Source: Chloroflexota bacterium
GTDB lineage: Bacteria > Chloroflexota > Chloroflexia > Thermomicrobiales > UBA6265
DNA: 64,000 nt
Reading direction: 5' to 3'
Assembly (NCBI GenBank): GCA_023389575.1
Contig: JAEWEG010000006.1
Location: 5,582 to 69,581 of the forward strand
Numbering within the stretch: position 1 is the stretch's first letter; the number at the start of each line of letters is the position of its first letter. The position numbers were made by a program, and so were the translations under genes. The notes under the pieces were generated by a model. That model saw nothing but the letters and a program-made list of their open reading frames with translations, had not been told where the DNA came from and ran no database searches. Positions 1-64,000 of the stretch are shown piece by piece.

Positions 1-1011
1 ATCTTCGGCAACGCCGAGATCATGGAAGCGGCCGGGTATGACCTGGCGAGCCAGCGGTTGACGTGGGACGAGTTCCGCGAAGCCGCCCGCGTCGTGACGG
101 AGCAAGGCGCTGGCCAGTACTTCGGCATTATCTGGGGTGGCCAGTCGGCGCCGAACTTCGCCGGCATGGTCCGAAACCTCGCCCGAATGGCCGGTGCCTC
201 GTCCGGTTCCGCCGTTGGTTTCAACGACATTGACTGGCGGACCGGCGAGTTCGTGTACACCAGCGACGAGTACATCGCGGCGGTTGAGTTGTTTCTCGCC
301 ATGGAGCAGGACGGGAGCGTCTTCCCGGGCTCGATGTCGCTCAACGAGGCCGAGGCCCGCGCCCAGTTCCCGAACGGCATCGCCGGCATGCACCTGGGTG
401 GACCATGGATCATCCCGCAGTGGCAACGCGACGCCCCTGACTTCCGATGGACGATCTCCAGCCAGCCGGTGCCAAATGGGGACGTCAACATCCCCATGAC
501 CTACGAGGAAACGGGCGCCAACCTGCTTTGGGTCTACGCCAACAGTCCCTACAAGAACGTGGCCGGCGATCTCTTCTCCTACATCGGTAGCGTGGAGGGC
601 CAGGTGGCGATCATGGCGTCCACCGGGGGCAATCTCCGGGCTATGGTCCCGCAAGCATCCGAGATCGCCCTGGAAACGGTGGAGCTGGACGAGAAGGCGT
701 CCATCGCGCTTGCCTTGTACGACGAGCAACTCCGCCTGGGCCCAATGGTGACGGTGCGGAACCCGGAGGTCGGCGCGGTGGCCGCCGAGCGCCAACCCCT
801 TCAGCCGGACCTTGGCACCTTGATGCAGGGCATCCTGTCCGGCCAGGTGCCGGATGTGGCCGGGGCCATGCAGGACCTGCAGGACAGGGCGACGGCGGAA
901 CTTGAGCGAGCGATAGCCGCCGCCCAGGAGAAGGGAGCCAATGTCTCGCGCGACGATTTCGTGTTCGCGGACTGGGACCCCAACACCGACTACACCTTCG
1001 ACCGCTACTAG
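1..1011 (+). CDS. ABC transporter extracellular solute-binding protein (family 1, sugar type), 5' end truncated by window edge
   Basis: Frame 1 is open from base 1 (IFGNAEIMEAAGYD...), so the ATG at 22 is probably internal. The sequence looks like the C-terminal half of a sugar-binding SBP (GGPWIIPQW, LWVYANSPYKN). Two MalF/MalG-type permease genes follow directly. Confidence 0.8.
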   Translation: MFGNAEIMEAAGYDLASQRLTWDEFREAARVVTEQGAGQYFGIIWGGQSAPNFAGMVRNLARMAGASSGSAVGFNDIDWRTGEFVYTSDEYIAAVELFLAMEQDGSVFPGSMSLNEAEARAQFPNGIAGMHLGGPWIIPQWQRDAPDFRWTISSQPVPNGDVNIPMTYEETGANLLWVYANSPYKNVAGDLFSYIGSVEGQVAIMASTGGNLRAMVPQASEIALETVELDEKASIALALYDEQLRLGPMVTVRNPEVGAVAAERQPLQPDLGTLMQGILSGQVPDVAGAMQDLQDRATAELERAIAAAQEKGANVSRDDFVFADWDPNTDYTFDRY

Positions 1012-1077
1012 CAGACGCCTTCGAGGACGGGAGAGGGTCAACCGGCCCTCCCCGTTCTCCTGGAGCAAGCAACCACC

Positions 1078-2055
1078 ATGGGCATCGCAACAACCCGGTT
1101 GCCATCGGACACACAACAGGTGAGCAGTGGCGGTAAATCGCTGGGACGGCGGATCTGGAGCTCCCGCTGGTGCTACCTGTTCATGCTGCCAAATCTGGTG
1201 TTGGCGGCCATGTTTACGTTTTACCCCGCCGTCATGTCGTGGTACTTCGCGTTTCTCGACTGGTCGGGATTCCTGGGCTCGCGGTCGTGGGCGGGATGGG
1301 ACAACTTCCGGCTGGTGATCAACGACGAGTTCTTCTGGAACGCGTACAAGCGGTCGTTCCAGTTCATGGTGGTGGCGGTGCCGATCCAGGTGGTGCTGGC
1401 GTTCATCCTGGCGCTGATCCTGAACGACTCCTCCTACAAACTTGGCACCTTTTTCCGCACCGTGTTCTTCCTGCCAGTGGTCACGAGTGCCGCCATCATC
1501 GGCATCGTCATGACGTTCGTGTTTAGTCCGTTCAACGGACCCATCAACAAGGTGCTGCTGCAGGTCGGACTCGTGGACCGGCCAGTCGACTTCCTTGGCG
1601 ATCCTGACACCGCGCTGTGGACCGTGGCCGCCGTCTGGATCTGGAAGTGGTTCGGCATCACGATGATCTACTGGTTGGCCGCGCTGCAGGTGGTGCCCCA
1701 GGACCTCTACGAGGCCGCTCGCATCGACGGCGCGAACCGGTTCTCCATCCACAAGGACATCACCCTGCCAATGATCCTGCCCTTCGCGGTGGTGATCGTG
1801 CTCATTACCATCGTTGGCTCGCTCAATGTGTTCGGCCTCGTCCAGACGATGACCGGGGGCGGCCCCTACTTCGCCAGCGAAGTGATGGAGGTCTACATCT
1901 ACCGAAACGCCTTCGGCAATACCGGTCTTCCACGCCTCGGATTCGCCTCGGCGGCCGCGCTCTTCTTTGGCGTGACCGTTGTCGCTATCTCACTGGTCCA
2001 GGCATGGGGTTTGCGCAAGGCGGCCGCGGCTCGCGCCCAGATGCGACAGGACTAA
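1078..2055 (+). CDS. carbohydrate ABC transporter permease (MalF/UgpA-like)
   Basis: 325-aa multi-pass hydrophobic ORF. Carries the EAA-loop of binding-protein-dependent permeases (DLYEAARIDGANRFSIHKDITLPMILP). Lies 66 nt downstream of the SBP gene. Confidence 0.88.
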   Translation: MGIATTRLPSDTQQVSSGGKSLGRRIWSSRWCYLFMLPNLVLAAMFTFYPAVMSWYFAFLDWSGFLGSRSWAGWDNFRLVINDEFFWNAYKRSFQFMVVAVPIQVVLAFILALILNDSSYKLGTFFRTVFFLPVVTSAAIIGIVMTFVFSPFNGPINKVLLQVGLVDRPVDFLGDPDTALWTVAAVWIWKWFGITMIYWLAALQVVPQDLYEAARIDGANRFSIHKDITLPMILPFAVVIVLITIVGSLNVFGLVQTMTGGGPYFASEVMEVYIYRNAFGNTGLPRLGFASAAALFFGVTVVAISLVQAWGLRKAAAARAQMRQD

Positions 2056-2067
2056 GGGGTTTCTTCC

Positions 2068-2949
2068 ATGGAGAGTGTTGTCGCGACGCCGACCACCACC
2101 AATGCCACGGGCCGCTCGCGCAGGCGGCGGCCGCGTCTACGAGCCATCATCACCACGGCGATCCTGCTGCCGCTTGGTTTCGGCTGGATCTACCCGTTCC
2201 TGTGGATGCTGAGCGCGGGATTCAAGACAAACCAGGAGATTTTCGCTGGGCTCAGCCTGATTCCGGCAGATCCCCAGTTCGACAACTTCGCCCGGGCCTG
2301 GACCGATGCGCGCATCGGCAGGTATTTCCTGAACACGACGATCGTCACGGTTGGTTCGATCCTGCTGGTGGTGATTTCCGTCTCGATGATTGGGTATGTG
2401 CTGGGTCGCTACTCCTTCCCCGGCAAGAGGCTGGTGATCGCGATGTTCGCCCTGACCATCTTCCTGCCCGAGGGGTACACCATCATCCCGATCTTCGAAC
2501 TGGTAACGAAACTGGGGCTGGCGAACTCCCTGCTGGGAGTCACCCTGGCGCAGTCAGGCGGCGCCAACGTTGTGATGGTGCTGCTGTTCGCCGGCTACTT
2601 CGCGCATTTACCGAAGGAGTTGGAGGAGGCGGCCGTGCTGGATGGAGCCGGTTTCTTCCGCGTGTTCTGGCAGATCATGCTTCCGCTGGCCAAACCCGTG
2701 ATTGCCACCACCATCATCCTTCAGTTCATGAACAGCTGGAATGCATTCCTGCAGCCGTTGGTGCTCACGTTGGCCAGGCCTGACCTGCGGACATTGGCGG
2801 TCGGCATCTATGCCTTCCAGGGACAGTTCTTCACCGACTGGTCGGGCATGGCCGCCGCCGCGACCATTAGCCTCGCCCCGATCGTGATCGTCTTCCTGTT
2901 CCTTCAGCGCTACTTCGTGGAAGGGATCGCCGGCGCGGTCAAGACCTGA
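2068..2949 (+). CDS. carbohydrate ABC transporter permease (MalG/UgpE-like)
   Basis: 293-aa hydrophobic ORF, 12 nt after the previous permease. EAA loop present (ELEEAAVLDGAGFFRVFWQIMLPLAKP). Confidence 0.9.
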   Translation: MESVVATPTTTNATGRSRRRRPRLRAIITTAILLPLGFGWIYPFLWMLSAGFKTNQEIFAGLSLIPADPQFDNFARAWTDARIGRYFLNTTIVTVGSILLVVISVSMIGYVLGRYSFPGKRLVIAMFALTIFLPEGYTIIPIFELVTKLGLANSLLGVTLAQSGGANVVMVLLFAGYFAHLPKELEEAAVLDGAGFFRVFWQIMLPLAKPVIATTIILQFMNSWNAFLQPLVLTLARPDLRTLAVGIYAFQGQFFTDWSGMAAAATISLAPIVIVFLFLQRYFVEGIAGAVKT

Positions 2950-2980
2950 TCGCGCCCGCTCCCAGGACAAGGATTGCTTC

Positions 2981-4330
2981 GTGACCAATGTGCTCGTGCT
3001 GATGTCGGATGAACACAATCCGGCCATAGCCTCTATCTACGGCCATCCCACGGTCGAAACGATCCACATGGAGCGTCTCGCCGCGAGAGGTGTCACCTAT
3101 GACGCCGCGTATTGCCCGTCGCCTCTGTGCGGTCCCTCGCGGTCGGCATTCCTGTCCGGCCTGCCCACCCATCAGGCTGGTATCTACAACAATTGCCGAA
3201 TCGACGATCTCGATCATCCCGCTTATGGCGGTGTCCTCGCCAGCCACGGTGTTCACACGGTCAACATCGGCAAGACGGATGTGTACGCGCCTGGTGACAG
3301 TCTCGGATTCAGCGAGATGCGCCTCGCCGGTGACCGCACGCCGCCCGGCGATACCAACTTTCGCCGCGATCCCCTCAGCATCCGCGAGGATGGTCCGGGC
3401 CGCGCCGAGAAGTACGGTCCGCGCCCCGATGCCTTCGCCAAGGACGCGGGCGTGGTCGACGAAGCGATCCAATGGCTGACCACCACGGCGCCAGGAGTTG
3501 ACCGGCCGTGGACGCTCACCGTCAACATCATCGCGCCCCACTTCCCCCACTACGCCACGGCCGAGCTCTGGGACAAGTACGAGGGCGCGGGAGACATTCC
3601 AGCTCACCGGGGCGATGCCGAATCGGCCAATCACCCCTACGCCCAGGATCTTCGTCGCCATTTCCAGACCGAAACGTTCTCGGACGAGCAGATCCGCCGT
3701 CTCCGCCAGGGATATCTGGCTCGGGTCGATTACGTCGACCAGGAGTTGGGTCGCCTGATGGATGCCCTTGAAGCCAGCGGCCAGCTGGACAATACCGTGA
3801 TCGCATATACATCCGACCATGGGGAGATGCTCGGCAAGTTCGACATGTGGTGGAAGTGCTCGATGTACGAGGACTCGGTGCGCGTTCCGCTGATTGTCGC
3901 GGGGCCCGGGTTTCCGGAAGGAGTCCGATCGTCCACGCCGGTTACCCTGCTCGATCTCCAGGCCAGTCTCTTCCAGGCCACCGGCGCTAGCCGACCAGGA
4001 CATTGGTGGGGCGCCCCGCTTCAGGACATTCCGCTCGCTGATCCGGATCGAGTCGCCTTCGCCGAATACCACGGCCATGGAACCCGAGGCGGCACCTTCA
4101 TGATCCGAAAGGGTTCGTGGAAGCTGCTCCACCATGAGCTGGCGCCGCATCAACTCTTCGACCTCGCGTCCGATCCGGACGAGCTCGTCAACCGGTTCGA
4201 CGAGGCGCCGGACTTCGCGGCCGACATGGAACGAGAGTTGCGCGCCCTGTGCTCGCCCGAGGAGGAGTTCAATCGTGCCCGTGCCCACGAACTCCATCTC
4301 ATCGATCAGTTGGAACGCCTGCCGGTTTGA
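2981..4330 (+). CDS. sulfatase (Cys-type, formylglycine-dependent family), no signal peptide
   Basis: GTG start with AAGGA upstream. N-terminus is VLVLMSDEHN. Sulfatase signature C-x-P-S-R (SPLCGPSRSAFLSG) and a downstream SDHGEMLG motif are present. The catalytic domain begins at residue 3, so the protein is cytoplasmic. Confidence 0.88.
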   Translation: MTNVLVLMSDEHNPAIASIYGHPTVETIHMERLAARGVTYDAAYCPSPLCGPSRSAFLSGLPTHQAGIYNNCRIDDLDHPAYGGVLASHGVHTVNIGKTDVYAPGDSLGFSEMRLAGDRTPPGDTNFRRDPLSIREDGPGRAEKYGPRPDAFAKDAGVVDEAIQWLTTTAPGVDRPWTLTVNIIAPHFPHYATAELWDKYEGAGDIPAHRGDAESANHPYAQDLRRHFQTETFSDEQIRRLRQGYLARVDYVDQELGRLMDALEASGQLDNTVIAYTSDHGEMLGKFDMWWKCSMYEDSVRVPLIVAGPGFPEGVRSSTPVTLLDLQASLFQATGASRPGHWWGAPLQDIPLADPDRVAFAEYHGHGTRGGTFMIRKGSWKLLHHELAPHQLFDLASDPDELVNRFDEAPDFAADMERELRALCSPEEEFNRARAHELHLIDQLERLPV

Positions 4331-4367
4331 CCCATCGCCACCACGCGCCAAGGAAAGCACCGCTCGA

Positions 4368-5714
4368 ATGAACAACTCCCCGAACGTCATCGTGTTTTTC
4401 ACCGACCAGCAGCGATGGGACTCCACCGGGCTTCACGGCAACCCGCTCGACCTGACGCCGAACCTCGACCGGGTGGCGCGCGAGAACACGCACGTCGCCA
4501 ACTCGTTCACCTGCCAGCCGGTCTGTGGACCCGCCCGTTCCGCGCTCCAGACCGGGCTTTACCCGACCACCAGCGGTTGCTTCCGAAACGGCATTCCCCT
4601 GCCCGAAGGTCAGCGGACGATTGGGCATCACTTCGCGGACGCCGGGTACCGCACCGGCTACATCGGCAAGTGGCACCTGGCGAGCAAGGATCCCGTTGAG
4701 GCCGAGCAACGCGGCGGCTACGAGACCTGGCTGGCGGCCAATACCCTGGAGTTCACCTCCGAGCCCTATCGCTTCACCGTCTACGACAACGACCGCGAGG
4801 AAGTCACGCTTCCTGGCTACCGGGTCGATGCCCAAACGGATGCCGCCATCGACTTCGTCGCCACCCATCGCGACGAGCCGTTCTTCCTGTTCTGTTCGTT
4901 CCTGGAGCCGCATCACCAGAACCGGGTGGACGACTATCCCGCCCCGGAAGGTTACCGGACGAGGTACGAGAGTCGCTGGGTGCCGCCCGACCTGCTGGCC
5001 CTGGGCGGTTCGTCGCACCAGCACCTCGCTGGGTACTGGGGCATGGTCAAGCGCCTGGACGAAGCGTACGGCCGGCTGCTCGACGCGCTGAAGAGCCTGG
5101 ACCTGATCGAGAACACCATCGTGCTCTTCACGTCGGACCATGGCTGCCACTTCAAGACGCGCAACAGCGAGTACAAGCGCTCCTGCCACGAGTCCTCCAT
5201 TCGGGTGCCAACCGTGTTCTCTGGTCCGGGGTTCCGCGGCGGCGGCCATATTCACGATTTGGTCAGCCTGATCGATCTTCCGCCCACGTTGCTTGACGCT
5301 GCTGGCATCCCGGTCCCGGAGGAGATGCAGGGACGGTCGATCATGCCGCTCCTCCGCGGCGGCTCCGATACCGATCGGCCACGTGACATCCTTGTCCAGA
5401 TCAGCGAGAGCCACGTTGGCCGCGCGTTGCGAACGCGCCGGTGGAAATATGCCGTCACCGCCGAAGGGATCGATGGGAATAGCGGTCCTGGCGCCGAAAC
5501 CTATGCCGAATCGCACCTTTATGATCTGGAGGTCGATCCGTACGAACTTCGCAACCTGATCGGCTCGGAGAGTCATCGCGAACTCTGCGACCAGCTTGGC
5601 GCGCGCCTGGTCGATCGCATGGTCGCCGCCGGCGAGCCGGCTCCGGAAATCCTTCCCGCCGCGCCGGCCCGGATCATGCAGGCGAAGCTCACTGCGGCCG
5701 AACTGGCGATGTAA
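4368..5714 (+). CDS. sulfatase (arylsulfatase family, Cys-type), no signal peptide
   Basis: The ORF-track start at 4134 overlaps the previous gene. ATG 4368 follows AGGAAAG and gives the N-terminus MNNSPNVIVFFTDQQRWD. Signature CQPVCGPARSALQTG and a TSDHG motif are present. Confidence 0.88.
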   Translation: MNNSPNVIVFFTDQQRWDSTGLHGNPLDLTPNLDRVARENTHVANSFTCQPVCGPARSALQTGLYPTTSGCFRNGIPLPEGQRTIGHHFADAGYRTGYIGKWHLASKDPVEAEQRGGYETWLAANTLEFTSEPYRFTVYDNDREEVTLPGYRVDAQTDAAIDFVATHRDEPFFLFCSFLEPHHQNRVDDYPAPEGYRTRYESRWVPPDLLALGGSSHQHLAGYWGMVKRLDEAYGRLLDALKSLDLIENTIVLFTSDHGCHFKTRNSEYKRSCHESSIRVPTVFSGPGFRGGGHIHDLVSLIDLPPTLLDAAGIPVPEEMQGRSIMPLLRGGSDTDRPRDILVQISESHVGRALRTRRWKYAVTAEGIDGNSGPGAETYAESHLYDLEVDPYELRNLIGSESHRELCDQLGARLVDRMVAAGEPAPEILPAAPARIMQAKLTAAELAM

Positions 5715-5827
5715 CCCTTCCGCCCCCCGCCGGTTCGCGGTAGCATCACTCGACCGCTCCGGTACGGAGCCGGACGCGCAACCTCCCGGCCATGGCGGCC
5801 GGAATTCCCGGGAGCAGGACCTCGAAC

Positions 5828-7129
5828 ATGCCTCGACCACGAATCGCGCTTGTTGGCGCCGGCAGCACCGTGTTCGCCAAGAACATCATTGGCGACGTCA
5901 TTAGTTACCCCGAACTCGCCGATTGCACCATCGCTCTCTTCGACATCGACTCCAGTCGCCTCGAAACGTCGCGCATCGTCGCCGAGAAGCTGGTCTCCTC
6001 GGCCGGCGCCTCGACCACCGTTGAAGCCACGATGGATCGGCGCGAGGCGCTCACCAACGCCGATTTCGTGATCAGCATGATCCAGGTCGGTGGATATCGT
6101 CCGAGCACCGTCATCGACTTCGAGATCCCGAAGAAGTACGGCCTGCGCCAGACCATCGCCGACACCCTCGGCATTGGCGGAATCATGCGCGGGTTGCGGA
6201 CGATCCCGGTGCTGGTCGACATCGCGAAGGAGATGGAGGAGGTCTGCCCGGACGCGCTCTTCCTGAACTACGTCAACCCGATGGCGATGAATTGCTGGGC
6301 CATCGGCCGCGCCAGCGATATCAGCACCGTGGGACTCTGCCACAGCGTCCAGGGCACCGCCGGAGAGCTGGCGAAGGACATCGGCGTGCCGGTGGACGAG
6401 ATTAATTACACCTGCGCCGGGATCAACCACATGGCCTTCTACACGACCTTCGAGCGCGATGGCGAAGATCTCTACCCAGCCATTCGCCAGGTACTCGCGG
6501 AGGGTCGCCAGCCCGAGCACAACCGGGTTCGCTACGAGATGCTCAAGCGCACCGGGTACTTCGTCACCGAGTCCAGCGAGCACTTCGCGGAATACGTACC
6601 CTGGTTCATCAAGCGCGACCGTCCCGACCTGATCGAGGATTTCAACATCCCGCTGGACGAGTACCCACGCCGCTGCGAAAACCAGATCGCGAAATGGGAG
6701 TCCATGCGCGAGGAATACGAGGGCGACGCGCCCATCGCGCACAAGCGCTCGCATGAGTACGCGTCACGCATCATCCTCGGCAAGGTCACCGGCGAGCCCC
6801 AGGTGATCTACGGCAACTTCCCGAACCATGGCCTGATCGAGAACCTGCCGGAAGGCGCCTGCGTGGAGGTGGCCTGCCTCGTCGACAAGAATGGCTTCCA
6901 GCCGACCGCGTTCGGCAAGCTGCCTGTGCATCTCGCGGCGATGATGCAGACCAACATCAACGTGCAGGAACTTACGGTTGAAGCGGCCCTCACCGGCAAG
7001 CGCGAGCACATCTACCACGCCGCCATGCTCGATCCGCACACCGCCGCCGAACTCTCGCTCGACCAGATCTGGCATCTCGTGGACGACCTGATCGAGGCCC
7101 ACGGCGATTACCTTCCGGCCTACACCTAA
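5828..7129 (+). CDS. glycoside hydrolase family 4 (NAD+/Mn2+-dependent alpha-glucosidase/alpha-galactosidase type)
   Basis: N-terminal Rossmann motif RIALVGAGSTVFAKN. GLCHSVQG and GINHMAF motifs are typical of GH4 (MelA/AglA-like). Start placed at ATG 5828 (ORF track gives 5792). Confidence 0.85.
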   Translation: MPRPRIALVGAGSTVFAKNIIGDVISYPELADCTIALFDIDSSRLETSRIVAEKLVSSAGASTTVEATMDRREALTNADFVISMIQVGGYRPSTVIDFEIPKKYGLRQTIADTLGIGGIMRGLRTIPVLVDIAKEMEEVCPDALFLNYVNPMAMNCWAIGRASDISTVGLCHSVQGTAGELAKDIGVPVDEINYTCAGINHMAFYTTFERDGEDLYPAIRQVLAEGRQPEHNRVRYEMLKRTGYFVTESSEHFAEYVPWFIKRDRPDLIEDFNIPLDEYPRRCENQIAKWESMREEYEGDAPIAHKRSHEYASRIILGKVTGEPQVIYGNFPNHGLIENLPEGACVEVACLVDKNGFQPTAFGKLPVHLAAMMQTNINVQELTVEAALTGKREHIYHAAMLDPHTAAELSLDQIWHLVDDLIEAHGDYLPAYT

Positions 7130-7216
7130 CGGGCGCCACCGGGGAGGACGCGAGCGCGCCCTCCCCGGATCGGCATCCCTCCGGTTCGAGCCGAGGACCA
7201 CCATGCGAGACCATCC

Positions 7217-7681
7217 ATGAGCGGCATCACCATCCGTCCGGCCGACGGGTCCGACATCGAGTTCATCCGGGAGCAGTACGCCTTCGTCGAGGAGAACGGC
7301 GCTCCGCATTGGCGTCATGATGGCCCAAGCCCGTACACCGATAGCTGGATCGAGCACGTCATCGAGATCAGCCCGGACGACCAGGCCATCTTCTTGGCCG
7401 TCGACCGGGATGGAGCCCGGCTGGGCTACACCTGGGTGCTTTCGCTTCTGGAATTCGACGCGGTCGTTCCACATGGCCACATCGCCGGAGTCGGCGTCGC
7501 GGAACAGGCCCGGGGCCAGGGAGTTGGATCGTTGCTGGTCGCCGCCGCGGAGTCATGGTGTCGTGAGCGAAAGCTTCCCGAGGTCACGCTCCACTGCTAT
7601 ATCGCCAACCAGGGTGCCCACCGGCTGTACGAGCGCCTGGGCTTCGAAGACGAGTGGTATCACATGCGCAAGGGGCTCTAG
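7217..7681 (+). CDS. GNAT family N-acetyltransferase
   Basis: 154-aa ORF with a GNAT acetyl-CoA binding segment (VAEQARGQGVGSLLVAAAESW) and the tail HRLYERLGF. Confidence 0.8.
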   Translation: MSGITIRPADGSDIEFIREQYAFVEENGAPHWRHDGPSPYTDSWIEHVIEISPDDQAIFLAVDRDGARLGYTWVLSLLEFDAVVPHGHIAGVGVAEQARGQGVGSLLVAAAESWCRERKLPEVTLHCYIANQGAHRLYERLGFEDEWYHMRKGL

Positions 7682-8955
7682 CCGCTTGCGCTGGACATCA
7701 GATCCAGTTCCCAGATCTCGTCCATCATCCTGAACCCGAACTGCTCCACCGGTTCCGAGCTGACCAATTCGAATCCGGTCGCCGCGTAGATTCGACGCGC
7801 CGACGTCAGCGTGTCGACCGTCCACAGCATCATCCTGGAGTACCCCGCGCCCCTGGCGAAGGCGATGCATTCATCTACCAGGTGTCGCCCAAGTCCAACA
7901 CCTCGCGCCCACGGTTCCACCAGCAGGATACGGAGCTGCGCGGTGGTGTCGTCACGCTGGCAACAGAACACGCATCCCGCCCGTTCACTATTCACTTCGG
8001 CGATCCAGCCGTTCTCACGGCCGGGCTTGAAGTTCCGGTGATAGTCCGAAAGCACTCCGGCCACCAGGGCCTCGAAACTCGTGTCCCAGCCGAACTGCTC
8101 CGCGTAGAGCGCGCCGTTGCGGCTGGCCACCCAGCCAACGTCGCCGGGCTGGAGGCCACGGAGCGTTACTTGTCGCTCCTCGGGAACCGAGCGCTTGCCC
8201 AGATACCGTTCCACGGGTTCAACCGCGTACCCGGCGCCTTCGAGGAAGTGCCGCAGCAGCGGCAGGTGGCCGCCACCCACCACGACCAGCACCCGTTCGC
8301 CGGGCGACTCCACCAACCGCGTGAGGTTGACGAACATCTTCATGTTGCGCTCGTACCAGCGAATCACGACGTCCGCGCCTATATGCGTGTCGACGTCGCC
8401 GATCCGCGCCATGTCCAGGTACACGCGGTGACTTCCCACCAGGCCATCCGCGCTGTTGGTCTCGAGGAGTTGTGTGAGCACCGAAGCGGCCGCGACTTCT
8501 TCCGCGTCGCGTGCGGCGATGCTGGTCGTGTCCTCGAGAACATCGGCGATCGATCCCAGGAGGTGCCGCTGTCCGTGGTCCATCGCATGGTCGATCGCTC
8601 GCTCCCAACCAATCGTGCGCGAATGGTCATGCCAGTCGAACCCGTGGACATGGTCGTGACCCATCGCGCCCGCGATCCGGAATCCAAGTTGGTGCCGCTC
8701 GTTCGCCGTGAGGTCAAACGTTCCGTTTCGCCAGCGGCGGTAGTCGTCGTTGAACGCTGGTACCTGATTCGCTTCGATCTCGAGCGCGACCTTCGTCGGC
8801 TCGAAGCGGGCCAGCCGCTCCACGCAGTCGGCGATCTCCTCCTGGCGCCTGGGGGCGAGCATGTCGTCGAACTTGACTTGCCGAATGTCCAGGCCGGGAT
8901 TGCCCCAGTGCCCGCATCCCACCAGCAAGAACGTTGCTCCGTGTTCCGCATCCAT
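7678..8955 (-). CDS. DUF5694-like domain fused to a C-terminal GNAT N-acetyltransferase domain
   Basis: The N-terminal ~280 aa resemble DUF5694 (FLLVGCGHWGNPGLD, PTKVALE, NERHQLGFRIA). The C-terminal ~150 aa are GNAT (LLVEPWARGVGLGRHLVDECIAFARGAGY). Start chosen at ATG 8955 (GGGAG upstream). The ORF-track start at 9129 would overlap glpK. Confidence 0.7.
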   Translation of the reverse strand: MDAEHGATFLLVGCGHWGNPGLDIRQVKFDDMLAPRRQEEIADCVERLARFEPTKVALEIEANQVPAFNDDYRRWRNGTFDLTANERHQLGFRIAGAMGHDHVHGFDWHDHSRTIGWERAIDHAMDHGQRHLLGSIADVLEDTTSIAARDAEEVAAASVLTQLLETNSADGLVGSHRVYLDMARIGDVDTHIGADVVIRWYERNMKMFVNLTRLVESPGERVLVVVGGGHLPLLRHFLEGAGYAVEPVERYLGKRSVPEERQVTLRGLQPGDVGWVASRNGALYAEQFGWDTSFEALVAGVLSDYHRNFKPGRENGWIAEVNSERAGCVFCCQRDDTTAQLRILLVEPWARGVGLGRHLVDECIAFARGAGYSRMMLWTVDTLTSARRIYAATGFELVSSEPVEQFGFRMMDEIWELDLMSSASG

Positions 8956-8999
8956 CGGCGATCGCTCCCGTCGAGATTCGAACCCGACTCCTGGGTGTC

Positions 9000-10487
9000 C
9001 TATGCGATCGCCCGCCTCACCGCGTCCGCCCAGCCGGCTCGCCGGCTTTCCCGTTCGTCCTCGGACCACTCCGGCTCGAACCGCCTGTCGACCTCCCAGG
9101 TTTCGCGCACCTCGTTGGGATCGGTCCACATGCCCACCCCCAGGCCGGCCAGATACGCCGCGCCCAGGACCGTCGTTTCCACGTGTTTGGGGCGAACCAC
9201 CGGTACGCCGAGCACATTGGCCTGGATTTGCATGAGCAGATCGTTCCTGCTCGCACCGCCATCAACCCTCAGTTCGGCCAGGTCGATCCCGGAATCAGAT
9301 TGCATCGCGCTGAGCACATCCATGCTCTGGAATGCGATGGCTTCCAGCGTGGCCCGCGCCAGGTGAGCGGCGGTCGCGCCTCTGGTCAGGCCCGTGATGA
9401 TGCCTCGCGCGTCCGCGTTCCAGTGAGGCGCGCCCAGGCCGGTCAGCGCCGGCACGAAATGCACCCCGTTGGAATCAGACACCGATCCGGCCAGCGCCTC
9501 GATTTCGCGCGCGTCCTTGATGATGCCGAGGCCATCGCGCAGCCACTGGACCGCCGATCCGGTCACGAAGATCGAACCTTCCAGCGCGTAATTGATCTCG
9601 CCACCGATGCCCCAGGCGATGGTGGTGAGCAGGTTGTTGCCGGAGATCACCGCTTCGGTGCCGGTTTGCATCAGCAGGAACGAGCCGGTTCCGTACGTGT
9701 TCTTGGCCTCGCCCGGAGCGAAGCAGGCCTGTCCGAACAACGCCGCGTGCTGGTCGCCCGCGACCCCGGAGACGGGAATCTCCGCGCCGACCAGGGACGA
9801 CTCGGTCGAGCACAACACCTCCGCGTTGCCCTTCACCTCTGGCAGCAAGGCGCGTGGGATACCCAGGTCCTTCAACAGCTCGTCCGACCATTCCAGCTTC
9901 CGGATGTCGTACAGCATGGTCCGGGAGGCGTTGGAATAGTCCGTGACGTGCGCCTTCCCGCCCGAGAGGTTCCAGATCAACCAGCTGTCGATCGTGCCCG
10001 CCGCCAGTTCACCGGCTTCGGCCCTCGCCACGAGGTCGGGATGCTCTCGCAGCAGCCAGGCGATCTTGGTCGCCGAAAAGTAGGCATCTGGCACCAGGCC
10101 CGTGATCCGCTGGTAGGTTTCCGTCATTCCCCGGCTGGCGATTTCTTCGACCAGCGGCGACGTTTGCCGGCTCTGCCAGACGATGGCCGGGGCCACGGGT
10201 CGCCCGGTGGCACGGTCCCAGATCACCGTCGTCTCCCGCTGGTTGGTGATACCGATGCCAGCCACCCGGTCTGGCGCGACATCGTTCTCGGAGAGCACCC
10301 GCTGGGCCATTCGCAGCGTGATCTCCCAGATCTCGCTGGCATCGTGGTTCACCCAACCTGGCTGGGGATAGTGCTGGGTGATTTCTTCCTGGCAGACACC
10401 AACGGCCTTACCGTGGCGGTCGAACAGCATCGCCCTGCTCGATGTCGTTCCCTGGTCAATCGCGAGAATCAGCTTGTCTGTTGTCAC
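9000..10487 (-). CDS. glpK: glycerol kinase
   Basis: Hallmark segments ILAIDQGTTSSRAMLF, GWVNHDASEIWE, GDQHAALFGQACF and GAAYLAGLGVG. GTG 10487 follows AGGAGCAGG and gives a homolog-like N-terminus. The ORF-track ATG 10559 remains possible. Confidence 0.92.
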   Translation of the reverse strand: MTTDKLILAIDQGTTSSRAMLFDRHGKAVGVCQEEITQHYPQPGWVNHDASEIWEITLRMAQRVLSENDVAPDRVAGIGITNQRETTVIWDRATGRPVAPAIVWQSRQTSPLVEEIASRGMTETYQRITGLVPDAYFSATKIAWLLREHPDLVARAEAGELAAGTIDSWLIWNLSGGKAHVTDYSNASRTMLYDIRKLEWSDELLKDLGIPRALLPEVKGNAEVLCSTESSLVGAEIPVSGVAGDQHAALFGQACFAPGEAKNTYGTGSFLLMQTGTEAVISGNNLLTTIAWGIGGEINYALEGSIFVTGSAVQWLRDGLGIIKDAREIEALAGSVSDSNGVHFVPALTGLGAPHWNADARGIITGLTRGATAAHLARATLEAIAFQSMDVLSAMQSDSGIDLAELRVDGGASRNDLLMQIQANVLGVPVVRPKHVETTVLGAAYLAGLGVGMWTDPNEVRETWEVDRRFEPEWSEDERESRRAGWADAVRRAIA

Positions 10488-10609
10488 GTGCCGCCTGCTC
10501 CTGATCTGGCTGTCGAATCTCTGCACGCATGGTATCCGACTTGCCATCACGTACCCCATCCTGATCTACAGTTGATACGAGAGGCCTCCGAACATGGCGC
10601 AAAATGTAA

Positions 10610-10644
10610 GGACCTACGGCCCGCGTAAGCGGGTCTGTAGGTCC
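10610..10644 (-). terminator. intrinsic terminator-like compound hairpin downstream of the family-5 SBP gene
   Basis: GGACCTAC...GTAGGTCC outer stem enclosing CCCGC-GTAA-GCGGG. On the minus strand it is followed by TTACATTTT. Lies 13 nt after the stop at 10657. Confidence 0.65.
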
Positions 10645-10656
10645 CTACACCCGGAA

Positions 10657-12642
10657 TCAGGACGCGGGCGTGGCCTCAGGGCTGGCCACCGGCGAGGCGC
10701 CCGGGGTTCCCAGGTCAGGTGTCGCCTGTGGAGTTGGTGGAACCGGTGTTGGAGTGGGCGGCAACGGAGTTGGCGTCGCCACGAGTGCTTCCTCGCCATG
10801 CCACAGCGACCAGGTGTTCCACGATTGCCACATCTTGTTTGGCTGGAACCCGGCCACGTCCGGCCGGATCAACACCGGCTGCTTCGGGAACCCGAGCCAG
10901 ATCGCGAACGGATCGTCGTTCGTCTGTCGCTGCACCACCGACAGCTCTCGCTTCATCTCATCGATGTCGACCGCCCCCAGGTAGTTCACCAGCGCCTGGT
11001 CAACCTCCGGATTCCAGTACCCTCCCGGGTTCCAGCCAGCCGGGTTGCGGCGGATGCTCCACGCCGCCCCCACCAGGTCGAACTCGTTGAAGGCGGCGTA
11101 CTGGTTCAGTTGCAGCGCGATAAGGTCGTAGTCGAACCCACCTGTCCATCGCGCCGTGAAGTCGTCCGGGCTCAACCGCTGCACCTCGAGCCCGAACCCG
11201 ATCTCGCGGAAGTCGGCGTCGAGCGTATCGAGGATCGCCAGCAGGTTCTCGTCCGCGTCCTCCCGCACGATGCAGACGAACATCCCCCGATCGCCGCTGG
11301 GGCTGTCGAGAATGCCGTCGCCATCCCAGTCGCCCCATCCGTTGTCGGAGAGGAGCTTTCGGGCTTCGTCCAGATCGCGCTTCGGGTTCACCACCGCCGC
11401 GTCTATCGCCCAGGGTTGTGTCATGAACCCGGCCCGCTCGACATCGATCATGCCGCCGAAGATCGACTCCGCGTAGGCTTCACGGTTCACGGCCCGGGTC
11501 AGTGCCTCGCGCAATCCAGGCAAAGCCATCCATCCGGGGTCGATTCGCGTCGGGTTTCCGAAGTTGAATGCCGCGAAGTACGACACCGTCCCGTCGGCGA
11601 CGACCAGCGATCCCTTCGTTTGAAGGTTTTCTTCGACCTTGTCGCCCGGGAACGGCCAGATCAGGTCGGCGTCGTCCTGATTCCAGGCATCGAACCGCCG
11701 GCCGAAATCTCCCTCGGCCACCATCGTCAGCGTGTCGGCCAGCGGCACCGCCGCGAAATGCTGATCGTTGCGCCGGAATCGCACCTCGCTCTCCGATCGC
11801 TCCTCGATGATCCATGGCCCGGTTCCGATCGGGTGCCGGTCGCCGAGCGCCAACTTCGTCAACGTCCGCTCACCGACAGGCCGCTTCAACCAGTGTTCTT
11901 CCCATTGCGCTCGCTGGAAGACAGGAAGGTTCCCCGCGTTGAACGGGAACGTCCCGTCCGGCTCGTCGAACCGCACCACCAGGTGCGTCTCGTCCACCAC
12001 CTCGACATCGGCGACCACGGCCAGCATGAAGAACACGGCGCTGTCATAGTCGTCCCGGTGGCACAGCAGCGAAAATCGCACGTCTTCCGCCGTCAGCGGC
12101 GACCCGTCGTGCCAGGTCACATCGTCTCGCAGGACGATTTCCAGCGAGAGCCTGTCCTCGCTCCATTTCCACGATCGCGCCAGCCATGGTTTCGGCTCCA
12201 GGGTCACCTCGTCCACCCAGATCAACGGATCGAGGTAGCTCATCATCGTCCCAAAATCCTGCTGGAACGTGGTTGGCGCGAAATCCGCCAGGCTCCCTGG
12301 TTCCACGAACAGCCGCAGGTCACCACCGGCGATGGGCTCGCCGGTCCACACCGGCCGCTGATCCTCGATCACCTTCAGTGGATACACGGGAGTTGGCGTG
12401 GGAGTGGGAGGCTGCGTCGGCGTGGACACAGGGGTCGCGGCGACCGGAGAGGCTTGCGGGCTCGACTCCGGCGTCGCGTCGGGCGTGGCGCCCTGCGCGC
12501 GGATCGACGCGGCTCCCACGATACTGGCCGCCGCGCCGAGCACGGTCGCCCGGCGGGTCAGCGTTCGCGGGCGTGGACATTCATCAGGGCGATCGGAAAT
12601 CGTGCTCAAAGAGGGGGTCCTTCCGGGGAGAGACGCGGGCAT
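10657..12642 (-). CDS. ABC transporter substrate-binding protein, family 5 (peptide/nickel/oligosaccharide type), Tat-type signal, PT-rich N- and C-terminal linkers
   Basis: 661-aa ORF with twin-arginine signal LTRRATVLGAAASIVGAAS. The core has family-5 SBP character (GTGPWIIEERSESEVRFRRNDQHF). The PTPTPTP linker after the signal and the PT-rich C-terminal tail are low complexity. Confidence 0.82.
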   Translation of the reverse strand: MPASLPGRTPSLSTISDRPDECPRPRTLTRRATVLGAAASIVGAASIRAQGATPDATPESSPQASPVAATPVSTPTQPPTPTPTPVYPLKVIEDQRPVWTGEPIAGGDLRLFVEPGSLADFAPTTFQQDFGTMMSYLDPLIWVDEVTLEPKPWLARSWKWSEDRLSLEIVLRDDVTWHDGSPLTAEDVRFSLLCHRDDYDSAVFFMLAVVADVEVVDETHLVVRFDEPDGTFPFNAGNLPVFQRAQWEEHWLKRPVGERTLTKLALGDRHPIGTGPWIIEERSESEVRFRRNDQHFAAVPLADTLTMVAEGDFGRRFDAWNQDDADLIWPFPGDKVEENLQTKGSLVVADGTVSYFAAFNFGNPTRIDPGWMALPGLREALTRAVNREAYAESIFGGMIDVERAGFMTQPWAIDAAVVNPKRDLDEARKLLSDNGWGDWDGDGILDSPSGDRGMFVCIVREDADENLLAILDTLDADFREIGFGLEVQRLSPDDFTARWTGGFDYDLIALQLNQYAAFNEFDLVGAAWSIRRNPAGWNPGGYWNPEVDQALVNYLGAVDIDEMKRELSVVQRQTNDDPFAIWLGFPKQPVLIRPDVAGFQPNKMWQSWNTWSLWHGEEALVATPTPLPPTPTPVPPTPQATPDLGTPGASPVASPEATPAS

Positions 12643-12718
12643 GGTGTCGCCTGTCGGGGCGACGGGCGGAATACGCTCATGATAGCTGTACGTACGATGT
12701 GGGCTCGGAGATGCCTGC

Positions 12719-13360
12719 TCAGGTCAGCGCACGAATGCCCTGGTAGAGGAAGTAGATGGCGAACCCGATGATGAGCACCCCGCTCGCGCCCGTGATCCAG
12801 CGCATCGCGGGTCCCGTCACGAACCGCCGCGACAACTGCGCCACCACCGAGAGCGTCGTCACCCACGCCAGCAGGCCGAGGAATACTCCGCCCACCAGCA
12901 CCGGCGCCCCGACCCTCCCCGACCGGTCGACCGCTTCCGCCACCAGCGCCGCGCCGACCGACAGCCAGTAGATGATTCCCATGGGACTCAGCGCAGCGAT
13001 CAGGAAGCCGGTGATGTAGCTCCTCCGGCCCCTGGGAGCCTCCGACTCGGTCACTTCCGGCGGGTTGAGCGCGCTCCGCAGGCTGGAGTAGCCGACCCAC
13101 CCCAGCATCACCGCCCCGGCGAGGAACAGCGGGGCTCTCAGTCCCGGGCGGTCGGCGATGGGAGTCAGGCCGGTGACGATGATCACGGCGTAGATCGTGT
13201 CGGCCGTGAGCGCCCCCAGGCCGACCAGCCAGCCGCTCCGGAAGCCGTGGCGCAATCCCCGGGTGATGATCTCGATGTTGACTGGCCCGATCGGCGCGGC
13301 AAGCGCCACGCCGACGAACATGCCGTAGACAACCAGGCCAGCGAACTCTGTAAGCGACAC
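12719..13360 (-). CDS. LysE/RhtB family amino-acid exporter
   Basis: 213-aa, about 6 TM. N-terminal family motif PIGPVNIEIITRGLRHGF. GTG start with GAGG 8 nt upstream. Confidence 0.85.
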   Translation of the reverse strand: MSLTEFAGLVVYGMFVGVALAAPIGPVNIEIITRGLRHGFRSGWLVGLGALTADTIYAVIIVTGLTPIADRPGLRAPLFLAGAVMLGWVGYSSLRSALNPPEVTESEAPRGRRSYITGFLIAALSPMGIIYWLSVGAALVAEAVDRSGRVGAPVLVGGVFLGLLAWVTTLSVVAQLSRRFVTGPAMRWITGASGVLIIGFAIYFLYQGIRALT

Positions 13361-13467
13361 CGTAATACCTCGGATTAGGCGGCACGACGGGCGCTCATCA
13401 CTCCATTCGTCCTCCCAGGGTCAACCAGTCGTACATCGTATCATGTCACCAGCATGAACCCGCCAGT

Positions 13468-15162
13468 ATGCGTGCCGAAGTGGCACGGGACAACGCCAGC
13501 GTTCGCAGGGAGCCAGCGATGACAGGGAACGTCAATGGAGATCGTCCATCAGGAGACGCGGAACAGGACTTGACGGGCGAGCAACCGAGCCAGGATCTCC
13601 ATCCCGCCATCGACCCCCGTGAAGCACCCAGTGGGAACTCGGAACCGGCCGCCGTGGCGCCTCCGCTGGATGTCGACGAGCGCGAAGGGGCCGATTCGAG
13701 CCACGAATCCTCGGAACCGATCGAGATGCCCGGGACCCATGACGACCTTCAGTCCGAGGAAGACGATTTCGATACCGGATTTACCCCGATCGATCTCGGT
13801 GACGACCCGGATTCCCCTGGCTCGACGGATTCCGCCACCGTCGACGAGGTTTCCGCCGCGTCCAGCGAAGAATCCAGTCCAGGTGCTCCTCCCTCCCCCG
13901 GCGCGGAGCCGGGCGACGAGCGGGAAACCACTTCCCTCCCTCCGTCAGAGACCGCGAAGCCTGCCACTGGCACGAACCCGATCGCCGGGGCGGCCGCGTC
14001 GGTCAGTGGCGCGTTCTCGCGGTTCAACGTTGGCGGGCTCTTCCGCGCCAGGGACGACTCGGCGAACGGAGCCGCGGATGGGCCTGGAACTCAGGAACAG
14101 GAGCGCGACCCAGACGCCCCTCTGCCTCCGCCTCGCCGGATCGACGGCTTCCGGGGCTTCCTCGATCCGCGGCTCCATATGCCAGATTTGATACCTCACC
14201 GACGGTTCACCGCCGCCGCGGTGATCGTCGCCGTGCTCATGCTCCTGTCGAACAGCGCCGGTCTGGCCCTGATCGTGCTCGGGAGCATCGTGCCGGTGCT
14301 GATCGTCATGACCCTCACCCAGCACGACGTGTTCGAGAAGGAATCGAATCTCATCGTCGCCGCGCTCGCGGTGGCCGGTGGCGTGGCCGGATTGCTCGTG
14401 GGGTGGATTTCGGCCTGGGTCGTGAGCTCGCAGTGGTTCGACACGGGCCGGCTCAACTTCGGTGCCAGCGGATTCGGCGGTCGATTCGCCGAGGCGGCGG
14501 GTTCGGCGCCCTTCATGGTCTGGATGGTGGCGGGGCTGCTGTTGCCGGCCGCCGCCATCGTCGGGATCGGCGCGGTGCCCGTGGTCCTTCGCCGGTGGCC
14601 TCAGTTTCGCAACGAGGTGATGGACGGCATGATCATGGCCGGCGCCTCGGCCGCTGGACTTTCGATCGGCCTCGGCGTCGTGTACTGGCTGCCGATGATC
14701 AACGGTGATGGCCCGCTGGCGCGGGTTAGCGACTGGACCCTGATGATCGTCGGGGTCAACATCCTGCGCCCCCTCATCATCACCCTCTGTGGCGCGATGA
14801 TTGGCGCGGGGGTGTGGCGCTACATGTTGAGCACCTCCTCGTCGCTGGCCATCTATCCAGCGGTCGCCGGGGTGGTCGGAATCTTCCTGATGGTGATGGG
14901 GTCGATCCAGTTGCAGTCGACCGGCATCTGGGCCGAGTTCCTGTGGACCGCCCTGGTGGCCGTCGCGGCATTCGTCCTGTACCGCCGCGTGCTCGACCAG
15001 GCGGTCGAGACCGACCGTCGGGCGCTGGGAGGCCAGGAACAGCGCATGGTTTGCCCTCACTGTCACCAGGTGACACCCATCGGCATCTACTGCGCGCGAT
15101 GTGGTCAGCCCCTCGCGGAACAGCCGGCGACTGGACCCGAAGGTGACGCAACCCCCGCTTAA
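13468..15162 (+). CDS. polytopic membrane protein with acidic disordered N-terminus and C-terminal zinc ribbon (weakly PrsW-like)
   Basis: 564-aa ORF. About 230 aa are D/E/S/P-rich and disordered, followed by about 8 hydrophobic helices. The C-terminus reads CPHCHQVTPIGIYCARCGQPL. DVFEKES and NEVMDGMIMAGASAAGLSIGLG loosely resemble PrsW-family motifs. The EExxK/HxxxD catalytic motifs are not evident. Confidence 0.65.
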   Translation: MRAEVARDNASVRREPAMTGNVNGDRPSGDAEQDLTGEQPSQDLHPAIDPREAPSGNSEPAAVAPPLDVDEREGADSSHESSEPIEMPGTHDDLQSEEDDFDTGFTPIDLGDDPDSPGSTDSATVDEVSAASSEESSPGAPPSPGAEPGDERETTSLPPSETAKPATGTNPIAGAAASVSGAFSRFNVGGLFRARDDSANGAADGPGTQEQERDPDAPLPPPRRIDGFRGFLDPRLHMPDLIPHRRFTAAAVIVAVLMLLSNSAGLALIVLGSIVPVLIVMTLTQHDVFEKESNLIVAALAVAGGVAGLLVGWISAWVVSSQWFDTGRLNFGASGFGGRFAEAAGSAPFMVWMVAGLLLPAAAIVGIGAVPVVLRRWPQFRNEVMDGMIMAGASAAGLSIGLGVVYWLPMINGDGPLARVSDWTLMIVGVNILRPLIITLCGAMIGAGVWRYMLSTSSSLAIYPAVAGVVGIFLMVMGSIQLQSTGIWAEFLWTALVAVAAFVLYRRVLDQAVETDRRALGGQEQRMVCPHCHQVTPIGIYCARCGQPLAEQPATGPEGDATPA

Positions 15163-15168
15163 CGTGAA

Positions 15169-15194
15169 CCGGCCCGCTCGTTGGAGCGGGCCGG
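15169..15194 (+). terminator. intrinsic terminator hairpin
   Basis: Perfect 11-bp stem CCGGCCCGCTC / GAGCGGGCCGG with loop GTTG, 7 nt after the stop at 15162. Confidence 0.7.
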
Positions 15195-15674
15195 AACATG
15201 TTCTTCTCTGAAGCATCTGTCTGAGGTCGCCACCCTGGGAAAGGTAAACGTCACAGGCTCAGGGGACCTATGCTATTGCCGCCCCTGAGAACCCCGCTCC
15301 ATGCCCCGCAAGCGGGCCATGAATCTTGATGGACGCCACCGAGTGGTGCATTCGGTGACGGACAACGAAGTACCGAAGGCCGGAGTTGGCCAGCGGCCGG
15401 GTTCCTGGGAGTACTGGAAAGGCAACGCCCTTTCGAACGCTTCCAGCCACCTACAATGCCGGATTCTCTTCGGATGATCGGTAGTCCCGATGTCCTGAAG
15501 CACCCGGCGGAACGTCGACGCTTCAGTAATGGTTACGGTATGCCGCCGGAGGGCGAATGTCAAGCGACTGCTAATGTCATGATGGTGTCCGAAAGAGTAT
15601 TCCGGGCGGAAACTTCCATGAGAACGCCATGCGCCTGGGCAATCAACTCAGGGGCTACATGCACGGAAAGCTGA

Positions 15675-16358
15675 TTACGTGAGGTCGCCGAGATCGATCA
15701 CATGGTCGCTGCCTCGGGCGTCGGTCGCCCGGATCTCCCGGCCCAGCGAGAATATGTCGCTGTTTTCATCCGCCGTTTCCACGGTTCCCGCGGCGGCGTC
15801 GATGAGGAGTGCCTTCCTGCTGCCCGCGTTTTCGAGGATCTGGCGAAGCTCCCCCTCGCGGTCGACCAGGTTCAACGTGCCCGCCCGCGTTGGCGACAGC
15901 CGGCGAAGCGTCACCGGACGCCTGCTCCAGACCAGCACGAGCCGCACGTCAGGGTCGAGCCGCTCCTCGACCCAGGCGATCGCCGCCGCGGTGCGATGTC
16001 GAGTGCTTGTACGGTCATCCACCAGGGCCAGGAACACACGGCCCGCCAGCACGTCCGCCATCCGAACCCGCTGCCCGTTGAGTCGTTCGACCACGGACTG
16101 CTGGATGTCCATCAGCGTGCTCGTACCCGGTCGGAAGGCGTGCGCCTCCGCGGGGAAGTCGTCATCGTCGCCGATGCCCGAGTGGCCGTTCTGGCCAAAC
16201 GCATCCCTCGCATGCGCATGTCTCGAGGCGCTCACTGACCGTATCCGTGATTCATGGACAAACTCCATCGTTGTCTTGGTGAAGAAACCGCCTTCCAGGG
16301 GTGTGGCGAACCAGCGCGATGCTCCAGGACCGTGAAGAGCCGGGAGTCGCGAATGCAC
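15675..16358 (-). CDS. hypothetical protein
   Basis: The minus-frame product has balanced composition (VFLALVDDRTSTRHRTAAAIAWVEERLDPDVRLVLVW). The overlapping plus-frame ORF (15679-16335) is Ser/Arg-rich antisense-type sequence. Start is uncertain (ATG 16358 or 16268). No family recognised. Confidence 0.5.
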   Translation of the reverse strand: MHSRLPALHGPGASRWFATPLEGGFFTKTTMEFVHESRIRSVSASRHAHARDAFGQNGHSGIGDDDDFPAEAHAFRPGTSTLMDIQQSVVERLNGQRVRMADVLAGRVFLALVDDRTSTRHRTAAAIAWVEERLDPDVRLVLVWSRRPVTLRRLSPTRAGTLNLVDREGELRQILENAGSRKALLIDAAAGTVETADENSDIFSLGREIRATDARGSDHVIDLGDLT

Positions 16359-16493
16359 TCGCCATGCAAGTCATCCGAACCCTGTACACAAATGGTGCCG
16401 GATTGAAGGGCCGCTGGCATCCTGAAAATTGCGGATATTGGCGCGACCGCTCCCTACGTAATCGCCATCGGATTACTTAGGCCCCAGACGCGA

Positions 16494-16537
16494 GACACCC
16501 CACGACGTGACTTGCCAGAGTCACGTCGTGGGGTGTC
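16494..16537 (-). terminator. intrinsic terminator hairpin downstream of aroF
   Basis: Perfect 19-bp inverted repeat GACACCCCACGACGTGACT / AGTCACGTCGTGGGGTGTC with loop TGCCAG, 32 nt beyond the aroF stop (16569). Confidence 0.7.
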
Positions 16538-16568
16538 GGCGCTTCAGCGAGAGTGGAACGGGAGTTGG

Positions 16569-17663
16569 CTAGGCGATTGCCTCCAGCGTCGTGTCCGCGC
16601 CGGCGGTCGCTCCAACCAGGGTCGAGATCGCCGCGAGGTCATCGTCGTTCTCGGCGTCCGAGCGGTCGAAGTCGCTGAGCGCCATGTGCAGCACGCGCGC
16701 GCGGCGGTGAATGCGGTCCAGTTCGGCCGGGGTGATGGTCTGGTACCCATCGCTCAGCGCGTTGTCGGGGTCCGGGTGAACCTCCAGCATCAGGCCATCG
16801 GCGCCGGCGGCCAGTCCGGCCATCGCCATCCGCGCCACCAGCGATCGGCGTCCGGTCCCGTGGCTGGGGTCGACCACGATGGGGAGGTGCGAGACCTCCT
16901 TGATCGATGGCACCACGTTCAGGTCCAGGCTGAAGCGGAAGGCCGAATCGAAGGCGCGGATACCGCGCTCGCACAGCACGACGTTCGTGTTCCCGCCCGC
17001 CATGATGTATTCGGCGCTCATCAGGAACTCTTCCTGCGTCGCCGCGAACCCGCGCTTGAGCAGCACGGGCACGTTCGACTTCGCCACGCGTTTGAGCAGC
17101 GGGAAGTTGGCCATGTTGCGCGAGCCGATCTGGAGCATGTCAACGTAGCTGGACACCAGGTCCACCTGTTCGGGCTCCATCACTTCGGTAACGACCGGTA
17201 GGCCGGTCACCTCGCGAGCCGCGGCCAGCGCCTTCAGGCCCTCCTCGCCAAGTCCCTGGAAGGAGTACGGCGAACTTCGGGGCTTGAACGCCCCGCCCCG
17301 CAGGATGTTCGCGCCCGCGGCCTTCACCGACTTGCCAATCTCGATCTGGTCGGCGGTGGACTCGATCGAGCACGGGCCCGCCATGATCACCGGGTCGCCG
17401 CCGCCAATCGCGACATCGCCCACCATCACAACCGACCGCTCACGCGCTTCGATACTCGCCATCATGAAGGGCTTGTGGATCGTCTGGACATCCGCCACGC
17501 CGCTGAGGTCGAGGCCGTCCAGCGAGACGTTGCCCGCGATTCCGATAACCTCGCCACCGCGGCCATTGGCCATCGCCTGGCTGTGCAGGCCCCGCTCGTT
17601 GGCCAGCGACATCACGCGGTCCCTGGTTGATGAAGGCGCGTCTTCCGAAAGGTGAATCAACAT
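16569..17663 (-). CDS. aroF: 3-deoxy-7-phosphoheptulonate (DAHP) synthase, type I-beta, with N-terminal ferredoxin-like regulatory domain
   Basis: Core motifs IMAGPCSIES, ILRGGAFKPRSSPYSFQGLG, DMLQIGSRNM and IVVDPSHGTG. About 70 aa of N-terminal extra domain precede the barrel. Start at ATG 17663, preceded by GGAGACAGGAG (the ORF-track TTG 17741 lies inside the terminator region). Confidence 0.9.
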   Translation of the reverse strand: MLIHLSEDAPSSTRDRVMSLANERGLHSQAMANGRGGEVIGIAGNVSLDGLDLSGVADVQTIHKPFMMASIEARERSVVMVGDVAIGGGDPVIMAGPCSIESTADQIEIGKSVKAAGANILRGGAFKPRSSPYSFQGLGEEGLKALAAAREVTGLPVVTEVMEPEQVDLVSSYVDMLQIGSRNMANFPLLKRVAKSNVPVLLKRGFAATQEEFLMSAEYIMAGGNTNVVLCERGIRAFDSAFRFSLDLNVVPSIKEVSHLPIVVDPSHGTGRRSLVARMAMAGLAAGADGLMLEVHPDPDNALSDGYQTITPAELDRIHRRARVLHMALSDFDRSDAENDDDLAAISTLVGATAGADTTLEAIA

Positions 17664-17735
17664 GGTGTGCTCCTGTCTCCCGCTGTAGCTCTTCGCGAAT
17701 CGCTCGAATGTCCCGCCTTCCCGGAAATCTCCGGG

Positions 17736-17763
17736 AAACAAAAAACCGAGGCATGTGCCTCGG
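17736..17763 (-). terminator. intrinsic terminator (candidate attenuator) in the aroF leader
   Basis: The minus strand reads CCGAGGC-ACAT-GCCTCGG followed by TTTTTTGTTT. It sits about 75 nt upstream of the aroF ATG and 43 nt after the leader-ORF stop. Confidence 0.75.
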
Positions 17764-17805
17764 TTCCCCCTCGATCTCTAGCTTGCGTGTGGCAGTTGGC
17801 GCTGG

Positions 17806-17940
17806 TTAGCCAAACTGCCCCGCCAGCTGAGCTGGGGGGTTGGCAAACCAGTAATAGAACGACGAATTCGGCGAAGCCTTCAGGCTCACCGGGGTTTCGA
17901 TCCGCTCTTCGACTGGTGGGTTACTACGGTGTTCTTTCAT
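17806..17940 (-). CDS. candidate leader peptide, 44 aa, with five consecutive aromatic codons (FYYWF)
   Basis: ATG 17940 to TAA 17806 encodes MKEHRSNPPVEERIETPVSLKASPNSSFYYWFANPPAQLAGQFG. TTC TAT TAC TGG TTT occupies 17859-17845. The ORF lies between a promoter-like element and the terminator, upstream of DAHP synthase. Confidence 0.55.
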   Translation of the reverse strand: MKEHRSNPPVEERIETPVSLKASPNSSFYYWFANPPAQLAGQFG

Positions 17941-17949
17941 AACACACGC

Positions 17950-17978
17950 AGCGTAGCCGCTGGAATTCCTGGTGTCAA
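17950..17978 (-). promoter_or_regulatory. sigma-70-like promoter candidate for the aroF leader
   Basis: The minus strand reads TTGACA (17978-17973), a 17-nt spacer, then TACGCT (17955-17950). The leader ATG starts 9 nt after the -10 box, implying a leaderless or near-leaderless transcript. Confidence 0.5.
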
Positions 17979-18188
17979 TACCCTTCGCCATGTGTTCCGT
18001 CCTTGAGACCGTCCCACCGTACATCCGGCCGGAAGCCTGGCGAACACGGGACTGGTACTGGCGGGCTCGGCGCATCCGGGGCACAATCGCATGCACACGC
18101 CCAGTATCCCGGGGACAGCGGCCCGCCAAGAAGTTTGGCGTCTTCCGGCTCCTCCCCAACCCGGATCGTCGCTTGTTGAGGAGCCCAC

Positions 18189-19349
18189 ATGCTCGTCCGA
18201 TTCATTCGCAGCGAACCGGCCGCGGCCGTCGTACTTCTCGCCGCCGCCGCGCTGGCGATGATTGTCGCCAACTCCCCCCTCGGCTCGACCTACGAGGACG
18301 TGCTGCATGCCAATGTCCTGGGACTCTCCGTCCTCCACTGGATCAACGATGGCCTGATGGCGCTCTTTTTCCTGCTGGTGGGAATCGAGATTAAGCAGGA
18401 ACTGTTTGGAGGATCGCTTTCAGCCTGGGGAGCGCGGGCGCTGCCTGGCATCGCCGCACTTGGTGGAATGGTCGTTCCCGCCTTGATCTTCGTCGCCGTC
18501 AATGCCGGCGATCCCGATCACCTTGCCGGATGGGCAATCCCCTCCGCGACCGACATCGCCTTCTCCATCGGCGTCCTCGCCCTGATCGGATCTCGTGTTC
18601 CGGCGGCCATCCGTGTCATTCTCGTCAGCATCGCCATCATCGACGACCTCGGCGCCATCGTGATCATCGCGCTGTTCTACTCGTCGAACCTGGCATTCGG
18701 CTGGCTGGGATTGGCCGCCGTTTCAATCGCCGCGCTGGTGGTGCTCAACCGGCGACATGTCTACTCCCTGATTCCCTATGGCCTGGTGGGACTCGCGCTG
18801 TGGATCAGCCTGTACCAGTCTGGCATTCACGCCACGCTCAGTGGCGTGGTGCTCGCCCTCGCCATACCGTCGCGAAATCCGGATCAACCCGAACGCTCGC
18901 CCATGAAAGTGACGGAGCATGCGTTGCTGAACTGGGTGAATTTCGGAATTCTGCCACTGTTCGGGTTCGCCAATGCCGGTGTCGCGTTCTCCGGGCTGGA
19001 GCGGTCGGATATCATCGGATCCCTTCCGATCGGCGTGGCGCTCGGCCTGTTCCTCGGCAAGCAGATCGGCATCTTCAGCGCCATCTGGCTGACGATCAGG
19101 TCTGGCCTGGCTCCGATGCCCGCGGGCGTCACCTGGACCCAGATCCACGCGATGGCCGTCATCTGCGGAATAGGGTTCACCATGAGCCTGTTCATCGGCG
19201 GACTCGCCTTCGCCAACGATCCGCACCTGCTCGATGCCACCAAGGTGGGCGTCATTGGCGGCTCGATCTGCTCGGCGGTCGTCGGCACGGTGCTCATGCG
19301 CCGGACCCTGCGCGATAACACCGTTGAAGACGTGAGCGCCTCGACCTGA
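18189..19349 (+). CDS. nhaA: Na+/H+ antiporter NhaA
   Basis: 386-aa polytopic ORF with NhaA segments HWINDGLMALFFLLVGIEIKQEL, WAIPSATDIAFSIGVL and IAIIDDLGAIVIIALFY. Confidence 0.92.
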   Translation: MLVRFIRSEPAAAVVLLAAAALAMIVANSPLGSTYEDVLHANVLGLSVLHWINDGLMALFFLLVGIEIKQELFGGSLSAWGARALPGIAALGGMVVPALIFVAVNAGDPDHLAGWAIPSATDIAFSIGVLALIGSRVPAAIRVILVSIAIIDDLGAIVIIALFYSSNLAFGWLGLAAVSIAALVVLNRRHVYSLIPYGLVGLALWISLYQSGIHATLSGVVLALAIPSRNPDQPERSPMKVTEHALLNWVNFGILPLFGFANAGVAFSGLERSDIIGSLPIGVALGLFLGKQIGIFSAIWLTIRSGLAPMPAGVTWTQIHAMAVICGIGFTMSLFIGGLAFANDPHLLDATKVGVIGGSICSAVVGTVLMRRTLRDNTVEDVSAST

Positions 19350-19413
19350 TCGGCCGGGGCGCTCACGTTCCGGTGCCAGTGTGTGGCGACCCGGATGCTA
19401 GGTGAGGATCGAA

Positions 19414-20820
19414 CTAGACGTTCTTGACCTCGGTGATCAACTTGCCGAGCGAGTCCTTCGCGTCTCCAAAGAGCATCGACGTCTTCGGGTTGTGGAACAG
19501 TTCGTTCTCGACTCCGGCGAACCCCGGGCTCATCCCTCGCTTCAGCACCAGCACGCTCGCCGCTTCGTCCACGCGGAGGATGGGCATCCCGTAGATTGGG
19601 CTGCCCGGGTCGTCCCGCGCCGCTGGATTCGTTACGTCGTTCGCCCCGATCACCAGCACCGCGTCGGTCTTGGCGAAGTCGTCATTGATCCGGTCCATCT
19701 CGTACAGATCGTCGTACGGCACATTCGCTTCGGCCAGGAGCACGTTCATGTGGCCAGGCATGCGACCCGCCACCGGGTGGATGGCGTACCGCACGTCCAC
19801 GCCTCGCTTCTGGAGCTCCGCGGCCAGCTCCTGCACCGCGTGTTGGGCTTGCGCCACCGCCAGGCCGTAGCCCGGCACCACGATCACCCGTTGGGCGTAG
19901 GCCAGCGAGACCGCGGCGTCGTCCGCCGTCACCTCATGGATGGGCCGCTCCTCCGCCGCGTCACCGCCAGCCTTGCTGGATGTGGCGGTCGCGCCAAACG
20001 AGCCAAAGATGACGTTGGTAAGCGACCGGTTCATCGCCTTCGCCATCACCAGCGACAGGAAGACACCTGAGGCGCCGACGAGCGAGCCGCCGATGACCAG
20101 CAGCGGGATATCGAGTACGAAACCGGCCAGCACGCCAGCCACGCCGCTCGCCGCGTTCAGGAGCGCGATGACGACCGGCATGTCCGCGCCGCCAATCGGA
20201 AGCACGAGCAGTAGGCCCGCCGCCAGCGCGATAACGAATGTCAGGAGCAGGAAGACCTCGGCGGTGGCTCCCGTTCGAGCCCAGATCGTGATGGCGCCGG
20301 CGAGAGCCATTCCTCCAATCAGCCCGGCGGAAATCGCCTGCCGGTTCCCGATCACGGTGGTCTTGGCCTTGATCAGGCCCTGGAGCTTGGCGAAGGCCAC
20401 CAGGCTGCCGGTGGCCGCGATCGAACCGATGATGCAGCCGAGGACAACGGACAGCACCGTCGTCCGGTCCATGTCCGACTTGCCCAGGAACTCCGTCACG
20501 GCGATGAGCGCCGAGGCCGCGCCGCCCATGCCGTTCAGGATCGCGATCATCTGCGGCATGGCGGTCATTTGGACGCGCTGCGCCATCAGGTAGCCGATGC
20601 CGCCGCCGATCAGGATCGCGATGACGATGAGTACATAGTTGCGTTCAACCTCGGCCAGGAAGAACGTCGCGATCGTCGCCAGACCCAACCCGGCCGCCGC
20701 GAGCTGGTTTCCGAACGGCGCCGTCTTTGGAGAACTCAAGCGATTAAGCGAGATGACAAGCATGATCGCTGAAATGAAGAACGCGGCATCGATCCACGCG
20801 TCGCGCCAGTTGTCGATCAT
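19414..20820 (-). CDS. pntB: NAD(P) transhydrogenase subunit beta
   Basis: 468-aa. N-terminal membrane domain plus C-terminal NADP(H) domain (VIVVPGYGLAVAQAQH, AGRMPGHMNVLLAEA, GANDVTNPAA). The start overlaps the pntAB stop (ATGA). Confidence 0.92.
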   Translation of the reverse strand: MIDNWRDAWIDAAFFISAIMLVISLNRLSSPKTAPFGNQLAAAGLGLATIATFFLAEVERNYVLIVIAILIGGGIGYLMAQRVQMTAMPQMIAILNGMGGAASALIAVTEFLGKSDMDRTTVLSVVLGCIIGSIAATGSLVAFAKLQGLIKAKTTVIGNRQAISAGLIGGMALAGAITIWARTGATAEVFLLLTFVIALAAGLLLVLPIGGADMPVVIALLNAASGVAGVLAGFVLDIPLLVIGGSLVGASGVFLSLVMAKAMNRSLTNVIFGSFGATATSSKAGGDAAEERPIHEVTADDAAVSLAYAQRVIVVPGYGLAVAQAQHAVQELAAELQKRGVDVRYAIHPVAGRMPGHMNVLLAEANVPYDDLYEMDRINDDFAKTDAVLVIGANDVTNPAARDDPGSPIYGMPILRVDEAASVLVLKRGMSPGFAGVENELFHNPKTSMLFGDAKDSLGKLITEVKNV

Positions 20821-21134
20821 GATCGCTGCTCCGTCGCTTCAGCCGCCGCCGGCCGCCGTTGCTTGAACATGCGCAGCATGCGGTCCGTCACCGCGTAACC
20901 GCCAACGACGTTTGCCGCCGCGAAGACAATGGCCAGAAATGCCAACGCCTCCTGCCACCACGCATCGACCGAACCCATCACGATGATCGCGCCGATGAGC
21001 ACGATGCCCGAGATCATGTTCGTGGCGGACATCAGCGGAGTGTGGAGCGTGGATGGCACGCGCGTGATCAGCACCACCCCGAGAAAGAGCGCGAAGACAA
21101 AAACGTAGGTCCCTAACAGGAATTCCGAATCCAC
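20817..21134 (-). CDS. pntAB: NAD(P) transhydrogenase subunit alpha, part 2 (membrane)
   Basis: Small 3-TM protein (LHTPLMSATNMISGIVLIGA, NVVGGYAVTDRMLRMF). GTG 21134 follows GAAGGAGG by 8 nt. The ORF-track ATG 21161 contains that RBS. Confidence 0.82.
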   Translation of the reverse strand: MDSEFLLGTYVFVFALFLGVVLITRVPSTLHTPLMSATNMISGIVLIGAIIVMGSVDAWWQEALAFLAIVFAAANVVGGYAVTDRMLRMFKQRRPAAAEATEQRS

Positions 21135-21192
21135 GAGCCGAGCCTCCTTCGATGAGCCCAACAGCCTGTCTCAATCATTCGAGCGCGTCGCG

Positions 21193-22638
21193 TCAGCCCG
21201 GTTTGTCCGTTCCGTCGATGTCGTCGACAGCGGGCTCCGCCTCGTCCGTTTCCGGTTCGCCGCCGTGATCCGCGACGACTTCTTCGGCGGGTTCCCCGGC
21301 CTCGACGACCTCTGCGCTGTCCTCGACCACGATGGCGTCATCGGTAGCCTCGATCGCCTCGACCTCCGACTCCGGCGCTTCCTCGATCTCCGCTGGCGGT
21401 TCCGTGACTGGGGCGGCCGCTGGAGCGGGTGCCGGCGGCGCGTCGTCCAGGTTCATCGCCTTCCGGGTCATCTCCTGGATGACATCGCCGTCCCTGGTGA
21501 TGCACATCCCGCGGATGATCTCGTCTTCCAGGTTGATGGTGAGCGCGCCGTCCTTGAGCAACAGTCCCATCAGGTTCTGCATGACCCTGGCGTACATCTG
21601 GCTGGCGTGGACCGGCATGGTGGCTGGAAGGTTGAGCAGGCCGATGATGGTGACCCCCTCGCGCACCACGATTTCACCAGGTTGGGTGAGGTCGCAGTTG
21701 CCGCCGGTTTCCGCCGCCAGGTCCACGATCACGCTGCCGGTGCGCATCGCGGCGACCGCCGACTCCGGAATCAACTTCGGGGCTGGCCGCCCTGGAACGA
21801 GCGCGGTGGTGATGACCACGTCCGAATCGGCGATATGCGCGTTGAGCCCTTCCTGCTGTTTGCGGAGTTCCTCCTCCGTTGCCTGGCGGGCGTAGCCGCC
21901 GGAGTCCTGGGTGTCCTTGGAACCGGTATCGATTTCGACGAACTTCGCGCCGAGGCTCTCTACTTGTTCCTTGACGACGGGTCGGGTGTCATACGATTCG
22001 ACCACCGCGCCCAGGCGCCTGGCCGTGGCGATTGCCTGCAGGCCCGCCACGCCGGCCCCCAGGACCAGCACCTTCGCGGGCCGGATGGTTCCAGCCGCCG
22101 TCATGAGCAAGGGGAAGAATTTCGGGAGGTGGTTCGCCGCCAGCAGCACGGACTTGTAGCCGCTGATGGTGGTCATCGCCGAGATCGCGTCCATCGATTG
22201 CGCTCTCGTGATGCGCGGCACGGCGTCCATGCTGAAGCTGGTTATGCCCCGGTCGGCGAGGCTACGGACAAGGTCGTGGTTCCAGAGGGGAGCGAGAAAG
22301 GCCACCAGGGCCGTGCCTGGCTTCATCGCGGCCACCTCGCTGTCGGGTCCCTCGAAGGTCGGCGCCTGCACCTTCAGCACGAGCGAAGCCTTGACGTAAA
22401 CCGACCGCGCATCCGGGACGATGGTGGCTCCGGCGGCTTCATACTCCTCGTCGCTGATCGAGGAGCCCTCGCCCGCCCCACTCTCCACGACCACGCTGAC
22501 CCCGCTACCGGACAGACGTGAAACCGTGTCGGGTATCAGGCTTACGCGCGTTTCCCCTTCCGCAATCTCCTTCGGCACGCCAATGATCGTCCGGACTTCT
22601 CCCGTGGAGCCCGGCGTCGACGTATTCGAGTCGGCCAT
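21193..22638 (-). CDS. pntAA: NAD(P) transhydrogenase subunit alpha, part 1, with an acidic ~90-aa C-terminal extension
   Basis: Alanine-dehydrogenase/PNT fold with NAD-binding VLVLGAGVAGLQAIATARRLGA. C-terminal low-complexity acidic tail (PAEIEEAPESEVEAIEATDD...). Confidence 0.9.
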   Translation of the reverse strand: MADSNTSTPGSTGEVRTIIGVPKEIAEGETRVSLIPDTVSRLSGSGVSVVVESGAGEGSSISDEEYEAAGATIVPDARSVYVKASLVLKVQAPTFEGPDSEVAAMKPGTALVAFLAPLWNHDLVRSLADRGITSFSMDAVPRITRAQSMDAISAMTTISGYKSVLLAANHLPKFFPLLMTAAGTIRPAKVLVLGAGVAGLQAIATARRLGAVVESYDTRPVVKEQVESLGAKFVEIDTGSKDTQDSGGYARQATEEELRKQQEGLNAHIADSDVVITTALVPGRPAPKLIPESAVAAMRTGSVIVDLAAETGGNCDLTQPGEIVVREGVTIIGLLNLPATMPVHASQMYARVMQNLMGLLLKDGALTINLEDEIIRGMCITRDGDVIQEMTRKAMNLDDAPPAPAPAAAPVTEPPAEIEEAPESEVEAIEATDDAIVVEDSAEVVEAGEPAEEVVADHGGEPETDEAEPAVDDIDGTDKPG

Positions 22639-23234
22639 GCAGCGTCCTACTCCTTCTCAACGTAGCAAGCCTCAAGATCGGGCTACGACACGTGATTGGT
22701 ATGACGAAACCCGGAATCGAGGTCGCGTGCGCTGGTTGCCTCCTCCGTGGCCGCCGGACGACGAATCGAACCGATCGTTTCCGGCAAATCCTCAAGGGAG
22801 AAATGAGCTTGTTATGACATTCGCGATAGCCTAGCAGATCACGATCCACTCGCATAGAGGGGGAACGCCTCTTCCGTGGAAAACGCTCTCCGCCTTGGGC
22901 GTTGGCCACAAATAGGAGCCAGCTTGGGCATGGAACCTTGTGCATCCGTGGTCAGCCTCGCCAGGTTTCGGGCGGCGTGTCCCGGTCGTGAGCCGACACC
23001 GACCTGCCGCTCGGTTGCGCTAATAGGGAGCCTCAATCGTGCCGCCCGTGGGCGACCCGTTTCTCGCCGGAATGGCGAGGAAGGTGCTGGTTTCACGCGG
23101 ATTTGAGATTTTCCAACCATTGTCTTGTGATATTATTGAAGCAGTCGGTCGATGTATCCGCCCTTGCTCACGGCCCATGTATCCATGGATCGAGGCGGGG
23201 CATCCTCACATCGGATTCGTGTTTCAATGGTTGT

Positions 23235-23257
23235 CCATTCCGGACCTTCCGGAATGG
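23235..23257 (+). promoter_or_regulatory. perfect palindrome in the sodA 5' region (operator or RNA hairpin candidate)
   Basis: CCATTCCGGA-CCT-TCCGGAATGG, 27 nt upstream of the sodA ATG. An extended -10-like TGaTATTAT lies at 23128-23136, in the only AT-rich patch of the intergenic region. Confidence 0.35.
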
Positions 23258-23283
23258 CGAAGACATTCGGAGGGACTTGCACC

Positions 23284-23892
23284 ATGGCTCGTGAACTCGC
23301 ACCACTCGGTTACGCGTTTGACGCTCTCGAACCGCATATCGACGCCCAGACGATGGAGATCCATCACGATCGTCATCACCAGACGTACGTGACCAATCTC
23401 AACAACGCCGTCGCCGGCACCAACCTCGAAAACGTTAGCTCGGAAGACCTCGTCAAGGACCTCTCGCAGGTTCCTGAAGACAAGCGGACCGCCGTTCGCA
23501 ACAATGCCGGTGGCGACGTGAACCACACCTTCTTCTGGGAACTGCTCACCCCGGGTGGCGCTTCCGCCCCGACCGGCGCGCTGGCCGATGCCATTAACTC
23601 GACCTTCGGCAGCCTCGAGGCTCTCCAGGAGAAGGTCAACGCCGCTGGCGCCGCCCGCTTTGGCTCCGGCTGGGCCTGGCTCGTCGTCAATGGCTCCGGC
23701 GCCCTCGAAGTCCTCTCCACGGCCAATCAGGACAGCCCGCTCTCCGATGGACAGACCCCCGTCCTCGGTGTGGATGTCTGGGAGCACGCCTACTACCTCA
23801 AGTACCAGAACAAGCGCCCGGACTACCTGAAGGCCTTCTGGAACGTCGTCAACTGGGACGTGGCCGGCAAGAACTTCGACTCCGCCAAGTAA
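23284..23892 (+). CDS. sodA: Fe/Mn superoxide dismutase
   Basis: [29 protein letters not shown] and [20 protein letters not shown] signatures. ATG 23284 is preceded by GGAGGG. Confidence 0.93.
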
Positions 23893-23933
23893 CCAGCCCA
23901 CGTTCCTGGCCCTGGCCGGGAGCGGGTAGCGAC

Positions 23934-23964
23934 GAACCCCATCCGGAATTTCCGGATGGGGTTC
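23934..23964 (+). terminator. intrinsic terminator hairpin after sodA
   Basis: GAACCCCATCCGGA / TCCGGATGGGGTTC inverted repeat, 42 nt after the stop. Confidence 0.65.
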
Positions 23965-24063
23965 GCGCGTTTCCGGGACTGTTTGACGCGGGCGGGAGTT
24001 CTCTCGTACCGTAAGCCAAGATCACCCGACCTTCGACCAGCACGCTGGGGAAAGAGTATTGGC

Positions 24064-25497
24064 ATGACGAACAATCCCGCCTCATCAGCATGGCGCTCCG
24101 CGACGTCGCGCACTGGCCTGGTTTTGCTGGCGCTGGTCCTCGGCATCGCCTCGGTCGCCGGTGTCATGGCCCAGGCGCTTGGACCCGCCGGTCCGTCGCC
24201 GGCCTCTGGCGTGTCGGCGGTTATCGCCCAGGGGGTGTTCACCGTTCCGGTCGGCGACCAGGTCTGGCAGGTGAGCACCTACACCACCGAGGCGGATGCC
24301 GAGCCAATCACCATCGATCACCCGGCGTTCGTTCTCGCCCGCACCACTCCGCTCCTCATCACCGACGACACCACGGGGAACCAGTCTCGCATCGCCATCG
24401 GCGAGGCCGCATTCCTGTACCCGGGTTCAACCATTCAGCTTGAGACGTTCGGCCCGCCTGATGGGTTCATCTTCATCGAACTGACAGCGGACGGCGCCTT
24501 CAGCATTGGCGAGGACGTGCTGGTGGGCCAGCCGTTCCAGCCGCTCGCTGGCACGCGCGATCTCGACCTTGTCCGCACGATGCTCAACGAGGGTGACGAG
24601 TCGACCATCCCGCAGGGCGCGGGGCGCACGCTGGTGCTTGGGCTGACCGGTCAGGTCATCGCGTCGACCGGAAACCAGGAAGAGGTCAGCATCTCCCCAG
24701 GGGACATCGCCGAGTTCGACGGACCGATCAGCTTCTCCGGAGCCGAAGATGGCTCGGAGGTCGTCACCGCCTACATCGGGGCGGTTGTCAGCTTCGGCGA
24801 CGAGGGAGAGGCTACCGCCGCCGCGACGCCCGAGGCGGTCGTGACCGAGGAACCCACGGAAGCTCCGGCCACTCCGCAACCCACCGAAGAGCCCGTCGCG
24901 ACGGTGGCACCAGCCACTCCAGAGTCCGAGCCAACCGAGGAGCCCGTCGAAACAGAGGCTCCCGCCACACCCGAGCAAGATGTTCCGGCGTCGCCAGCGG
25001 CCGAACCCGAGGACGTTCCATTCACGCTCGTGGAAATCGATGGCGATCCTGGCGTCGATTCGGACTCCGATGGGCTGACCGATGCCCAGGAAGAGTATTA
25101 CGGCACCGACCCGCTCAACGCTGACTCCGACAACGACGGCATCAACGACTATCGCGAACTCGTGGACTTCGGCACCGATCCGCTCAATCCGGACACCGAT
25201 GACGACGGCATCAACGATTTCAACGAGGTCTTCGTCTATGAAACCGACCCGCTGAATCTCGACACAGACGGCGACCTGCTTTATGACGGTGGGGAACTAC
25301 TCTACCTCACCGATCCGCTCAATCCGGACACCGACGACGATGGGCTCACGGACGGTGACGAGGTCTATTTCACCCTCACCGATCCCACCAATCCCGACAC
25401 TGACGGCGACGGGTACAGTGATTTCGAGGAGATCGAAAACGACTCCGATCCGCTCGACCCGGATGATCCCACTCCGGGAGACCGCCCGGCGGCGTGA
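24064..25497 (+). CDS. secreted protein with PT/E-rich linker and C-terminal thrombospondin type-3-like calcium-binding repeats
   Basis: ATG 24064 gives the signal-like N-terminus MTNNPASSAWRSATSRTGLVLLALVLGIASVAGVMAQA. An unassigned ~200-aa domain is followed by a PTEEP linker and repeated TDPLNxDTDxDGxxDxxE units. Confidence 0.75.
   Translation: MTNNPASSAWRSATSRTGLVLLALVLGIASVAGVMAQALGPAGPSPASGVSAVIAQGVFTVPVGDQVWQVSTYTTEADAEPITIDHPAFVLARTTPLLITDDTTGNQSRIAIGEAAFLYPGSTIQLETFGPPDGFIFIELTADGAFSIGEDVLVGQPFQPLAGTRDLDLVRTMLNEGDESTIPQGAGRTLVLGLTGQVIASTGNQEEVSISPGDIAEFDGPISFSGAEDGSEVVTAYIGAVVSFGDEGEATAAATPEAVVTEEPTEAPATPQPTEEPVATVAPATPESEPTEEPVETEAPATPEQDVPASPAAEPEDVPFTLVEIDGDPGVDSDSDGLTDAQEEYYGTDPLNADSDNDGINDYRELVDFGTDPLNPDTDDDGINDFNEVFVYETDPLNLDTDGDLLYDGGELLYLTDPLNPDTDDDGLTDGDEVYFTLTDPTNPDTDGDGYSDFEEIENDSDPLDPDDPTPGDRPAA
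25042..25464 (+). repeat. in-CDS tandem repeats encoding about six TSP3-like DxDxDG calcium-binding units
   Basis: Repeated peptide pattern (GTDPLNADSDNDGINDY, GTDPLNPDTDDDGINDF, ETDPLNLDTDGDLLYDG, LTDPLNPDTDDDGLTDG, LTDPTNPDTDGDGYSDF, DSDPLDPDD). Confidence 0.75.
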
Positions 25498-25532
25498 GCG
25501 AGCCACCAGATCGGGGCACTGAATTGGCAAGA

Positions 25533-25566
25533 ACAACGACCGTGGCGAAAGCGCTACGGTCGTTGT
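25533..25566 (+). terminator. terminator-like hairpin
   Basis: 11-bp stem ACAACGACCGT / ACGGTCGTTGT, 36 nt after the stop at 25497. Confidence 0.55.
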
Positions 25567-25712
25567 CGTTCCGACATCCCGCCGCTGGCGCGGGACGTGG
25601 GTCCATACTTTTCATCAAGCGGCCTTGGCTTCATGGCCTACCTCGTCGGCCCATACCAAGAGGTTCTAATACTTTTGTTTATGTTCTATTGGGATATGTA
25701 GTGTGGCATCTC

Positions 25713-25754
25713 GAAAAGAACGGGATTGCATGAAGGCGCACTCCCGTTCTTTTC
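25713..25754 (-). terminator. intrinsic terminator downstream of ndh
   Basis: 13-bp stem GAAAAGAACGGGA / TCCCGTTCTTTTC. On the minus strand the stem ends in TTTTC. Lies 13 nt beyond the ndh stop (25767). Confidence 0.7.
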
Positions 25755-25766
25755 GTCAGAGACTCG

Positions 25767-27131
25767 CTAAGACTTGAGCCGTCGCGGCATGACGCCCGTG
25801 ATCAGGCGCGCGTTGCGACCGAACCGGAAGTAGCCGAACGCCCACTGCGAAATCACCATCGCGCGGTTCCGCAGGCCGTTCAGGTAGAACACATGGACGA
25901 GCATCCACATGATCCAGGCGAAGAAGCCGTTGAAGTTCCGACCCTTCACCGACGCCACCGCCTGGTTCCGTCCAATCGTGGCCAGGCTGCCCCGGTCGTT
26001 GTAGACGAACGGCGCGTAGGCCTCGCCATTAACCGCCCGGATGATGTTCGACGCCGCCCACTTGCCCTGCTGCATCGCCGCCGGCGCGACACCCGGAACA
26101 GGCTTGCCTTCCGCCGTCTTGATGCCGGCCGCGTCGCCCAGCACGAAGATGTCCGGATGGCCTGGAATGTGCAGCTCCCGCTCCACCGCGACCCGGCCAG
26201 CCCGGTCGAGTTCGGCGATTTCGCCAAGCGCCTTCGTCAACGGTGACACCTGCACGCCAGCCGCCCAGATCACCGTGGCCGCGTCGATGCGCTCGTCACC
26301 GATGTTGACTCCGCCCTCGTCGATGGCGGTCACCAGCGAGCCGGTGCGGACCTTGACGTCGAACTTGCCGAGGTCGGCCTCCGCCGCCGCCGACAACTCT
26401 TCGGGGAACATCGGCAGGATGCGCGGCAGTCCCTCAAGGAGCAGGATCTTCGTACCCTTGGTGTCGATGTGCTTGAAGTCGTGCGCCAGCGTGTACTTCG
26501 CGATCTCGCCGATCGCGCCCGCCAGCTCCACGCCGGTGGGTCCGCCGCCAATCACGATGAAGGTGAGCAGTGCCTCGCGACGCTTCGGGTCCTGCTCGGT
26601 CTCCGCTTCCTCGAAGGCCATCAGGATCCGGCTCCGGATGTTGATGGCGTCCTCGAGCGTCTTGAGGCCCGGCGCCAGCGGAGCCCATTCATCGCGCCCG
26701 AAGTACGAGTGCGTGGCGCCCACGGCCACGATCAGGAAGTCGTAGTTGAGGATCGAGCCTGACGCGAGGGAAACGGTCTTCCCTTCCGAGTCCACGCCCG
26801 TCACTTCGTCCAGGATCACCGTGGTGTTGTCCTGGCCACGGAGGATGGACCGGATCGGCTGAGCGATGTTCGCCGGCGAAAGTTGCGCCGTCGCCACCTG
26901 GTACAACAGCGGCGCGAACAGGTGATGATTGCGACGATCGATCAATGTCACCCGAACCGGGGCATCAGCGAGCCCCTTCGCGGCGTTCAGGCCCGCGAAA
27001 CCACCACCGACGATCACCACGTGCGGCTTGCCCCTGGCCTCACCAGACGGCCGAACGGTATCCGCCACCGATACGAATTGCTCCACTGCCTCGGGAACGG
27101 TTCCTGTGTCCTTGGTTACTGTGTCGACCAC
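25767..27131 (-). CDS. ndh: type II NADH dehydrogenase (NDH-2)
   Basis: Dinucleotide-binding motifs HVVIVGGGFAGLNAA and IVIGGGPTGVELAGA, plus FVLGDAA. GTG 27131 is preceded by GGAG at 6 nt. The ORF track extends to 27371 through lower-GC sequence that looks non-coding. Confidence 0.85.
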   Translation of the reverse strand: MVDTVTKDTGTVPEAVEQFVSVADTVRPSGEARGKPHVVIVGGGFAGLNAAKGLADAPVRVTLIDRRNHHLFAPLLYQVATAQLSPANIAQPIRSILRGQDNTTVILDEVTGVDSEGKTVSLASGSILNYDFLIVAVGATHSYFGRDEWAPLAPGLKTLEDAINIRSRILMAFEEAETEQDPKRREALLTFIVIGGGPTGVELAGAIGEIAKYTLAHDFKHIDTKGTKILLLEGLPRILPMFPEELSAAAEADLGKFDVKVRTGSLVTAIDEGGVNIGDERIDAATVIWAAGVQVSPLTKALGEIAELDRAGRVAVERELHIPGHPDIFVLGDAAGIKTAEGKPVPGVAPAAMQQGKWAASNIIRAVNGEAYAPFVYNDRGSLATIGRNQAVASVKGRNFNGFFAWIMWMLVHVFYLNGLRNRAMVISQWAFGYFRFGRNARLITGVMPRRLKS

Positions 27132-27473
27132 GTAGTGCTCCGATAATCCAAACGACGACAGGGAGCGTTCGCGCCCTGCCAAAAATCCTTGCTCGCCGAT
27201 GGAGGGGAATGCAATTCGCCGGAAGGGTTCCCGGCGTTGTCCACCCAGCCTCGCGCTGAGTCGTGGGGAGAGTAGCAACCCATGGGTACTCATGGCAACA
27301 TCAACACCGCTTAAAAGGGGAGTTTCCACAAAATGGGCGGCCCCACATTTCATGACATGGTATGTTCCCATGCAAGACGTACGTCATAACCACAAACGTC
27401 GACGTGCGTCTTATAGAATGTGGTTCCCCACCATGCGCGGCGGTACTTTCCGCCGTGACCGATTCTGAAAAGG

Positions 27474-28859
27474 ATGCGCACGTTGCCAGCAACCAAATCT
27501 TCCCCAATTGTCCTGACCGCACGATTCGAGGAGAGTGAAGCCGGCACCCTTCGTCACATCCCGTTCGACCTGCCCAGCGGCGTTGAACAGTTTCAGTTGT
27601 CGGTCGAGTACAACGATCGGATCGGCTCCGATCCCCGCCTGACCAATGGAAACACGCTCGATATCGGCATCTTCGACCAGCACGGCATCGAAACCGGCGG
27701 CGAAGGTTTCCGGGGCTGGAGCGGGTCCACCCGGGACACCATCGTGATTGGCAAGAAGTGGTCTACCCCTCCCTACCGCACGGGCAAGCCGAACCAGGGC
27801 ACCTGGCACGTCCTGCTGGGCGCGTACAAGGTTGGAGCGTCGGGCCTGGACGCGACCATCACCATCGATCTCAATCCCGAGGTTGAAATCCCCGAGCAGG
27901 CTCCGGTTCCCGACATCGAATCGCTGGTCCGCGCGGAACTGCCGAAGCCGGCCGAGCGCAACTGGTATCGCGGCGACCTGCACGGCCACACCATCTATTC
28001 CGACGGGAACGCCACCCCCGCCGAACTGGCGGTGAAGGCCTACGAAGCCGGCCTCGACTTCTACGGCATCACCGATCACAACCGCGCCCAGTCGCCAGTT
28101 GACCTCGTTCCGTCCGGCGGAGGCTGGCCGGTGCTGGTTCCTGGCGTGGAGGTCACGACCTACGCCGGTCACTTCAATGTATGGGGAACCGACACCTGGT
28201 ACGACTTCCGCGATCCCACGGCAGAAGGCATCCAGGCCGCCGTTACCGCCGCGCGCAAGGATGGCGGTTTCGTCTCGAAGAACCACCCTCGGCCATACGG
28301 ACCCGATTGGGCCTACCCCGAGATCACTGGTTTCCACGCCGTCGAAGTGTGGAACGGCTGGTGGAATGCCCTAAACTCCGTTTCCGTTCGCGTTTGGGAC
28401 GATGCGCTGCGGGACGGGCAGAAGCTCGCGGCCGTTGGCGGCAGCGATGTTCATTTCCCCGGTCAGCCGGGTAATCCGGACAATCCGCTCAGCCCCACAC
28501 GGGTGGGCCACCCCACGATCTGGATTCAGACGAAGCGGCCACTATCGCCAAAGGCCATCATCGATGCGATTAAGGCGGGAAACTGCTTCATCACCGACGC
28601 ACCGGATGGTCCACAGATCTATATGACGCGCGAGAACGACCTGATCACCGCCCGCATCGTCGGCGGCAAGGGCACCGCGCTCGACATTATTGGCGCGAAC
28701 GGGATCATCGCCACCGAGGCGATCACGGACGATGACCAGAGCTGGAGCTTCGCGCTCAACATCCTGGGCAAGGGGCAGCCCTACGTCCGCTCGCAAATCC
28801 ACACCGAGTACGGTGGTCTTCGCGCCATATCCAACCCCATCTGGCTGCAGTCGAAGTAG
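27474..28859 (+). CDS. PHP-domain metallohydrolase (CehA/McbA-like) with N-terminal beta-rich domain
   Basis: PHP metal-binding motifs GDLHGHTIYSDG, GITDHN and GGSDVH. About 160 aa of N-terminal non-PHP domain. Confidence 0.78.
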   Translation: MRTLPATKSSPIVLTARFEESEAGTLRHIPFDLPSGVEQFQLSVEYNDRIGSDPRLTNGNTLDIGIFDQHGIETGGEGFRGWSGSTRDTIVIGKKWSTPPYRTGKPNQGTWHVLLGAYKVGASGLDATITIDLNPEVEIPEQAPVPDIESLVRAELPKPAERNWYRGDLHGHTIYSDGNATPAELAVKAYEAGLDFYGITDHNRAQSPVDLVPSGGGWPVLVPGVEVTTYAGHFNVWGTDTWYDFRDPTAEGIQAAVTAARKDGGFVSKNHPRPYGPDWAYPEITGFHAVEVWNGWWNALNSVSVRVWDDALRDGQKLAAVGGSDVHFPGQPGNPDNPLSPTRVGHPTIWIQTKRPLSPKAIIDAIKAGNCFITDAPDGPQIYMTRENDLITARIVGGKGTALDIIGANGIIATEAITDDDQSWSFALNILGKGQPYVRSQIHTEYGGLRAISNPIWLQSK

Positions 28860-28871
28860 CGATATCCGTCG

Positions 28872-29342
28872 CTACCACTCGTCCTCTTCTTCGTCGGGCG
28901 GCAACCACCCTGGTCGCCAGGGGTTGTCGCCCGGCGCTTGCCGTCCACCGAGGTGGTCGCGCTCGCTGTGATCGAGTTCGGCCAGTTCCACCATCCTGTC
29001 GATGAAACCGTCAACGCTCACGTCCGGGTCGTGGAACCGGAATCGCCCCAGTTCATGGAGCATTGTCGCTCCGGGATCGAACTGGTCACCGTAGAAGGCT
29101 AGAACGGCAACCTTCGCCAGGCGAGGATCGTCTGGCGGCAGGGTCGCGATCGCCCCGGCCAGCTCCCGGAGCCCTTCGGCCGAACGACGACTTCGCGCCG
29201 CCACCGCCGGACCCAGTCCCAGCATGTCCTGCTGCTCGCGCTGGACTCGCCAGTCGGCGATTCCAAGAATCCGCTCGCTTATCGCTCGTCGCACATCGTC
29301 GATCAATCTGTACTCCGTTATCCTGAACGTCGAGATATGCAC
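28872..29342 (-). CDS. hypothetical protein (acidic C-terminus DEEEDEW)
   Basis: 156-aa ORF with balanced composition. No family recognised. Confidence 0.5.
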   Translation of the reverse strand: MHISTFRITEYRLIDDVRRAISERILGIADWRVQREQQDMLGLGPAVAARSRRSAEGLRELAGAIATLPPDDPRLAKVAVLAFYGDQFDPGATMLHELGRFRFHDPDVSVDGFIDRMVELAELDHSERDHLGGRQAPGDNPWRPGWLPPDEEEDEW

Positions 29343-29418
29343 GTTTTCCTCGCCAGCGGAGGAACCTCAAGGTGACCATGCTACCGCACCTGGCCGTTCC
29401 GGCATCCGGATCACCAGA

Positions 29419-30390
29419 TTGAACATCGATACGACCGTCGAACCTGCTCGCGGAACCGAAGTCTCGCCCGACCTGTCGGACGTCACCGCATCGAGCGCGG
29501 GACTCGCGAAACTCTCGCTCGCCTCCTCGCAGCTCCTCGTCGGCACCACGGTGATCAGCGCCCGATACATGGTCGAGGCGTTTCCGCTGATGATCGGGCT
29601 CGCCATCCGCCAGAGCCTGGCGACCGTCGCCATCGTCCTGATCATGAGGCTGCTGAAACAACGGCTCCCGGAGATGTCGCGCCGGAGCCATGTCATCGTG
29701 TTCGCCCAGGCGCTTACAGGTGTCGTCCTGTTCAATGCCCTGCTGATGCTGGGGGTCGATCGCACAACCGCCACGGCGTCCGGCATTATCACCAGCACCG
29801 TACCCGCCGCCATCGCGCTGCTGTCGCTGGCCCTGGGCGAACGCATCTCGCGGATCACGGCCATTGGCATCGGCGTCGCGATCAGTGGCGTGCTGATCGC
29901 CAACACCGCCCAGGCGAACCCCGAGGCGGATGGCGGAAGCGCGCCGTTGATTGGCGGCGCGCTGGTCATGGGCGCGGTCATTTGCGAGGCGTTGTTCACC
30001 ATCCTCGGGAAGTCCCTGGGAGGTCGGATGAACCCACTCCAGAACTGCCTGCTGGTCTGCCTCTACGGTGCCGCCATGCTGATCCCGATGGCCCTCTGGC
30101 AAGTACCCGGCTTCGATCCGTCCTCGGTACCTGCGTCCGGCTGGCTTGCCATCGCCTGGTCGGCCGGCCCAGTGATGATCGGCGGGTTCTTCCTGTGGTT
30201 CAACGGCCTGCGGGTGATTCCCTCCAGCAGCGCCGCCGTGTTCACCGGCCTTATCCCGGTCAGCGCCCTTGCCTGCTCGTTCGTTTTGCTTGGAGAGCAG
30301 ATCACCTGGCGGCACATCGTGGGCATGGCGCTCGCGATTCTGGCCGTGTACCTGGTGGCCCGCGCCCCTCGAACTCGCCCAGCCCCTTAG
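29419..30390 (+). CDS. EamA/DMT family transporter
   Basis: About 10 hydrophobic helices in two repeats, typical of EamA. The start is uncertain: the ORF-track start at 29224 overlaps the divergent gene, and TTG 29419 is the first in-frame start clear of it. Confidence 0.75.
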   Translation: MNIDTTVEPARGTEVSPDLSDVTASSAGLAKLSLASSQLLVGTTVISARYMVEAFPLMIGLAIRQSLATVAIVLIMRLLKQRLPEMSRRSHVIVFAQALTGVVLFNALLMLGVDRTTATASGIITSTVPAAIALLSLALGERISRITAIGIGVAISGVLIANTAQANPEADGGSAPLIGGALVMGAVICEALFTILGKSLGGRMNPLQNCLLVCLYGAAMLIPMALWQVPGFDPSSVPASGWLAIAWSAGPVMIGGFFLWFNGLRVIPSSSAAVFTGLIPVSALACSFVLLGEQITWRHIVGMALAILAVYLVARAPRTRPAP

Positions 30391-30448
30391 TCCGCTACCC
30401 TCCCCGGTTCAGGGCATCAAGGCAAAAAAACTCGCGTGGCGTCGCGTG

Positions 30449-30916
30449 CTACAACAAGACCGCCACCACGAATATCACAACCAGGATGACGAGGATCACC
30501 GCGCCGATCCGCATTACTGGGAGGCTGGAAGACGGCGTCGCGGTCGTGGCCCTGGGTGATTCGACCAGAGCGCCGCTGGCGCGGTAATCGGCGAACGACA
30601 TTCGTTCCTTTCGCTCCTCGCACAGCTTCTCAAAGGTGAGAATGCGATCGGCAAGCTGGGCCGGATCGGATTCCGCCCAATCGAACTCGTAGTCGCTCCA
30701 CCGCCGCTCAAGTTCCACCACGGTCGTCAGCGAATCGTGTTCCGACGCTTCCGCGCCGTCCATCGCCAACGCGTAGGCGCGCTGATCGCGCGAGATTTCG
30801 TCGATCAGGTCACTCCGCACCTGCTCGAACGACTTCCCCGCGTACACGGGATGCCAGGTGAAACCTTGACTTGTCGCCCCACCCGCTGCATTCCCGGGTT
30901 CCTTCGTCTCCGACAC
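30449..30916 (-). CDS. hypothetical tail-anchored membrane protein
   Basis: 155-aa soluble domain with a single C-terminal TM (MRIGAVILVILVVIFVVAVLL). Confidence 0.55.
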   Translation of the reverse strand: MSETKEPGNAAGGATSQGFTWHPVYAGKSFEQVRSDLIDEISRDQRAYALAMDGAEASEHDSLTTVVELERRWSDYEFDWAESDPAQLADRILTFEKLCEERKERMSFADYRASGALVESPRATTATPSSSLPVMRIGAVILVILVVIFVVAVLL

Positions 30917-31038
30917 TCACGGTCCTTTCCGCCAGGATCCAAGCGAATGACCCCATCCTTCGCCACAGCGACGTAGGGAACCATCCGCGTGCGTTCATCT
31001 CCCAATTCTAGACCGGGATGCCCGCCAGGAACGTATCG

Positions 31039-33648
31039 CTAGAGCGCGATCGTCCCCTCGTACACAAGATCCCGGCAGCGCATTTCGATCTCGGCCGGGT
31101 CGATTTCCACCCGGGCCAGACCGGTCGCCTGCGCCGTGCGCGCGACCGCCGCGGCAACCCGAGGCGCGACGCGCAGGTCGAGGCTGTCCGGAATCAGGAA
31201 CTCCGGCGTCAGCTTCTCTGGCGTGACCAGGTCGGCGATGGCGTGAGCCGCGGCGATCTTCATCTCGTCGCTGATCGTTCGGGCCCGCACATCGAGCGCG
31301 CCGCGGAAAACCCCCGGGAACGCAAGGGAGTTGTTCACCTGATTGGGGAAATCGCTCCGGCCCGTCGCGATCGCGAAGGCGCCAGCCTCCCGCGCCAGGT
31401 CGGGCGTGATCTCCGGCGTGGGGTTCGCCAGCGCGAAGATCATCGGATCGCTCGCCATCGTCCGGATCATGTCGCCAGTCAGGGTGCCAGGCGCCGACAG
31501 ACCAACGAAGACGTCCGCTCCGGGAAGCACGTCCGCCAGGCTGCCCTGCTTGCCGCCACGGTTGGTGATTTCCGCCAGTGCCTGCTTCGATCCATCGAGG
31601 CCTGGTCGACCCTTGTAGATCGCACCCTTACGGTCGCAGACGATCACGTCAGCCACGCCAACCGTGTCCAGCAACCTCGCCACGGCGACGCCGGCCGCGC
31701 CCGCGCCATTGATGACGATGCGCACGTTGCCCAGATCCTCGCCGCGCAACTTCGCGGCGTTCAGCAGGGCCGCCAGCACAATGATGGCGGTGCCGTGCTG
31801 GTCATCGTGGAACACCGGCATGTCGAGCGCTTCACGCAGCTTGTTTTCAATCTCGAAGCAACGCGGCGCCGAAATGTCCTCCAGGTTGATGCCCCCAAAT
31901 GACGGTGAAATCGCCGTGACGATACGCACGATCTCGTCCGGATCGCGCGAGGCCAGGCAGATCGGGAAGGCCTCGACGCCCGCCAGCGTCTGGAACAGCA
32001 CGGCCTTGCCTTCCATCACCGGCAGGCCCGCCTGCGGGCCGATATCGCCCAGGCCGAGCACGGCGGACCCGTCGGTCACGATCGCAACGAGATTGCCTTT
32101 GGCGGTCAGTTCCGTCACCGTCGACGGGTCGTCGCGAATGACATGCGCCGGCACAAGCGCCTTCGGCGGCACGTAAAGCGTGTTCAGGATGTGGTGGTCG
32201 CGGATGGGAATCTTGCTCCGGATTTCCAGAATGCCTCCGTGCCGCTCCCGGAGGTCGATCGCCTCTTCCCGGAGGCTGCGGTCTTCCTTTCGCACGCTCG
32301 ATCGGGCCGGGGTCAGGCGCCCCTCGTACACGTATCGCCGGGTCTTGGCCGCCACCTCATCGGCGTCGACTTCCCGCGTCGCCTCGCCGGTTTCCTGCGC
32401 TGCCCGGACAACCGCCGCCGCGATCGCCGGCGCCACCCGGAAATCGAAGATCCGGGGCAGGATGTTGTCCGCGTGCAGCTCGTTGGCGGGCACCATGTCC
32501 GCCAGCGCCCTCGCCGCGCCGAGCATCATCCGCAACCGGATATGCGTCGCGCCCGAGTCCAGCAAGCCTCGGAAGAAGCCCGGGAACACCAACGACACGT
32601 CCATCACGTTCGGGAAGTCCGAGCGTCCGGTCGCGATGACTTTCGCCCCAGCCTCGCGCGCCGCGTCCGGCTGAATCTCAGGGGTAGGCACCGCCAGCGC
32701 GAAGATGATCGGGTTGGGGGCCATCTCGCGGACCATGTCGGCCGTCACGATATCGCCGGTCGAGAGCCCGACGAACACGTCGGCGCCCTTCAGCATCTCG
32801 CCCAGGGAGCCCTTGCGCTGCTGGTGGTTGGTTTCCTTGGCGACGTACGACTTCGCCCAATTCATCCGCTCCGGCCGGTAGCGATAAATCGCCCCGGCCC
32901 GATCGCATACCACCAGATTTCGAACCCCGGCCCGCGTGAGCAGCCGGGCCACGCCGATGCCGGCGATTCCCGCCCCGCTCAGAACCACGGAGATGTCCTC
33001 GAGTCGCTTGCCCGTCACCTTCAACGCATTGTGGAGCGCGCCGAGCACCAGGATGGCTGTTCCGTGGTGCTGGTTGGAGAACACCGGGATATCCGCCGCC
33101 TTGTCGAAGTTATCGGCGATGGTGAAGGCTCGTGGCGAGGAGATGTCGTCCAGGCAGATCGCGCCAAAAGTCGGCGATATCGCCACCCCAGTGTCCACGA
33201 TCTCGCCAACGTCATGAGTCGACAGGCAGATCGGCATCGCATCGATACCCGCGAACGTCTTGAAGATGACGCTCTTCGCCTCCGCCAGCGGAATGGCCGC
33301 TTCCGCTGGACCACTCTCCCGCCCAAAAATGTCCGAACCGTCGGTAAGGATCGCCACCGTGTTGCCTCGGCAAGTCAGGTCATATGACCGGACCGTGTCG
33401 TCCTTGATGGCAAGACAGGCCTCGGCCACGCCCGGCGTATACACAAGGGAAAGCACGGACCGGTCGCGGATGGGCACCTTGGACCCAACACCAATCAGGC
33501 CCCGGTACCGCCGCCGGTAATCGAGCCCTTCATCGTCATCGGTGTAGTCCATGCCGTTGGTCGTCGTGGCCTGGGGCGCGGGTTCAGTTCCCGGGAAGCC
33601 GTCTTCGCCCTCGGGCACGGGTATGGAAAAGGTCTCGTCATCGACCAT
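31039..33648 (-). CDS. tandem-duplicated NAD(P)-dependent malic enzyme: degenerate N-terminal module fused to a canonical C-terminal module
   Basis: The 869-aa product contains two collinear malic-enzyme modules (aa ~43-444 and ~462-869). Module 2 has [52 protein letters not shown] and SDFPNQVNN. Module 1 aligns throughout but reads [40 protein letters not shown] and [12 protein letters not shown] 33648 is preceded by GGGAGG. Confidence 0.88.
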
Positions 33649-33850
33649 GCTGGACCTCCCGCGGCTGGGCTTGTCGGGGTTCGAAGAGTTCTTGATCTCA
33701 GCGTGCGCCACGTAGTGTTTCCTCCCGTACTCGGCTTCACCGGAGCGCTGGGCACGATGGTTCATCTTGCACCGGTGTGAACGACGTATGAGCAATGGTA
33801 CAACGTCCGGCTCGCCACACCTTTTGGCCCGCCTGGAACCATCACAAAAA

Positions 33851-33882
33851 GACCGCGAGCGGCGGAATCGCCACTCGCGGTC
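33851..33882 (-). terminator. intrinsic terminator (bidirectional-looking)
   Basis: 9-bp stem GACCGCGAG / CTCGCGGTC flanked by AAAAA and TTTCTT. On the minus strand it follows the lipoprotein gene stop (33914). Confidence 0.7.
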
Positions 33883-33913
33883 TTTCTTCGGAATCCTGGT
33901 TGGAACGGCCGGC

Positions 33914-34342
33914 CTAGCTGGCTGGCGTCGCGGCAATCGGAGACGCCACAGGTGAGGCTACTGGCGAAGCAATCGGCGATGCGATTACGCCAGGAACGGT
34001 GATCGGCGTGGCCGAATCAACCGCGGCCGGGCTGGCCTCGCCCATCACTGGGGTGGCCTCGCCCATCACTGGAGTGGCGGCATCCATCACGGGCGTGGCG
34101 CCCTCAACGACTGGGCTGGCGGCGGCCGGGCTAGCGGCGGTCTCCTCGGGAGTCGTCACGACTTCCTCGGTGGGCTCTTCGGTCGCTTCCTCGGTCACGG
34201 CCTCGGTTGGCGGCGCGGCCGTTGGTGTTGGATCCTCGTCGTCATCGCCTCCGCAGCTCACAAGGAGCAGCGTGCTGAGGCCAATCGCGGCGAGTGACAT
34301 GGCCTTGCGACGTTTCCCGTGAAACGCGGTAGATCGAAACAC
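33914..34342 (-). CDS. small low-complexity lipoprotein (acidic/PT-rich, ATPVMG repeats)
   Basis: GTG 34342 is preceded by GAGGAGGGG. Signal plus lipobox reads KRRKAMSLAAIGLSTLLLVSC. The mature part is D/E/T/P-rich, with ATPVM(D/G) three times and ASP(I/V) four times. Confidence 0.62.
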   Translation of the reverse strand: MFRSTAFHGKRRKAMSLAAIGLSTLLLVSCGGDDDEDPTPTAAPPTEAVTEEATEEPTEEVVTTPEETAASPAAASPVVEGATPVMDAATPVMGEATPVMGEASPAAVDSATPITVPGVIASPIASPVASPVASPIAATPAS

Positions 34343-34547
34343 GTGTTCCCCTCCTCTGTGATGACCTTGCTTCCCTTGAGTGCACGGCGCGTCATGGCGT
34401 GCCGAAGTGATGCAGTTCACAATATCGCACTCTTGTCCCTGATGCTACCCTTCGCGAAGGGACAAATCTCCCGCATCAGCCGTCAAGTATACCCGCGTCA
34501 TGCGCCCGGCGGGCGCATCGCACCGTCAGCGTCGTCCCATCACGGAA

Positions 34548-35474
34548 ATGGACTGGACCAACATGCCCATCGAAATCGACTACCGCGGCCCACTGCGCGC
34601 CGAGCTCGACGCGGCCCTCCTGGCCGGCGAGCAGGCATCCACCACCATCCTGGATTTCTACAATGCCCATACCGCCAAGACCTACGTCAAGGGTGATGGC
34701 TCTCCCGTCACCGATGCCGACCTGGCATCCGACAAGGTCATCCGTGAGGTACTCGGTTCCGCCTTCCCCAACGACGCACTGATGACCGAAGAGGGAGCGA
34801 AGGACCTTGCCCGTCTGGACCACGACCGGTGCTGGATCGCCGATCCGATCGATGGCACCGCCCAGTACGTCGCCGGAACGGGGCTGTTCGACATCATGGT
34901 CGCGCTCGTGGAGCATGGCCGGCCGATCGTCGCCGTATCAGTCCAGCCCGTTCGTGGCCGGGTCCAGGCAGCGGTGGTCGGTGAAGGCGCCTGGGAGTAC
35001 CTCGACGGGAAAACCATGCCCCTCCGGCTGGGACCACCATCCACGCCACCACGAGTCGTCTCCTCGAAATGGTATGGAGGGCGCGAATCGGAACGGGCCG
35101 CGGCCATCGTCCGGATAGGCGAGCGGCTCTCCGTGGAATCGCCATCAATACTCGAGGTTGGCTTCCAGACCCGTGCGTTCTCGCCCGACGCGGATGCCTT
35201 CGACACGTTCATTGGCCTTCCCCAGTCCGACAAGGGCTCGATCGCCCAGGAGTGGGATCTCGCCTGCATCGACCTCCTGACCCATGAGGCCGGTGGTTCG
35301 CTGACCGACTGCTGGGGCCGGCTCCACCGCTACAACAAGCGCTCGACCAGCATCGCCGGAGGCATCCTGGCCAGCAACGATCCAACTCTCCACGCGCGCG
35401 TCGTCGAGGCCGTGGGGCCCGAGCTACCACCCAACCCACCCGCGACCGATCCGTTCGACGACGGCATCGAGTAG
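34548..35474 (+). CDS. inositol monophosphatase / CysQ family phosphatase
   Basis: Family motifs SPVTDADLASD, LMTEEG and WIADPIDGTAQY. Start is uncertain (34500, 34548 or 34563). Confidence 0.78.
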   Translation: MDWTNMPIEIDYRGPLRAELDAALLAGEQASTTILDFYNAHTAKTYVKGDGSPVTDADLASDKVIREVLGSAFPNDALMTEEGAKDLARLDHDRCWIADPIDGTAQYVAGTGLFDIMVALVEHGRPIVAVSVQPVRGRVQAAVVGEGAWEYLDGKTMPLRLGPPSTPPRVVSSKWYGGRESERAAAIVRIGERLSVESPSILEVGFQTRAFSPDADAFDTFIGLPQSDKGSIAQEWDLACIDLLTHEAGGSLTDCWGRLHRYNKRSTSIAGGILASNDPTLHARVVEAVGPELPPNPPATDPFDDGIE

Positions 35475-35500
35475 CCCACATTCGTCTCCTACCAGCAATC

Positions 35501-35543
35501 GAAAAAGGGCGCCCGGCACGTTATGTGCCGGGCGCCCTTTTTC
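35501..35543. terminator. bidirectional intrinsic terminator between convergent genes
   Basis: Perfect 19-bp stem GAAAAAGGGCGCCCGGCAC / GTGCCGGGCGCCCTTTTTC with a 5-nt loop and A/T runs on both sides. Confidence 0.85.
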
Positions 35544-35574
35544 GATTTCGACCCGCGGCGATGTCCGCCGCGGA

Positions 35575-36345
35575 TTATTCCAGGACCAGTTGCGACGCGG
35601 CGTCCGCGTCCACGATCACCGTAAGCTTCTCCGCGATCGTCTGCAAGTACGAACCCGGCACCTCGTCGGTCACCGGTCCCTCCAGCGACTGGCGCAGAAT
35701 TCCCGACTTCGAGCTCCCGCTCACGATCAGAACCACCTGCTCGGCCTCCAGGAACCGGCTGACACCCACCGTCATCGCCTGGGCCGGAATCTCCTCACCT
35801 TCCTCGTAGTAGGCCGCGTTCTGGTCGCGCGACTCATCCGTCAGGTCCACGATCCGCGTTGGAGCATCGATCGGCGAGCCTGGCTCGTTGAACCCGATGT
35901 GACCATTCCGCCCCAGGCCCAGCACGGCCAACCTGAAGCCGCCAAGGTCCTGGATCGCCTTGTCGTAGGCGGCGAGCGCCTCATGCGGGTTCTCGGCCAA
36001 CGTGGGCACCAGGTGAACATGCGGCCCGTGAACCTTGGCTGGGGTCAGGAACGCATCGTCAAGCCACGCCGTCAGGCTGGTCTTGTCGTCGATCCCCTTC
36101 CCCAGGTAGTCGTCCATGCAAAAGAACTCAATCGAACCGAAGTCGATCGCGCCGGCCTCGATTCGCCGCGTCAGTTCATCGTACATGCCCCGCGGCGTCT
36201 CGCCAGTCGGCAACGTGATCGCGCTGCCCGGATTCGCGGCGATCACCTGCTCGACGATATCCGCGGCCAGCGCGCTCATCTCCTCATAGGTCTCCGCCAC
36301 AACCACGCGAATCCCCGACGCCTTCACCACTGCCTCACGGGCCAT
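35575..36345 (-). CDS. nagB: glucosamine-6-phosphate deaminase
   Basis: ITLPTGETPRGMY, LGLGRNGHIGFNEPGS and QVVLIVSGSSK motifs. ATG 36345 is preceded by GAGGAAG. Confidence 0.87.
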   Translation of the reverse strand: MAREAVVKASGIRVVVAETYEEMSALAADIVEQVIAANPGSAITLPTGETPRGMYDELTRRIEAGAIDFGSIEFFCMDDYLGKGIDDKTSLTAWLDDAFLTPAKVHGPHVHLVPTLAENPHEALAAYDKAIQDLGGFRLAVLGLGRNGHIGFNEPGSPIDAPTRIVDLTDESRDQNAAYYEEGEEIPAQAMTVGVSRFLEAEQVVLIVSGSSKSGILRQSLEGPVTDEVPGSYLQTIAEKLTVIVDADAASQLVLE

Positions 36346-36494
36346 CCAGCCGCTTCCTCTCATCGTCCTGCGAGAATCATCATCAACGGGCCCGGTTTCG
36401 GGCGGGATCGCCTGCTCCGTGGCCCGCATCCCGCCTATCATAGTCCTTCGCCGCGCGGCGAATTGGCGGAACTTCACGGGTCAAGGGGAAACGC

Positions 36495-37628
36495 ATGCAG
36501 CACTGGTCGGAACCGTTGAACGCGCTCGACACATGGATCGCGGAAGGTGTCGTCAACGGCGCGTCCGCCGCCGTCTGGCACGACGGAGACATTGTGGCGA
36601 CGCACCAGTCAGGCGAGGCCAAACCCGGGCGGCCGGTTACCACCGAAACACTCTTCGCGCTCGCCTCCGTCTCCAAGCCCATCACCGTCGCCGCCATCAT
36701 GCGCGCCGTGCAGGAAGGTCAGCTCACGCTCGACGCACCCGTGGCCGCGCTCGTTCCCGACTTCGGCGAGGTCGACGACCCGCTCGACAGCGAGGTCCTC
36801 CCCCAACTCGAGGCGCTCCGGGACCGCATCAGCCTCCGCCAGCTGCTCAGTCATACATCCGGCCTGCCAGAGAATGCCGGCACGAAGCGTGTCCGCATGC
36901 GCGATCTTCCATCCCTCGACGCAATCGTCGACGCCATGTGTGGCGTGCCACTCCAGTCAGCTCCCGGCGAGGTACTCCGCTATTCGAACGTCGGAATCGG
37001 GATCGCTGGCCGCGCGCTGGAACTCGCCACTGGCCGGGGCGTGCACGACATCATCAATCAGGACGTATTCCCGACTCTCGGCCTGAGGGCCATCGCGACT
37101 CATCCAGACGAATCCTGGGACGACCGCATCGCGATCGTGCAGGACCCATCCTCGGCCGGAACTCCCGCCGAGAGCTACAACAGCGAGTGGTGGCGTTCGA
37201 TTGGCATCACCTGGGGTGGCTACTTCGGCACGCCTACCGATCTCGCCTCTTTCGCCTCCTCCTTCTTCGAAGGCGCCGATTCACCGCTGGGTGACGATAC
37301 GAAGGCCGAAATGATTGTGGACCAGACGGGAGGCGTTCCCGGCGGCGTCAACTCCGCCGGCATCCACTGGGATCGCGGCGCCTGGGGATTGGGCTGGGAG
37401 GTCGCGAGCGACAAGCGACATCACTGGACCGGCACGCTTCGCTCTCCCCGCACCTTCTGCCACTGGGGCCAGTCCGGCACGCTCGTCTGGGCCGACCCGG
37501 AACGTGACCTCGTCCTCGCCGTGTTCGCCAATCGCTCCGTGCTCAAGCCGTGGCCGCTGCGGCCGCCTCGCTGGTCGGCACTCAGCGACGCATTGGTGGA
37601 AACTCACGATTCGTCGCGCCCCCGCTAA
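36495..37628 (+). CDS. beta-lactamase-family serine hydrolase (class C/esterase-like)
   Basis: S-x-x-K motif (FALASVSKPIT) and Y-x-N motif (RYSNVG). 377 aa with no obvious signal peptide. Confidence 0.83.
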   Translation: MQHWSEPLNALDTWIAEGVVNGASAAVWHDGDIVATHQSGEAKPGRPVTTETLFALASVSKPITVAAIMRAVQEGQLTLDAPVAALVPDFGEVDDPLDSEVLPQLEALRDRISLRQLLSHTSGLPENAGTKRVRMRDLPSLDAIVDAMCGVPLQSAPGEVLRYSNVGIGIAGRALELATGRGVHDIINQDVFPTLGLRAIATHPDESWDDRIAIVQDPSSAGTPAESYNSEWWRSIGITWGGYFGTPTDLASFASSFFEGADSPLGDDTKAEMIVDQTGGVPGGVNSAGIHWDRGAWGLGWEVASDKRHHWTGTLRSPRTFCHWGQSGTLVWADPERDLVLAVFANRSVLKPWPLRPPRWSALSDALVETHDSSRPR

Positions 37629-37714
37629 CCACCAGCGTCAATCTGTCGTATCCTCACAACCAACCTGATTCCGCCGACCGCCGCCGACCGAGTTCCCGAA
37701 GGAGTGCCACCTCC

Positions 37715-38914
37715 ATGGCTCCCGCAAGCTCCACCACCACCCGCTCGCGCACATCGCCCGCGCCAGCCAGGATGGCATTCGTCGCCTTCGCCATCATTAT
37801 GCTCGTCGCGTTCGTATCGCTCCCATCCTGGGGCTTCGCGGCCGACACCCGATCCGGCAGCGACATCACCATCCCCTCGAATGAAACCATCACCGAAGAC
37901 CTCTACCTCGCCGCGGGCACCGTTGACTTCGACGGCACGGCGGAGCGAGACGTGAACATGGCGGCGGGTGAGGCCAACCTCGCGGGTTCCATCGAGGGAT
38001 CGTTGAATCTTGCCGCCGGGACCATGGAAATCAGCGGAAACATCGCCGGATCGCTCCGTATCTTTGGCGGCAGGGTCACGCTTACCGGCGATGTCGGCGG
38101 CGATGTCGTGGTCGTCGGCGGGCAACTGGATGTCGGGAGCAGTTCGCAGATCGGAGGCAATATCCTCTTCGCCGGTGGGCAGCTCGACATGCGCGGCGAC
38201 GTGGAAGGCGACATTCGCGGCTACGTCGGGACGGCCAGCCTCGGTGGCACCGTCCTTGGCTCGGTCGATCTCTCGACTTCACAACTCGAGGTCACCAACT
38301 CCGCCCAGATCACGGGAGAGGTGCTCCATACCGGCAAGAGCGAGCCGGACGTCGCCTCGGGCGCCCGCGTTCAGGGAGGAGTCACCCATGAATCGCTCAA
38401 TCCCTGGGGCGATGGCGACAACCCACTCTCCCGGGCGTCGGGCTCCCTCCTCCGAACGCTCTGGATGCTGGTCACCGGCGCCCTCATCGTGATCGCCGCG
38501 CCGCGCCTCGCCAATCAGCTCGGCACCAATGGCAAGCAGTTGATTCCTGCCATCCCGCTTGGGTTGCTCGCGATGATCATCCTTCCAATCGTCGCGGCCG
38601 TGCTGATGATCACGGTCATCGGATTCCCGGCCGGTTTCGTGCTGCTCACGTTGTTCCTGGTCGCGCTCTATCTCACCCAGGCCGTCGTCGGCATGTCCAT
38701 TGGCCGCTTCATCCTGCCACGCTCGTGGAACGACGGGAGCCGGGGGTTTCATCTGCTGGCGATGACGCTCGGCGTGATCATCGTGGCCGCCTTCCGCTTC
38801 GTGCCGCTCCCATGGGTCTGGGGAGCGGTCAGCCTGATCGTCACCATCTGGGGTATCGGCGCGATCCTCATGCTCGTTCCCATCCTGTCGCGCCAGGAAC
38901 GAACCGGGGTTTAG
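37715..38914 (+). CDS. bactofilin-like beta-helix repeat protein with C-terminal four-helix membrane domain
   Basis: ATG 37715 (GGAG upstream). N-terminal hydrophobic segment MAFVAFAIIMLVAFVSLPSWGFA. Repetitive G-x-[IVL]-x-G units follow (GSIEGSLNLAAG, GNIAGSLRIFGG, GDVGGDVVVVGG, GGNILFAGG), then about 4 TM helices. Confidence 0.62.
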   Translation: MAPASSTTTRSRTSPAPARMAFVAFAIIMLVAFVSLPSWGFAADTRSGSDITIPSNETITEDLYLAAGTVDFDGTAERDVNMAAGEANLAGSIEGSLNLAAGTMEISGNIAGSLRIFGGRVTLTGDVGGDVVVVGGQLDVGSSSQIGGNILFAGGQLDMRGDVEGDIRGYVGTASLGGTVLGSVDLSTSQLEVTNSAQITGEVLHTGKSEPDVASGARVQGGVTHESLNPWGDGDNPLSRASGSLLRTLWMLVTGALIVIAAPRLANQLGTNGKQLIPAIPLGLLAMIILPIVAAVLMITVIGFPAGFVLLTLFLVALYLTQAVVGMSIGRFILPRSWNDGSRGFHLLAMTLGVIIVAAFRFVPLPWVWGAVSLIVTIWGIGAILMLVPILSRQERTGV

Positions 38915-38932
38915 CTCACCGCGAGTTGAGTA

Positions 38933-41782
38933 TCAGCCCTCGATTGCCGTGCGTTCTGGCTCGACGACACCTGGCTGGAACAACGCGTTGAAGAATGCAC
39001 GATAGGTGCCCCTGGCCTGAGCCCGAAACCACGGCCTGAATCCGAACAGGACCACCGAACCGGCTCCGTAGCGGGCTTGCATCAGTGCGCCCTTCCCTCG
39101 AATTCGCTTGTCGCCTGCGATCCAGCCGCTGAGCAGCGGATTCGTGGTCGGATACCTGCCAACGGTGGTCACATCCGGCGCCGTGGACCGGAACACCTGG
39201 CTGTTCATGAACAGCACACCGAGCTCCCGGGGCAACCCCCAGCCAATTGGGTGCTCGGTGTCCATCACCACCTCGAGCAACGACCCCGGGCAGTTGAACG
39301 CGCCATCATCATTCCCATCCAGGGCATCTTCGACTGGCAGCGCCAGCGCGTCGATCACGAACGTCGCCGCTCGATCGACGGCGACCAGGGTCCCGCCGTC
39401 GTTCACGAATGCCTTGAGCGCGGCCACGCCTATTGCGCCCAATCCGCCCCGGTAGGCTTCGGGGACCGGATCTCCCTCGCGCGTCTTCTCGCCCTTGCCG
39501 TTCAGGCTTTCGTCGGCGGCCATCTCCGGCAGCACAAGCACATCGATTCGATCGCGCAGCTCGCCCTGGCGAATGTCATCGTTCCAGAGCGTCTCGAACT
39601 GCACGTCGTACTGGTCAAGCACCCAACGGGCCCAGCCTTCGTCAATACAGGCCGTCCACGACTGGTACACGCCTATTCGCACGGCGGTCTGGCGCTGGAG
39701 ATCCAGCGCTCCGGGATCGTCAATGCCCCGCGCGACGCATCCCGTTTCCGCGGCAAGTCTCCTCATCTCCTCGGGAGATAGGTCGGCCCGGCTGGCCACG
39801 ATATCGCCCGCCACCACGCCTCTCACCGGGTCTGACTTCCGAACGCGATGGACCGGCACCCCGCCCCGCAATAGCCGGGTCAGCGCTGGAATCACGGAGT
39901 TTGAGCGTCCGTCAATGACCCAGGCATCGTGGTCGGTTCCATCATCGGTCACGAGCCCCTCAAAGATGATCGGCTCGGTGACGACCTTCAGGGGCGCATC
40001 GTCCGCCAACGGGGAATCCACCTGGAACGCCGTCACGCCCATCTGGATCGGCAAGGTGTGGCCCGAGATGTCGTAGGGCGGCAAGAGTGGTCCGTCCTCC
40101 GACTTCCGGATCTCCGGATAATGCTGGACCTCAAGCAGCGTCTTCGCGAACGCACCGGCCGGCTGATCGAGCCGCACCACCCACGTCCCTTCCGGATAGC
40201 GAACGCCATCTGCCATGAACGCATCCGTGGCGACACGGATCTCAACCAACCCGCGCCGCAGGATATCAAGCATTTCGGCGATCGCCCGCGGATCACGTCC
40301 ATCGCGTGGAATCACGAAGGCATACGGCGCCTTGGTCCTCGTGCTCGTCCGTTTGTTCAACGCGGCGTAGTCCCGTAGCCATTGGCGCCGGTTCCGCGCG
40401 AGATGCTCCAGGAACGCCCTGGCCGCCACCAGGTTGTATTCGACGATGTCCGCCAGCGACCATTCACCTGGCTCCCACACCATCGGCTGGTTCCAGGTTC
40501 TTACCTTGGGGTCCGCGCCGAATTCCACCTTCAGGTCGCGCTCCTCCAGCGTCACCGGCGTCGCCAGTTTGGCGCTGGCGGCCTCGCTGAGGAGATCAAC
40601 GCTGCCGTGGTAGTTGCCATAGGCCAGTGATGGCGAATAGTTGTCGAACATCGCGTTCGTCACCACGCCAGCCTTGCCGGCCGCCGTCATCCGCTGGGCG
40701 ATATGGCTCCCTAGCGCCGCGAACCCCTGCTGGATGAGCGGGTCCTGATTGGGATCGAGTGGATCGATGAACGGCGGAACCATGAAGCGCGGACCGAACC
40801 GGCGCATCTGGTGCATGTCGAACACGGCCTGCGGATGCTCACGGTTGTGCATGTCCACATACAGGCGCGTCTCTGCCTGGGATTGCATGAACCAGTCGCG
40901 GTTGTTGTCATGGCCAACGTAAGGGTGATAGAGCCAGGGAAGCTCGCTCCCTTCCCACTCCTCGCCCAGCGATTCGTGGTACCAGTCCGCGATCAGGTCC
41001 ACCCCGTCCGGGTTGTGACTCGGAACCAGCAGCGTGACCACTTCGGAGAGGATTTGCAGCGAGTCCGGATCGACCGCGGTCGCCAATTCCCATGCCAATT
41101 GCATGGTCATCAGCATCGACCCGATCTCGTTGGAGTGCTGGGCGGCGAGAATAACACCGGCGGCTCGCGCGAGGCTTGCCGTTTCCTCGATAGTGTCGTC
41201 TGTTTCAGCGCGTGAATCCCAGAGGACGCTCAGCGCTTCGCGGTTCGCGGCCCGTGCGTCCTCCGTCAGGTTCGTTTCGGCGGAAACAGCCACGAGCAGG
41301 TAGGGCCGGCCATCCGTGGATGTGCCAAGTACGTCCACGACGACCCTGTCCGAATGGTCCTCCAGCACATGGAAGTATTCGACCACCTCATCCCAGGTTG
41401 GCAGCCAACCCGGCGCGCCCATCTCGAATCCGAAATGGCCCGCTGGCGATGGTATCCGGGAGGGTTCGGAGTGGCGTTGTCGCAGCCGTGGGCGCGCGTG
41501 GCGGAGCCGTTCCCTGGCCTGCCTCAACCACGCATCGTCGAAGAGCAGGACGCCCGCTTCGGTCGTCCTGCTCGGTGGCGCAAGGGTGCCATCCTCGATA
41601 CGCGCGCGAACCAGGTAGGAGGAGAGGTCGAGGAGTTCCGCAACCCGGGAGGTTGTCAGGAACCCCTCGAGGTCTTGTGACTTGGCTCGCGGCACGAATG
41701 GTGTCCTTCCGGTACAGGTCAGGCTGTCGAGATGCGTGCGATGACGCGCGTCATGTTCGACATTGTGTACCGGCCAGGGCAT
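38933..41782 (-). CDS. M14 family zinc carboxypeptidase-like protein (large, with C-terminal GATase1-like region) carrying an N-terminal excisionase-type HTH segment
   Basis: M14 motifs AAQHSNEIGS (H-x-x-E zinc ligands) and LVPSHNPDGVD. About 450 aa of additional C-terminal domains. The first ~120 aa include LTTSRVAELLDLSSYLVRARIEDGTL, an HTH_17-like pattern. An alternative start at ATG 41422 would remove the HTH. Confidence 0.78.
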   Translation of the reverse strand: MPWPVHNVEHDARHRTHLDSLTCTGRTPFVPRAKSQDLEGFLTTSRVAELLDLSSYLVRARIEDGTLAPPSRTTEAGVLLFDDAWLRQARERLRHARPRLRQRHSEPSRIPSPAGHFGFEMGAPGWLPTWDEVVEYFHVLEDHSDRVVVDVLGTSTDGRPYLLVAVSAETNLTEDARAANREALSVLWDSRAETDDTIEETASLARAAGVILAAQHSNEIGSMLMTMQLAWELATAVDPDSLQILSEVVTLLVPSHNPDGVDLIADWYHESLGEEWEGSELPWLYHPYVGHDNNRDWFMQSQAETRLYVDMHNREHPQAVFDMHQMRRFGPRFMVPPFIDPLDPNQDPLIQQGFAALGSHIAQRMTAAGKAGVVTNAMFDNYSPSLAYGNYHGSVDLLSEAASAKLATPVTLEERDLKVEFGADPKVRTWNQPMVWEPGEWSLADIVEYNLVAARAFLEHLARNRRQWLRDYAALNKRTSTRTKAPYAFVIPRDGRDPRAIAEMLDILRRGLVEIRVATDAFMADGVRYPEGTWVVRLDQPAGAFAKTLLEVQHYPEIRKSEDGPLLPPYDISGHTLPIQMGVTAFQVDSPLADDAPLKVVTEPIIFEGLVTDDGTDHDAWVIDGRSNSVIPALTRLLRGGVPVHRVRKSDPVRGVVAGDIVASRADLSPEEMRRLAAETGCVARGIDDPGALDLQRQTAVRIGVYQSWTACIDEGWARWVLDQYDVQFETLWNDDIRQGELRDRIDVLVLPEMAADESLNGKGEKTREGDPVPEAYRGGLGAIGVAALKAFVNDGGTLVAVDRAATFVIDALALPVEDALDGNDDGAFNCPGSLLEVVMDTEHPIGWGLPRELGVLFMNSQVFRSTAPDVTTVGRYPTTNPLLSGWIAGDKRIRGKGALMQARYGAGSVVLFGFRPWFRAQARGTYRAFFNALFQPGVVEPERTAIEG

Positions 41783-41797
41783 TCATGCCACGGGCCG

Positions 41798-42274
41798 TCA
41801 GGCGGTTGGTTTGCTCCCCGCCTGTTGCGCCGATGAGTCCTGACTCACCATCACATCGGCTCCACGCCGCCCCAACAGCGCGTACATGCCGGTGTAGGTG
41901 TAGTCCACCCCATACTCCTGCCGAGCCCACTGGACGGCCTCGCTCACGGTCCTGAACTGGCCTTCCTGCGAACGGCTGATCAGGTCGGATATCTGCCCTT
42001 CAGTCAGCCGCGAGGGACGTCCGGGCGCAGCATATCCTGGCGTACGCGTCAGGACCGCGTCGAGTCCACCTTCGCGATACCACTGCACCCAACGCTGGAC
42101 GGTGCGGTAATCGACTCCGGCGGCCGTGCCGGCCTCGCCGATGGTATGACCCGATCGAAGCAACCACAGCGCCTGCAACCGCGCCCGGCGGTGTCCATTC
42201 CGTTCCGAGTCGCGCAGCGAGGCCAACTGGTCGGCGGTCTCGGTCCATTCGACTATCAATGGCCTACCACGCAT
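41798..42274 (-). mobile_element. IS630-family transposase N-terminal (HTH) fragment; DDE domain absent
   Basis: The 158-aa ORF has paired HTH/winged-helix segments typical of IS630/Tc1-type transposases (RRARLQALWLLRSGHTIGEAGTAAGVDYRTVQRWVQWYREGGLDAV, LTEGQISDL, FRTVSEAVQWARQEYGVDYTYTGMYALL). It stops 16 nt before the M14 ORF start, with no catalytic domain downstream. Confidence 0.68.
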
Positions 42275-42586
42275 GGCAGCCCCCCTCTTGAAAGTTACTC
42301 CACGAATGGAGCAATTGAGGCAATGTCCCCACGCCTCGCGTGAGGAACAAGACGAGGACCCTTGTGAAGCGAGGCAACTCCGCCAACTATATCCATGTTC
42401 CCCGCCCTGCCCCTGGGGAATGGGTGCTCAGGTCTGAGGAAGTGCATCACCGTCGATCATCGACAGTGAGCCTTGCCTACATCGACCTGTGTGGTGAGAC
42501 CCGTCACGATCGCATTCTACACCAAAGCGTCACAAACCGAATGCCTTCCAATCGCGCCAAGACGGCCTCGATTAAACCGCCGCTCA

Positions 42587-43009
42587 TCAATCCAGATCGC
42601 GTGGACCAAAGGCCTTCGGCAACAGATCGCCAAGCTGGATAACGATCGGTCCGTCTTCACCGTCCAGAATCACCGCCATGTCCTCGGCCTCTGGCTTGAA
42701 CTCGTTCAGCACCTGGCGGCAGGCCCCACACGGAGTCGTTCCCGGCGCCTTCGGTGCGCTTACCGCCACCGCCAGGATCGAGCGGTGCCCCAAGGCCGCG
42801 GCGGTCTGAACCGCCACCCGTTCCCCACAGACCGTCAGCCCATAACTGGCGTTTTCGATGTTGACCCCGGAAATGATGTCACCGCCCTCGGTGAGAACCG
42901 CCGCTCCCACGGGAAAGCCCGAATACGGCACATGGGCGTGGACGGTTGCCGCCCGCGCCGCCGCCAGCAACTGGTCGATTGTTCCGGAGGATAGGTCGCT
43001 CATCGCCAT
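42587..43009 (-). CDS. cdd: cytidine deaminase
   Basis: 140-aa ORF with zinc motifs CGERVA and PCGACRQ, plus PYSGFPVGAA. Confidence 0.9.
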   Translation of the reverse strand: MAMSDLSSGTIDQLLAAARAATVHAHVPYSGFPVGAAVLTEGGDIISGVNIENASYGLTVCGERVAVQTAAALGHRSILAVAVSAPKAPGTTPCGACRQVLNEFKPEAEDMAVILDGEDGPIVIQLGDLLPKAFGPRDLD

Positions 43010-43178
43010 TGTGTACTCCTGTTCGTGCCACCATCATCACCTGCCTGAAATGACAGGCACGCCCCTCACGAAGCGGTCAGCTCGATGGGCATGCTGGTAT
43101 TCTGCATGTGGCAATCATGCGCGCCGCGAGGCGCGATCGTCACCCGCAGATAAGCCATTGCCCCGAGGATGCTCCTAC

Positions 43179-43922
43179 ATGACCGATGAGTTCGAATCAC
43201 GCCCCCTTCAGGATTCCGCGACGGATCCCATGCGGCAGAGCGCCGCGGTGTTCCTTTCCGAAGTCCTCGGCATGGACGATTCCGCCTCGCAGCTCGCGCC
43301 CGACCTTTCGGCCATCAAGCGAGACGCGAACGCTTCCATATACACCATCCAACTCGACTCGTCCGTCGGTCCGGCGGCGTTTCTCGTCTACGCCTACCTG
43401 CTCGACGTGCGCGGGGGCGATGGTCACACCGGTCGTGAACTGTTCGAAACAGGCCTGACCACGCTCCAGCAAGCGGCCCAACGCGAAACACCTGGCCCCA
43501 GAGCGGTGGCCCACGCCGAGGATGGCAACTACGCCTTCATCCTCGCCACCACCCCGGGCACGTACAGGGCCCTCACCGGGGACACCGGGTCCCGGAACAT
43601 CGAAGCATCGACATCCGATCTCCTGCCGGTGGAGGATGCCGCTTCCTTGCGAAGCGATCTCGCCCAGGAACTGCTTCACTCGCTGAAGGCGGCCAACGAG
43701 CAGGCAACCAATTGGCTGCACGCCATTCAACTCGCCAGCCAGTCCGCGACAAACGACGAGGATGGCGTGGACGACCTGCTCGAATTCACCGAGGACGAGA
43801 CCGAACTGGCCCTCTTCCTGCTGGACGACGACTCGATCGGCAATCTCTTGCGCGTCCTCAACCTGCTGGTGTCCACCGCGCAACAGCGCGCCTTCGGAAC
43901 GCTCGATGACTCGCGGGATTAG
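43179..43922 (+). CDS. hypothetical acidic protein
   Basis: ATG 43179 (GAGGA upstream). The ORF-track start at 42858 would run antisense through cdd. 247 aa, with no family recognised. Confidence 0.55.
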   Translation: MTDEFESRPLQDSATDPMRQSAAVFLSEVLGMDDSASQLAPDLSAIKRDANASIYTIQLDSSVGPAAFLVYAYLLDVRGGDGHTGRELFETGLTTLQQAAQRETPGPRAVAHAEDGNYAFILATTPGTYRALTGDTGSRNIEASTSDLLPVEDAASLRSDLAQELLHSLKAANEQATNWLHAIQLASQSATNDEDGVDDLLEFTEDETELALFLLDDDSIGNLLRVLNLLVSTAQQRAFGTLDDSRD

Positions 43923-44419
43923 GCTTCAGCCGTCTCGCCTTCGAAGCTGGCGCGCAGTTCCTTCAGCCGGTCGATGAGCTGCTGTTCGTCGTATACCACG
44001 CCGAGCGAATGCTGCAGCCCACCGATCACGAATGCATTGATGTGATAGGCCTGATTGTCCACGCCGGTCCGGCTTGGGTCCGGCACCTGGCGCAGCCTGA
44101 TATCGGTCGCGAGGCCGAGCACGCCCAGGTATCGCTTACCGTCAACCCGGGTGCTAAGGCAATCCATATAGCCTGCCTCCCAGTTGGTGCCCGAATCCTC
44201 GCTCACCTGCATCACGTAGACATTGGCCCACTCCAGGGCCTCGATGTCGGCGTCGTAAATCTTGCGCGCCGTTATATCGGTGCGGGTCTTGTCGTTGATG
44301 GGCTCGCTCTCGTTCGGGCAATACACCTCGAACCCATGCTTGCGAAGTTCCCCGGCAAGCCAGAGGTTGTATCGAACCTCGGCCGCCACGAACATCGGTC
44401 CACCCAGGTACAGCTTCAT
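43919..44419 (-). CDS. nucleoside 2-deoxyribosyltransferase-like protein
   Basis: N-terminal LYLGGPMF and catalytic-type EDSGTNWEAGY motifs of the NDT/Rcl fold. The start overlaps the upstream stop (ATGA). Confidence 0.72.
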   Translation of the reverse strand: MKLYLGGPMFVAAEVRYNLWLAGELRKHGFEVYCPNESEPINDKTRTDITARKIYDADIEALEWANVYVMQVSEDSGTNWEAGYMDCLSTRVDGKRYLGVLGLATDIRLRQVPDPSRTGVDNQAYHINAFVIGGLQHSLGVVYDEQQLIDRLKELRASFEGETAEA

Positions 44420-44922
44420 GGCGTGCTTCCCTCCGAACTCGCCGTCACGATACCTCCATAGCGGTCATTCCAGGCATCGGCCTGCGACTCCGGCACCCGG
44501 ATGAACGTCGCGATGCCGTCGGCGAGCAGCACGTTGTCGGCTTCCCGGCGAATCTCCCCCTTCACCTCGATCGCCCGACCCCGGTCCCGCGACACCGTCC
44601 CGACCGCGATGGTAGGTTCGCCAACAGGTATTGGCTTCCGGTACCGGGTGGTGAGTTGCCCGGTTACCGCCCAGATCCCCTGGCGGTACAACGTCCAGGC
44701 CATCACTTCGTCGAGCACCGTCGAGATGATCCCACCGTGCACCATGCCCGTGTAGCCTTCCGCGTGGGCAGGCGGCACGAATCGTGTGACGACCCCATCT
44801 CCGGACGGGTCCGCCAACAGCTCTAGCCGAAGGCCATGGACATTCAACGCACCGCAACCGAAGCAATTGTGCGGTGTTACATCGTCCCGCAGGTTGAGCG
44901 GCCTCTCCAGGTCAACGGTCAT
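44416..44922 (-). CDS. PaaI-family hotdog-fold thioesterase
   Basis: CFGCG near the N-terminus and the MVHGGIISTVLDEVM hotdog motif. Overlaps the sirtuin gene by 11 nt. Confidence 0.8.
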   Translation of the reverse strand: MTVDLERPLNLRDDVTPHNCFGCGALNVHGLRLELLADPSGDGVVTRFVPPAHAEGYTGMVHGGIISTVLDEVMAWTLYRQGIWAVTGQLTTRYRKPIPVGEPTIAVGTVSRDRGRAIEVKGEIRREADNVLLADGIATFIRVPESQADAWNDRYGGIVTASSEGSTP

Positions 44923-45778
44923 CAGCGGTCACTCCATCCTCCAGCACGCGATCCACGACGCCGGAGAGCACCGCTCCGGCGCTCCCGGCAACCCGTATGT
45001 CCGCGAGGCCATCCAGCGGCGTCGGCGACTGGTTGACGATCACCAGCCGAGCGCCATTCTGCTTGGCGATCGCGGGCAGCCTCGCGGCGGGATTCACCAC
45101 CAGGGAACTCCCCACCACGATCATCAGGTCTGTGGCCATCGACACCGCGTGCGCCGTCCTCAATGCCCGCTCGGGGAGCGATTCACCGAACAGCACGGTG
45201 CCGGATCGAAGCACTCCACCGCAGACCGGGCACCGTGGATCCTCTTCCCCCGCCTCGAGCCGTTCCTGGACCTCCTGACCTGAGTAGGTCCGACCGCAGT
45301 CGTTGCACACGAGCGAGTGCGTGGTTCCGTGAAGTTCGATCACCCGCTCGGGATCGTTCCCCGCCTTCTGGTGCAAGCCATCGATGTTCTGGGTCACGAT
45401 CGCCAGCAGGTGACCGGACGCCTCCAATCGCGCGATCGCCTCATGGCCGGCGTTCGGCTGTCGCGCCAGCATCTCCGGGTAGCGCTCCTTTCGATCTCGC
45501 CAATGCTCGATCCTGGATGCCCTATCGGTCCGGATGGTATCGATGTGGGGAATGGCGTTACGCGCCCATACGCCGTTCGGCCCGCGATAGTCCGGTATCC
45601 CCGACTCCGTACTGACGCCGGCCCCGGTGAAGGCCACCACCCGGTCGCTGCTTCGTACGAGGTCGGCGATCCGGTCGAGGTCGTGCTCGCTCACATCGTT
45701 TACTAGTTGGTCGTCTAAAAAGTGGTCTGTCACGCTGTTTATGCTCCAATGGTGGGAATCGATCGGCGTGTTCCCCAT
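44912..45778 (-). CDS. cobB: NAD-dependent protein deacylase (Sir2 family)
   Basis: FTGAGVSTESGIPDYRGPNG and TQNIDGLHQKAG motifs. Zn ribbon CNDC...CPVCGG. LVIVNQSPTP also present. Confidence 0.87.
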   Translation of the reverse strand: MGNTPIDSHHWSINSVTDHFLDDQLVNDVSEHDLDRIADLVRSSDRVVAFTGAGVSTESGIPDYRGPNGVWARNAIPHIDTIRTDRASRIEHWRDRKERYPEMLARQPNAGHEAIARLEASGHLLAIVTQNIDGLHQKAGNDPERVIELHGTTHSLVCNDCGRTYSGQEVQERLEAGEEDPRCPVCGGVLRSGTVLFGESLPERALRTAHAVSMATDLMIVVGSSLVVNPAARLPAIAKQNGARLVIVNQSPTPLDGLADIRVAGSAGAVLSGVVDRVLEDGVTADDR

Positions 45779-46028
45779 CGTTCGCCCAATCCCAATTGTG
45801 CGGGCTATCCCGCCACCTGCCTACCGGACACCTCACCAGTGCCGGGTCCGAGGGGCGGTTTCGATTGCTTCTCGTCAGGTCGGAAGACCAGGGCCAGGAA
45901 GGGCCAGGAACCGGTCCACCGTCAGAGGTCTCCTCGGCTTCTCGCCACTCACTACCCTTGTGTACGTACGGGCCTCGTGGTAGCATCTTTGAAATGGACT
46001 GTGCCAGGAAGTCACTGGAACGGAGCCT

Positions 46029-46772
46029 ATGGATCACCGGGCGTGGGGACCCGATGGTCGAGGTGGCCGCGAGCCCATGCGGGCGTCATACGTCACCGAT
46101 TCGCGGAAAGGAACACCGCCGTTCCCGGAAGCCTTCTACCATCCGGCATATCAGGGGGCGTGGATGATGCTGGTAACCGATTTGGCCATGCGGGATATGG
46201 AGTCGAGAACGGAGTCGCTCGCCGAAAGGCTTGCCGCCTGTATCACTTCCGTCTTCAGGCGAAATCGATCCGGTCCCGCCACGGAGGCGACCGCCGCGCT
46301 GTCCTCGGAAGCCACGGGACCCCGAATCCACCTGGTCTCCACCACCTCACACGACGATTTCGCTCCATTTGCATACCCACGGGACGATATGACTGACTAC
46401 CGCTGGAGAAAGCACCCTCAATTGCGGCCGGATTCGAATGGCCTGGCGAATCTCGATCCAGGGGAGCGCGAGCGCATGGCACGCTCGGCCAGCATTCGCG
46501 GGCTTTTCCTCGCCCGTAGTGGCCGCTACGAGGATGCACGAACCGCCTTCGCCATGGCCGCCGCCGAGCCCTCGATCGACCTGACCGCCATTCCCGGCTT
46601 TTGGTCCCTCTCCCGCGGCGGCATGCAGGCCGCGATCGCCGCCTACGAGGATGTCGAACGCTATCGCGATGCCTCCAGCCTCGAGGCGACCATTCGGCTC
46701 AAGTACCGGCCCCGGATCGCCGACCATCCCGCCACGGGCGGGAGCCGGCGAAAGACGGCCGCCGGCACCTGA
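46029..46772 (+). CDS. hypothetical protein
   Basis: 247-aa ORF. The C-terminal half has helical-repeat character (GRYEDARTAFAMAAAEP, AAIAAYEDVERYRDASS). The start is uncertain and a hairpin follows the stop. Confidence 0.45.
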   Translation: MDHRAWGPDGRGGREPMRASYVTDSRKGTPPFPEAFYHPAYQGAWMMLVTDLAMRDMESRTESLAERLAACITSVFRRNRSGPATEATAALSSEATGPRIHLVSTTSHDDFAPFAYPRDDMTDYRWRKHPQLRPDSNGLANLDPGERERMARSASIRGLFLARSGRYEDARTAFAMAAAEPSIDLTAIPGFWSLSRGGMQAAIAAYEDVERYRDASSLEATIRLKYRPRIADHPATGGSRRKTAAGT

Positions 46773-46799
46773 TCAACCTCGAAAAAACCGGAAGGGGAG

Positions 46800-46833
46800 A
46801 GAGAACGGCGGGCCCAGTTGCCCGCCGTTCTCT
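46800..46833 (+). terminator. terminator-like hairpin
   Basis: 14-bp stem AGAGAACGGCGGGC / GCCCGCCGTTCTCT with loop CCAGTT, 28 nt after the stop at 46772. Confidence 0.62.
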
Positions 46834-46917
46834 TCGTATACTCCATGAAAACTTCCCTCGATGCCCCTCGCCGCGTCTCCCGCCTCCCTACTCCGTGAAA
46901 TGTCGAACAAACAGAAA

Positions 46918-46941
46918 CGCCCGGTGCCGAAGCACCGGGCG
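46918..46941. terminator. second, bidirectional-looking terminator hairpin
   Basis: 10-bp stem CGCCCGGTGC / GCACCGGGCG with a CGAA tetraloop. ATTTTGTT follows on the plus strand and TTTCTGTTTGTT on the minus strand. Confidence 0.68.
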
Positions 46942-47407
46942 ATTTTGTTCTGCTCGATCACTGCCGAGGGATACCAGCCGGACCGTGATCGAAAGGTCTG
47001 GCTTCGGAGAGGAAAGTTGTGAAGTGGTACTAACATCCATCGTTTCCCTCAGGTGTTAGCACACTGTTGTGGGGAAGATGAGGATAGTGTTGTGCCAGGC
47101 GACCGGCTAGCTTCGCCCGAGGCGGCTAAGGAATCTCCGGACCGCGATGGATTTGGAATGACATGAGTCTGGATGTCATCGCGTTCCTGCTTGGCCCAGC
47201 GTCGTCAGTCACGTTGGTCGTGAAAGCGGCGAGCCCATGGTTAGATTTTCAACGTTCTGTACATCGCCGGAGCGGTGTGCGTCTCTCTTCTTGAGTCGTC
47301 TGCGACTATCGTAGCATCGCGATATCGTGTTGTCTACCCCTCTGGCGATATTTGTGATGAATTGCACGACCAAATGGGTAGGTGCACGTATTCGACGCCT
47401 TGCTGGC

Positions 47408-48676
47408 CTATCGGACACGAGCCCGGAGGGTATCGGCCAGCGACTCCACGCGCTCTCGATCGATCGCGTAGTACTTCATCCCCCGGCGCGGCTCGACCTG
47501 GATCAGGCCCGCTCTCTCAAGTTGGGAGAGGTGTCGCGACACGGCCGACTGGGCAATCCCCAGCCGCCCGACGATCTCCTGGGCGTAAAGCTGACCGCTG
47601 CTGAGCAGGTCGATGATCCGCAACCGATTGGCGTCGCCCAGGGCTCGCAACATTTCCAGCAGGTCATCGCCAGACAGGTCGATCTGCGGCGCGCCACCTT
47701 CGAAGGAGGGCGACGGCGCTGGGGAGCCAACCGTTTCCGGCTCCATGATCGATGCCATGTTGACAACGTTCTGCGCGCTGAAGAACACCACCAGGTCGGG
47801 CGGATAGCTGATGAAGCTGACGAAGGCCCCAATATGCGCCGAGGGACAGAACGTCACGCTCGCCACCTGGTTCAACCCAGCCGCCAACGTGGAAGGCAGC
47901 CGATTGCCGGTCAGCTCAGCGAACGCCATCCCGAAGCCACGGCTCGCCTCGACTCTCGCGATCCGCTCGGCTTCCTCGAGTTCTCCGCGCCGCTGCTCGT
48001 ATTCCTCGCGGTACACCGTGTCCCAGATGCCGCGTATGAGGCGCATGGTGCGCTCTTTCAAGCTCTGAGGGTCACGAATCAGCACGACCACCTCCTCGGC
48101 GGTCGCGGTGGTCAGGCCCGGCTCCACGTACCGGAACCAGGCGCCTTCCTCACCGGGAGTGGGAGCGGCGAGCCCGGTGCCGAGATCCTGGTGCACCCGG
48201 TCGAGCGCCCGGATCGCCATGTCCCGATACTCACCCGGGTCGAGTTCTCCGAGGAACCACAACAGGTCATCGACCGTCGCGCCCACGCGATCCTCGCGCA
48301 GCGGCTCGAACCGCATGATCGGTTCTTCCATGTAGTACAGGAGCCGGCCCGAGAACCCATGCAGCAGGTCGAGATCTTCCTGCAACTGCCGGGGAAGCTG
48401 CCGCCGCGCGGCGATCAACCAGCGGTCCAACCCACTGCCAGGCACCGCCCGGTACAGCAGCGACATGACGGAAACCATGTCGAGCGGAATCGAAACGGCT
48501 GATTTCACCTGAAGCGCGGGACGTCCGACGACGAGTTCGCCCATGTAGAGGTCCACTTCCTGACTAAACGCGCCGATGGAGGAATGTTCGATGGTACGGA
48601 TTACAGGCGCGGTTCGACGCGTCCGGACGAACGGAGCGGCGGATTCTCCGGCGTCGCAAGACGATGTAATCATCAC
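47408..48676 (-). CDS. ArsR-family transcriptional regulator with large N-terminal DUF5937-like domain
   Basis: C-terminal winged HTH LRALGDANRLRIIDLLSSGQLYAQEIVGRLGIAQSAVSRHLSQLERAGLI. The likely start is ATG 48544 (N-terminus MGELVVGRPALQV), since the ORF-track start at 48676 sits 4 nt after a TAATAT box. Confidence 0.78.
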   Translation of the reverse strand: MMITSSCDAGESAAPFVRTRRTAPVIRTIEHSSIGAFSQEVDLYMGELVVGRPALQVKSAVSIPLDMVSVMSLLYRAVPGSGLDRWLIAARRQLPRQLQEDLDLLHGFSGRLLYYMEEPIMRFEPLREDRVGATVDDLLWFLGELDPGEYRDMAIRALDRVHQDLGTGLAAPTPGEEGAWFRYVEPGLTTATAEEVVVLIRDPQSLKERTMRLIRGIWDTVYREEYEQRRGELEEAERIARVEASRGFGMAFAELTGNRLPSTLAAGLNQVASVTFCPSAHIGAFVSFISYPPDLVVFFSAQNVVNMASIMEPETVGSPAPSPSFEGGAPQIDLSGDDLLEMLRALGDANRLRIIDLLSSGQLYAQEIVGRLGIAQSAVSRHLSQLERAGLIQVEPRRGMKYYAIDRERVESLADTLRARVR

Positions 48677-48800
48677 GATATTAGCATAGAGACTGTTTTG
48701 TGCCTCAAATCACGATCGCCGGCTTCGTTCGCGTATTCACAATGGAGGCACCACGTTCCACCCAGACCACAATCGGCTTTCCCGTGCGAAGCCGGTCCGC

Positions 48801-48830
48801 TTGACATCAGTGGCCGTACAGGCCTAGTCT
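48801..48830 (+). promoter_or_regulatory. sigma-70-like promoter candidate for the integrase-like gene
   Basis: TTGACA (48801-48806), an 18-nt spacer, then TAGTCT (48825-48830), 48 nt upstream of ATG 48878. The 8-mer ATCACGAT is repeated at 48672 and 48709 in the same divergent region. Confidence 0.45.
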
Positions 48831-48877
48831 CCACCTATCGTCTCCGTCGAACGTGCGTTCCAAAATCGGAGTCAGCG

Positions 48878-49969
48878 ATGCCCGATCAGCCCGACCAGCC
48901 ATCTGCGTCCGAATCGACCGATCACGCCTCACGATTCCGGGGACGCGATGCGGTCACCAATCACGAGCGTGACCTTCCACCATCGGACAGTGCCGCAAAC
49001 CAGCGGCTCGAAGACGCGACGCCTCGGTCCAGGCCCGACCAGCTTGACCTGTTCGACCTCACTGACAAAGGGCGGTTTGTCGCCAACGTCGGTGGGCTCC
49101 CTCCCATCACCGCGCGATCCAGCCTCGAACTTGCCCGAACGGCCTGGCGAAAGCATCTCGAAGCCCAGAGACACCCAGCCAACACCATCGAGTCGTATTG
49201 CTACGACCTGCAGGTGTTCGAGAACCTGATCGGACCGCGCGCCCTCAATCGCATCGAGCGTTCCGACGTGGCCCTGTACCTCGGCGACGCTTCCAGCAAG
49301 TCCACGCGCAAGCGGCGGCTCACCTCCGTGCGCCGGTTCTTCAGCTATCTCATCGAAGACGCGCGCGTGCTCAAGTTCGACCCAACCGAAGGCTACTACC
49401 CCCACGCAATCAACCTTCGCGTGCCAGTGCCGCTCTTCGCCAACGAGCAGGCCGCGCTCCTTGCCGCCGCCGAGGCGGACGAAGCCTGGTCCGCGCCCGC
49501 GATCTGGCTGATGATGCGGCTCGGCCTGACGCGCTCGGAATTGCTCGCCCTCCACCGCGATCACATCGACCGCACCGCTCCGGAATCACCGGTGGTGTAC
49601 GTTGTGTACGATGCGCTGTCACGACAATCGAAAGACCGAAAACTCGCCGCAGGCGGCGAGTTTTCTCGCCTCTACGACGTCTACCTGGAAGCACGGAATC
49701 CGGCCGATATCCTGTTTCCAGTCGGCCCGCAGGCGGTAAACGGGATGGTCGAGCGGGTACGGAAAGCGGCCGGCATCACCAAGTCCGTGACGCCTCAAAC
49801 CCTGCGCACGACATTCGCCATCGAGATGGCGCGTTCTGGGGCGGACCAGCAGGATCTCCTGGCGCTCCTTGGACTCGTCAACGACCCACGAAACCGGGCC
49901 AGCGTCGACCGGTATATTCATCTCGCCGCCGAGCCGCTCGCGACGGCCACGCAGGATCAGTCGACCTAA
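48878..49969 (+). CDS. tyrosine-recombinase (XerC/D, phage-integrase) family protein with non-canonical active-site residues
   Basis: ATG 48878 (GGAG 6 nt upstream). SAM-like N-domain (NTIESYCYDLQVFENLIG, LTSVRRFFSYLIED). The catalytic domain has box I GLTRSELLAL but box II PQTLRTTFAIEMA (His to Gln and Thr), LGL instead of LGH, and the Tyr in RYIHL. About 100 aa at the N-terminus are disordered. Confidence 0.75.
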   Translation: MPDQPDQPSASESTDHASRFRGRDAVTNHERDLPPSDSAANQRLEDATPRSRPDQLDLFDLTDKGRFVANVGGLPPITARSSLELARTAWRKHLEAQRHPANTIESYCYDLQVFENLIGPRALNRIERSDVALYLGDASSKSTRKRRLTSVRRFFSYLIEDARVLKFDPTEGYYPHAINLRVPVPLFANEQAALLAAAEADEAWSAPAIWLMMRLGLTRSELLALHRDHIDRTAPESPVVYVVYDALSRQSKDRKLAAGGEFSRLYDVYLEARNPADILFPVGPQAVNGMVERVRKAAGITKSVTPQTLRTTFAIEMARSGADQQDLLALLGLVNDPRNRASVDRYIHLAAEPLATATQDQST

Positions 49970-49999
49970 GCACGTAGCTACTCCGGGAGATGGCATCAC

Positions 50000-50524
50000 A
50001 TGACCACCGGCCAGTTGGTCGTCATCGCGCTTCGATTGATTGTGCCGCTGATCATCTTCCGCAAGCCGCTGCCCGGCACCATCGCCGCGCTGCTGCTCGA
50101 TGCGCTCGACGTGGTCATCGTCGAGTTCTTCGGCGAAGGCGGCATGGGCGAGCACTATCACAGCATCGACAAATTGCTGGACCTCTACTACCTCGGCATC
50201 TGCGCCTACGTCTCCTGGACCTGGACCGAACGCATTCCCCGGCTCATCGCGCTGGCTCTGTTCGCCTACCGGGTCATCGGGGTCGCGCTGTTCGAGATCG
50301 TCGGATGGCGGCCGCTCCTGTTCATCTTCCCCAATCTTTTCGAAAACTGGTTCATCTTCGTGCTGGTCGTTTGGCGCTTCTTCCCGGGAGTGGACCTCAA
50401 CTCGTGGAAACGCTCGCTGGTCTGGCTGGTCATCCTCTACATTCCGAAGCTGGGGCAGGAATACCTGCTCCACGTGGCGGAAGCGCAGCCGTGGGGATGG
50501 TTCAAGTCGAAGATCGGTCTGTAG
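50000..50524 (+). CDS. hypothetical membrane protein
   Basis: 174-aa, about 5 hydrophobic helices, 30 nt after the integrase-like gene. The 3' end overlaps the convergent manA by 23 nt. Confidence 0.58.
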   Translation: MTTGQLVVIALRLIVPLIIFRKPLPGTIAALLLDALDVVIVEFFGEGGMGEHYHSIDKLLDLYYLGICAYVSWTWTERIPRLIALALFAYRVIGVALFEIVGWRPLLFIFPNLFENWFIFVLVVWRFFPGVDLNSWKRSLVWLVILYIPKLGQEYLLHVAEAQPWGWFKSKIGL

Positions 50525-51599
50525 CGATATCGCCCGTGTCGCCGGAAAGCGCGGCCACCTCGGCAAGCGTCGCGCCCTCCGCGAGCGCGGGCTTCACCAC
50601 GTCGGCCTCCAGGTCCGGCACCCAGCAGATGAGCGCCGTCGCGTCTCCGATCGACTCCAGGCGAGCATCCTCCTGGCCGGCCCACACCACCGCCGACTGC
50701 CCGCTACCGAGGGATAGTCCCGCAATCTCAACATTTCCTTCGAGCACCGTCACCACCGATGGACTTTCCTTGCGTCCTATGGTCGTCCAACCGCCACCTG
50801 AAAGCTTCAACCGCTCCAGCGCGAAGTACCGGCAGGCCGTCAACAGCTCCCTCGTTCCTCCATCAATGGCGATCTTCACCGGCGCGATGGTCTCCGGCCT
50901 CAGCTCCGGGCGCGACACCGAGAATCCCGCCTCCAGGTGCATTGTTCTCGGATTACCCTCGCTGTCGACCCGCCCCCAGTCGTCAAGCCTGTAAGTCACG
51001 TCGGAAGGCTGCTGGACCTCGTAGACGATCACTCCTGCTCCGAGCGCGTGGATCGTGCCCGCTGGGATGAGCACCGTCCTTCCGGGCGTCGCCGCGACCG
51101 TCCGCATCAACGCCGACGACGATCCATCCAGCCTGGCGGCCTCGGCCTGGAAGCGATCGAAGTCCACCCCCTCGCCCAACCCGACATAGAGATTCGCGCC
51201 GGCCTCCGCGGCCAGCACGTACCACGCCTCGGTCTTGCCCAGCTTGTCCAGCGGGGACGCCGCGTCATCATCCGGATGGACCTGGATCGATAGATTCTCG
51301 CTGGCATCAATCAGCTTCACCAGCAGTGGAAACATCGCCCGGCCACCAGTGGCCGCCGTCGCCAGTCGACCGCCGAGCCCTTCGACATCCCCAGCCAGGA
51401 TCGAGTCGAGTATCCTTCCCGCCCCGAAACCGCCCGTCACCAATGCATCACCGGCCGTGACGAGGGCTTCGCCAATGCGTTCCGCATCCGGAAGCGCGAT
51501 ACCGAACCGATCCAGCCGCCTGCCTCCCCAGGGCTTGGCATCCAGGCGGGGGGACACGATCGATATCCTTTGCTTCACGGTCACGGCTCCTTCTATCAC
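50502..51599 (-). CDS. manA: mannose-6-phosphate isomerase, class I
   Basis: KPWGG, LSIQVHPDD, GKTEAWYVL and GTIHALGAG motifs of type I PMI (cupin). Confidence 0.84.
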   Translation of the reverse strand: MIEGAVTVKQRISIVSPRLDAKPWGGRRLDRFGIALPDAERIGEALVTAGDALVTGGFGAGRILDSILAGDVEGLGGRLATAATGGRAMFPLLVKLIDASENLSIQVHPDDDAASPLDKLGKTEAWYVLAAEAGANLYVGLGEGVDFDRFQAEAARLDGSSSALMRTVAATPGRTVLIPAGTIHALGAGVIVYEVQQPSDVTYRLDDWGRVDSEGNPRTMHLEAGFSVSRPELRPETIAPVKIAIDGGTRELLTACRYFALERLKLSGGGWTTIGRKESPSVVTVLEGNVEIAGLSLGSGQSAVVWAGQEDARLESIGDATALICWVPDLEADVVKPALAEGATLAEVAALSGDTGDIATDRSST

Positions 51600-51720
51600 A
51601 TACGTCCACGCGACACTCTCCCCTAAATCGAGGAGATTACCTACAGTTCATCGTACTATTCATGTGGAACAAGGGATTGCAGGTCACGGTTACGACGCAT
51701 AAACGGGGAGTGGTAAATCC

Positions 51721-52839
51721 ATGGCGGAAAAGCAAGTCCGTTCGCGATCTGGCCGGGCGGGCAACTTCTGGGCGGTCATTCCCGCGGGCGGCTCGGGCAC
51801 GCGGCTCTGGCCCCTCAGTCGCGCGGCCCGGCCAAAGTTCCTGCTGCCCTTGCTTGGCAACGACTCGTTGCTCCAGCAAACCTGGAACCGCCTGACGCTC
51901 CTCACCGATCCCTCCCGGATCGTTGTCGTCTGCGGTCCGGCGCATGTCGCCGCCATCGCTCGCCAGCTGCCGAATCTCCCCTCGGCAAACTTGATCGTTG
52001 AGCCTATCCCCAATGGCACGGCACCGGCTCTGGCCCTGGCATCCGCCCTGATCGCCGCACGGGATCCAGAGGCAATCATGGGGAGCTTCGCCGCCGACCA
52101 CGACATCGCCCAGGTCGATGAGTTCCAGCGAGCCGTGCAGACGGCAATCGCCGCCGCCCGCACGGGCGAACTGGTGACGATCGGGCTTGAACCCACGCGA
52201 CCGGAAACCGGCTACGGCTACATCGAGCGGACCAGCGATCCGGTCGTCGAGACCTCGAATGGCACGGCCTTCCATGCTTCCCGCTTTGTCGAGAAGCCAG
52301 ACGTCGAGACCGCCCGATCGTATGTCGAGGCGGGGACATTCCTCTGGAATGCCGGAATGTTCGTCTGGCAGGTGAAGTCATTGATGCGGGAGCTCGAGCG
52401 ACAACAACCCGCCATCCACGCTGGGGTGCTCCATATTGCTCGGGCCTGGGATACGCGCCGTCGCGAGCAGGTACTGACCGAAACCTGGCCCACGCTCCCC
52501 AATGAAACAATCGACACGGGCATCATGGAGCATGCCGAACGCGTCGCGGTCGTTCCCGCTGAAATGGGATGGTCGGATGTTGGAGATTGGAGCGGCCTCG
52601 GCGACCTCATCCAGCAAGACGGGCTTGGCAACTCCGTCCGAGGAGACCTGATGCAGATCGAGACCACCAACAGCGTCATCTGGTCGGAAACCGGCCGCGT
52701 GGTCGCGATGATCGGCCTCGACAACATCATCGTCGTGGATACCGACGATGCCTTGCTCGTCATCGATCGTGACAAGGCTCAGGAGGTCAAGCAGGTCGTC
52801 GATCGCCTGAAGTCCGGAAATCGGAAGGAACTCAGCTAG
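51721..52839 (+). CDS. mannose-1-phosphate guanylyltransferase (GDP-mannose pyrophosphorylase)
   Basis: N-terminal nucleotidyltransferase motif AVIPAGGSGTRLWPLSR, EPxxxxTA-type segment VEPIPNGTAPA, GYGYIE and FVEKPD. Confidence 0.87.
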   Translation: MAEKQVRSRSGRAGNFWAVIPAGGSGTRLWPLSRAARPKFLLPLLGNDSLLQQTWNRLTLLTDPSRIVVVCGPAHVAAIARQLPNLPSANLIVEPIPNGTAPALALASALIAARDPEAIMGSFAADHDIAQVDEFQRAVQTAIAAARTGELVTIGLEPTRPETGYGYIERTSDPVVETSNGTAFHASRFVEKPDVETARSYVEAGTFLWNAGMFVWQVKSLMRELERQQPAIHAGVLHIARAWDTRRREQVLTETWPTLPNETIDTGIMEHAERVAVVPAEMGWSDVGDWSGLGDLIQQDGLGNSVRGDLMQIETTNSVIWSETGRVVAMIGLDNIIVVDTDDALLVIDRDKAQEVKQVVDRLKSGNRKELS

Positions 52840-52878
52840 CCTTGCCGCGACTTATCAAGCGGCCGAGCGGAATGCGGC

Positions 52879-54966
52879 TTACCCCTGCGCCAGGTACGCC
52901 AGGCTGATCAGCGTGAGCTGGGTGCACCGCTGCACGCCCAGCATCGAAAGCGTATCTGGCGTGTCGCCGGTCGTGTGATGGAACGGGCTCTGACCGTAAA
53001 GTTCTCGGCCGATCATGATGGAGTCGATGCCATTTTCCCGGAGCCGATTATCGTCCGCCACGATCGCATCGTTCGTCATTGCGTTGATCGTCTGGTTCAG
53101 CCCGTAGGCTTCATTCAACCGGATGTACAGGTCCGTCATCCAGGTGGTGGTGGCATCGCCGTTTAGCACCACGTAGCTGTACTGCCGTTGCGCGCCCACG
53201 GAGTCGAGATTGAACACGCCCTCATAGGGAACGCCCTGCTCCCTGGCGTTCTGCGCGAATCGCTCGCTCCCGACGATGCCCACTTCTTCCACGTTCACGA
53301 AGATGATGCGCACGGGGTGATGCAATTCGTATTCGGAGAGCACGCGGGCAATTTCGAGCGACGCGGAGACACCGGTCGCGTTGTCGTCAGCGCCGGGAGA
53401 TACGGCCAGGTCGGTCGAGATCGTATCGAAATGGGCCATCACGCCATAAATTTCTGAGTCATCGTTCCCTGGTACTTCGCCGATGACGTTCACCACCAGG
53501 TAGCCCTCCCAGGTGAGGAAGTCTTCATACCAGACATTCAGTCCGTAGGATTCGAGCCGGGTATATAGGTACTCAGCCGCCAGCATGTTCGACGCGGACG
53601 TATAGTAGCGGGTACCGATCCCGGATCCATCCGTGGACCCCATGCCAACCAGGTCCGTGATCGACGCCTCGAGATTGCTCTCGGACACATCGTCGATCAG
53701 CGAGCCGATCTCGATGGAAGCCAGTGACACCGGCTCCTCGGGCAGGACGACCTCCAACGGCGGCGCTGGCGCGACCTTCTCGACCTGATAGCCCCAATCG
53801 GTGAGCGGCCGCACGTTGGCTGGCACGCTGCCAACCTGCACCAGGCGCCACTGGTCCGCGGAATCCAGGATCGTGCCGAAACTCTTCACCCGGTCGTCGC
53901 TGGTCTCCTCGCTCGGCACCCACGCCATGTACAACGCAAGCGTGTCAGCCGATTCCGCGACCATCGTCGTCTCGGTGTTTTGCTCGAACCAGGCGATACC
54001 TTCTGGCGCGGCGATCACCCAGTCCCATCCGTCAACGCTGAACGAGGGCCGGGTATTGGCGTCGGCCATCAATTGATCGGCATCGCCGGTGTCAGCGATC
54101 CGAACCAGGCAGCGTTCCGGACAGTCGCTGGCGACCGGCCCCAACTCGATCCCGTCCAACGGATCGCCTGTTGAGGCGCCAGGAGTGCCTTCGTCGTCAT
54201 CGTTCACGTTGCGCTGGTTGTCACCACCGCGTCGTGGTTCCTGTGTTGGCGTCGGCTCATCGGACTGTGTCGGGACCCTTGGCACGAATACCGATGGCGT
54301 GGAGTCGTCACTTTCCTCGGTACCATCGATTGGTGCGTTGATGACCGACTCCTCGGTCGGAGTTGGCGTGGGTTCTCCCCCACCGTCGCCTCGCCCCGCG
54401 AGATACCAGACCAGCAGGATCAGCGCGAGGAGGGCCAGCAGGATACCGCCGAGGATGGTCCAGTTGGGCCGTCCATCATCCTGGAACGCCCAGGGAAAGC
54501 GATCCTGGTAGCCACCGCCGTCTCCAGAGCCGTCGTCGTCAGGAACGCCGGTGTCAACCTGAACTGGCTCGACATCCACCGTGTCCCGCCATCGTCGCGC
54601 TGGCCGCTCCCGTGCCGTGACTCCGGTTGGGGGTTCATCCTGTAGCGATTCGCGCGGTTCCCGGGTCGATTTAGGAGGACGACTCGCCTCGGCCGGACGC
54701 CGCTCGGCGGTTCGCCGACGCGACGATCGCGATGATGCCGACCGGGCAGGCGTGCCAAACAGTTCAGCGGAGGATCGAACCGTTGACGAAACGTACGACC
54801 CGAAGTCGACGTCTCCAGCATTCCTGGGCACCCCGGAATCACGGCCGTCCGTTTCGGACAGCGGATTGCCCGCGGCATGGTCGTCCGCCGGCGGTCGGCC
54901 CTGGTTCTGCGGTGGTTTTCGAGAATCGCCAGATGGCATGCATGGCTCCGCTGTCTCAGCCGTCAC
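52879..54966 (-). CDS. M28 family metallopeptidase with disordered cytoplasmic N-terminus and single TM
   Basis: C-terminal M28 motifs (MAHFDT, GADDNATGVSASLEIARVL, FVNVEEVGIVGS). TM segment WTILGGILLALLALILLVWYLAG. About 170 aa are R/S/P/D-rich. Confidence 0.8.
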   Translation of the reverse strand: MTAETAEPCMPSGDSRKPPQNQGRPPADDHAAGNPLSETDGRDSGVPRNAGDVDFGSYVSSTVRSSAELFGTPARSASSRSSRRRTAERRPAEASRPPKSTREPRESLQDEPPTGVTARERPARRWRDTVDVEPVQVDTGVPDDDGSGDGGGYQDRFPWAFQDDGRPNWTILGGILLALLALILLVWYLAGRGDGGGEPTPTPTEESVINAPIDGTEESDDSTPSVFVPRVPTQSDEPTPTQEPRRGGDNQRNVNDDDEGTPGASTGDPLDGIELGPVASDCPERCLVRIADTGDADQLMADANTRPSFSVDGWDWVIAAPEGIAWFEQNTETTMVAESADTLALYMAWVPSEETSDDRVKSFGTILDSADQWRLVQVGSVPANVRPLTDWGYQVEKVAPAPPLEVVLPEEPVSLASIEIGSLIDDVSESNLEASITDLVGMGSTDGSGIGTRYYTSASNMLAAEYLYTRLESYGLNVWYEDFLTWEGYLVVNVIGEVPGNDDSEIYGVMAHFDTISTDLAVSPGADDNATGVSASLEIARVLSEYELHHPVRIIFVNVEEVGIVGSERFAQNAREQGVPYEGVFNLDSVGAQRQYSYVVLNGDATTTWMTDLYIRLNEAYGLNQTINAMTNDAIVADDNRLRENGIDSIMIGRELYGQSPFHHTTGDTPDTLSMLGVQRCTQLTLISLAYLAQG

Positions 54967-55152
54967 AATCGCCCATCGGTGATGCGTGGTGCGAGGAGGG
55001 AGTCGTGACGCTCAAGCGCGAGTAAGGATCCGGACTCTCCAGGTGTCCCGTCCGGACCACATTCAGGAAGAGCTTCCCGAAGTTTAGCCTAACAAATGCC
55101 TAGCGAACACGCGCCCCTGTACGTACAGGGGTAGCTTCTTCGTTTCATCCCG

Positions 55153-56079
55153 TTACGTTCCGAAAGGCGCGAGGTCTAGATCGAGCAGTTCCTCGACAAT
55201 CGCCCGCAACTGGTTCGTCACCTGACCAAGGATCGCTGATCCCGCTTCGGCGGACGCCGTGCTCGAATCGCCGGTGGCCCCGGATTCGCCCACCGCGCCT
55301 TGCGCCACCGGCAGGACGCCTCCCGCCGCCCGCACGATCGTTCGTGCCCTGTCGAGTCGTTCGTCGATGGCGCGGCGTCCCAGCGCTTCCTGGATTACCA
55401 GGTCAGGTCGTATCGCCTGGATCACCGACGTTTCGTCACCGCCAGCGTGACCGATCGCCTCGTCACCCAGCACCTCCCGGGCGGCGTTCGCGATGAGGGT
55501 GTAGGCAAACACTGGCACAACCATCGGCACGCCCAGTTCCCGGTGGCTCCGCTCGGCGGCAATTTGCAGGGCCGCCGTGTTTCCGCCATGGATATTCACG
55601 AGCACGAACCGTTTCACGCCATGGCTGTGCAGCGACTCCACCATATCCAATACGAGGGCGATCAGTGTGTCCTCTCGAAGGGAGATCGTTCCAGGGAAAC
55701 TCATGTGGTGCCACGATACTCCCCAGGGAATCGTTGGCGCGACCGCCACTCTCGGCGCCAGCAGCGTCGACGTCAGGGCAGAAAGAACCTGCGCGGACAT
55801 CGCGTCGGTGGATACCGGTAGCGCTGGTCCGTGTTGCTCGTGCGCTCCGACGGGTATCAGCACGGCCTCGATTTCCCGAAGTGCCGACGCGAACCCCGGA
55901 GAGGTGAGGTCGGCAAGCAACAATGGCCCGCGCAATCCAGCCTCTTCCGCGGCTTGCGCGGCATCACCATCAGTACTTGCCGTCGCGTCTGGATGACCGT
56001 TGCTCTGCATATGATCCTGAGTCATGAGGTCGAGTCGCCTTTCGTGGATACCGTCGCATGAGAGGCAATGGTCCCGCAC
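55153..56079 (-). CDS. creatininase-family amidohydrolase
   Basis: VLIPVGAHEQHGPALPVSTD and FVLVNIHGGN motifs. Start is uncertain (56079 or 56025). Confidence 0.8.
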   Translation of the reverse strand: MRDHCLSCDGIHERRLDLMTQDHMQSNGHPDATASTDGDAAQAAEEAGLRGPLLLADLTSPGFASALREIEAVLIPVGAHEQHGPALPVSTDAMSAQVLSALTSTLLAPRVAVAPTIPWGVSWHHMSFPGTISLREDTLIALVLDMVESLHSHGVKRFVLVNIHGGNTAALQIAAERSHRELGVPMVVPVFAYTLIANAAREVLGDEAIGHAGGDETSVIQAIRPDLVIQEALGRRAIDERLDRARTIVRAAGGVLPVAQGAVGESGATGDSSTASAEAGSAILGQVTNQLRAIVEELLDLDLAPFGT

Positions 56080-56242
56080 TTCGTGCGTTCGCTCAAATGG
56101 AATGTCTTCGATCGTCCCTCATGGTCGCCGCTTCATGGCCAGTGGATGTGACGATGCGCAATCGGTTCCTGGACGCCTAACACCGATCCACTATCATGCA
56201 TACCCATCACAAGCTGGTCCTCACACGAACAGGCCCTGGTCA

Positions 56243-57037
56243 ATGCAACGTTCCACCATCACCCCAGTCTCGCTGCTCCTGCTCCTCCTGTTCGCACTGG
56301 TCGTGCCATCCTCCGTCCAGCCGGCGACTCCGGCGTCACCAGCCGATGAATCGGACGAGGTTGGTCGGCTCGAACAGGGCGTCTACCGGGTCTACGCCAC
56401 CCGCGAGGGACTCGTCGGGGGATGGACCACCTCCGATCACGAAATCGTCGAGAACGACTTCTTCGTGGCGCTTCCCGCCTGCACCCCATCAAACTGCCCG
56501 GATGGCGCGCCTCGCGGAACCATGACCGCCTGTGGCGACTCGTGTTACGTGAAGGTGATCAATCCCGCCAACGACAAGTGCCGCGTCGAGCCGATCAAGG
56601 ACACTGGCCCCTGGTTCACGGTCGATGACTGGTGGAATCCAGAGAAGACGCGCTACCTGAACACCCTGCCGTCGACCTCGCCCGCGCTGCCTCAGGGGAT
56701 GCCCGCCGCCGAAGCCGCCCGCGAAGGATGGGATGTTGGCTATGGAGTCAGCCCAGCCGGCATTGGGTTTGACAACACGCATGAAATCTACGGCCGGCCG
56801 CGACGTGAAGTTGGCAATCGCGCCGCGATTGACCTGGCCGACGGCACCTGGTGGAACCTCGAACTTGTCGCGGCAGACACGATCGGAACGCATGTGGTGG
56901 TGCACATGCTCTGGCAAACCGGAGACGATCCGTATGCCGCCGCGATGGCCTGCGGTCACAAGCTCAATACCCCCGGCGAGGTCCCACCGCGTGCCAGCCC
57001 AGTCGCTTCTCCCATCCCGGCCACGCCCTCAACCTGA
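56243..57037 (+). CDS. secreted protein with RlpA/expansin-like double-psi beta-barrel (DPBB)-type domain
   Basis: ATG 56243 gives the signal peptide MQRSTITPVSLLLLLLFALVVPSS. The core reads YATREGLVGGWTTSDHEIVENDFFVALPAC...CYVKVINPANDKCRVEPIKDTGPWF. It is a paralog of the N-terminal domain of the next gene. Confidence 0.68.
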   Translation: MQRSTITPVSLLLLLLFALVVPSSVQPATPASPADESDEVGRLEQGVYRVYATREGLVGGWTTSDHEIVENDFFVALPACTPSNCPDGAPRGTMTACGDSCYVKVINPANDKCRVEPIKDTGPWFTVDDWWNPEKTRYLNTLPSTSPALPQGMPAAEAAREGWDVGYGVSPAGIGFDNTHEIYGRPRREVGNRAAIDLADGTWWNLELVAADTIGTHVVVHMLWQTGDDPYAAAMACGHKLNTPGEVPPRASPVASPIPATPST

Positions 57038-57223
57038 CCCGAGACAACTCCAACAACGAGCCTCTCGCGAACTGTCGAGGCGACGTATTCGGAGGGCCCA
57101 GAAAACCCACCTTCGCCCAGCCTTGTCAACGAATCTCGCGGCGAGTACCATCACCGGTATCTAACGGGTCCCTGCACAAATCAGCTCCACAATCGCCAAT
57201 CGGCGGCTTGCCGCGCGCGGCGA

Positions 57224-60200
57224 TTGCGTTACGCGATGGGGTTCGCCATGGCGCGTTATCGGCGGCGTCCTGCTGGACGGCTTTCTGGGCTCTCGATACT
57301 CGGTCTTGTCCTCATCCTGACCGCGATGGTTCCTCCCATTCCGATCCTGGCCGCCGATCCCCTCCCCACCAGCATGGTTGGCCAGGGAACGTATTACGTC
57401 TATGCGACCCGCGAGGGGCTCGTCGGCGGCACCACTTCGTCCGGACATCGCATCGTCGAGAACGATTTTTTCGTCTCGCTCCCGGCCTGCACGCCGCAAA
57501 ATTGCCCCCGAGGCGCGACCTGGGGCAACATGACCCAATGTGGGAGCCGCTGCTACGTCCGCGTTCTCAATCCGGTCACGAACCAGTGCCGGGTCGAACC
57601 CATCAAGGATATCGGCCCATGGTTCACCGTCGATGACTGGTGGAACCCGACCGAAACCCGCTATCTGAATACGCTCCCAACGAACCCGAACATCCTGCCG
57701 CAAGGCTATACCGCCTCCGACGCGGCGCGAGATGGGCTCGACGTGGGGTACGGTCGGGCCGGTTCCGGGATTGGTCGCGACAATACGCACCAGCTCGCCA
57801 ATCGGGGACCCCGGGCCGTCGGAAACCGCGCCGCGATCGACCTGGCCGACGGCACATGGCGCAACCTGCGCCTGACGTCTCCCGATACCATTGGTTCTCG
57901 AGTGTTCGTCACGCTCCTGTGGCAAAGCGGCGGCGATCCCGCCAGCGAGGCGGCCGCCTGCGGACACCCGCTTAATCAGCGGGGCGGCACCGGCTCCACG
58001 CTACCGGCTCAGCCCCAGAATCCATACCCCTATCCGCCTCCAGTCGCGACCGTCCCCGTCACCCCGGTGACAGACAGCTTCGCGATCGTCATCGCCACCG
58101 GCGGCGCCGGACTCCGCTGCCGCACCGCGCCCTCCACCGCCGGAGGGCACATCACGACCATGCCGGAAGGCACCCGCATACCGGTGAGGGGTGTCGCGCT
58201 CGGCGGTTGGCAACCCGTCACCTGCAATGGTCAGGACGGTTGGGCTTCCACATCCTATTTACGCGTGACCTACGCCACCGCCACGCCGACGCCTCCCTCC
58301 ACCGAGACTCCACCAGCTTCACCAACGGCCGATATCGGCACCCCTACCATGGAAGCTGGCACGCCTACGATGGCTTCAGGCACCCCGACCAGTGACACTG
58401 GAACGCCAACCGAGCAGCCGGCGACGCCGACGGAAACACCGGGAACGCCGACGCCCCCTACCGATGCAACCCCATCCGGCACCCCAACGAATGTACCGGC
58501 GAGCCCCACGCCAACAGTCCCTCCGCCTCCTGGTCGGGCCGTGGTCGCGGGCACGGGTGGAGCGGGCCTTCGCTGCCGTAACGCTCCCTCGACTGCCGGC
58601 GCGCGAATCACCGGGCTCGCCGAAGGGTCCACAATCGCCATTCGCGGTGCCGCGATCGGTGGTTGGATGCCAGTGACCTGCGCCGGCCAGGATGGATGGG
58701 TTTCCGCGAGCTACCTGCGCCTGATCGCGGCTCCGGCGCCCGCCACGCCGACGTCCACGCCTTCACCGGCCACAGGTACACCCACGACCACGCCTTCGTC
58801 TACCCCAGTCGTCACGCCTTCGGTGACGCCAACCAACCCATCCGGCCCGCAGCTGGGGGAAGCGATCGTAACCGGGACCGGCGGTCTCGGCCTGCGCTGC
58901 CGGAATGCGCCCTCGACGGCTGGCGGCCACATCACGACCATGGCGGAGGGCGCTCGCATCCAGGTCTCGGGACCGGCCACTGGAACGTGGCTTCCGGTGA
59001 AGTGCGGTGGGCGCGACGGCTGGGCCTCCACCACCTACCTGCGCGTCACTCGATCGACGGACCAAACGCCCACCCCTAACCCAACCTCGACGCCCGCGAC
59101 GACAGCTAACGGCACCGTCGCCAACTCGGGGGGCGCCAACGTGCGATGTCGTGCATTGCCGTCACTTCAGGGGACCATCCTCGCCAGCCTGGCTCCCGGC
59201 ACGACCGTCGAGATACTGGGTCCAGCCAACGGTGATTGGCTGCCTGTCCGCTGCGCTGGCCGCGATGGTTACATGTGGGCGGAATACGTTTCGGTCAGCG
59301 CGGTCCAGGTCTCTCGACAGATGACCCAACTCCAGTCGGAGCTTTTACAGGCCGACGACGAGACCGACGCGAACCTCGTGGAACCCGCTCCATCCCCTTC
59401 CGTTACCGAGGTTCAGGTCGCGACCGCTCCAGAACCGACCGAAGCTCCGGCCACAAACGCGCCCGAGCCCACGTCCCTGCCCGTGACCGGCAGCGGATAC
59501 ATCGCTAGCGACGATGGTGGCGCGATCAACTGCCGGGCGGAGCCTTCCACTGGCGCCGCGGTCATCACCGTGCTCCAGCACGGGGAGTGGATCGAAACTC
59601 GCGGCGTCCAAGCCGATGGGTGGCAAGGAGTCCGGTGCGCCGGGCTTGACGGATTCGTGGCCGCGCAATTCCTGAGCGACTCGCCTCCTCCGGCTCCAAC
59701 CGAACCAGCGCTCGAACCCGAGCCAGAATCGTCCCAAAGCAGCTCACCTTCGGAACCGCCGCCAGTTTCCGCGCCGGCCGGTTCGCATCCTCAGTTCGGT
59801 GGAAGCGTCCTGTATCCGGATTCCGCGTGGGATTCCAATGGCAACGCCTCCGTCTGGAACGTGCTTGACGGCGACGCTGGCTCTGCCTGGTCCTCGGTCC
59901 CTGGCGCCGGACAGGCAAGCATCACGGTCGACCTCGGTCAGTCATATCAGTTGACAGGCATCCGCTGGATGTTCAGCCAGTCCGGTGGCGCCAGCGACGT
60001 AGCACTGCTGGTGTCACAGGACGGCGAATCCTGGTCGCACGTCGCGTCTTCCTCGAACCGAGCACCTGGATCCTGGGAGGGAGCCTGGACCGAATCCACC
60101 GCGCGTTATGTCCGGATCGCGTTTACCAGCTCGGCGGGCGAGTCTGTGCTCGGGTACCTCGCCGAACTCCAGGTCTGGGGAGTCGCCGCGGGTTCCGCCA

Positions 60201-60295
60201 TCGAGTCGCCGGTGGAACCGGGCATTGCGAACCTAAATCGCCCGGTCGTTGGCGGTCGTCGCGCCCGGTTCGGCGGTAAACTTGTTGTAGCGTAA
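57224..60295 (+). CDS. large secreted multidomain protein: DPBB-like domain, five SH3b domains separated by PT linkers, C-terminal F5/8 type C (discoidin) domain
   Basis: The signal-like N-terminus (RRRPAGRLSGLSILGLVLILTAMV) and aa 52-250 are collinear with the 56243-57037 product. Five repeats follow the pattern GGxxLRCRxAPSTxGxxIxxxxEGxxIxVxGxxxxGWxPVxCxGxDGWxSxxYL. The C-terminal ~130 aa (aa ~856-986) are discoidin-like (SAWSS...VDLGQSYQLTGIRW...YVRIAF). The TTG start at 57224 is uncertain (ATG 57236 or 57248 possible). Confidence 0.8.
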   Translation: MRYAMGFAMARYRRRPAGRLSGLSILGLVLILTAMVPPIPILAADPLPTSMVGQGTYYVYATREGLVGGTTSSGHRIVENDFFVSLPACTPQNCPRGATWGNMTQCGSRCYVRVLNPVTNQCRVEPIKDIGPWFTVDDWWNPTETRYLNTLPTNPNILPQGYTASDAARDGLDVGYGRAGSGIGRDNTHQLANRGPRAVGNRAAIDLADGTWRNLRLTSPDTIGSRVFVTLLWQSGGDPASEAAACGHPLNQRGGTGSTLPAQPQNPYPYPPPVATVPVTPVTDSFAIVIATGGAGLRCRTAPSTAGGHITTMPEGTRIPVRGVALGGWQPVTCNGQDGWASTSYLRVTYATATPTPPSTETPPASPTADIGTPTMEAGTPTMASGTPTSDTGTPTEQPATPTETPGTPTPPTDATPSGTPTNVPASPTPTVPPPPGRAVVAGTGGAGLRCRNAPSTAGARITGLAEGSTIAIRGAAIGGWMPVTCAGQDGWVSASYLRLIAAPAPATPTSTPSPATGTPTTTPSSTPVVTPSVTPTNPSGPQLGEAIVTGTGGLGLRCRNAPSTAGGHITTMAEGARIQVSGPATGTWLPVKCGGRDGWASTTYLRVTRSTDQTPTPNPTSTPATTANGTVANSGGANVRCRALPSLQGTILASLAPGTTVEILGPANGDWLPVRCAGRDGYMWAEYVSVSAVQVSRQMTQLQSELLQADDETDANLVEPAPSPSVTEVQVATAPEPTEAPATNAPEPTSLPVTGSGYIASDDGGAINCRAEPSTGAAVITVLQHGEWIETRGVQADGWQGVRCAGLDGFVAAQFLSDSPPPAPTEPALEPEPESSQSSSPSEPPPVSAPAGSHPQFGGSVLYPDSAWDSNGNASVWNVLDGDAGSAWSSVPGAGQASITVDLGQSYQLTGIRWMFSQSGGASDVALLVSQDGESWSHVASSSNRAPGSWEGAWTESTARYVRIAFTSSAGESVLGYLAELQVWGVAAGSAIESPVEPGIANLNRPVVGGRRARFGGKLVVA
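58079..59677 (+). repeat. five in-CDS SH3b-domain repeats with Pro/Thr-rich linkers
   Basis: Repeat units at about 58079-58270, 58532-58723, 58856-59050, 59108-59299 and 59489-59677. The linkers encode TPT/PTP low complexity. Confidence 0.8.
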
Positions 60296-60405
60296 GTCCC
60301 GCGTCCAATGCGGTATCCCGGCATGGCGCGGACCGCCAGCGGGAGCAGGGCAGACCGGATTTCGCCGGGTTCCCGACCTCCCAAACATGGAAGCAGGTTT
60401 ACCTC

Positions 60406-60864
60406 ATGTACGATCGGATCATTGTCCCTCTCGACGGATCGGACCTCGCCAACGAAGCGCTCACCCACGCCAAGGAGCTTTCCAGGCGCCTGGATGCCGA
60501 GCTCCACCTCGTTCGCGCCATCGATCCCACCATGCTCAACCGCGTCGGCACGGTCGGCATGGGCTTCGACTACACGGTGGTGGACGAACTCCTCTCCGAG
60601 GAAGAGCAGGACGCCACGAAATTCATCGACGATCAGGTCGCCGCGCTCAGCGCGGAAGGTCTCAAGGTGAGCGGCGTCGTCCTTCGCGGATATGCCGCGG
60701 CCGCCATCATCTCGGTGACCCAGGCAGGCGATCTCATCGTCATGGCCTCGCACGGACGCACCGGCGTCCGCCGGTGGTTCCTCGGAAGCGTCGCCGAGGA
60801 AGTCCTCCGCCAATCCACCGTGCCCGTGCTCCTCATCCGCCAGCACGAGCCGGACGACAAGTAA
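60406..60864 (+). CDS. uspA: universal stress protein
   Basis: IIVPLDGSDLANEAL and IVMASHGRTGVRRWFLGSVAEEVLRQSTVPVLLI motifs. 152 aa. Confidence 0.87.
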   Translation: MYDRIIVPLDGSDLANEALTHAKELSRRLDAELHLVRAIDPTMLNRVGTVGMGFDYTVVDELLSEEEQDATKFIDDQVAALSAEGLKVSGVVLRGYAAAAIISVTQAGDLIVMASHGRTGVRRWFLGSVAEEVLRQSTVPVLLIRQHEPDDK

Positions 60865-60873
60865 TCACGGTGC

Positions 60874-60908
60874 CATCCGGGAGCGCCAAACATGGGCGCT
60901 CCCGGATG
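60874..60908 (+). terminator. intrinsic terminator hairpin after uspA
   Basis: 14-bp stem CATCCGGGAGCGCC / GGCGCTCCCGGATG, 10 nt after the stop. Confidence 0.7.
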
Positions 60909-61152
60909 ATCTTCATCTCGTCTTGAACCGCGTCCTTCGCCGCCACGCGTGGTGGCGTTTCCGGGATCCCGCCAGCGAACGCCTGGTGCACAAGCCTCGA
61001 TCACGCCCCTCCGCGCATTGACAGAACCCCGCCACGATGCGATCTTCAGACTCCGGACTCCAAACGCCACGTGGCGCCATGGCCGGTTTCACGTCGAGCA
61101 ATCGTGCCCGGATTCGGCTTGCCTATCGCGGTTGGCGGCCAGGCAGGCATCG

Positions 61153-62499
61153 ATGCAGCATCGCAAGGCAGGAATGGCGAAGCTCTCTCCCTCTCAACCG
61201 GTGGAACCTGATCGGTCCGCCCACTCCGAATCCACCGGCGCGCCGGATGACCGTCCACCGGGACGCTTTGCCGCCCTCGCCTACCGCAACTACCGCCTCT
61301 TTTTCTTCGGACAACTCATTTCGGTAACCGGTACGTGGATGCAGTCCCTCGCACAGTCGTATCTCGTGTACGACGTGCTCGATGCCTCGCCATTCCAGCT
61401 TGGGCTCGTCAATGTCTTCCAGTTCGCCCCGGTTCTGTTCCTGGGAATCCCCGCCGGCGTGATCGCCGACCGTTTCCCCAAACGGCCGTTGCTCGTATTC
61501 ACCCAGTCGACCTTTGCCATCCTCGCCGCCGTGCTAGCCCTGCTCGTCAGCTTCGGCCACGTCCAACTCTGGCAGGTTTACCTGATCGCCGGACTCTTCG
61601 GAATCACCAACGCCCTGGACATGCCGACCCGACAGTCCTTCGTGCCGGAACTCATTGGCAAGCACGCGCTGATGAACGCCATCGCGCTCAACTCCACCAT
61701 GTTCAACACAGGCCGGGTGATTGGCCCCGCCATCGCGGGCATGGTGCTGGCGGCGTTCGGGCCGGTCGTCTGTTTCGCGATCAACGCCATCTCCTACGGC
61801 GGGGTCATCACGGGCCTGTTGCTGATGAAGCTGGCGCCGATTGCCCGGACTCAGGCCGGGTCGGCCGCAACCCGGCTTCGCGAGGGCATCGACTATGTCC
61901 GCTCGACCCCGGCGATCTACAGGACCATCATCCTGGTTGGCGCGCTCGGCACCTTCGGCATGAACTTCAACGTGTGGGTGCCGATGCTCGCCTCGGACAG
62001 CTTCGAATCCGGTCCCGGCGCCTATGGCCTGCTCTTCACGGCAATGGGGCTCGGCTCGCTCTGCGGCGCGCTCACCCTGGCGATGTTTGGCCGTTCGCCG
62101 AATCGCAAACGAATGCTCGGCGCGGTCATCGCGCTCGGGGCCGTGGAGGTTGGTATCGCCGTCACCGCGACCATTCCGACGGCGGTCTTCGCCGGGGCGA
62201 TCGGGCTGGCGATCGCGGGCTTCCTTTCCAGCACCGCGATGGCCACCGCCAATACCTCCGTTCAAACCGTCGCCACATCCGAACTTCGTGGCCGGGTCAT
62301 GGCCGTGTACATGACGGTGTTCGCGGGATCGACCCCGCTCGGGGCGTTGCTCTCTGGAGGAATCGCCGACCGGTTCGGCATCCCAATCGCGATCGGATTC
62401 GGCGGTTTCGCCACGCTCATCGCCGCCGTCGCCATCGCCTGGGTCCAGCGCGAGCGCCTCGCGCCACCGCTGCAACACAAGGTAACGGGTTCCACCTGA
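61153..62499 (+). CDS. MFS transporter (MFS_3/EntS-like)
   Basis: About 12 TM helices. The N-terminal family pattern FAALAYRNYRLFFFGQLISVTGTWMQ and GVIADRFPKRPLL are present. Start is uncertain (61153 or 61174; ORF track gives 60949). Confidence 0.83.
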   Translation: MQHRKAGMAKLSPSQPVEPDRSAHSESTGAPDDRPPGRFAALAYRNYRLFFFGQLISVTGTWMQSLAQSYLVYDVLDASPFQLGLVNVFQFAPVLFLGIPAGVIADRFPKRPLLVFTQSTFAILAAVLALLVSFGHVQLWQVYLIAGLFGITNALDMPTRQSFVPELIGKHALMNAIALNSTMFNTGRVIGPAIAGMVLAAFGPVVCFAINAISYGGVITGLLLMKLAPIARTQAGSAATRLREGIDYVRSTPAIYRTIILVGALGTFGMNFNVWVPMLASDSFESGPGAYGLLFTAMGLGSLCGALTLAMFGRSPNRKRMLGAVIALGAVEVGIAVTATIPTAVFAGAIGLAIAGFLSSTAMATANTSVQTVATSELRGRVMAVYMTVFAGSTPLGALLSGGIADRFGIPIAIGFGGFATLIAAVAIAWVQRERLAPPLQHKVTGST

Positions 62500-62588
62500 T
62501 CAGCCCGCCGCTCAGGCCCTATCATTGCCGTACGGTCCTCCACCGGGACGACCATTCCGTTTGATGAAGATCGCTGGATGCCGCCCGC

Positions 62589-63599
62589 ATGTCATTTGGA
62601 CCGTTTGCCATCATCAGCCTCATCTACGTTGTTATCGGCATCCGTGTCGTCTACCAGCTGGTGGGGTCCTGGTCGTCGGTCTGGGATCGCCGCTTCACCC
62701 AGCAGGACCGCGGCATCGTGGACCAGGCCGCCTTCTTCGTCCTCGTTCCGGTTTCGGTCGCCCTGCACGAACTCGGCCACGCCAGCGCCATTTGGGCCAT
62801 GGGCGGTGAGGTCGTCGACTGGGGCTTCTACGGGTTCGCGGGCTTCGTCTCCTACTATCCGTTCCAGTTCACCGATGTGCAGCAGACGCTCATCGCCGCG
62901 GCCGGCTCGCTCGTCAACCTCATCCTGTGCCTGCTCGCCTTTGGCCTGGTCCTGCTCCGGCGCCCGCCGATGCGCGCCGCCTACAACGAACTCCTGATTC
63001 AGTTCGCATTTCTCTCCGGAGCAAATGCCTTCATAGTCTATCCATTGCTCGACCTCGCCTCGGGCATGAACGGCGACTGGCGCCAGATGTACGACAGCGG
63101 CGTGCCCTGGCTCACCGCGATCATCGTCATCATTCAGTTCGGCACGCTGGCCCTGGGGTACTGGCTCGCCACGAACCCGGAGATGAAGGCTCGTTTCGCC
63201 AGCCTCACGGATGTTCCGGGAGGCTTCGAACGAGGTCTCTTCGGCGGCATCAAGCCCGGTCACATCGACATCGCCACGCTCTCCCCCACCGAGCGCACCC
63301 TCCAGGAAGCCTCGGAGCGGGTCAGCAGTGGCTGGTCGCAGCCGGTCAAGACCCAGGTGCAGCGCTTCGACGCGGGAACCGCCGTCGTGCTGGAATGGGG
63401 CCAGCAGCCGGCCCGAAACGCCGTCGCCACCCGCGTCTTCAACAATGGCCGGACCGACATTGTCCGCCTCCACGCCGCCCGCGCCAGTGAGCAGCCACGT
63501 CCCCCGCAACTCCTGCATCAGTGGCAGGCGCTCCCCAACACCGACCAACTCACACTCGCACTCCGCGTCTCGATGGAAGCGATCGACCAGGCAGGCTAA
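62589..63599 (+). CDS. membrane HExxH metalloprotease-like protein (M50/M50B-like) with soluble C-terminal domain
   Basis: VSVALHELGHASAIWAMGG sits within a hydrophobic context. About 6 TM helices are followed by about 130 aa of soluble tail. Confidence 0.68.
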   Translation: MSFGPFAIISLIYVVIGIRVVYQLVGSWSSVWDRRFTQQDRGIVDQAAFFVLVPVSVALHELGHASAIWAMGGEVVDWGFYGFAGFVSYYPFQFTDVQQTLIAAAGSLVNLILCLLAFGLVLLRRPPMRAAYNELLIQFAFLSGANAFIVYPLLDLASGMNGDWRQMYDSGVPWLTAIIVIIQFGTLALGYWLATNPEMKARFASLTDVPGGFERGLFGGIKPGHIDIATLSPTERTLQEASERVSSGWSQPVKTQVQRFDAGTAVVLEWGQQPARNAVATRVFNNGRTDIVRLHAARASEQPRPPQLLHQWQALPNTDQLTLALRVSMEAIDQAG

Positions 63600-64000
63600 C
63601 CTGTCGCGCCGTCTCTCGGAATCTGTAAGAGAGCGGACGCCTTTCGGCCTCATCGCATCGCAGCTTCCCTGTCACCAGCAACATGTGCAGCAGGGGTCAA
63701 CTGTCCGCCTACTCGGAAATCAAGTTTGAGCCACGCTGAGCGCACCCTCGCCTGGCCAACGGCTTCTTCCTGGCCCGAGATGCCTCATCTGTCGCCACCG
63801 GAACCTGGTCAGGCGCGGTGCTGGTACAATGCCATCACTGAGACGGGCACAACATGAATCACGGTCGTTGGCGAAGGCGTGTACCCCATTCACGCTCGGC
63901 CCGCGACTAGTAATGAGTTGTTGCGTCCCGCCGAGGAATGGGGCCGAGTCATGCAGGCCGCCGGTTCACCCGAACCAGGCATATCGAATTGGAGAAGGAA

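Follow-up and report, generated by a model that had tools for sequence, protein, structure and literature searches.

A probable aromatic leader-peptide attenuator upstream of aroF in Thermomicrobiales with a predicted RNA wiring unlike the textbook version

Introduction

Does the short open reading frame upstream of aroF in a Thermomicrobiales bacterium, with its five consecutive codons for Phe, Tyr, and Trp, sense the supply of these amino acids, and if so, how would a ribosome stalled on it affect the terminator that follows? The shikimate pathway begins with DAHP synthase, and a single leader that reads the charging of the tRNAs for Phe, Tyr, and Trp would integrate three end products compactly, adding to the allosteric control exerted via the enzyme's N-terminal domain. 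The original prediction for this locus, which lies on the minus strand of a 64-kb stretch of DNA (hereafter the window, meaning the whole stretch analyzed), proposed a leader-peptide attenuator of the classical trp/pheA/his layout and cautioned that no convincing antiterminator could be identified. The principle of attenuation is known, and the predicted RNA wiring of this element is unlike the textbook version. The element family thereby offers a clean mechanistic test case, with a textbook sensor run, alternative helices, and a terminator, without a textbook antiterminator, and with three nucleotide-precise spacing rules.

Results and discussion

The leader locus

On the minus strand we recovered the components of the original prediction at the positions it had given (Table 1), namely the promoter-like element 9 nt from the leader ATG at 17940, the 44-codon ORF with the run UUC UAU UAC UGG UUU, hairpin A, and hairpin B across the stop codon. 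The canonical terminator expected before aroF is also present, and the aroF ATG at 17663 lies 76 nt past its U-run, with a Shine-Dalgarno sequence (AGGAG) at 17674-17670. The run FYYWF is the sole run of at least four aromatic codons among the 127,996 six-frame codons of the window, in which 0.055 runs of at least five codons are expected. The whole leader folds with z = -5.5. Its terminator segment (z = -4.2) has a 9-bp stem followed by U6, with an arm duplex of -15 kcal/mol; a strict scan of the window for canonical terminators returned it and one other locus, and, judged from these features, it is predicted to act as a transcription terminator.

Table 1. Features of the aroF leader region, in positions of the window (all on the minus strand)
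Feature	Position	Strand	Sequence or description	Basis or energy
Candidate promoter	17950-17978	minus	TTGACA (17978-17973), 17-nt spacer, TACGCT (17955-17950)	
Leader ORF	17806-17940	minus	44 codons plus TAA (17808-17806); MKEHRSNPPVEERIETPVSLKASPNSSFYYWFANPPAQLAGQFG	
Segment a0	17902-17922	minus	AACCCACCAGUCGAAGAGCGG; predicted to pair, from upstream, with the aromatic codons (helix P1 of the 5' domain)	folds
Putative regulatory codons 28-32	17845-17859	minus	UUC UAU UAC UGG UUU (Phe-Tyr-Tyr-Trp-Phe)	sequence
Hairpin A (a:b)	17818-17839	minus	CCCCCCAGC-UCA-GCUGG(C)GGGG	fold, -20.5 kcal/mol
Hairpin B	17819-17791	minus	spans the leader stop codon	
Long hairpin	17766-17839	minus	74 nt; alternative to hairpin A	fold, -39.9 kcal/mol
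Predicted intrinsic terminator	17736-17765	minus	AACCGAGGC-ACAU-GCCUCGGUU then UUUUGUUU; U-run 17745-17740 (UUUUUUGUUU)	strict terminator scan, fold
Small hairpin E	17720-17735	minus	CCCGGA-GAUU-UCCGGG; directly 3' of the terminator	
aroF	16569-17663	minus	type I-beta DAHP synthase, 364 aa	Pfam DAHP_synth_1

A consensus scan listed neither a promoter nor a terminator at the leader locus; the promoter is absent from its output because the -10 element agrees with TATAAT at 3 of 6 positions, which is under the threshold of the scan. No Shine-Dalgarno sequence was found ahead of the leader ATG. In high-GC organisms, leader ORFs often lie on leaderless transcripts. Here, the 9 nt between -10 element and ATG, together with the missing Shine-Dalgarno sequence, imply a leader mRNA that is probably leaderless or nearly so, its transcription start being a predicted one.

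The downstream gene product matches Pfam DAHP_synth_1 over residues 77-319 (E = 1e-74), and its residues 16-311 align with the Thermotoga maritima DAHPS 1RZM. As this alignment begins at residue 16, the enzyme has the N-terminal regulatory-domain region that had been ascribed to it.

Conservation in Thermomicrobiales

Two tests of the predicted attenuator had been set beforehand, conservation among relatives and a search for T-box or riboswitch matches, and both came out in its favor. Promoter, leader ORF, aromatic run, hairpin A, long hairpin, and terminator were found before aroF at 22 of 22 loci, which comprise the Thermomicrobiales relatives with enough upstream DNA (enzyme identity 56-92%) and share ancestry, so that these and the following counts overstate the number of independent observations. 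The arrangement TTGACA-N17/18-TA(C/G)NNT, with 6-10 nt from the end of the -10 element to the start codon, is kept in the 21 orthologs whose DNA extends to the -35 element (L001 was left out, its DNA being too short). The orthologous leader ORFs have 28-53 codons. Each of the 22 leaders contains at least one Phe, at least one Tyr, and at least one Trp codon, and this content is constant while the order within the run varies and the rest of the peptide drifts; the peptide sequence is poorly conserved save for the aromatic run and a PPA.L.G stretch that is constrained by the RNA. Within the hairpin A region, residues change (A/V, L/S/P, G/E) with the pairing retained, which therefore points to selection on the RNA. 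Nascent-peptide arrest via PPA.L.G was rejected as the main constraint on the same grounds, with P/S varying as well and the base pairs kept.

Two mutually exclusive helices are conserved. Hairpin A, which in the window can be extended to 17844-17809 through GCCAA:UUGGC, is the consensus helix of RNAalifold, with each pair kept in 17-20 of 20 sequences, 98% of cells paired, and both CG->UA and CG->GC double changes. The long hairpin is closed by a basal helix a:d, CCCCC (17839-17835) with GGGGG (17770-17766), and encloses hairpin B, so that its apical loop holds the leader stop codon; the 79-nt hairpin segment folds with z = -3.8. The basal helix has the same 98% of pairing and shows double changes from CG to GC and from CG to UA; its pairing value was reached by none of 1000 partner permutations. 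Hairpin A (a:b) and the long hairpin (a:d plus b:c) thus compete for segment a. The terminator is present in all orthologs, with a compensatory change from GAGGC/GCCUC to GAGAC/GUCUC. For hairpin A and the terminator combined, pairing amounts to 96%, against 37-59% when the partners are slid, and none of 500 shuffles reached the covariation observed in the two.

The long hairpin is predicted in all 20 leaders folded, at a length of 65-88 nt, and its placement follows three rules that hold in 20 of 20: its base lies 4-7 nt past the last aromatic codon, its 3' strand (d) stops 0-2 nt ahead of the terminator arm, and the leader stop codon lies no more than 5.5 nt to either side of its center, despite the range of ORF lengths.

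These data bear on the possibility that the small ORF is not a sensor, the terminator being either constitutive and leaky or under the control of an RNA-binding protein or small RNA that acts in trans by recognizing the conserved hairpins. RNA-level conservation of the hairpins fits this possibility, as does the lack of an RNA antiterminator among the 20 leaders (see below). However, all 22 leaders keep their Phe, Tyr, and Trp content in shifting order while the remaining peptide drifts; aromatic-dense leader ORFs before aroF recur in unrelated phyla with unrelated RNA sequences; and the hairpin placement is fixed within a few nucleotides relative to run and stop codon, which is sensible only if a ribosome reads the leader. 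We regard control of this kind as very improbable, and just as improbable the corresponding reading of the aromatic run as a functional micropeptide or an incidental feature.

Relation to known leader elements

An Rfam scan of 17400-18300 returned no T-box, riboswitch, or leader-family match at E <= 10, as the second of the two tests had asked, and the leader families in this region without a match include Phe_leader, Trp_leader, His_leader, and the Leu/phe leader, among others. Across the whole window, nothing reached the gathering score. Because the run is unique in the window, strict terminators are rare there, the arrangement is conserved at 22 loci, all leaders have Phe, Tyr, and Trp codons, and no Rfam family matches, we regard the element as more than a product of chance and the attenuator reading as well supported: the element is probably a ribosome-mediated transcription attenuator that ties aroF to the supply of charged tRNA-Phe, tRNA-Tyr, and tRNA-Trp.

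To what extent are such leaders known from other lineages? Among 147 loci sampled across phyla, aromatic-dense leader ORFs lie upstream of aroF in 53 on the sense strand versus 3 on the antisense strand, a strong enrichment. Leaders of this kind before aroF thus seem to be widespread among phyla, yet they are absent from Rfam. A metagenome scan yielded mostly distant Firmicutes loci, which we used solely as an out-group. Our findings probably extend aroF leader-peptide attenuation to the Chloroflexota, for which we found no prior description.

An experimental precedent with an analogous genomic arrangement is the aroR leader before aroF of Corynebacterium glutamicum, which the original prediction had correctly named. 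There, ribosome stalling at the aromatic codons raises transcription (Neshat et al., 2014, as cited in PMC11802643), and, in the account that this source gives, the aroR peptide has Phe and Tyr only and responds to limitation of Phe, not of Tyr. C. glutamicum is, as here, a high-GC organism, and in both a leader precedes aroF. The two differ in phylum and in sensor content as given in that account, since the Thermomicrobiales leaders always combine Phe, Tyr, and Trp.

A second parallel is the uORFC-13-1 motif, a conserved upstream ORF with promoter elements, directly upstream of an intrinsic terminator and found exclusively before aroF (PMC8632094). Its proposed role is to gauge how fast amino acids are incorporated, and it includes an extra conserved base-paired element (Brewer et al., 2021, PMC8632094). 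It also has a ribosome-binding site, uses a U-run that codes for Phe as its signal, and is limited to Acholeplasma and environmental sequences (PMC8632094). The Thermomicrobiales element shares with it the upstream ORF, the promoter, and the terminator before aroF, whereas it is GC-rich, lacks a Shine-Dalgarno sequence, has mixed Phe, Tyr, and Trp codons, and contains the 65-88 nt hairpin. With Shine-Dalgarno sequence, codons, GC content, and lineage all differing, it is not uORFC-13-1 by the published description of that motif.

The search for an antiterminator

With trpL, pheL, hisL, and thrL the element has several features in common: a short ORF with a run of end-product codons, an intrinsic terminator ahead of the structural gene, a stop codon located such that a finishing ribosome disrupts a hairpin, and exclusive helices that share one segment. 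In the pairing of the codons, however, the classical layout of the original prediction was not supported. In E. coli trpL, pheL, hisL, and thrL, which served as controls, the regulatory codons pair downstream only, forming the 5' strand of a hairpin, whereas in 19 of 20 Thermomicrobiales leaders the aromatic run has its partner upstream, with 229 nt paired in that direction and 4 nt in the other. The shared segment a also lies outside the run, unlike in the classical type, and each leader is proposed to read three amino acids.

In the classical type, a stall lets segment 2 capture the 5' arm of the terminator. We looked for such capture in transcripts cut short of the terminator 3' arm, with no ribosome, a stalled ribosome, or a ribosome at the stop codon, and counted the paired nucleotides of the 5' arm. 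For these three states in turn, the controls gave 2, 5, and 0 of 7 nt (trp), 0, 9, and 0 of 10 nt (phe), 4, 9, and 4 of 13 nt (his), and 1, 9, and 0 of 10 nt (thr), with capture upon stalling thus ranging from 5 of 7 to 9 of 10 nt. No stall-dependent capture of this kind was found in the 20 Thermomicrobiales leaders, in which 0-7 nt of the arm are paired with partners that differ between orthologs and between stall codons. A sliding-duplex search for partners of the 5' arm returned a CCUCGG-like patch and weak pairings between segment a and the arm, neither of which covaries with the terminator variants, and duplex-versus-shuffle scores had a mean z of about 0 in a low-power test that also misses the strand's own known partner. 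The caveat about the antiterminator therefore turned out to describe a real property of the element, as the arm has no conserved partner in the 20 leaders. Less informative was the check proposed with the original prediction, in which mutually exclusive terminator and antiterminator structures were sought in full-length folds with the ribosome masked: the terminator stays in every ribosome state, and because the E. coli trpL terminator persists in the same way, this check does not discriminate. We rejected a basal helix prolonged into the terminator via UGGUU:AACC, as it requires free Trp and Phe codons, which are never free, and is also lost where the terminator arm begins with AGCC.

Could the element nevertheless be a classical attenuator with a cryptic antiterminator? 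A stalled ribosome would then free the 5' strand of the upstream domain, and a CCUCGG-like patch within it (or the C-rich segment a) would pair with the terminator 5' arm ACCGAGG. In 19 of 20 leaders, the upstream hairpin has the aromatic codons as its 3' strand, and the only outcome shared by stalls at all of these codons is therefore a freed 5' strand. About 13 of 20 leaders have a patch complementary to the arm (CCUCGG, CUUCGG, CCCCGGU, CGGUU, or UCGG), which in the window is CCCCGGU at about 17894-17888. These patches lie 40-60 nt before the run ends and form duplexes of -8 to -13 kcal/mol, and in L163, L168, and L170 the arm goes from unpaired, with no ribosome, to 5-7 nt paired upon stalling. 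However, position and sequence of the partner vary between orthologs and even between stall codons of one leader, and 3-7 nt pair, where the E. coli controls reach 9 of 10. The leaders with GAGAC terminators (L167 and L170) have no matching GUCUC patch, so patch and arm do not covary, and the shuffle tests give z of about 0, though with little power. A helix of 5-6 bp that has to bridge over 100 nt as well as a ribosome would, moreover, be unlikely to outcompete a local 9-bp GC hairpin. We therefore consider the release of such a strand an unlikely basis for regulation, and its pairing with the arm equally so.

How stalling might suppress the terminator

We propose the following sequence of events, in which the direction of regulation is taken from the physiology of a biosynthetic gene and we infer the step by which stalling would suppress the terminator. 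Transcription would begin at the leader AUG or no more than about 3 nt from it, and the leaderless mRNA would be translated immediately. With all three aromatic aminoacyl-tRNAs plentiful, the ribosome would clear codons 28-32 and open the entire 5' strand of the 74-nt hairpin; on completing the ORF, it would stop at the stop codon in the hairpin center, the terminator right behind would work, and most transcripts would finish near 17740. If any one of the three were scarce, the ribosome would pause on the aromatic run, 4-7 nt ahead of the hairpin base. This base would then be at the mRNA entrance of the stalled ribosome, outside its footprint, and the hairpin would remain closed. With a closed hairpin and a stalled ribosome, termination would be suppressed and polymerase would read through into aroF.

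The suppression itself is possibly steric, a view we hold tentatively, with the stalled ribosome hindering completion of the terminator stem in the RNA exit channel. Helix a:d would bring the ribosome (at the 5' end of a) and the polymerase (at the 3' end of d) to one helix terminus, so that the two would meet at a common end of these 5 bp. Once it had completed the ORF, a ribosome would, by contrast, sit at the exact center of the hairpin, maximally far from the terminator, and with the ribosome at the hairpin tip, or with no ribosome, the terminator would be free. In its full form, this would be an attenuator without an RNA antiterminator, in which the ribosome itself blocks a terminator hairpin about 100 nt away by means of a flush 65-88 nt hairpin, and this we put forward only as a somewhat speculative model. 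Two points count against it: helix a:d could re-form around a ribosome on the stop codon, in which case the model would depend on ribosome distance, and for a ribosome stalled on the earliest codons of the run there would be 3-12 nt of slack, so that a strict steric effect would be weaker.

A precedent is E. coli pyrBI, where the ribosome physically blocks the terminator hairpin and the coupling is linear, the leader ORF running through the terminator. If the steric reading is right, the antiterminator would in both cases be the ribosome itself rather than an RNA helix. In contrast to pyrBI, the Thermomicrobiales ORF ends about 40 nt before the terminator arm, and proximity would need the intervening hairpin to fold as modeled.

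Alternatively, the state of the hairpin alone may matter, the ribosome having no steric role. The closed long hairpin would hide the G-run d (GGGGGAA), and unzipping would allow d to lengthen the terminator stem into the U-tract and strengthen termination; or the rigid helix, flush with the stem base, would hamper stem completion in the exit channel. Pairing of an upstream A-tract with the U-tract adds to terminator strength. Freeing d adds pairs of G/A with U to the predicted terminator stem, which then has 13 pairs instead of 9, d ends 0-2 nt short of the terminator in 20 of 20 leaders, and in a strong terminator small changes in efficiency produce large fold changes in read-through. However, folding predicts that the basal helix closes again when a ribosome sits at the apex, and stalled and non-stalled states would therefore be alike; an untranslated transcript would read through, unlike in classical attenuators; and the core terminator is strong already (the arm duplex plus U6). 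We think it improbable that hiding of d is the switch, and similarly doubt both the lengthened stem and the rigid helix. Whether the ribosome or the flush helix were responsible, suppression of a terminator by something other than a competing strand would constitute a new coupling between translation and termination.

The region between the terminator and aroF

Between terminator and aroF, the orthologs have 30-115 nt, and no conserved promoter was found in this gap among them. In several, the gap is 30-37 nt, which therefore leaves too little room for a promoter of aroF's own. On both grounds a separate aroF promoter was rejected, and the gap appears to be promoter-free. A second ORF starting from an AUG in the terminator loop (17754-17440) was also rejected, as this AUG is missing in several orthologs. 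By eye, and without statistics, a CCCGG...CCGGG-like hairpin can be seen past the terminator in many orthologs; in the window, the C-rich arm of the corresponding hairpin E is also able to pair with the G-run d.

A probable leader-peptide attenuator upstream of aroF

The original prediction placed a promoter, a 44-codon leader ORF with the aromatic run FYYWF (codons 28-32), two hairpins (A and B) and a terminator upstream of aroF, and we found all of them at the coordinates it gave (see table).

Features of the aroF leader in the window
Feature	Position	Strand	Basis or detail
-35 TTGACA	17978-17973	minus	sequence
-10 TACGCT, 17-nt spacer from -35, 9 nt before leader ATG (17940)	17955-17950	minus	sequence
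Leader ORF, 44 codons, TAA stop 17808-17806	start 17940	minus	sequence
Aromatic codons UUC UAU UAC UGG UUU	17859-17845	minus	sequence
Hairpin A	17839-17818	minus	sequence; hairpin B spans leader stop codon
Terminator AACCGAGGC-ACAU-GCCUCGGUU, then UUUUGUUU	17765-17736	minus	9-bp stem, 4-nt loop
aroF ATG, preceded by AGGAG Shine-Dalgarno	17663	minus	sequence

FYYWF is the sole run of at least four aromatic codons among the 127,996 six-frame codons of the window (64% GC), in which 0.055 runs of at least five would be expected. Requiring a perfect stem of 7 bp or more and then 6 or more T within 8 nt, our own strict scan found just two terminators in the 64 kb. One is the leader terminator, with 7 T in the 8 nt following its stem; the other (46910-46949, both strands) forms a bidirectional hairpin, CGCCCGGUG-N6-CACCGGGCG, flanked by T-rich tails on either strand. 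The leader is strongly structured, with folding z-scores of -5.5 overall, -3.8 in the 79-nt hairpin segment and -4.2 in the terminator segment. A consensus promoter and terminator scan reported neither the leader promoter nor the terminator at 17736-17765, giving instead two weak sites at 17962-17948; the promoter was missed because its -10 element matches TATAAT at just 3 of 6 positions, and the unreported terminator seems to meet that scan's stated criteria. Downstream, aroF encodes a type I-beta DAHP synthase (Pfam DAHP_synth_1, E = 1e-74, residues 77-319) whose residues 16-311 align with the Thermotoga maritima enzyme (1RZM), so that it has the N-terminal regulatory-domain region of that enzyme, as predicted.

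The nearest genomic relatives are MAGs of the Sphaerobacteraceae and Thermomicrobiales (Chloroflexota), and we took the DNA upstream of aroF from 22 Thermomicrobiales loci (enzyme identity 56-92%). All 22 share the arrangement of promoter, leader ORF with aromatic cluster, GC-rich hairpin region, terminator and aroF, bearing out the conservation on which the original prediction depended. The promoter, TTGACA-N17/18-TA(C/G)NNT (-35 seen in the 21 loci with stored upstream DNA reaching that position), ends 6-10 nt 5′ of the start codon, and no Shine-Dalgarno sequence precedes the leader start in the 22 loci, which implies that the mRNA would be leaderless or nearly so. The orthologous ORFs span 28-53 codons, each with a dense aromatic cluster (FYYWF, FYYYWF, WYYFWF, WFYFGFFY, YWFYF, WFYAFYF and others), and the terminators carry U6-7 and lie 30-115 nt from aroF. 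Outside the cluster the peptide drifts; within the PPA.L.G stretch the amino acids change (A/V, L/S/P, G/E, P/S) while the base pairs stay, and on this comparison its conservation is therefore a constraint at the RNA level. A T-box or other riboswitch, which would have spoken against the original prediction, was not found: the leader region has no T-box, riboswitch or leader-family Rfam match at E <= 10, and no Rfam family reached its gathering score on either strand of the 64-kb window. We consider it probable from these comparisons that the element regulates aroF as a leader-peptide attenuator. All 22 leaders include codons for Phe, Tyr and Trp, at least one of each; that a trans factor is in control and the ORF is not the sensor appears highly improbable.

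Synteny 5′ of the leader is variable in the relatives inspected (loci L162, L163; L164-L167, L170-L172), with pntB (transhydrogenase beta subunit) directly upstream in some and a divergent Fe/Mn superoxide dismutase gene in others. In the window, pntB (19414-20820, minus strand) is separated from the leader promoter by a divergent nhaA (18189-19349, plus strand).

Two mutually exclusive folds

The leaders have two mutually exclusive folds with a common C-rich segment, a, just 3′ of the aromatic run. RNAalifold gives hairpin A (a:b, -15 to -20 kcal/mol) as its consensus helix, every pair of which is kept in 17-20 of 20 sequences. For hairpin A and the terminator together, 96% of cells are paired versus 37-59% with slid partners, and their covariation was matched by 0 of 500 shuffles. 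In the alternative long hairpin (65-88 nt, -34 to -51 kcal/mol), which holds hairpin B, segment a forms a basal helix with d, a G-rich segment just 5′ of the terminator. The first five pairs of this helix are 98% standard, a count anchored on each sequence's own predicted fold and hence biased towards pairing; they include CG to GC and CG to UA double changes, and none of 1000 partner permutations equalled the pairing level. In divergent leaders the helix persists despite very different sequence (CCGGCGUU:GACGCCGG, CCGGUUUCGCC:GGCGAGACCGG, CCGCCGGUGUUGUC:GACAGCACCGGCGG, UCCC:GGGA).

Three spacing rules hold in 20 of 20 leaders. The base of the long hairpin begins 4-7 nt past the last aromatic codon; its 3′ strand stops 0-2 nt short of the terminator arm; and the leader stop codon lies at most 5.5 nt either side of the hairpin centre (mean -0.1, sd 3.7), despite varying hairpin span and ORF length (r = 0.77, uncorrected for phylogeny), so a ribosome completing the ORF must unzip the whole 5′ strand. 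The ribosomal helicase boundary lies about +11 from the first P-site nucleotide, which would put the hairpin base at the mRNA entrance, outside the footprint, of a ribosome on the last aromatic codon. A ribosome-independent effect, exerted by the flush helix or by sequestration of the G-run, seems quite improbable.

Strand d resembles the terminator's 5′ arm (window 17766-17775 versus 17757-17765, UCGAGG and CCGAGG; L170 ACCGAGGGGGG and AACCGAGAC; L005 ACCGGGG and ACCGAGG; L010 ACAGC and GCAGC). Segment a is likewise similar to the 3′ arm. The 3′ arm could therefore pair with either d or the 5′ arm. Immediately 3′ of the U-run is a small hairpin (CCCGGA-GAUU-UCCGGG, 17720-17735, minus strand); many orthologs have CCCGG...CCGGG-like hairpins there, and its C-rich arm could also take the G-run d as partner, a pairing that would enclose the terminator. 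An AUG in the terminator loop (ACAUG) starts a 104-codon ORF (17440-17754, minus strand) overlapping aroF out of frame; this AUG is found in several orthologs (loops ACAU, AUAU and UCAU, each then G) and missing from others (AACA, CAAC), so the ORF is probably meaningless.

Search for an antiterminator

Full-length folds with a masked ribosome gave the terminator in all states, as they did for E. coli trpL, and are thus non-discriminating. The discriminating test was to fold the transcript after a cut just 5′ of the terminator 3′ arm, with trpL, pheL and hisL (checked at 100% identity against E. coli genomes) and thrL (from MG1655) as controls. In the controls, the 5′ arm was nearly free both without a ribosome and with one at the stop codon, and stalling led to its capture (arm nucleotides paired with none/stall/stop: trpL 2/5/0 of 7, pheL 0/9/0 of 10, hisL 4/9/4 of 13, thrL 1/9/0 of 10). 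The classical layout claimed by the original prediction was not supported in this comparison. Specifically, the cut-transcript folds of 20 Thermomicrobiales leaders gave no stall-dependent capture, with only 0-7 nt of the arm pairing. The direction of pairing is also opposite to that in the controls: regulatory codons find their partners downstream in all four controls, and aromatic codons find theirs upstream in 19 of 20 leaders (229 nt upstream versus 4 nt downstream).

The released upstream strand might supply a cryptic long-range antiterminator, which we judge unlikely. A CCUCGG-like patch does lie 40-60 nt 5′ of the run end in about 13 of 20 leaders; it does not track the terminator where the arm becomes GAGAC, and the partners of the 5′ arm differ among orthologs and even among stall codons of a single leader. 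Shuffle z-scores of the partner search had too little power for use.

A possible steric output stage

Since aroF is biosynthetic, read-through would be needed when the ribosome stalls. A stalled ribosome would sit on the 3′ strand of the upstream domain, facing the closed long hairpin, whose other strand would abut the terminator; a ribosome that has finished would have opened the long hairpin and parked at its tip. Because the two states would differ in these respects, we take the long hairpin together with ribosome position as the putative switch. At its 5′ end, a would lie a few nt from the ribosome entrance; at its 3′ end, d would run into the terminator stem. These two ends would form the same basal-helix terminus, and completing the stem in the polymerase exit channel would need ribosome and polymerase in the same space. 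Without a ribosome, or with one at the apex, the terminator would be free. We tentatively propose such a steric last step, in which the ribosome may block the terminator stem and to which pyrBI offers a conceptual parallel only. It would yield the truth table of classical attenuators with no need for an RNA antiterminator, and would account for all three spacing rules.

Aromatic leaders upstream of aroF in other lineages

The Corynebacterium precedent mentioned in the original prediction is real: in C. glutamicum, a leader peptide has been shown to control aroF. This peptide, aroR, is encoded before aroF, contains a Phe-Tyr-Phe motif and responds to Phe, not Tyr (PMC11802643). The Thermomicrobiales leaders differ in always carrying Phe, Tyr and Trp codons. 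Such control has also been proposed for an Acholeplasma uORF motif with a ribosome-binding site and U-run (PMC8632094). We found no description of a Chloroflexota aroF leader in the searchable literature. Across many phyla, an aromatic-dense short ORF lies upstream of aroF in 53 of 147 loci on the sense strand versus 3 of 147 in the antisense control, so the principle is widespread. In the Clostridia examples the layout is the classical one, with downstream pairing. The Thermomicrobiales element is best filed as known sensor logic that is new to its lineage, with one leader for three amino acids and what may be an unusual output stage.

Aromatic-dense leaders precede type I-beta DAHP synthase in many Clostridia, Lachnospiraceae and Ruminococcus gut MAGs, for example MNRTYFFAYAYYFTMTI, MKSIFVFAYYYYFTMDS and ...NAYFYYFWFTRQ, with a longer class ...FYSFFYFMFWGFYFSAGYF.CKK (loci within L012-L160, such as L121/L124/L125, L149/L154/L155/L160 and L087/L092; further L067, L050 and L042/L066/L073). 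Trp codons are missing from most leaders of this wider survey, and none of the leaders is in Rfam as far as window-type scans show. In a Pirellulales locus (L057, Planctomycetota), a GC-rich leader, MNRFWAGYFWFYF..., lies about 380 nt upstream of aroF. Like the Thermomicrobiales leaders it has a GC hairpin directly after the aromatic run, and its ORF, as read, runs on through the terminator hairpin and U-tract (…GSRGFFCFF…), a layout resembling pyrBI.

Follow-up and report, generated by a model that had tools for sequence, protein, structure and literature searches.

Within a 64,000-nucleotide stretch of Chloroflexota DNA (hereafter the window), a single gene encodes an 869-residue protein in which two diverged malic enzyme modules share one polypeptide chain. 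Their residue patterns suggest that the protein is probably a small prokaryotic malic enzyme recast as a single-chain 'hetero-pseudodimer', in which the pocket of module 2 and the N-terminal arm of module 1 together make one working site. The chain would have arisen from two paralogous protomers that were fused head to tail and degenerated in complementary ways. A search for a publication, a curated family or a solved structure that holds a two-malic-enzyme fusion returned none, in agreement with the original prediction, made from the sequence alone, that the architecture is undescribed.

The longest open reading frame at this site on the minus strand spans 31039..33936 and could encode at most 965 residues according to the ORF listing, whereas the 869-residue reading begins at the ATG at 33648 and ends with the stop codon at 31039-31041 (Table 1). 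An alternative ATG at 33765, which corresponds to a 908-residue database call, has no Shine-Dalgarno site comparable to the one that precedes the ATG at 33648. Direct folding identified the terminator hairpin of the upstream gene, which falls within the 965-residue maximal frame. Together, the GGGAGG element and the position of the terminator inside the longest frame make the 869-residue start better supported than either the 908- or the 965-residue one, and owing to the upstream terminator the malic enzyme gene forms a transcription unit of its own. Operon context was set aside as a clue, as the neighbors are unrelated housekeeping genes and are not the same here as at one locus from another lineage. 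No second malic enzyme gene was found in the 64,000 nucleotides of the window.

Table 1. Features of the tandem malic enzyme gene and its upstream region (positions in the window; aa, amino acid residues of the 869-residue protein; identity, mean pairwise value across 121 homologs for the N-terminal tail).
Feature	Position	Strand	Basis
Whole gene, 869-aa tandem malic enzyme	31039..33648	-	ORF listing; Pfam and NCBIfam matches in both halves
Shine-Dalgarno sequence GGGAGG	33655..33660	-	Read from the sequence; 6 nt upstream of the ATG at 33648
Upstream gene's intrinsic terminator	33846..33887	-	Hairpin of 19 bp with a trailing U run; -35.9 kcal/mol, z = -9.4
N-terminal tail, aa 1-39, variable, probably disordered	33532..33648	-	Identity 0.19; pLDDT <50 at residues 1-31
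Module 1 (M1), aa 40-445, putative pseudo-malic-enzyme module	32314..33531	-	Pfam, motif and dN/dS evidence
Tyr box of module 1, aa 69-78, proposed trans-acting catalytic arm	33415..33444	-	Tyr maps to BbMaeB Y52
Inter-module linker, aa 446-461	32266..32313	-	16 aa in 109/121 homologs, identity 0.49
Module 2 (M2), aa 462-869, predicted catalytic module with full pocket	31042..32265	-	Pfam, 5cee match, Foldseek

Each half of the protein is recognizable as a malic enzyme when searched alone. The N-terminal half matches the Pfam domains malic (PF00390, 50.8 bits) and Malic_M (PF03949, 84.7 bits), and the C-terminal half matches the same two domains with 85.4 and 99.4 bits, so that both halves independently pass gathering cut-offs of ~23 bits. 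The presence of a malic and Malic_M pair in either half bears out the earlier reading of two full modules within the 869-residue frame, and the offset of ~422 residues and the similar tails reported then agree with a self-alignment in which the modules are 49% identical over 407 residues (E = 5e-110, 2 gaps). Both modules also contain the C-D-R motif that follows Rossmann strand β2. Module 2 matches the malic enzyme in PDB entry 5cee with E = 2e-125, and the predicted model of the whole protein, when compared by Foldseek, is estimated to fit 5cee with a TMt of 0.97 and an rmsd of 1.3 Å; no solved chain that spans both modules was found by Foldseek (TMq ≤0.45). No match to a phosphotransacetylase (PTA) domain was obtained with Pfam or NCBIfam. 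The protein reaches 659 bits with the NCBIfam model PRK12861 (cut-off 1178), in a match confined to model positions 8-413 of 764, and the scores for the malolactic enzyme (NF041582, 139 bits) and the large eukaryote-type malic enzyme (PRK13529, 229 bits) fall below their respective cut-offs of 850 and 326.

The two modules divide the catalytic residues between them. Module 2 has a complete pocket (G532LGD535, K548, E590, D591, D615, D616, G648xGxxG653, N742, N769, N772 and N773), so that every pocket residue of the catalytic set is accounted for, but its Tyr box is altered to L491-Y492-V-P-P-K-A. The canonical Tyr box occurs only in module 1, which retains Y70-T-P-G, K125, D167-D168 and G225xGxxG230 and in which S191-N192-Q193 replaces H-D-D, V320 replaces the Asn of the ANP motif, D350-V351 replaces N-N, and GRES replaces the GLGD loop. 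Alignment offsets to 6zn4 place Y70, K125, D167 and N192 on BbMaeB Y52, K107, E149 and D174, respectively. Module 1 no longer has the Asp that orients the catalytic Lys (now N192) or a metal-ligand Asp (now Q193), nor the Asn residues that contact the substrate and nicotinamide (V320 and D350/V351). Module 1 taken alone therefore lacks part of the catalytic residue set, and 71-72 of 72 genomes carry its altered states. All motif readings of the original prediction proved right for both modules when re-checked, and the changes it listed at GLGDIG, HDDQHG and NQVNN do mark module 1 as degenerate. Two others do not: the AEAK sequence still holds the catalytic Lys (K125), and the change of NLED to LDD is a conservative Glu-to-Asp replacement. 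The diverged YTPGVA box of module 2, a side remark in that prediction, is confirmed and is here the key to the residue split.

Small prokaryotic malic enzymes are obligate, tightly interlocked homodimers. Their active site is composite, with the Lys, Glu/Asp and Asn residues contributed by one protomer and the Tyr located on the N-terminal arm of the other. A structural account of this arrangement describes a catalytic site built from both protomers, in which Y52 comes from the other monomer (PMC7902834). Since the Tyr acts in trans according to this sole source (PMC7902834), the degenerate elements of the fusion fall in one composite site and the intact ones in the other. In the proposed mechanism, module 1 would supply the Y70 arm and the dimer-forming N-terminal domain, while module 2 would supply the full pocket. 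The modules would pack in the canonical dimer geometry, with the Tyr given in trans, and the protein would have one active site only, as the reciprocal site, formed by the module 1 pocket and the altered module 2 arm, would be catalytically dead. The predicted reaction is one in which malate is oxidatively decarboxylated, yielding pyruvate, in the presence of NAD(P)+ and a divalent metal. What the dead site does is a matter of speculation. It has K125, D167/D168, the GxGxxG motif and, in Thermomicrobiales, the RMNWAK loop, and an allosteric signal in the form of a nucleotide or dicarboxylate may bind there; alternatively, the site may simply stabilize the active half. The allosteric role that had been proposed earlier for module 1 is a guess.

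Structure prediction is consistent with this packing. AlphaFold2 models the protein with a pTM of 0.86 and a pLDDT of 86, with values of 68-83 in the linker region (residues 441-480), and models a fusion from another lineage (P0417) with a pTM of 0.92, a pLDDT of 93 and a linker pLDDT of 80-88. In these models the two modules are predicted to form one rigid body with confident inter-module packing, which supports, at the level of a model, the built-in pseudo-dimer that was originally suggested. The same complementarity, with one active site per pair, would hold if module 1 of one chain paired with module 2 of another in a head-to-tail dimer or higher oligomer, as the residue pattern calls for M1:M2 pairing but not for a single chain, and malic enzymes are often tetramers or hexamers (PMC7902834). 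We consider such inter-chain pairing unlikely, as the single-chain predictions for both proteins, including the ordered linker of P0417, point to a confident intramolecular arrangement, and the linker is fixed at 16 residues in 109 of 121 homologs, as expected for a defined intramolecular join.

Both modules are maintained in the Thermomicrobiales. They lie in one frame in 72 of 80 related genomes, as expected for the genuine in-frame fusion that was first proposed; six of the remaining eight loci are cut by contig ends, one (L029) has a frameshift and one (L068) an in-frame stop. More than 120 clusters at 90% identity span the full length, and module 1 is carried by at least 192 species genomes, with Thermomicrobiales among those listed. 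The Y, T and G of the module 1 Tyr box are present in 72/72 sequences and SNQ in 71/72, and the RMNWAK loop is highly conserved. In module 2, the pocket is intact in 72/72; Tyr492 is kept in 68/72 and replaced by His or Cys in the other four, and it may act in cis or have an alternative role in this family. The median dN/dS is 0.17 in module 1 and 0.21 in module 2, and for close pairs the values are 0.03-0.065 and 0.02-0.09. Mean pairwise identity is 0.79 and 0.77, and 180/406 and 173/406 columns, respectively, are at least 98% invariant. Purifying selection on module 1 is thus no weaker than on module 2, and the module is conserved rather than decaying. Conservation is distributed within the modules along the lines of the residue split. 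The Tyr box is better conserved in module 1 in either of two independent sets (by +0.08 and +0.23), whereas the pocket segments are better conserved in module 2 (M1 minus M2 of -0.01 to -0.27).

The same division is found in 119 further two-module proteins from NC10, Nitrospirae, Nitrospinae and Vampirovibrionales. Their module 1 contains the Tyr in 119, the Thr in 119 and the Gly in 118 cases. By contrast, none of the 119 retains the first Asp of HDD or the last Asn of NN, and the ANP Asn survives in only 7. Every pocket column of their module 2 is occupied as expected in 119/119, with a Tyr box that now reads Y[LSV]PP. The Lys-positioning Asp of module 1 is retained in none of the fusions from either set (0/119 and 0/72), and the replacement residues vary, a single position holding N, T, A, S, H or V in different lineages. 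Relatives with a shrunken module 1 carry the pattern further. In these, the Tyr position of module 2 is occupied by L, F, V, I or H, and the module 1 arm still reads YTPGV; related families have a module 1 without a recognizable Rossmann region. To judge from these sequences, the indispensable part of module 1 would be its N-terminal arm and domain, and not its Rossmann fold. A fusion with the modules in reversed order (P0140) has the same split of residues and may represent an independent event.

These comparisons also bear on whether module 1 is an active enzyme with a changed chemistry or substrate (e.g. a metal-independent or other 2-hydroxy-acid reaction), which would make the protein bifunctional. 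Residual or altered chemistry is conceivable, given the Lys, the acidic pair and the GxGxxG motif, and module 1 is conserved as strongly as module 2, with replacement residues (SNQHH and RMNWAK) that are themselves almost invariant. However, the residue that positions the Lys is gone from every fusion examined, along with the substrate/nicotinamide Asn, and the plant NAD-malic enzyme β1 subunit, which is inactive, lacks both the equivalent Asp and the catalytic Tyr, the authors of that work attributing the inactivity to Y132S and D297V (D297 being the Asp that holds the catalytic Lys). The lineage-to-lineage differences among the replacement residues argue against a shared new catalytic solution, the module 1 of related families has no recognizable Rossmann region left, and the module 2 Tyr box, the arm that would serve the module 1 pocket, is the degenerate one. 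A bifunctional protein is for these reasons quite improbable. Homology, residue loss and purifying selection together suggest instead that module 1 is a pseudoenzyme, in line with the original view that it is probably inactive. An origin in collapsed or misjoined adjacent paralogs, or in a decaying pseudogene, for which only the two disrupted loci among the 80 could speak, is refuted by the comparative data: the fusion recurs in 72 independently assembled genomes and, across several phyla, in hundreds of protein clusters, the identical protein (P0001) is found on four contigs from other samples, both modules have dN/dS values far below 1, and linker length is conserved.

The architecture is a multi-phylum class and no local oddity. 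In a phylogenetic tree, all pseudo-modules fall in one clade with 82% bootstrap, and a grouping of modules 1 and 2 as mutual closest relatives has no more than about 43% bootstrap; support was measured by flexible clade tests, as exact-set tests were too strict when the long branches P0122, P0128 and P0132 were unstable. A 407-residue protein of the module 1 clade (P0151) was considered as an unfused version, but it ends mid-helix without the YVYEGRL tail and is a contig-end fragment. A 125-residue profile of the pseudo-module N-terminal arm, run against a set of 5.8 billion proteins, recovered nothing but short pieces of ordinary malic enzymes. Because the pseudo-modules form one clade, a single ancient fusion can be envisaged. 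We regard the case as evenly balanced that the fusions of Chloroflexota, Methylomirabilota/NC10, Nitrospirota, Nitrospinota and Melainabacteria constitute an undescribed class in which an obligate homodimer became a single-chain heterodimer with one composite site, through one ancient fusion, and in which the pseudo-module gradually shrank until hardly more than a Tyr-donating N-terminal domain was left, and the vestigial pocket perhaps became an allosteric site.

The proposed single-chain hetero-pseudodimer shares features with several known systems. Each module has the fold and length of the small prokaryotic malic enzymes (homodimers of about 380-440 residues; 5cee, 2a9f, 1vl6 and 1ww8), and module 2 has all of their catalytic pocket residues. 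However, these enzymes have two identical chains and two equivalent sites, whereas the fusion has two diverged modules and one full residue set. The hybrid MaeB-type enzymes (E. coli MaeB, Bdellovibrio MaeB and Sinorhizobium DME/TME), in which a malic enzyme is followed by a C-terminal PTA-like pseudoenzyme domain, resemble it in size (80-90 kDa) and in joining a catalytic malic module to a dead enzyme-derived domain. They differ in that the fusion lacks PTA and its dead domain is an N-terminal malic enzyme, predicted to substitute for a dimer partner, where that of the MaeB type is a hexameric acetyl-CoA sensor. The fusion is named 'NADP-dependent malic enzyme' in databases after the MaeB-type family. 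A parallel in logic is offered by the plant mitochondrial NAD-malic enzyme α/β and the C4 Cleome α/β1 enzymes, which pair an active with a paralogous inactive subunit and have one site per heterodimer; in Cleome β1, the Asp that secures the catalytic Lys is missing, yet stability and regulation are still conferred by this subunit. The plant subunits are encoded by separate genes and are of the large eukaryote type, whose Tyr serves the chain that carries it (PMC7902834), whereas the modules described here are fused. The inactive plant β1 subunit has lost its Tyr, whereas the inactive module of the fusion must keep it, and the two arrangements have evolutionarily independent origins. The NAD-isocitrate dehydrogenases (yeast IDH1/IDH2 and human IDH3 α/β/γ) likewise combine catalytic and paralogous non-catalytic subunits in composite sites, and use the vestigial site for allosteric ligands. 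They provide a model for the speculative regulatory role of module 1, although they belong to another family and are unfused, so that the likeness is one of logic only.

In central metabolism, malic enzymes occupy the pyruvate/malate node, and they are targets for engineering. The fusion is everywhere annotated plainly as an 'NADP-dependent malic enzyme', and its reduced forms appear as a single-domain enzyme with an unexplained N-terminal extension of ~300 residues. Read as proposed here, these proteins would be a clean example, in evolutionary terms, of an obligate homodimer whose duplicated copies degenerated in complementary ways, and would lend independent support to the composite, trans-Tyr active site of the prokaryotic malic enzymes. 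They would also reveal a conserved module that is a pseudoenzyme, with a vestigial site of potential regulatory use, and would offer a natural asymmetric scaffold on a single chain, where either half-site can be mutated without the other, a difficult task in a homodimer. If this reading is true, the fusion would be a natural 'experiment' that shows trans-acting malic enzyme catalysis and a ready scaffold for asymmetric enzymes.

The minus-strand open reading frame studied here encodes two malic-enzyme modules fused head to tail, an N-terminal module 1 (residues 40-445) and a catalytic module 2 (residues 462-869). Each half separately matches both the malic and the Malic_M families of Pfam, well above cut-offs, as well as the malic enzyme part of the NCBIfam model PRK12861, and the halves align with one another over 407 residues at 49% identity (E = 5e-110). 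The original prediction of two full modules in one frame, with a malic and Malic_M pair in each half, is thereby confirmed, and all motifs quoted for the modules were found in the sequence and alignments. Its interpretation as a fusion containing a probably inactive module is supported, and sharpened, by the comparative residue pattern.

A search of 5.8 billion proteins returned more than 120 clusters (90% identity) of 837-913 residues whose alignments span 95-100% of the query with identities of 72-100%, the named ones being Thermomicrobiales or Chloroflexia MAGs. When a single genome per species was scanned, the module-1-specific motifs turned up in at least 192 genomes, the nearest being an uncultured Sphaerobacteraceae bacterium (97% identity). 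The best 80 of these 192 loci come from Thermomicrobiales, Sphaerobacteraceae, Chloroflexia or Chloroflexota MAGs, with three labelled only 'bacterium'; 72 of them carry both modules in a single uninterrupted frame, which rules out a misjoined tandem duplication, while six are truncated at the end of a contig, one (L029) contains a frameshift and one (L068) an in-frame stop. The L029 frameshift lies inside module 2, and the L068 stop is accompanied by extra length near the junction; these disruptions may be sequencing errors or real pseudogenes. The inter-module linker is 16 residues long in 109 of 121 homologues. Using a profile built from more distant relatives, 119 further two-module proteins (806-892 residues) were recovered, with names that include candidate division NC10, Nitrospinae, Nitrospirae, Cyanobacteria HKST-UBA05 and Vampirovibrionales, so the fusion, whose breadth had been left to database searches, is widespread.

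The 869-residue product was accepted because GGGAGG and a 6-nt spacer, read from the sequence, precede its ATG, because a terminator hairpin sits within the longer maximal frame, just downstream of the upstream gene, and because conservation across the 121 homologues begins only at about residue 38. The hairpin is a textbook intrinsic terminator, yet it was overlooked by a simple consensus scan. The malic enzyme gene is monocistronic; its downstream neighbour, a 155-residue protein, has no Pfam hits, and the genes around it, which are unrelated, encode inositol monophosphatase-like and glucosamine-6-P isomerase-like proteins, an EamA transporter, NDH-2 and superoxide dismutase. The neighbourhood is different at one locus from the other lineage, and no second malic enzyme gene was found in the 64-kb window. 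The upstream open reading frame, which has no Pfam hit on record, encodes a low-complexity protein rich in Ala, Pro, Thr and Glu, with repeats of 'ATPVMGE' and 'SPIASPVASP' units and a hydrophobic N-terminus that ends in Cys; it looks like a putative lipoprotein.

Coordinates of the malic enzyme gene and nearby features in the window
Feature	Position	Strand	Description
Malic enzyme gene as accepted	31039-33648	-	869 aa, ATG at 33648
Maximal open reading frame	31039..33936	-	965 aa
Start of P0001, database twin of the product	33765	-	ATG, 908 aa as called, no ribosome-binding site
RMNWAK loop of module 1	32851-32877	-	R258...R261-M-N-W-A-K266
Intrinsic terminator of upstream gene	33846-33887	-	perfect 19-bp hairpin then U run, -35.9 kcal/mol, z = -9.4 vs shuffles
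Upstream open reading frame	33914-34420	-	168 aa maximal, 128 aa as called elsewhere

Judged from substitution patterns, module 1 is degenerate but strongly constrained. In the query's family (121 homologues) pairwise identity averages 0.79 in module 1 and 0.77 in module 2, and 180 and 173 of 406 columns, respectively, are at least 98% invariant. Nei-Gojobori dN/dS values in close genome pairs (dS 0.2-0.46, dN < 0.04) are 0.03-0.065 for module 1 and 0.02-0.09 for module 2, with medians over 2010 pairs of 0.17 and 0.21. The altered motifs of module 1 are fixed: SNQ, DD and Lys each occur in 71 of 72 genomes, and in all 72 the ANP Asn is replaced by V/I/L and NN by D[VIST].

In small prokaryotic malic enzymes the catalytic site combines residues of both protomers; the pocket of BbMaeB contains K107, E149 and D174, of which D174 coordinates K107, and donation by the other chain is stated for Y52 alone (Harding et al., PMC7902834). 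Based on alignment offsets to chain 6zn4_A, module-1 residues Y70, K125, D167 and N192 fall exactly on Y52, K107, E149 and D174. Module 1 keeps the N-terminal arm, in which Y-T-P-G is invariant, but it lacks the GLGD loop, the Asn residues and two successive Asp residues, the one holding the Lys (now N192) and the one after it (now Q193). The Asp replaced by Q193 corresponds to Asp279 of human ME2, a metal ligand. Module 2 retains all pocket residues in 72 of 72 genomes; its arm reads LYVPPKA, and its Tyr is changed to His or Cys in 4 of the 72, while that of module 1 is never replaced. Thus, the intact elements would all meet in one composite site formed by the module-1 arm and the module-2 pocket, and the degenerate elements would all fall in the reciprocal site. 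A cis-acting Tyr would leave both modules without a complete site. We propose that Y70 on the module-1 arm serves the module-2 pocket, which would create a single working composite site per chain; the most likely product of the gene is a malic enzyme that forms a pseudo-heterodimer within a single chain.

Key residues in the 119 two-module proteins from other phyla
Position	Module 1	Module 2
Tyr box	Y 119/119, T 119/119, G 118/119	Y 113, S 6; T replaced by L, S or V; G replaced by P in 105
First Asp of HDD	0/119 (N, T, A, S, H or V)	119/119
ANP Asn	7/119	119/119
Last Asn of NN	0/119	119/119
Other pocket columns	variable	119/119

When column-wise conservation (1 minus normalised entropy) was compared in two independent sets, the Tyr box was more conserved in module 1 than in module 2 (+0.076 and +0.234), and module 2 showed the higher conservation in each of the GLGD-MEGK, NLED, HDD, ANP and NQVNN segments (-0.01 to -0.27); the predicted asymmetry is seen in both sets. 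An exhaustive search of 50%-identity representatives also identified many proteins of 610-812 residues with a reduced N-terminal module, whose recognisable part (model positions ~3-150) comprises the arm and N-terminal domain. Most of the reduced modules scanned are no longer detected by Pfam; they retain 'GLIGV.SK.PVRD...LSLVYTPGV', and many of these proteins have L, F, V, I or H at the Tyr position of the downstream catalytic module. Reduced forms are P0124, P0125, P0128-P0131, P0134, P0135, P0138, P0149, P0154, P0156, P0161, P0169, P0174 and P0205; in this set the shrunken N-terminal part spans ~260-400 residues, and the catalytic module's own Tyr is lost in most. In P0140 (848 residues; 35 contigs for one cluster member) the order is reversed: the first module has a full pocket with 'LVLASAAAG' in place of the Tyr box, and the second keeps 'LALAYTPGVG' and has lost the Lys, Glu-Asp, Asp-Asp and Asn residues. 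This protein may have arisen by a separate fusion event that follows the same logic of complementation. P0122 (860 residues, 6 cluster members) stands for an aberrant two-module family: neither module has the Tyr (S and A instead), and module 2 has GRGG in place of GLGD and Ala at the ANP Asn. This family is at odds with the one-active-site model, and its function may be a new one.

The structure prediction originally proposed was carried out with AlphaFold2, using the full chain and a 58-sequence family alignment. The model has a mean pLDDT of 86.4 and a pTM of 0.86, with low confidence only in residues 1-31 and the last three, and an independent run on the related protein P0417 from the second set gave a pLDDT of 93.4, a pTM of 0.92 and a linker pLDDT of 80-88. 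Such pTM values at 840-869 residues indicate that the relative placement of the modules is predicted confidently. We infer that the modules would pack in the geometry of the canonical dimer, which would bring Y70 into the pocket of module 2. Foldseek matches in the PDB are single malic enzyme chains only, aligned over at most 461 columns (~400 for prokaryotic matches), and include the small prokaryotic enzyme 5cee (TMt 0.97, TMq 0.44); no solved chain with the two-module architecture was found among them.

In a neighbour-joining tree of 83 modules (Kimura distances, 200 bootstraps, P0140 family left out), the module-1 sequences of all phyla form one clade (82%) and the module-2 sequences another (64%, aberrant P0122 excepted), and the two subtrees mirror one another. 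The grouping of modules 1 and 2 as sisters versus ordinary enzymes has a bootstrap value of ~43%. A 'RGLIGV' motif is common to the pseudo-modules, where ordinary enzymes have 'GGKIEV', and the reduced forms P0135, P0138, P0149 and P0154 group elsewhere in the tree. Because there is one module-1 clade, mirrored subtrees and a common RGLIGV motif, the tree favours one ancient fusion that would have been followed by co-divergence or whole-gene transfer, with module 1 later reduced in some lineages.

Our reading of the dead site's role is the weakest part of this account. In C4 Cleome, the NAD-ME beta1 subunit is an inactive paralogue, a property attributed to Y132S and D297V, where D297 is the Asp holding the catalytic Lys, and inactive beta1 continues to confer stability and regulation on the alpha subunit (bioRxiv 10.1101/2021.06.16.448762). 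This case shows that inactivity goes along with loss of the Asp, and that a malic enzyme partner can act as a regulator even when it is dead. Module 1 of Thermomicrobiales keeps GxGxxG and the Asp after beta2, and the conservation of its RMNWAK loop is 0.90 versus 0.72 in the module-2 counterpart. Together these features would be compatible with binding of a nucleotide-like ligand, and the loop may be a lineage-specific ligand or interface site. It is nearly invariant in Thermomicrobiales and not conserved in P0121, a protein of the second set. Since the Rossmann region of module 1 is no longer recognisable in the reduced relatives, the universal function of module 1 would be to supply the arm and interface, not to bind a ligand.

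No description of two malic enzyme domains in one chain was found in the full-text literature searched, which covers only a minority of subscription journals, and an earlier description may exist. A review divides prokaryotic malic enzymes into two groups plus a PTA-fused 80-90 kDa form (PMC8100219), and a 2025 MaeB paper concerns hybrid-type enzymes (PMC12704298); term searches of the two papers found no malic-malic tandem. No NCBIfam model reaches its cut-off for the 869-residue protein, and current database names are 'NADP-dependent malic enzyme' or 'malic enzyme-like NAD(P)-binding protein'. The fusion belongs among malic enzymes with a pseudoenzyme partner and is not a new kind of system; it is of real interest to enzymology and pseudoenzyme research, since the two modules have degenerated in a cleanly complementary way, the fusion is spread over several phyla and the model can be tested directly.
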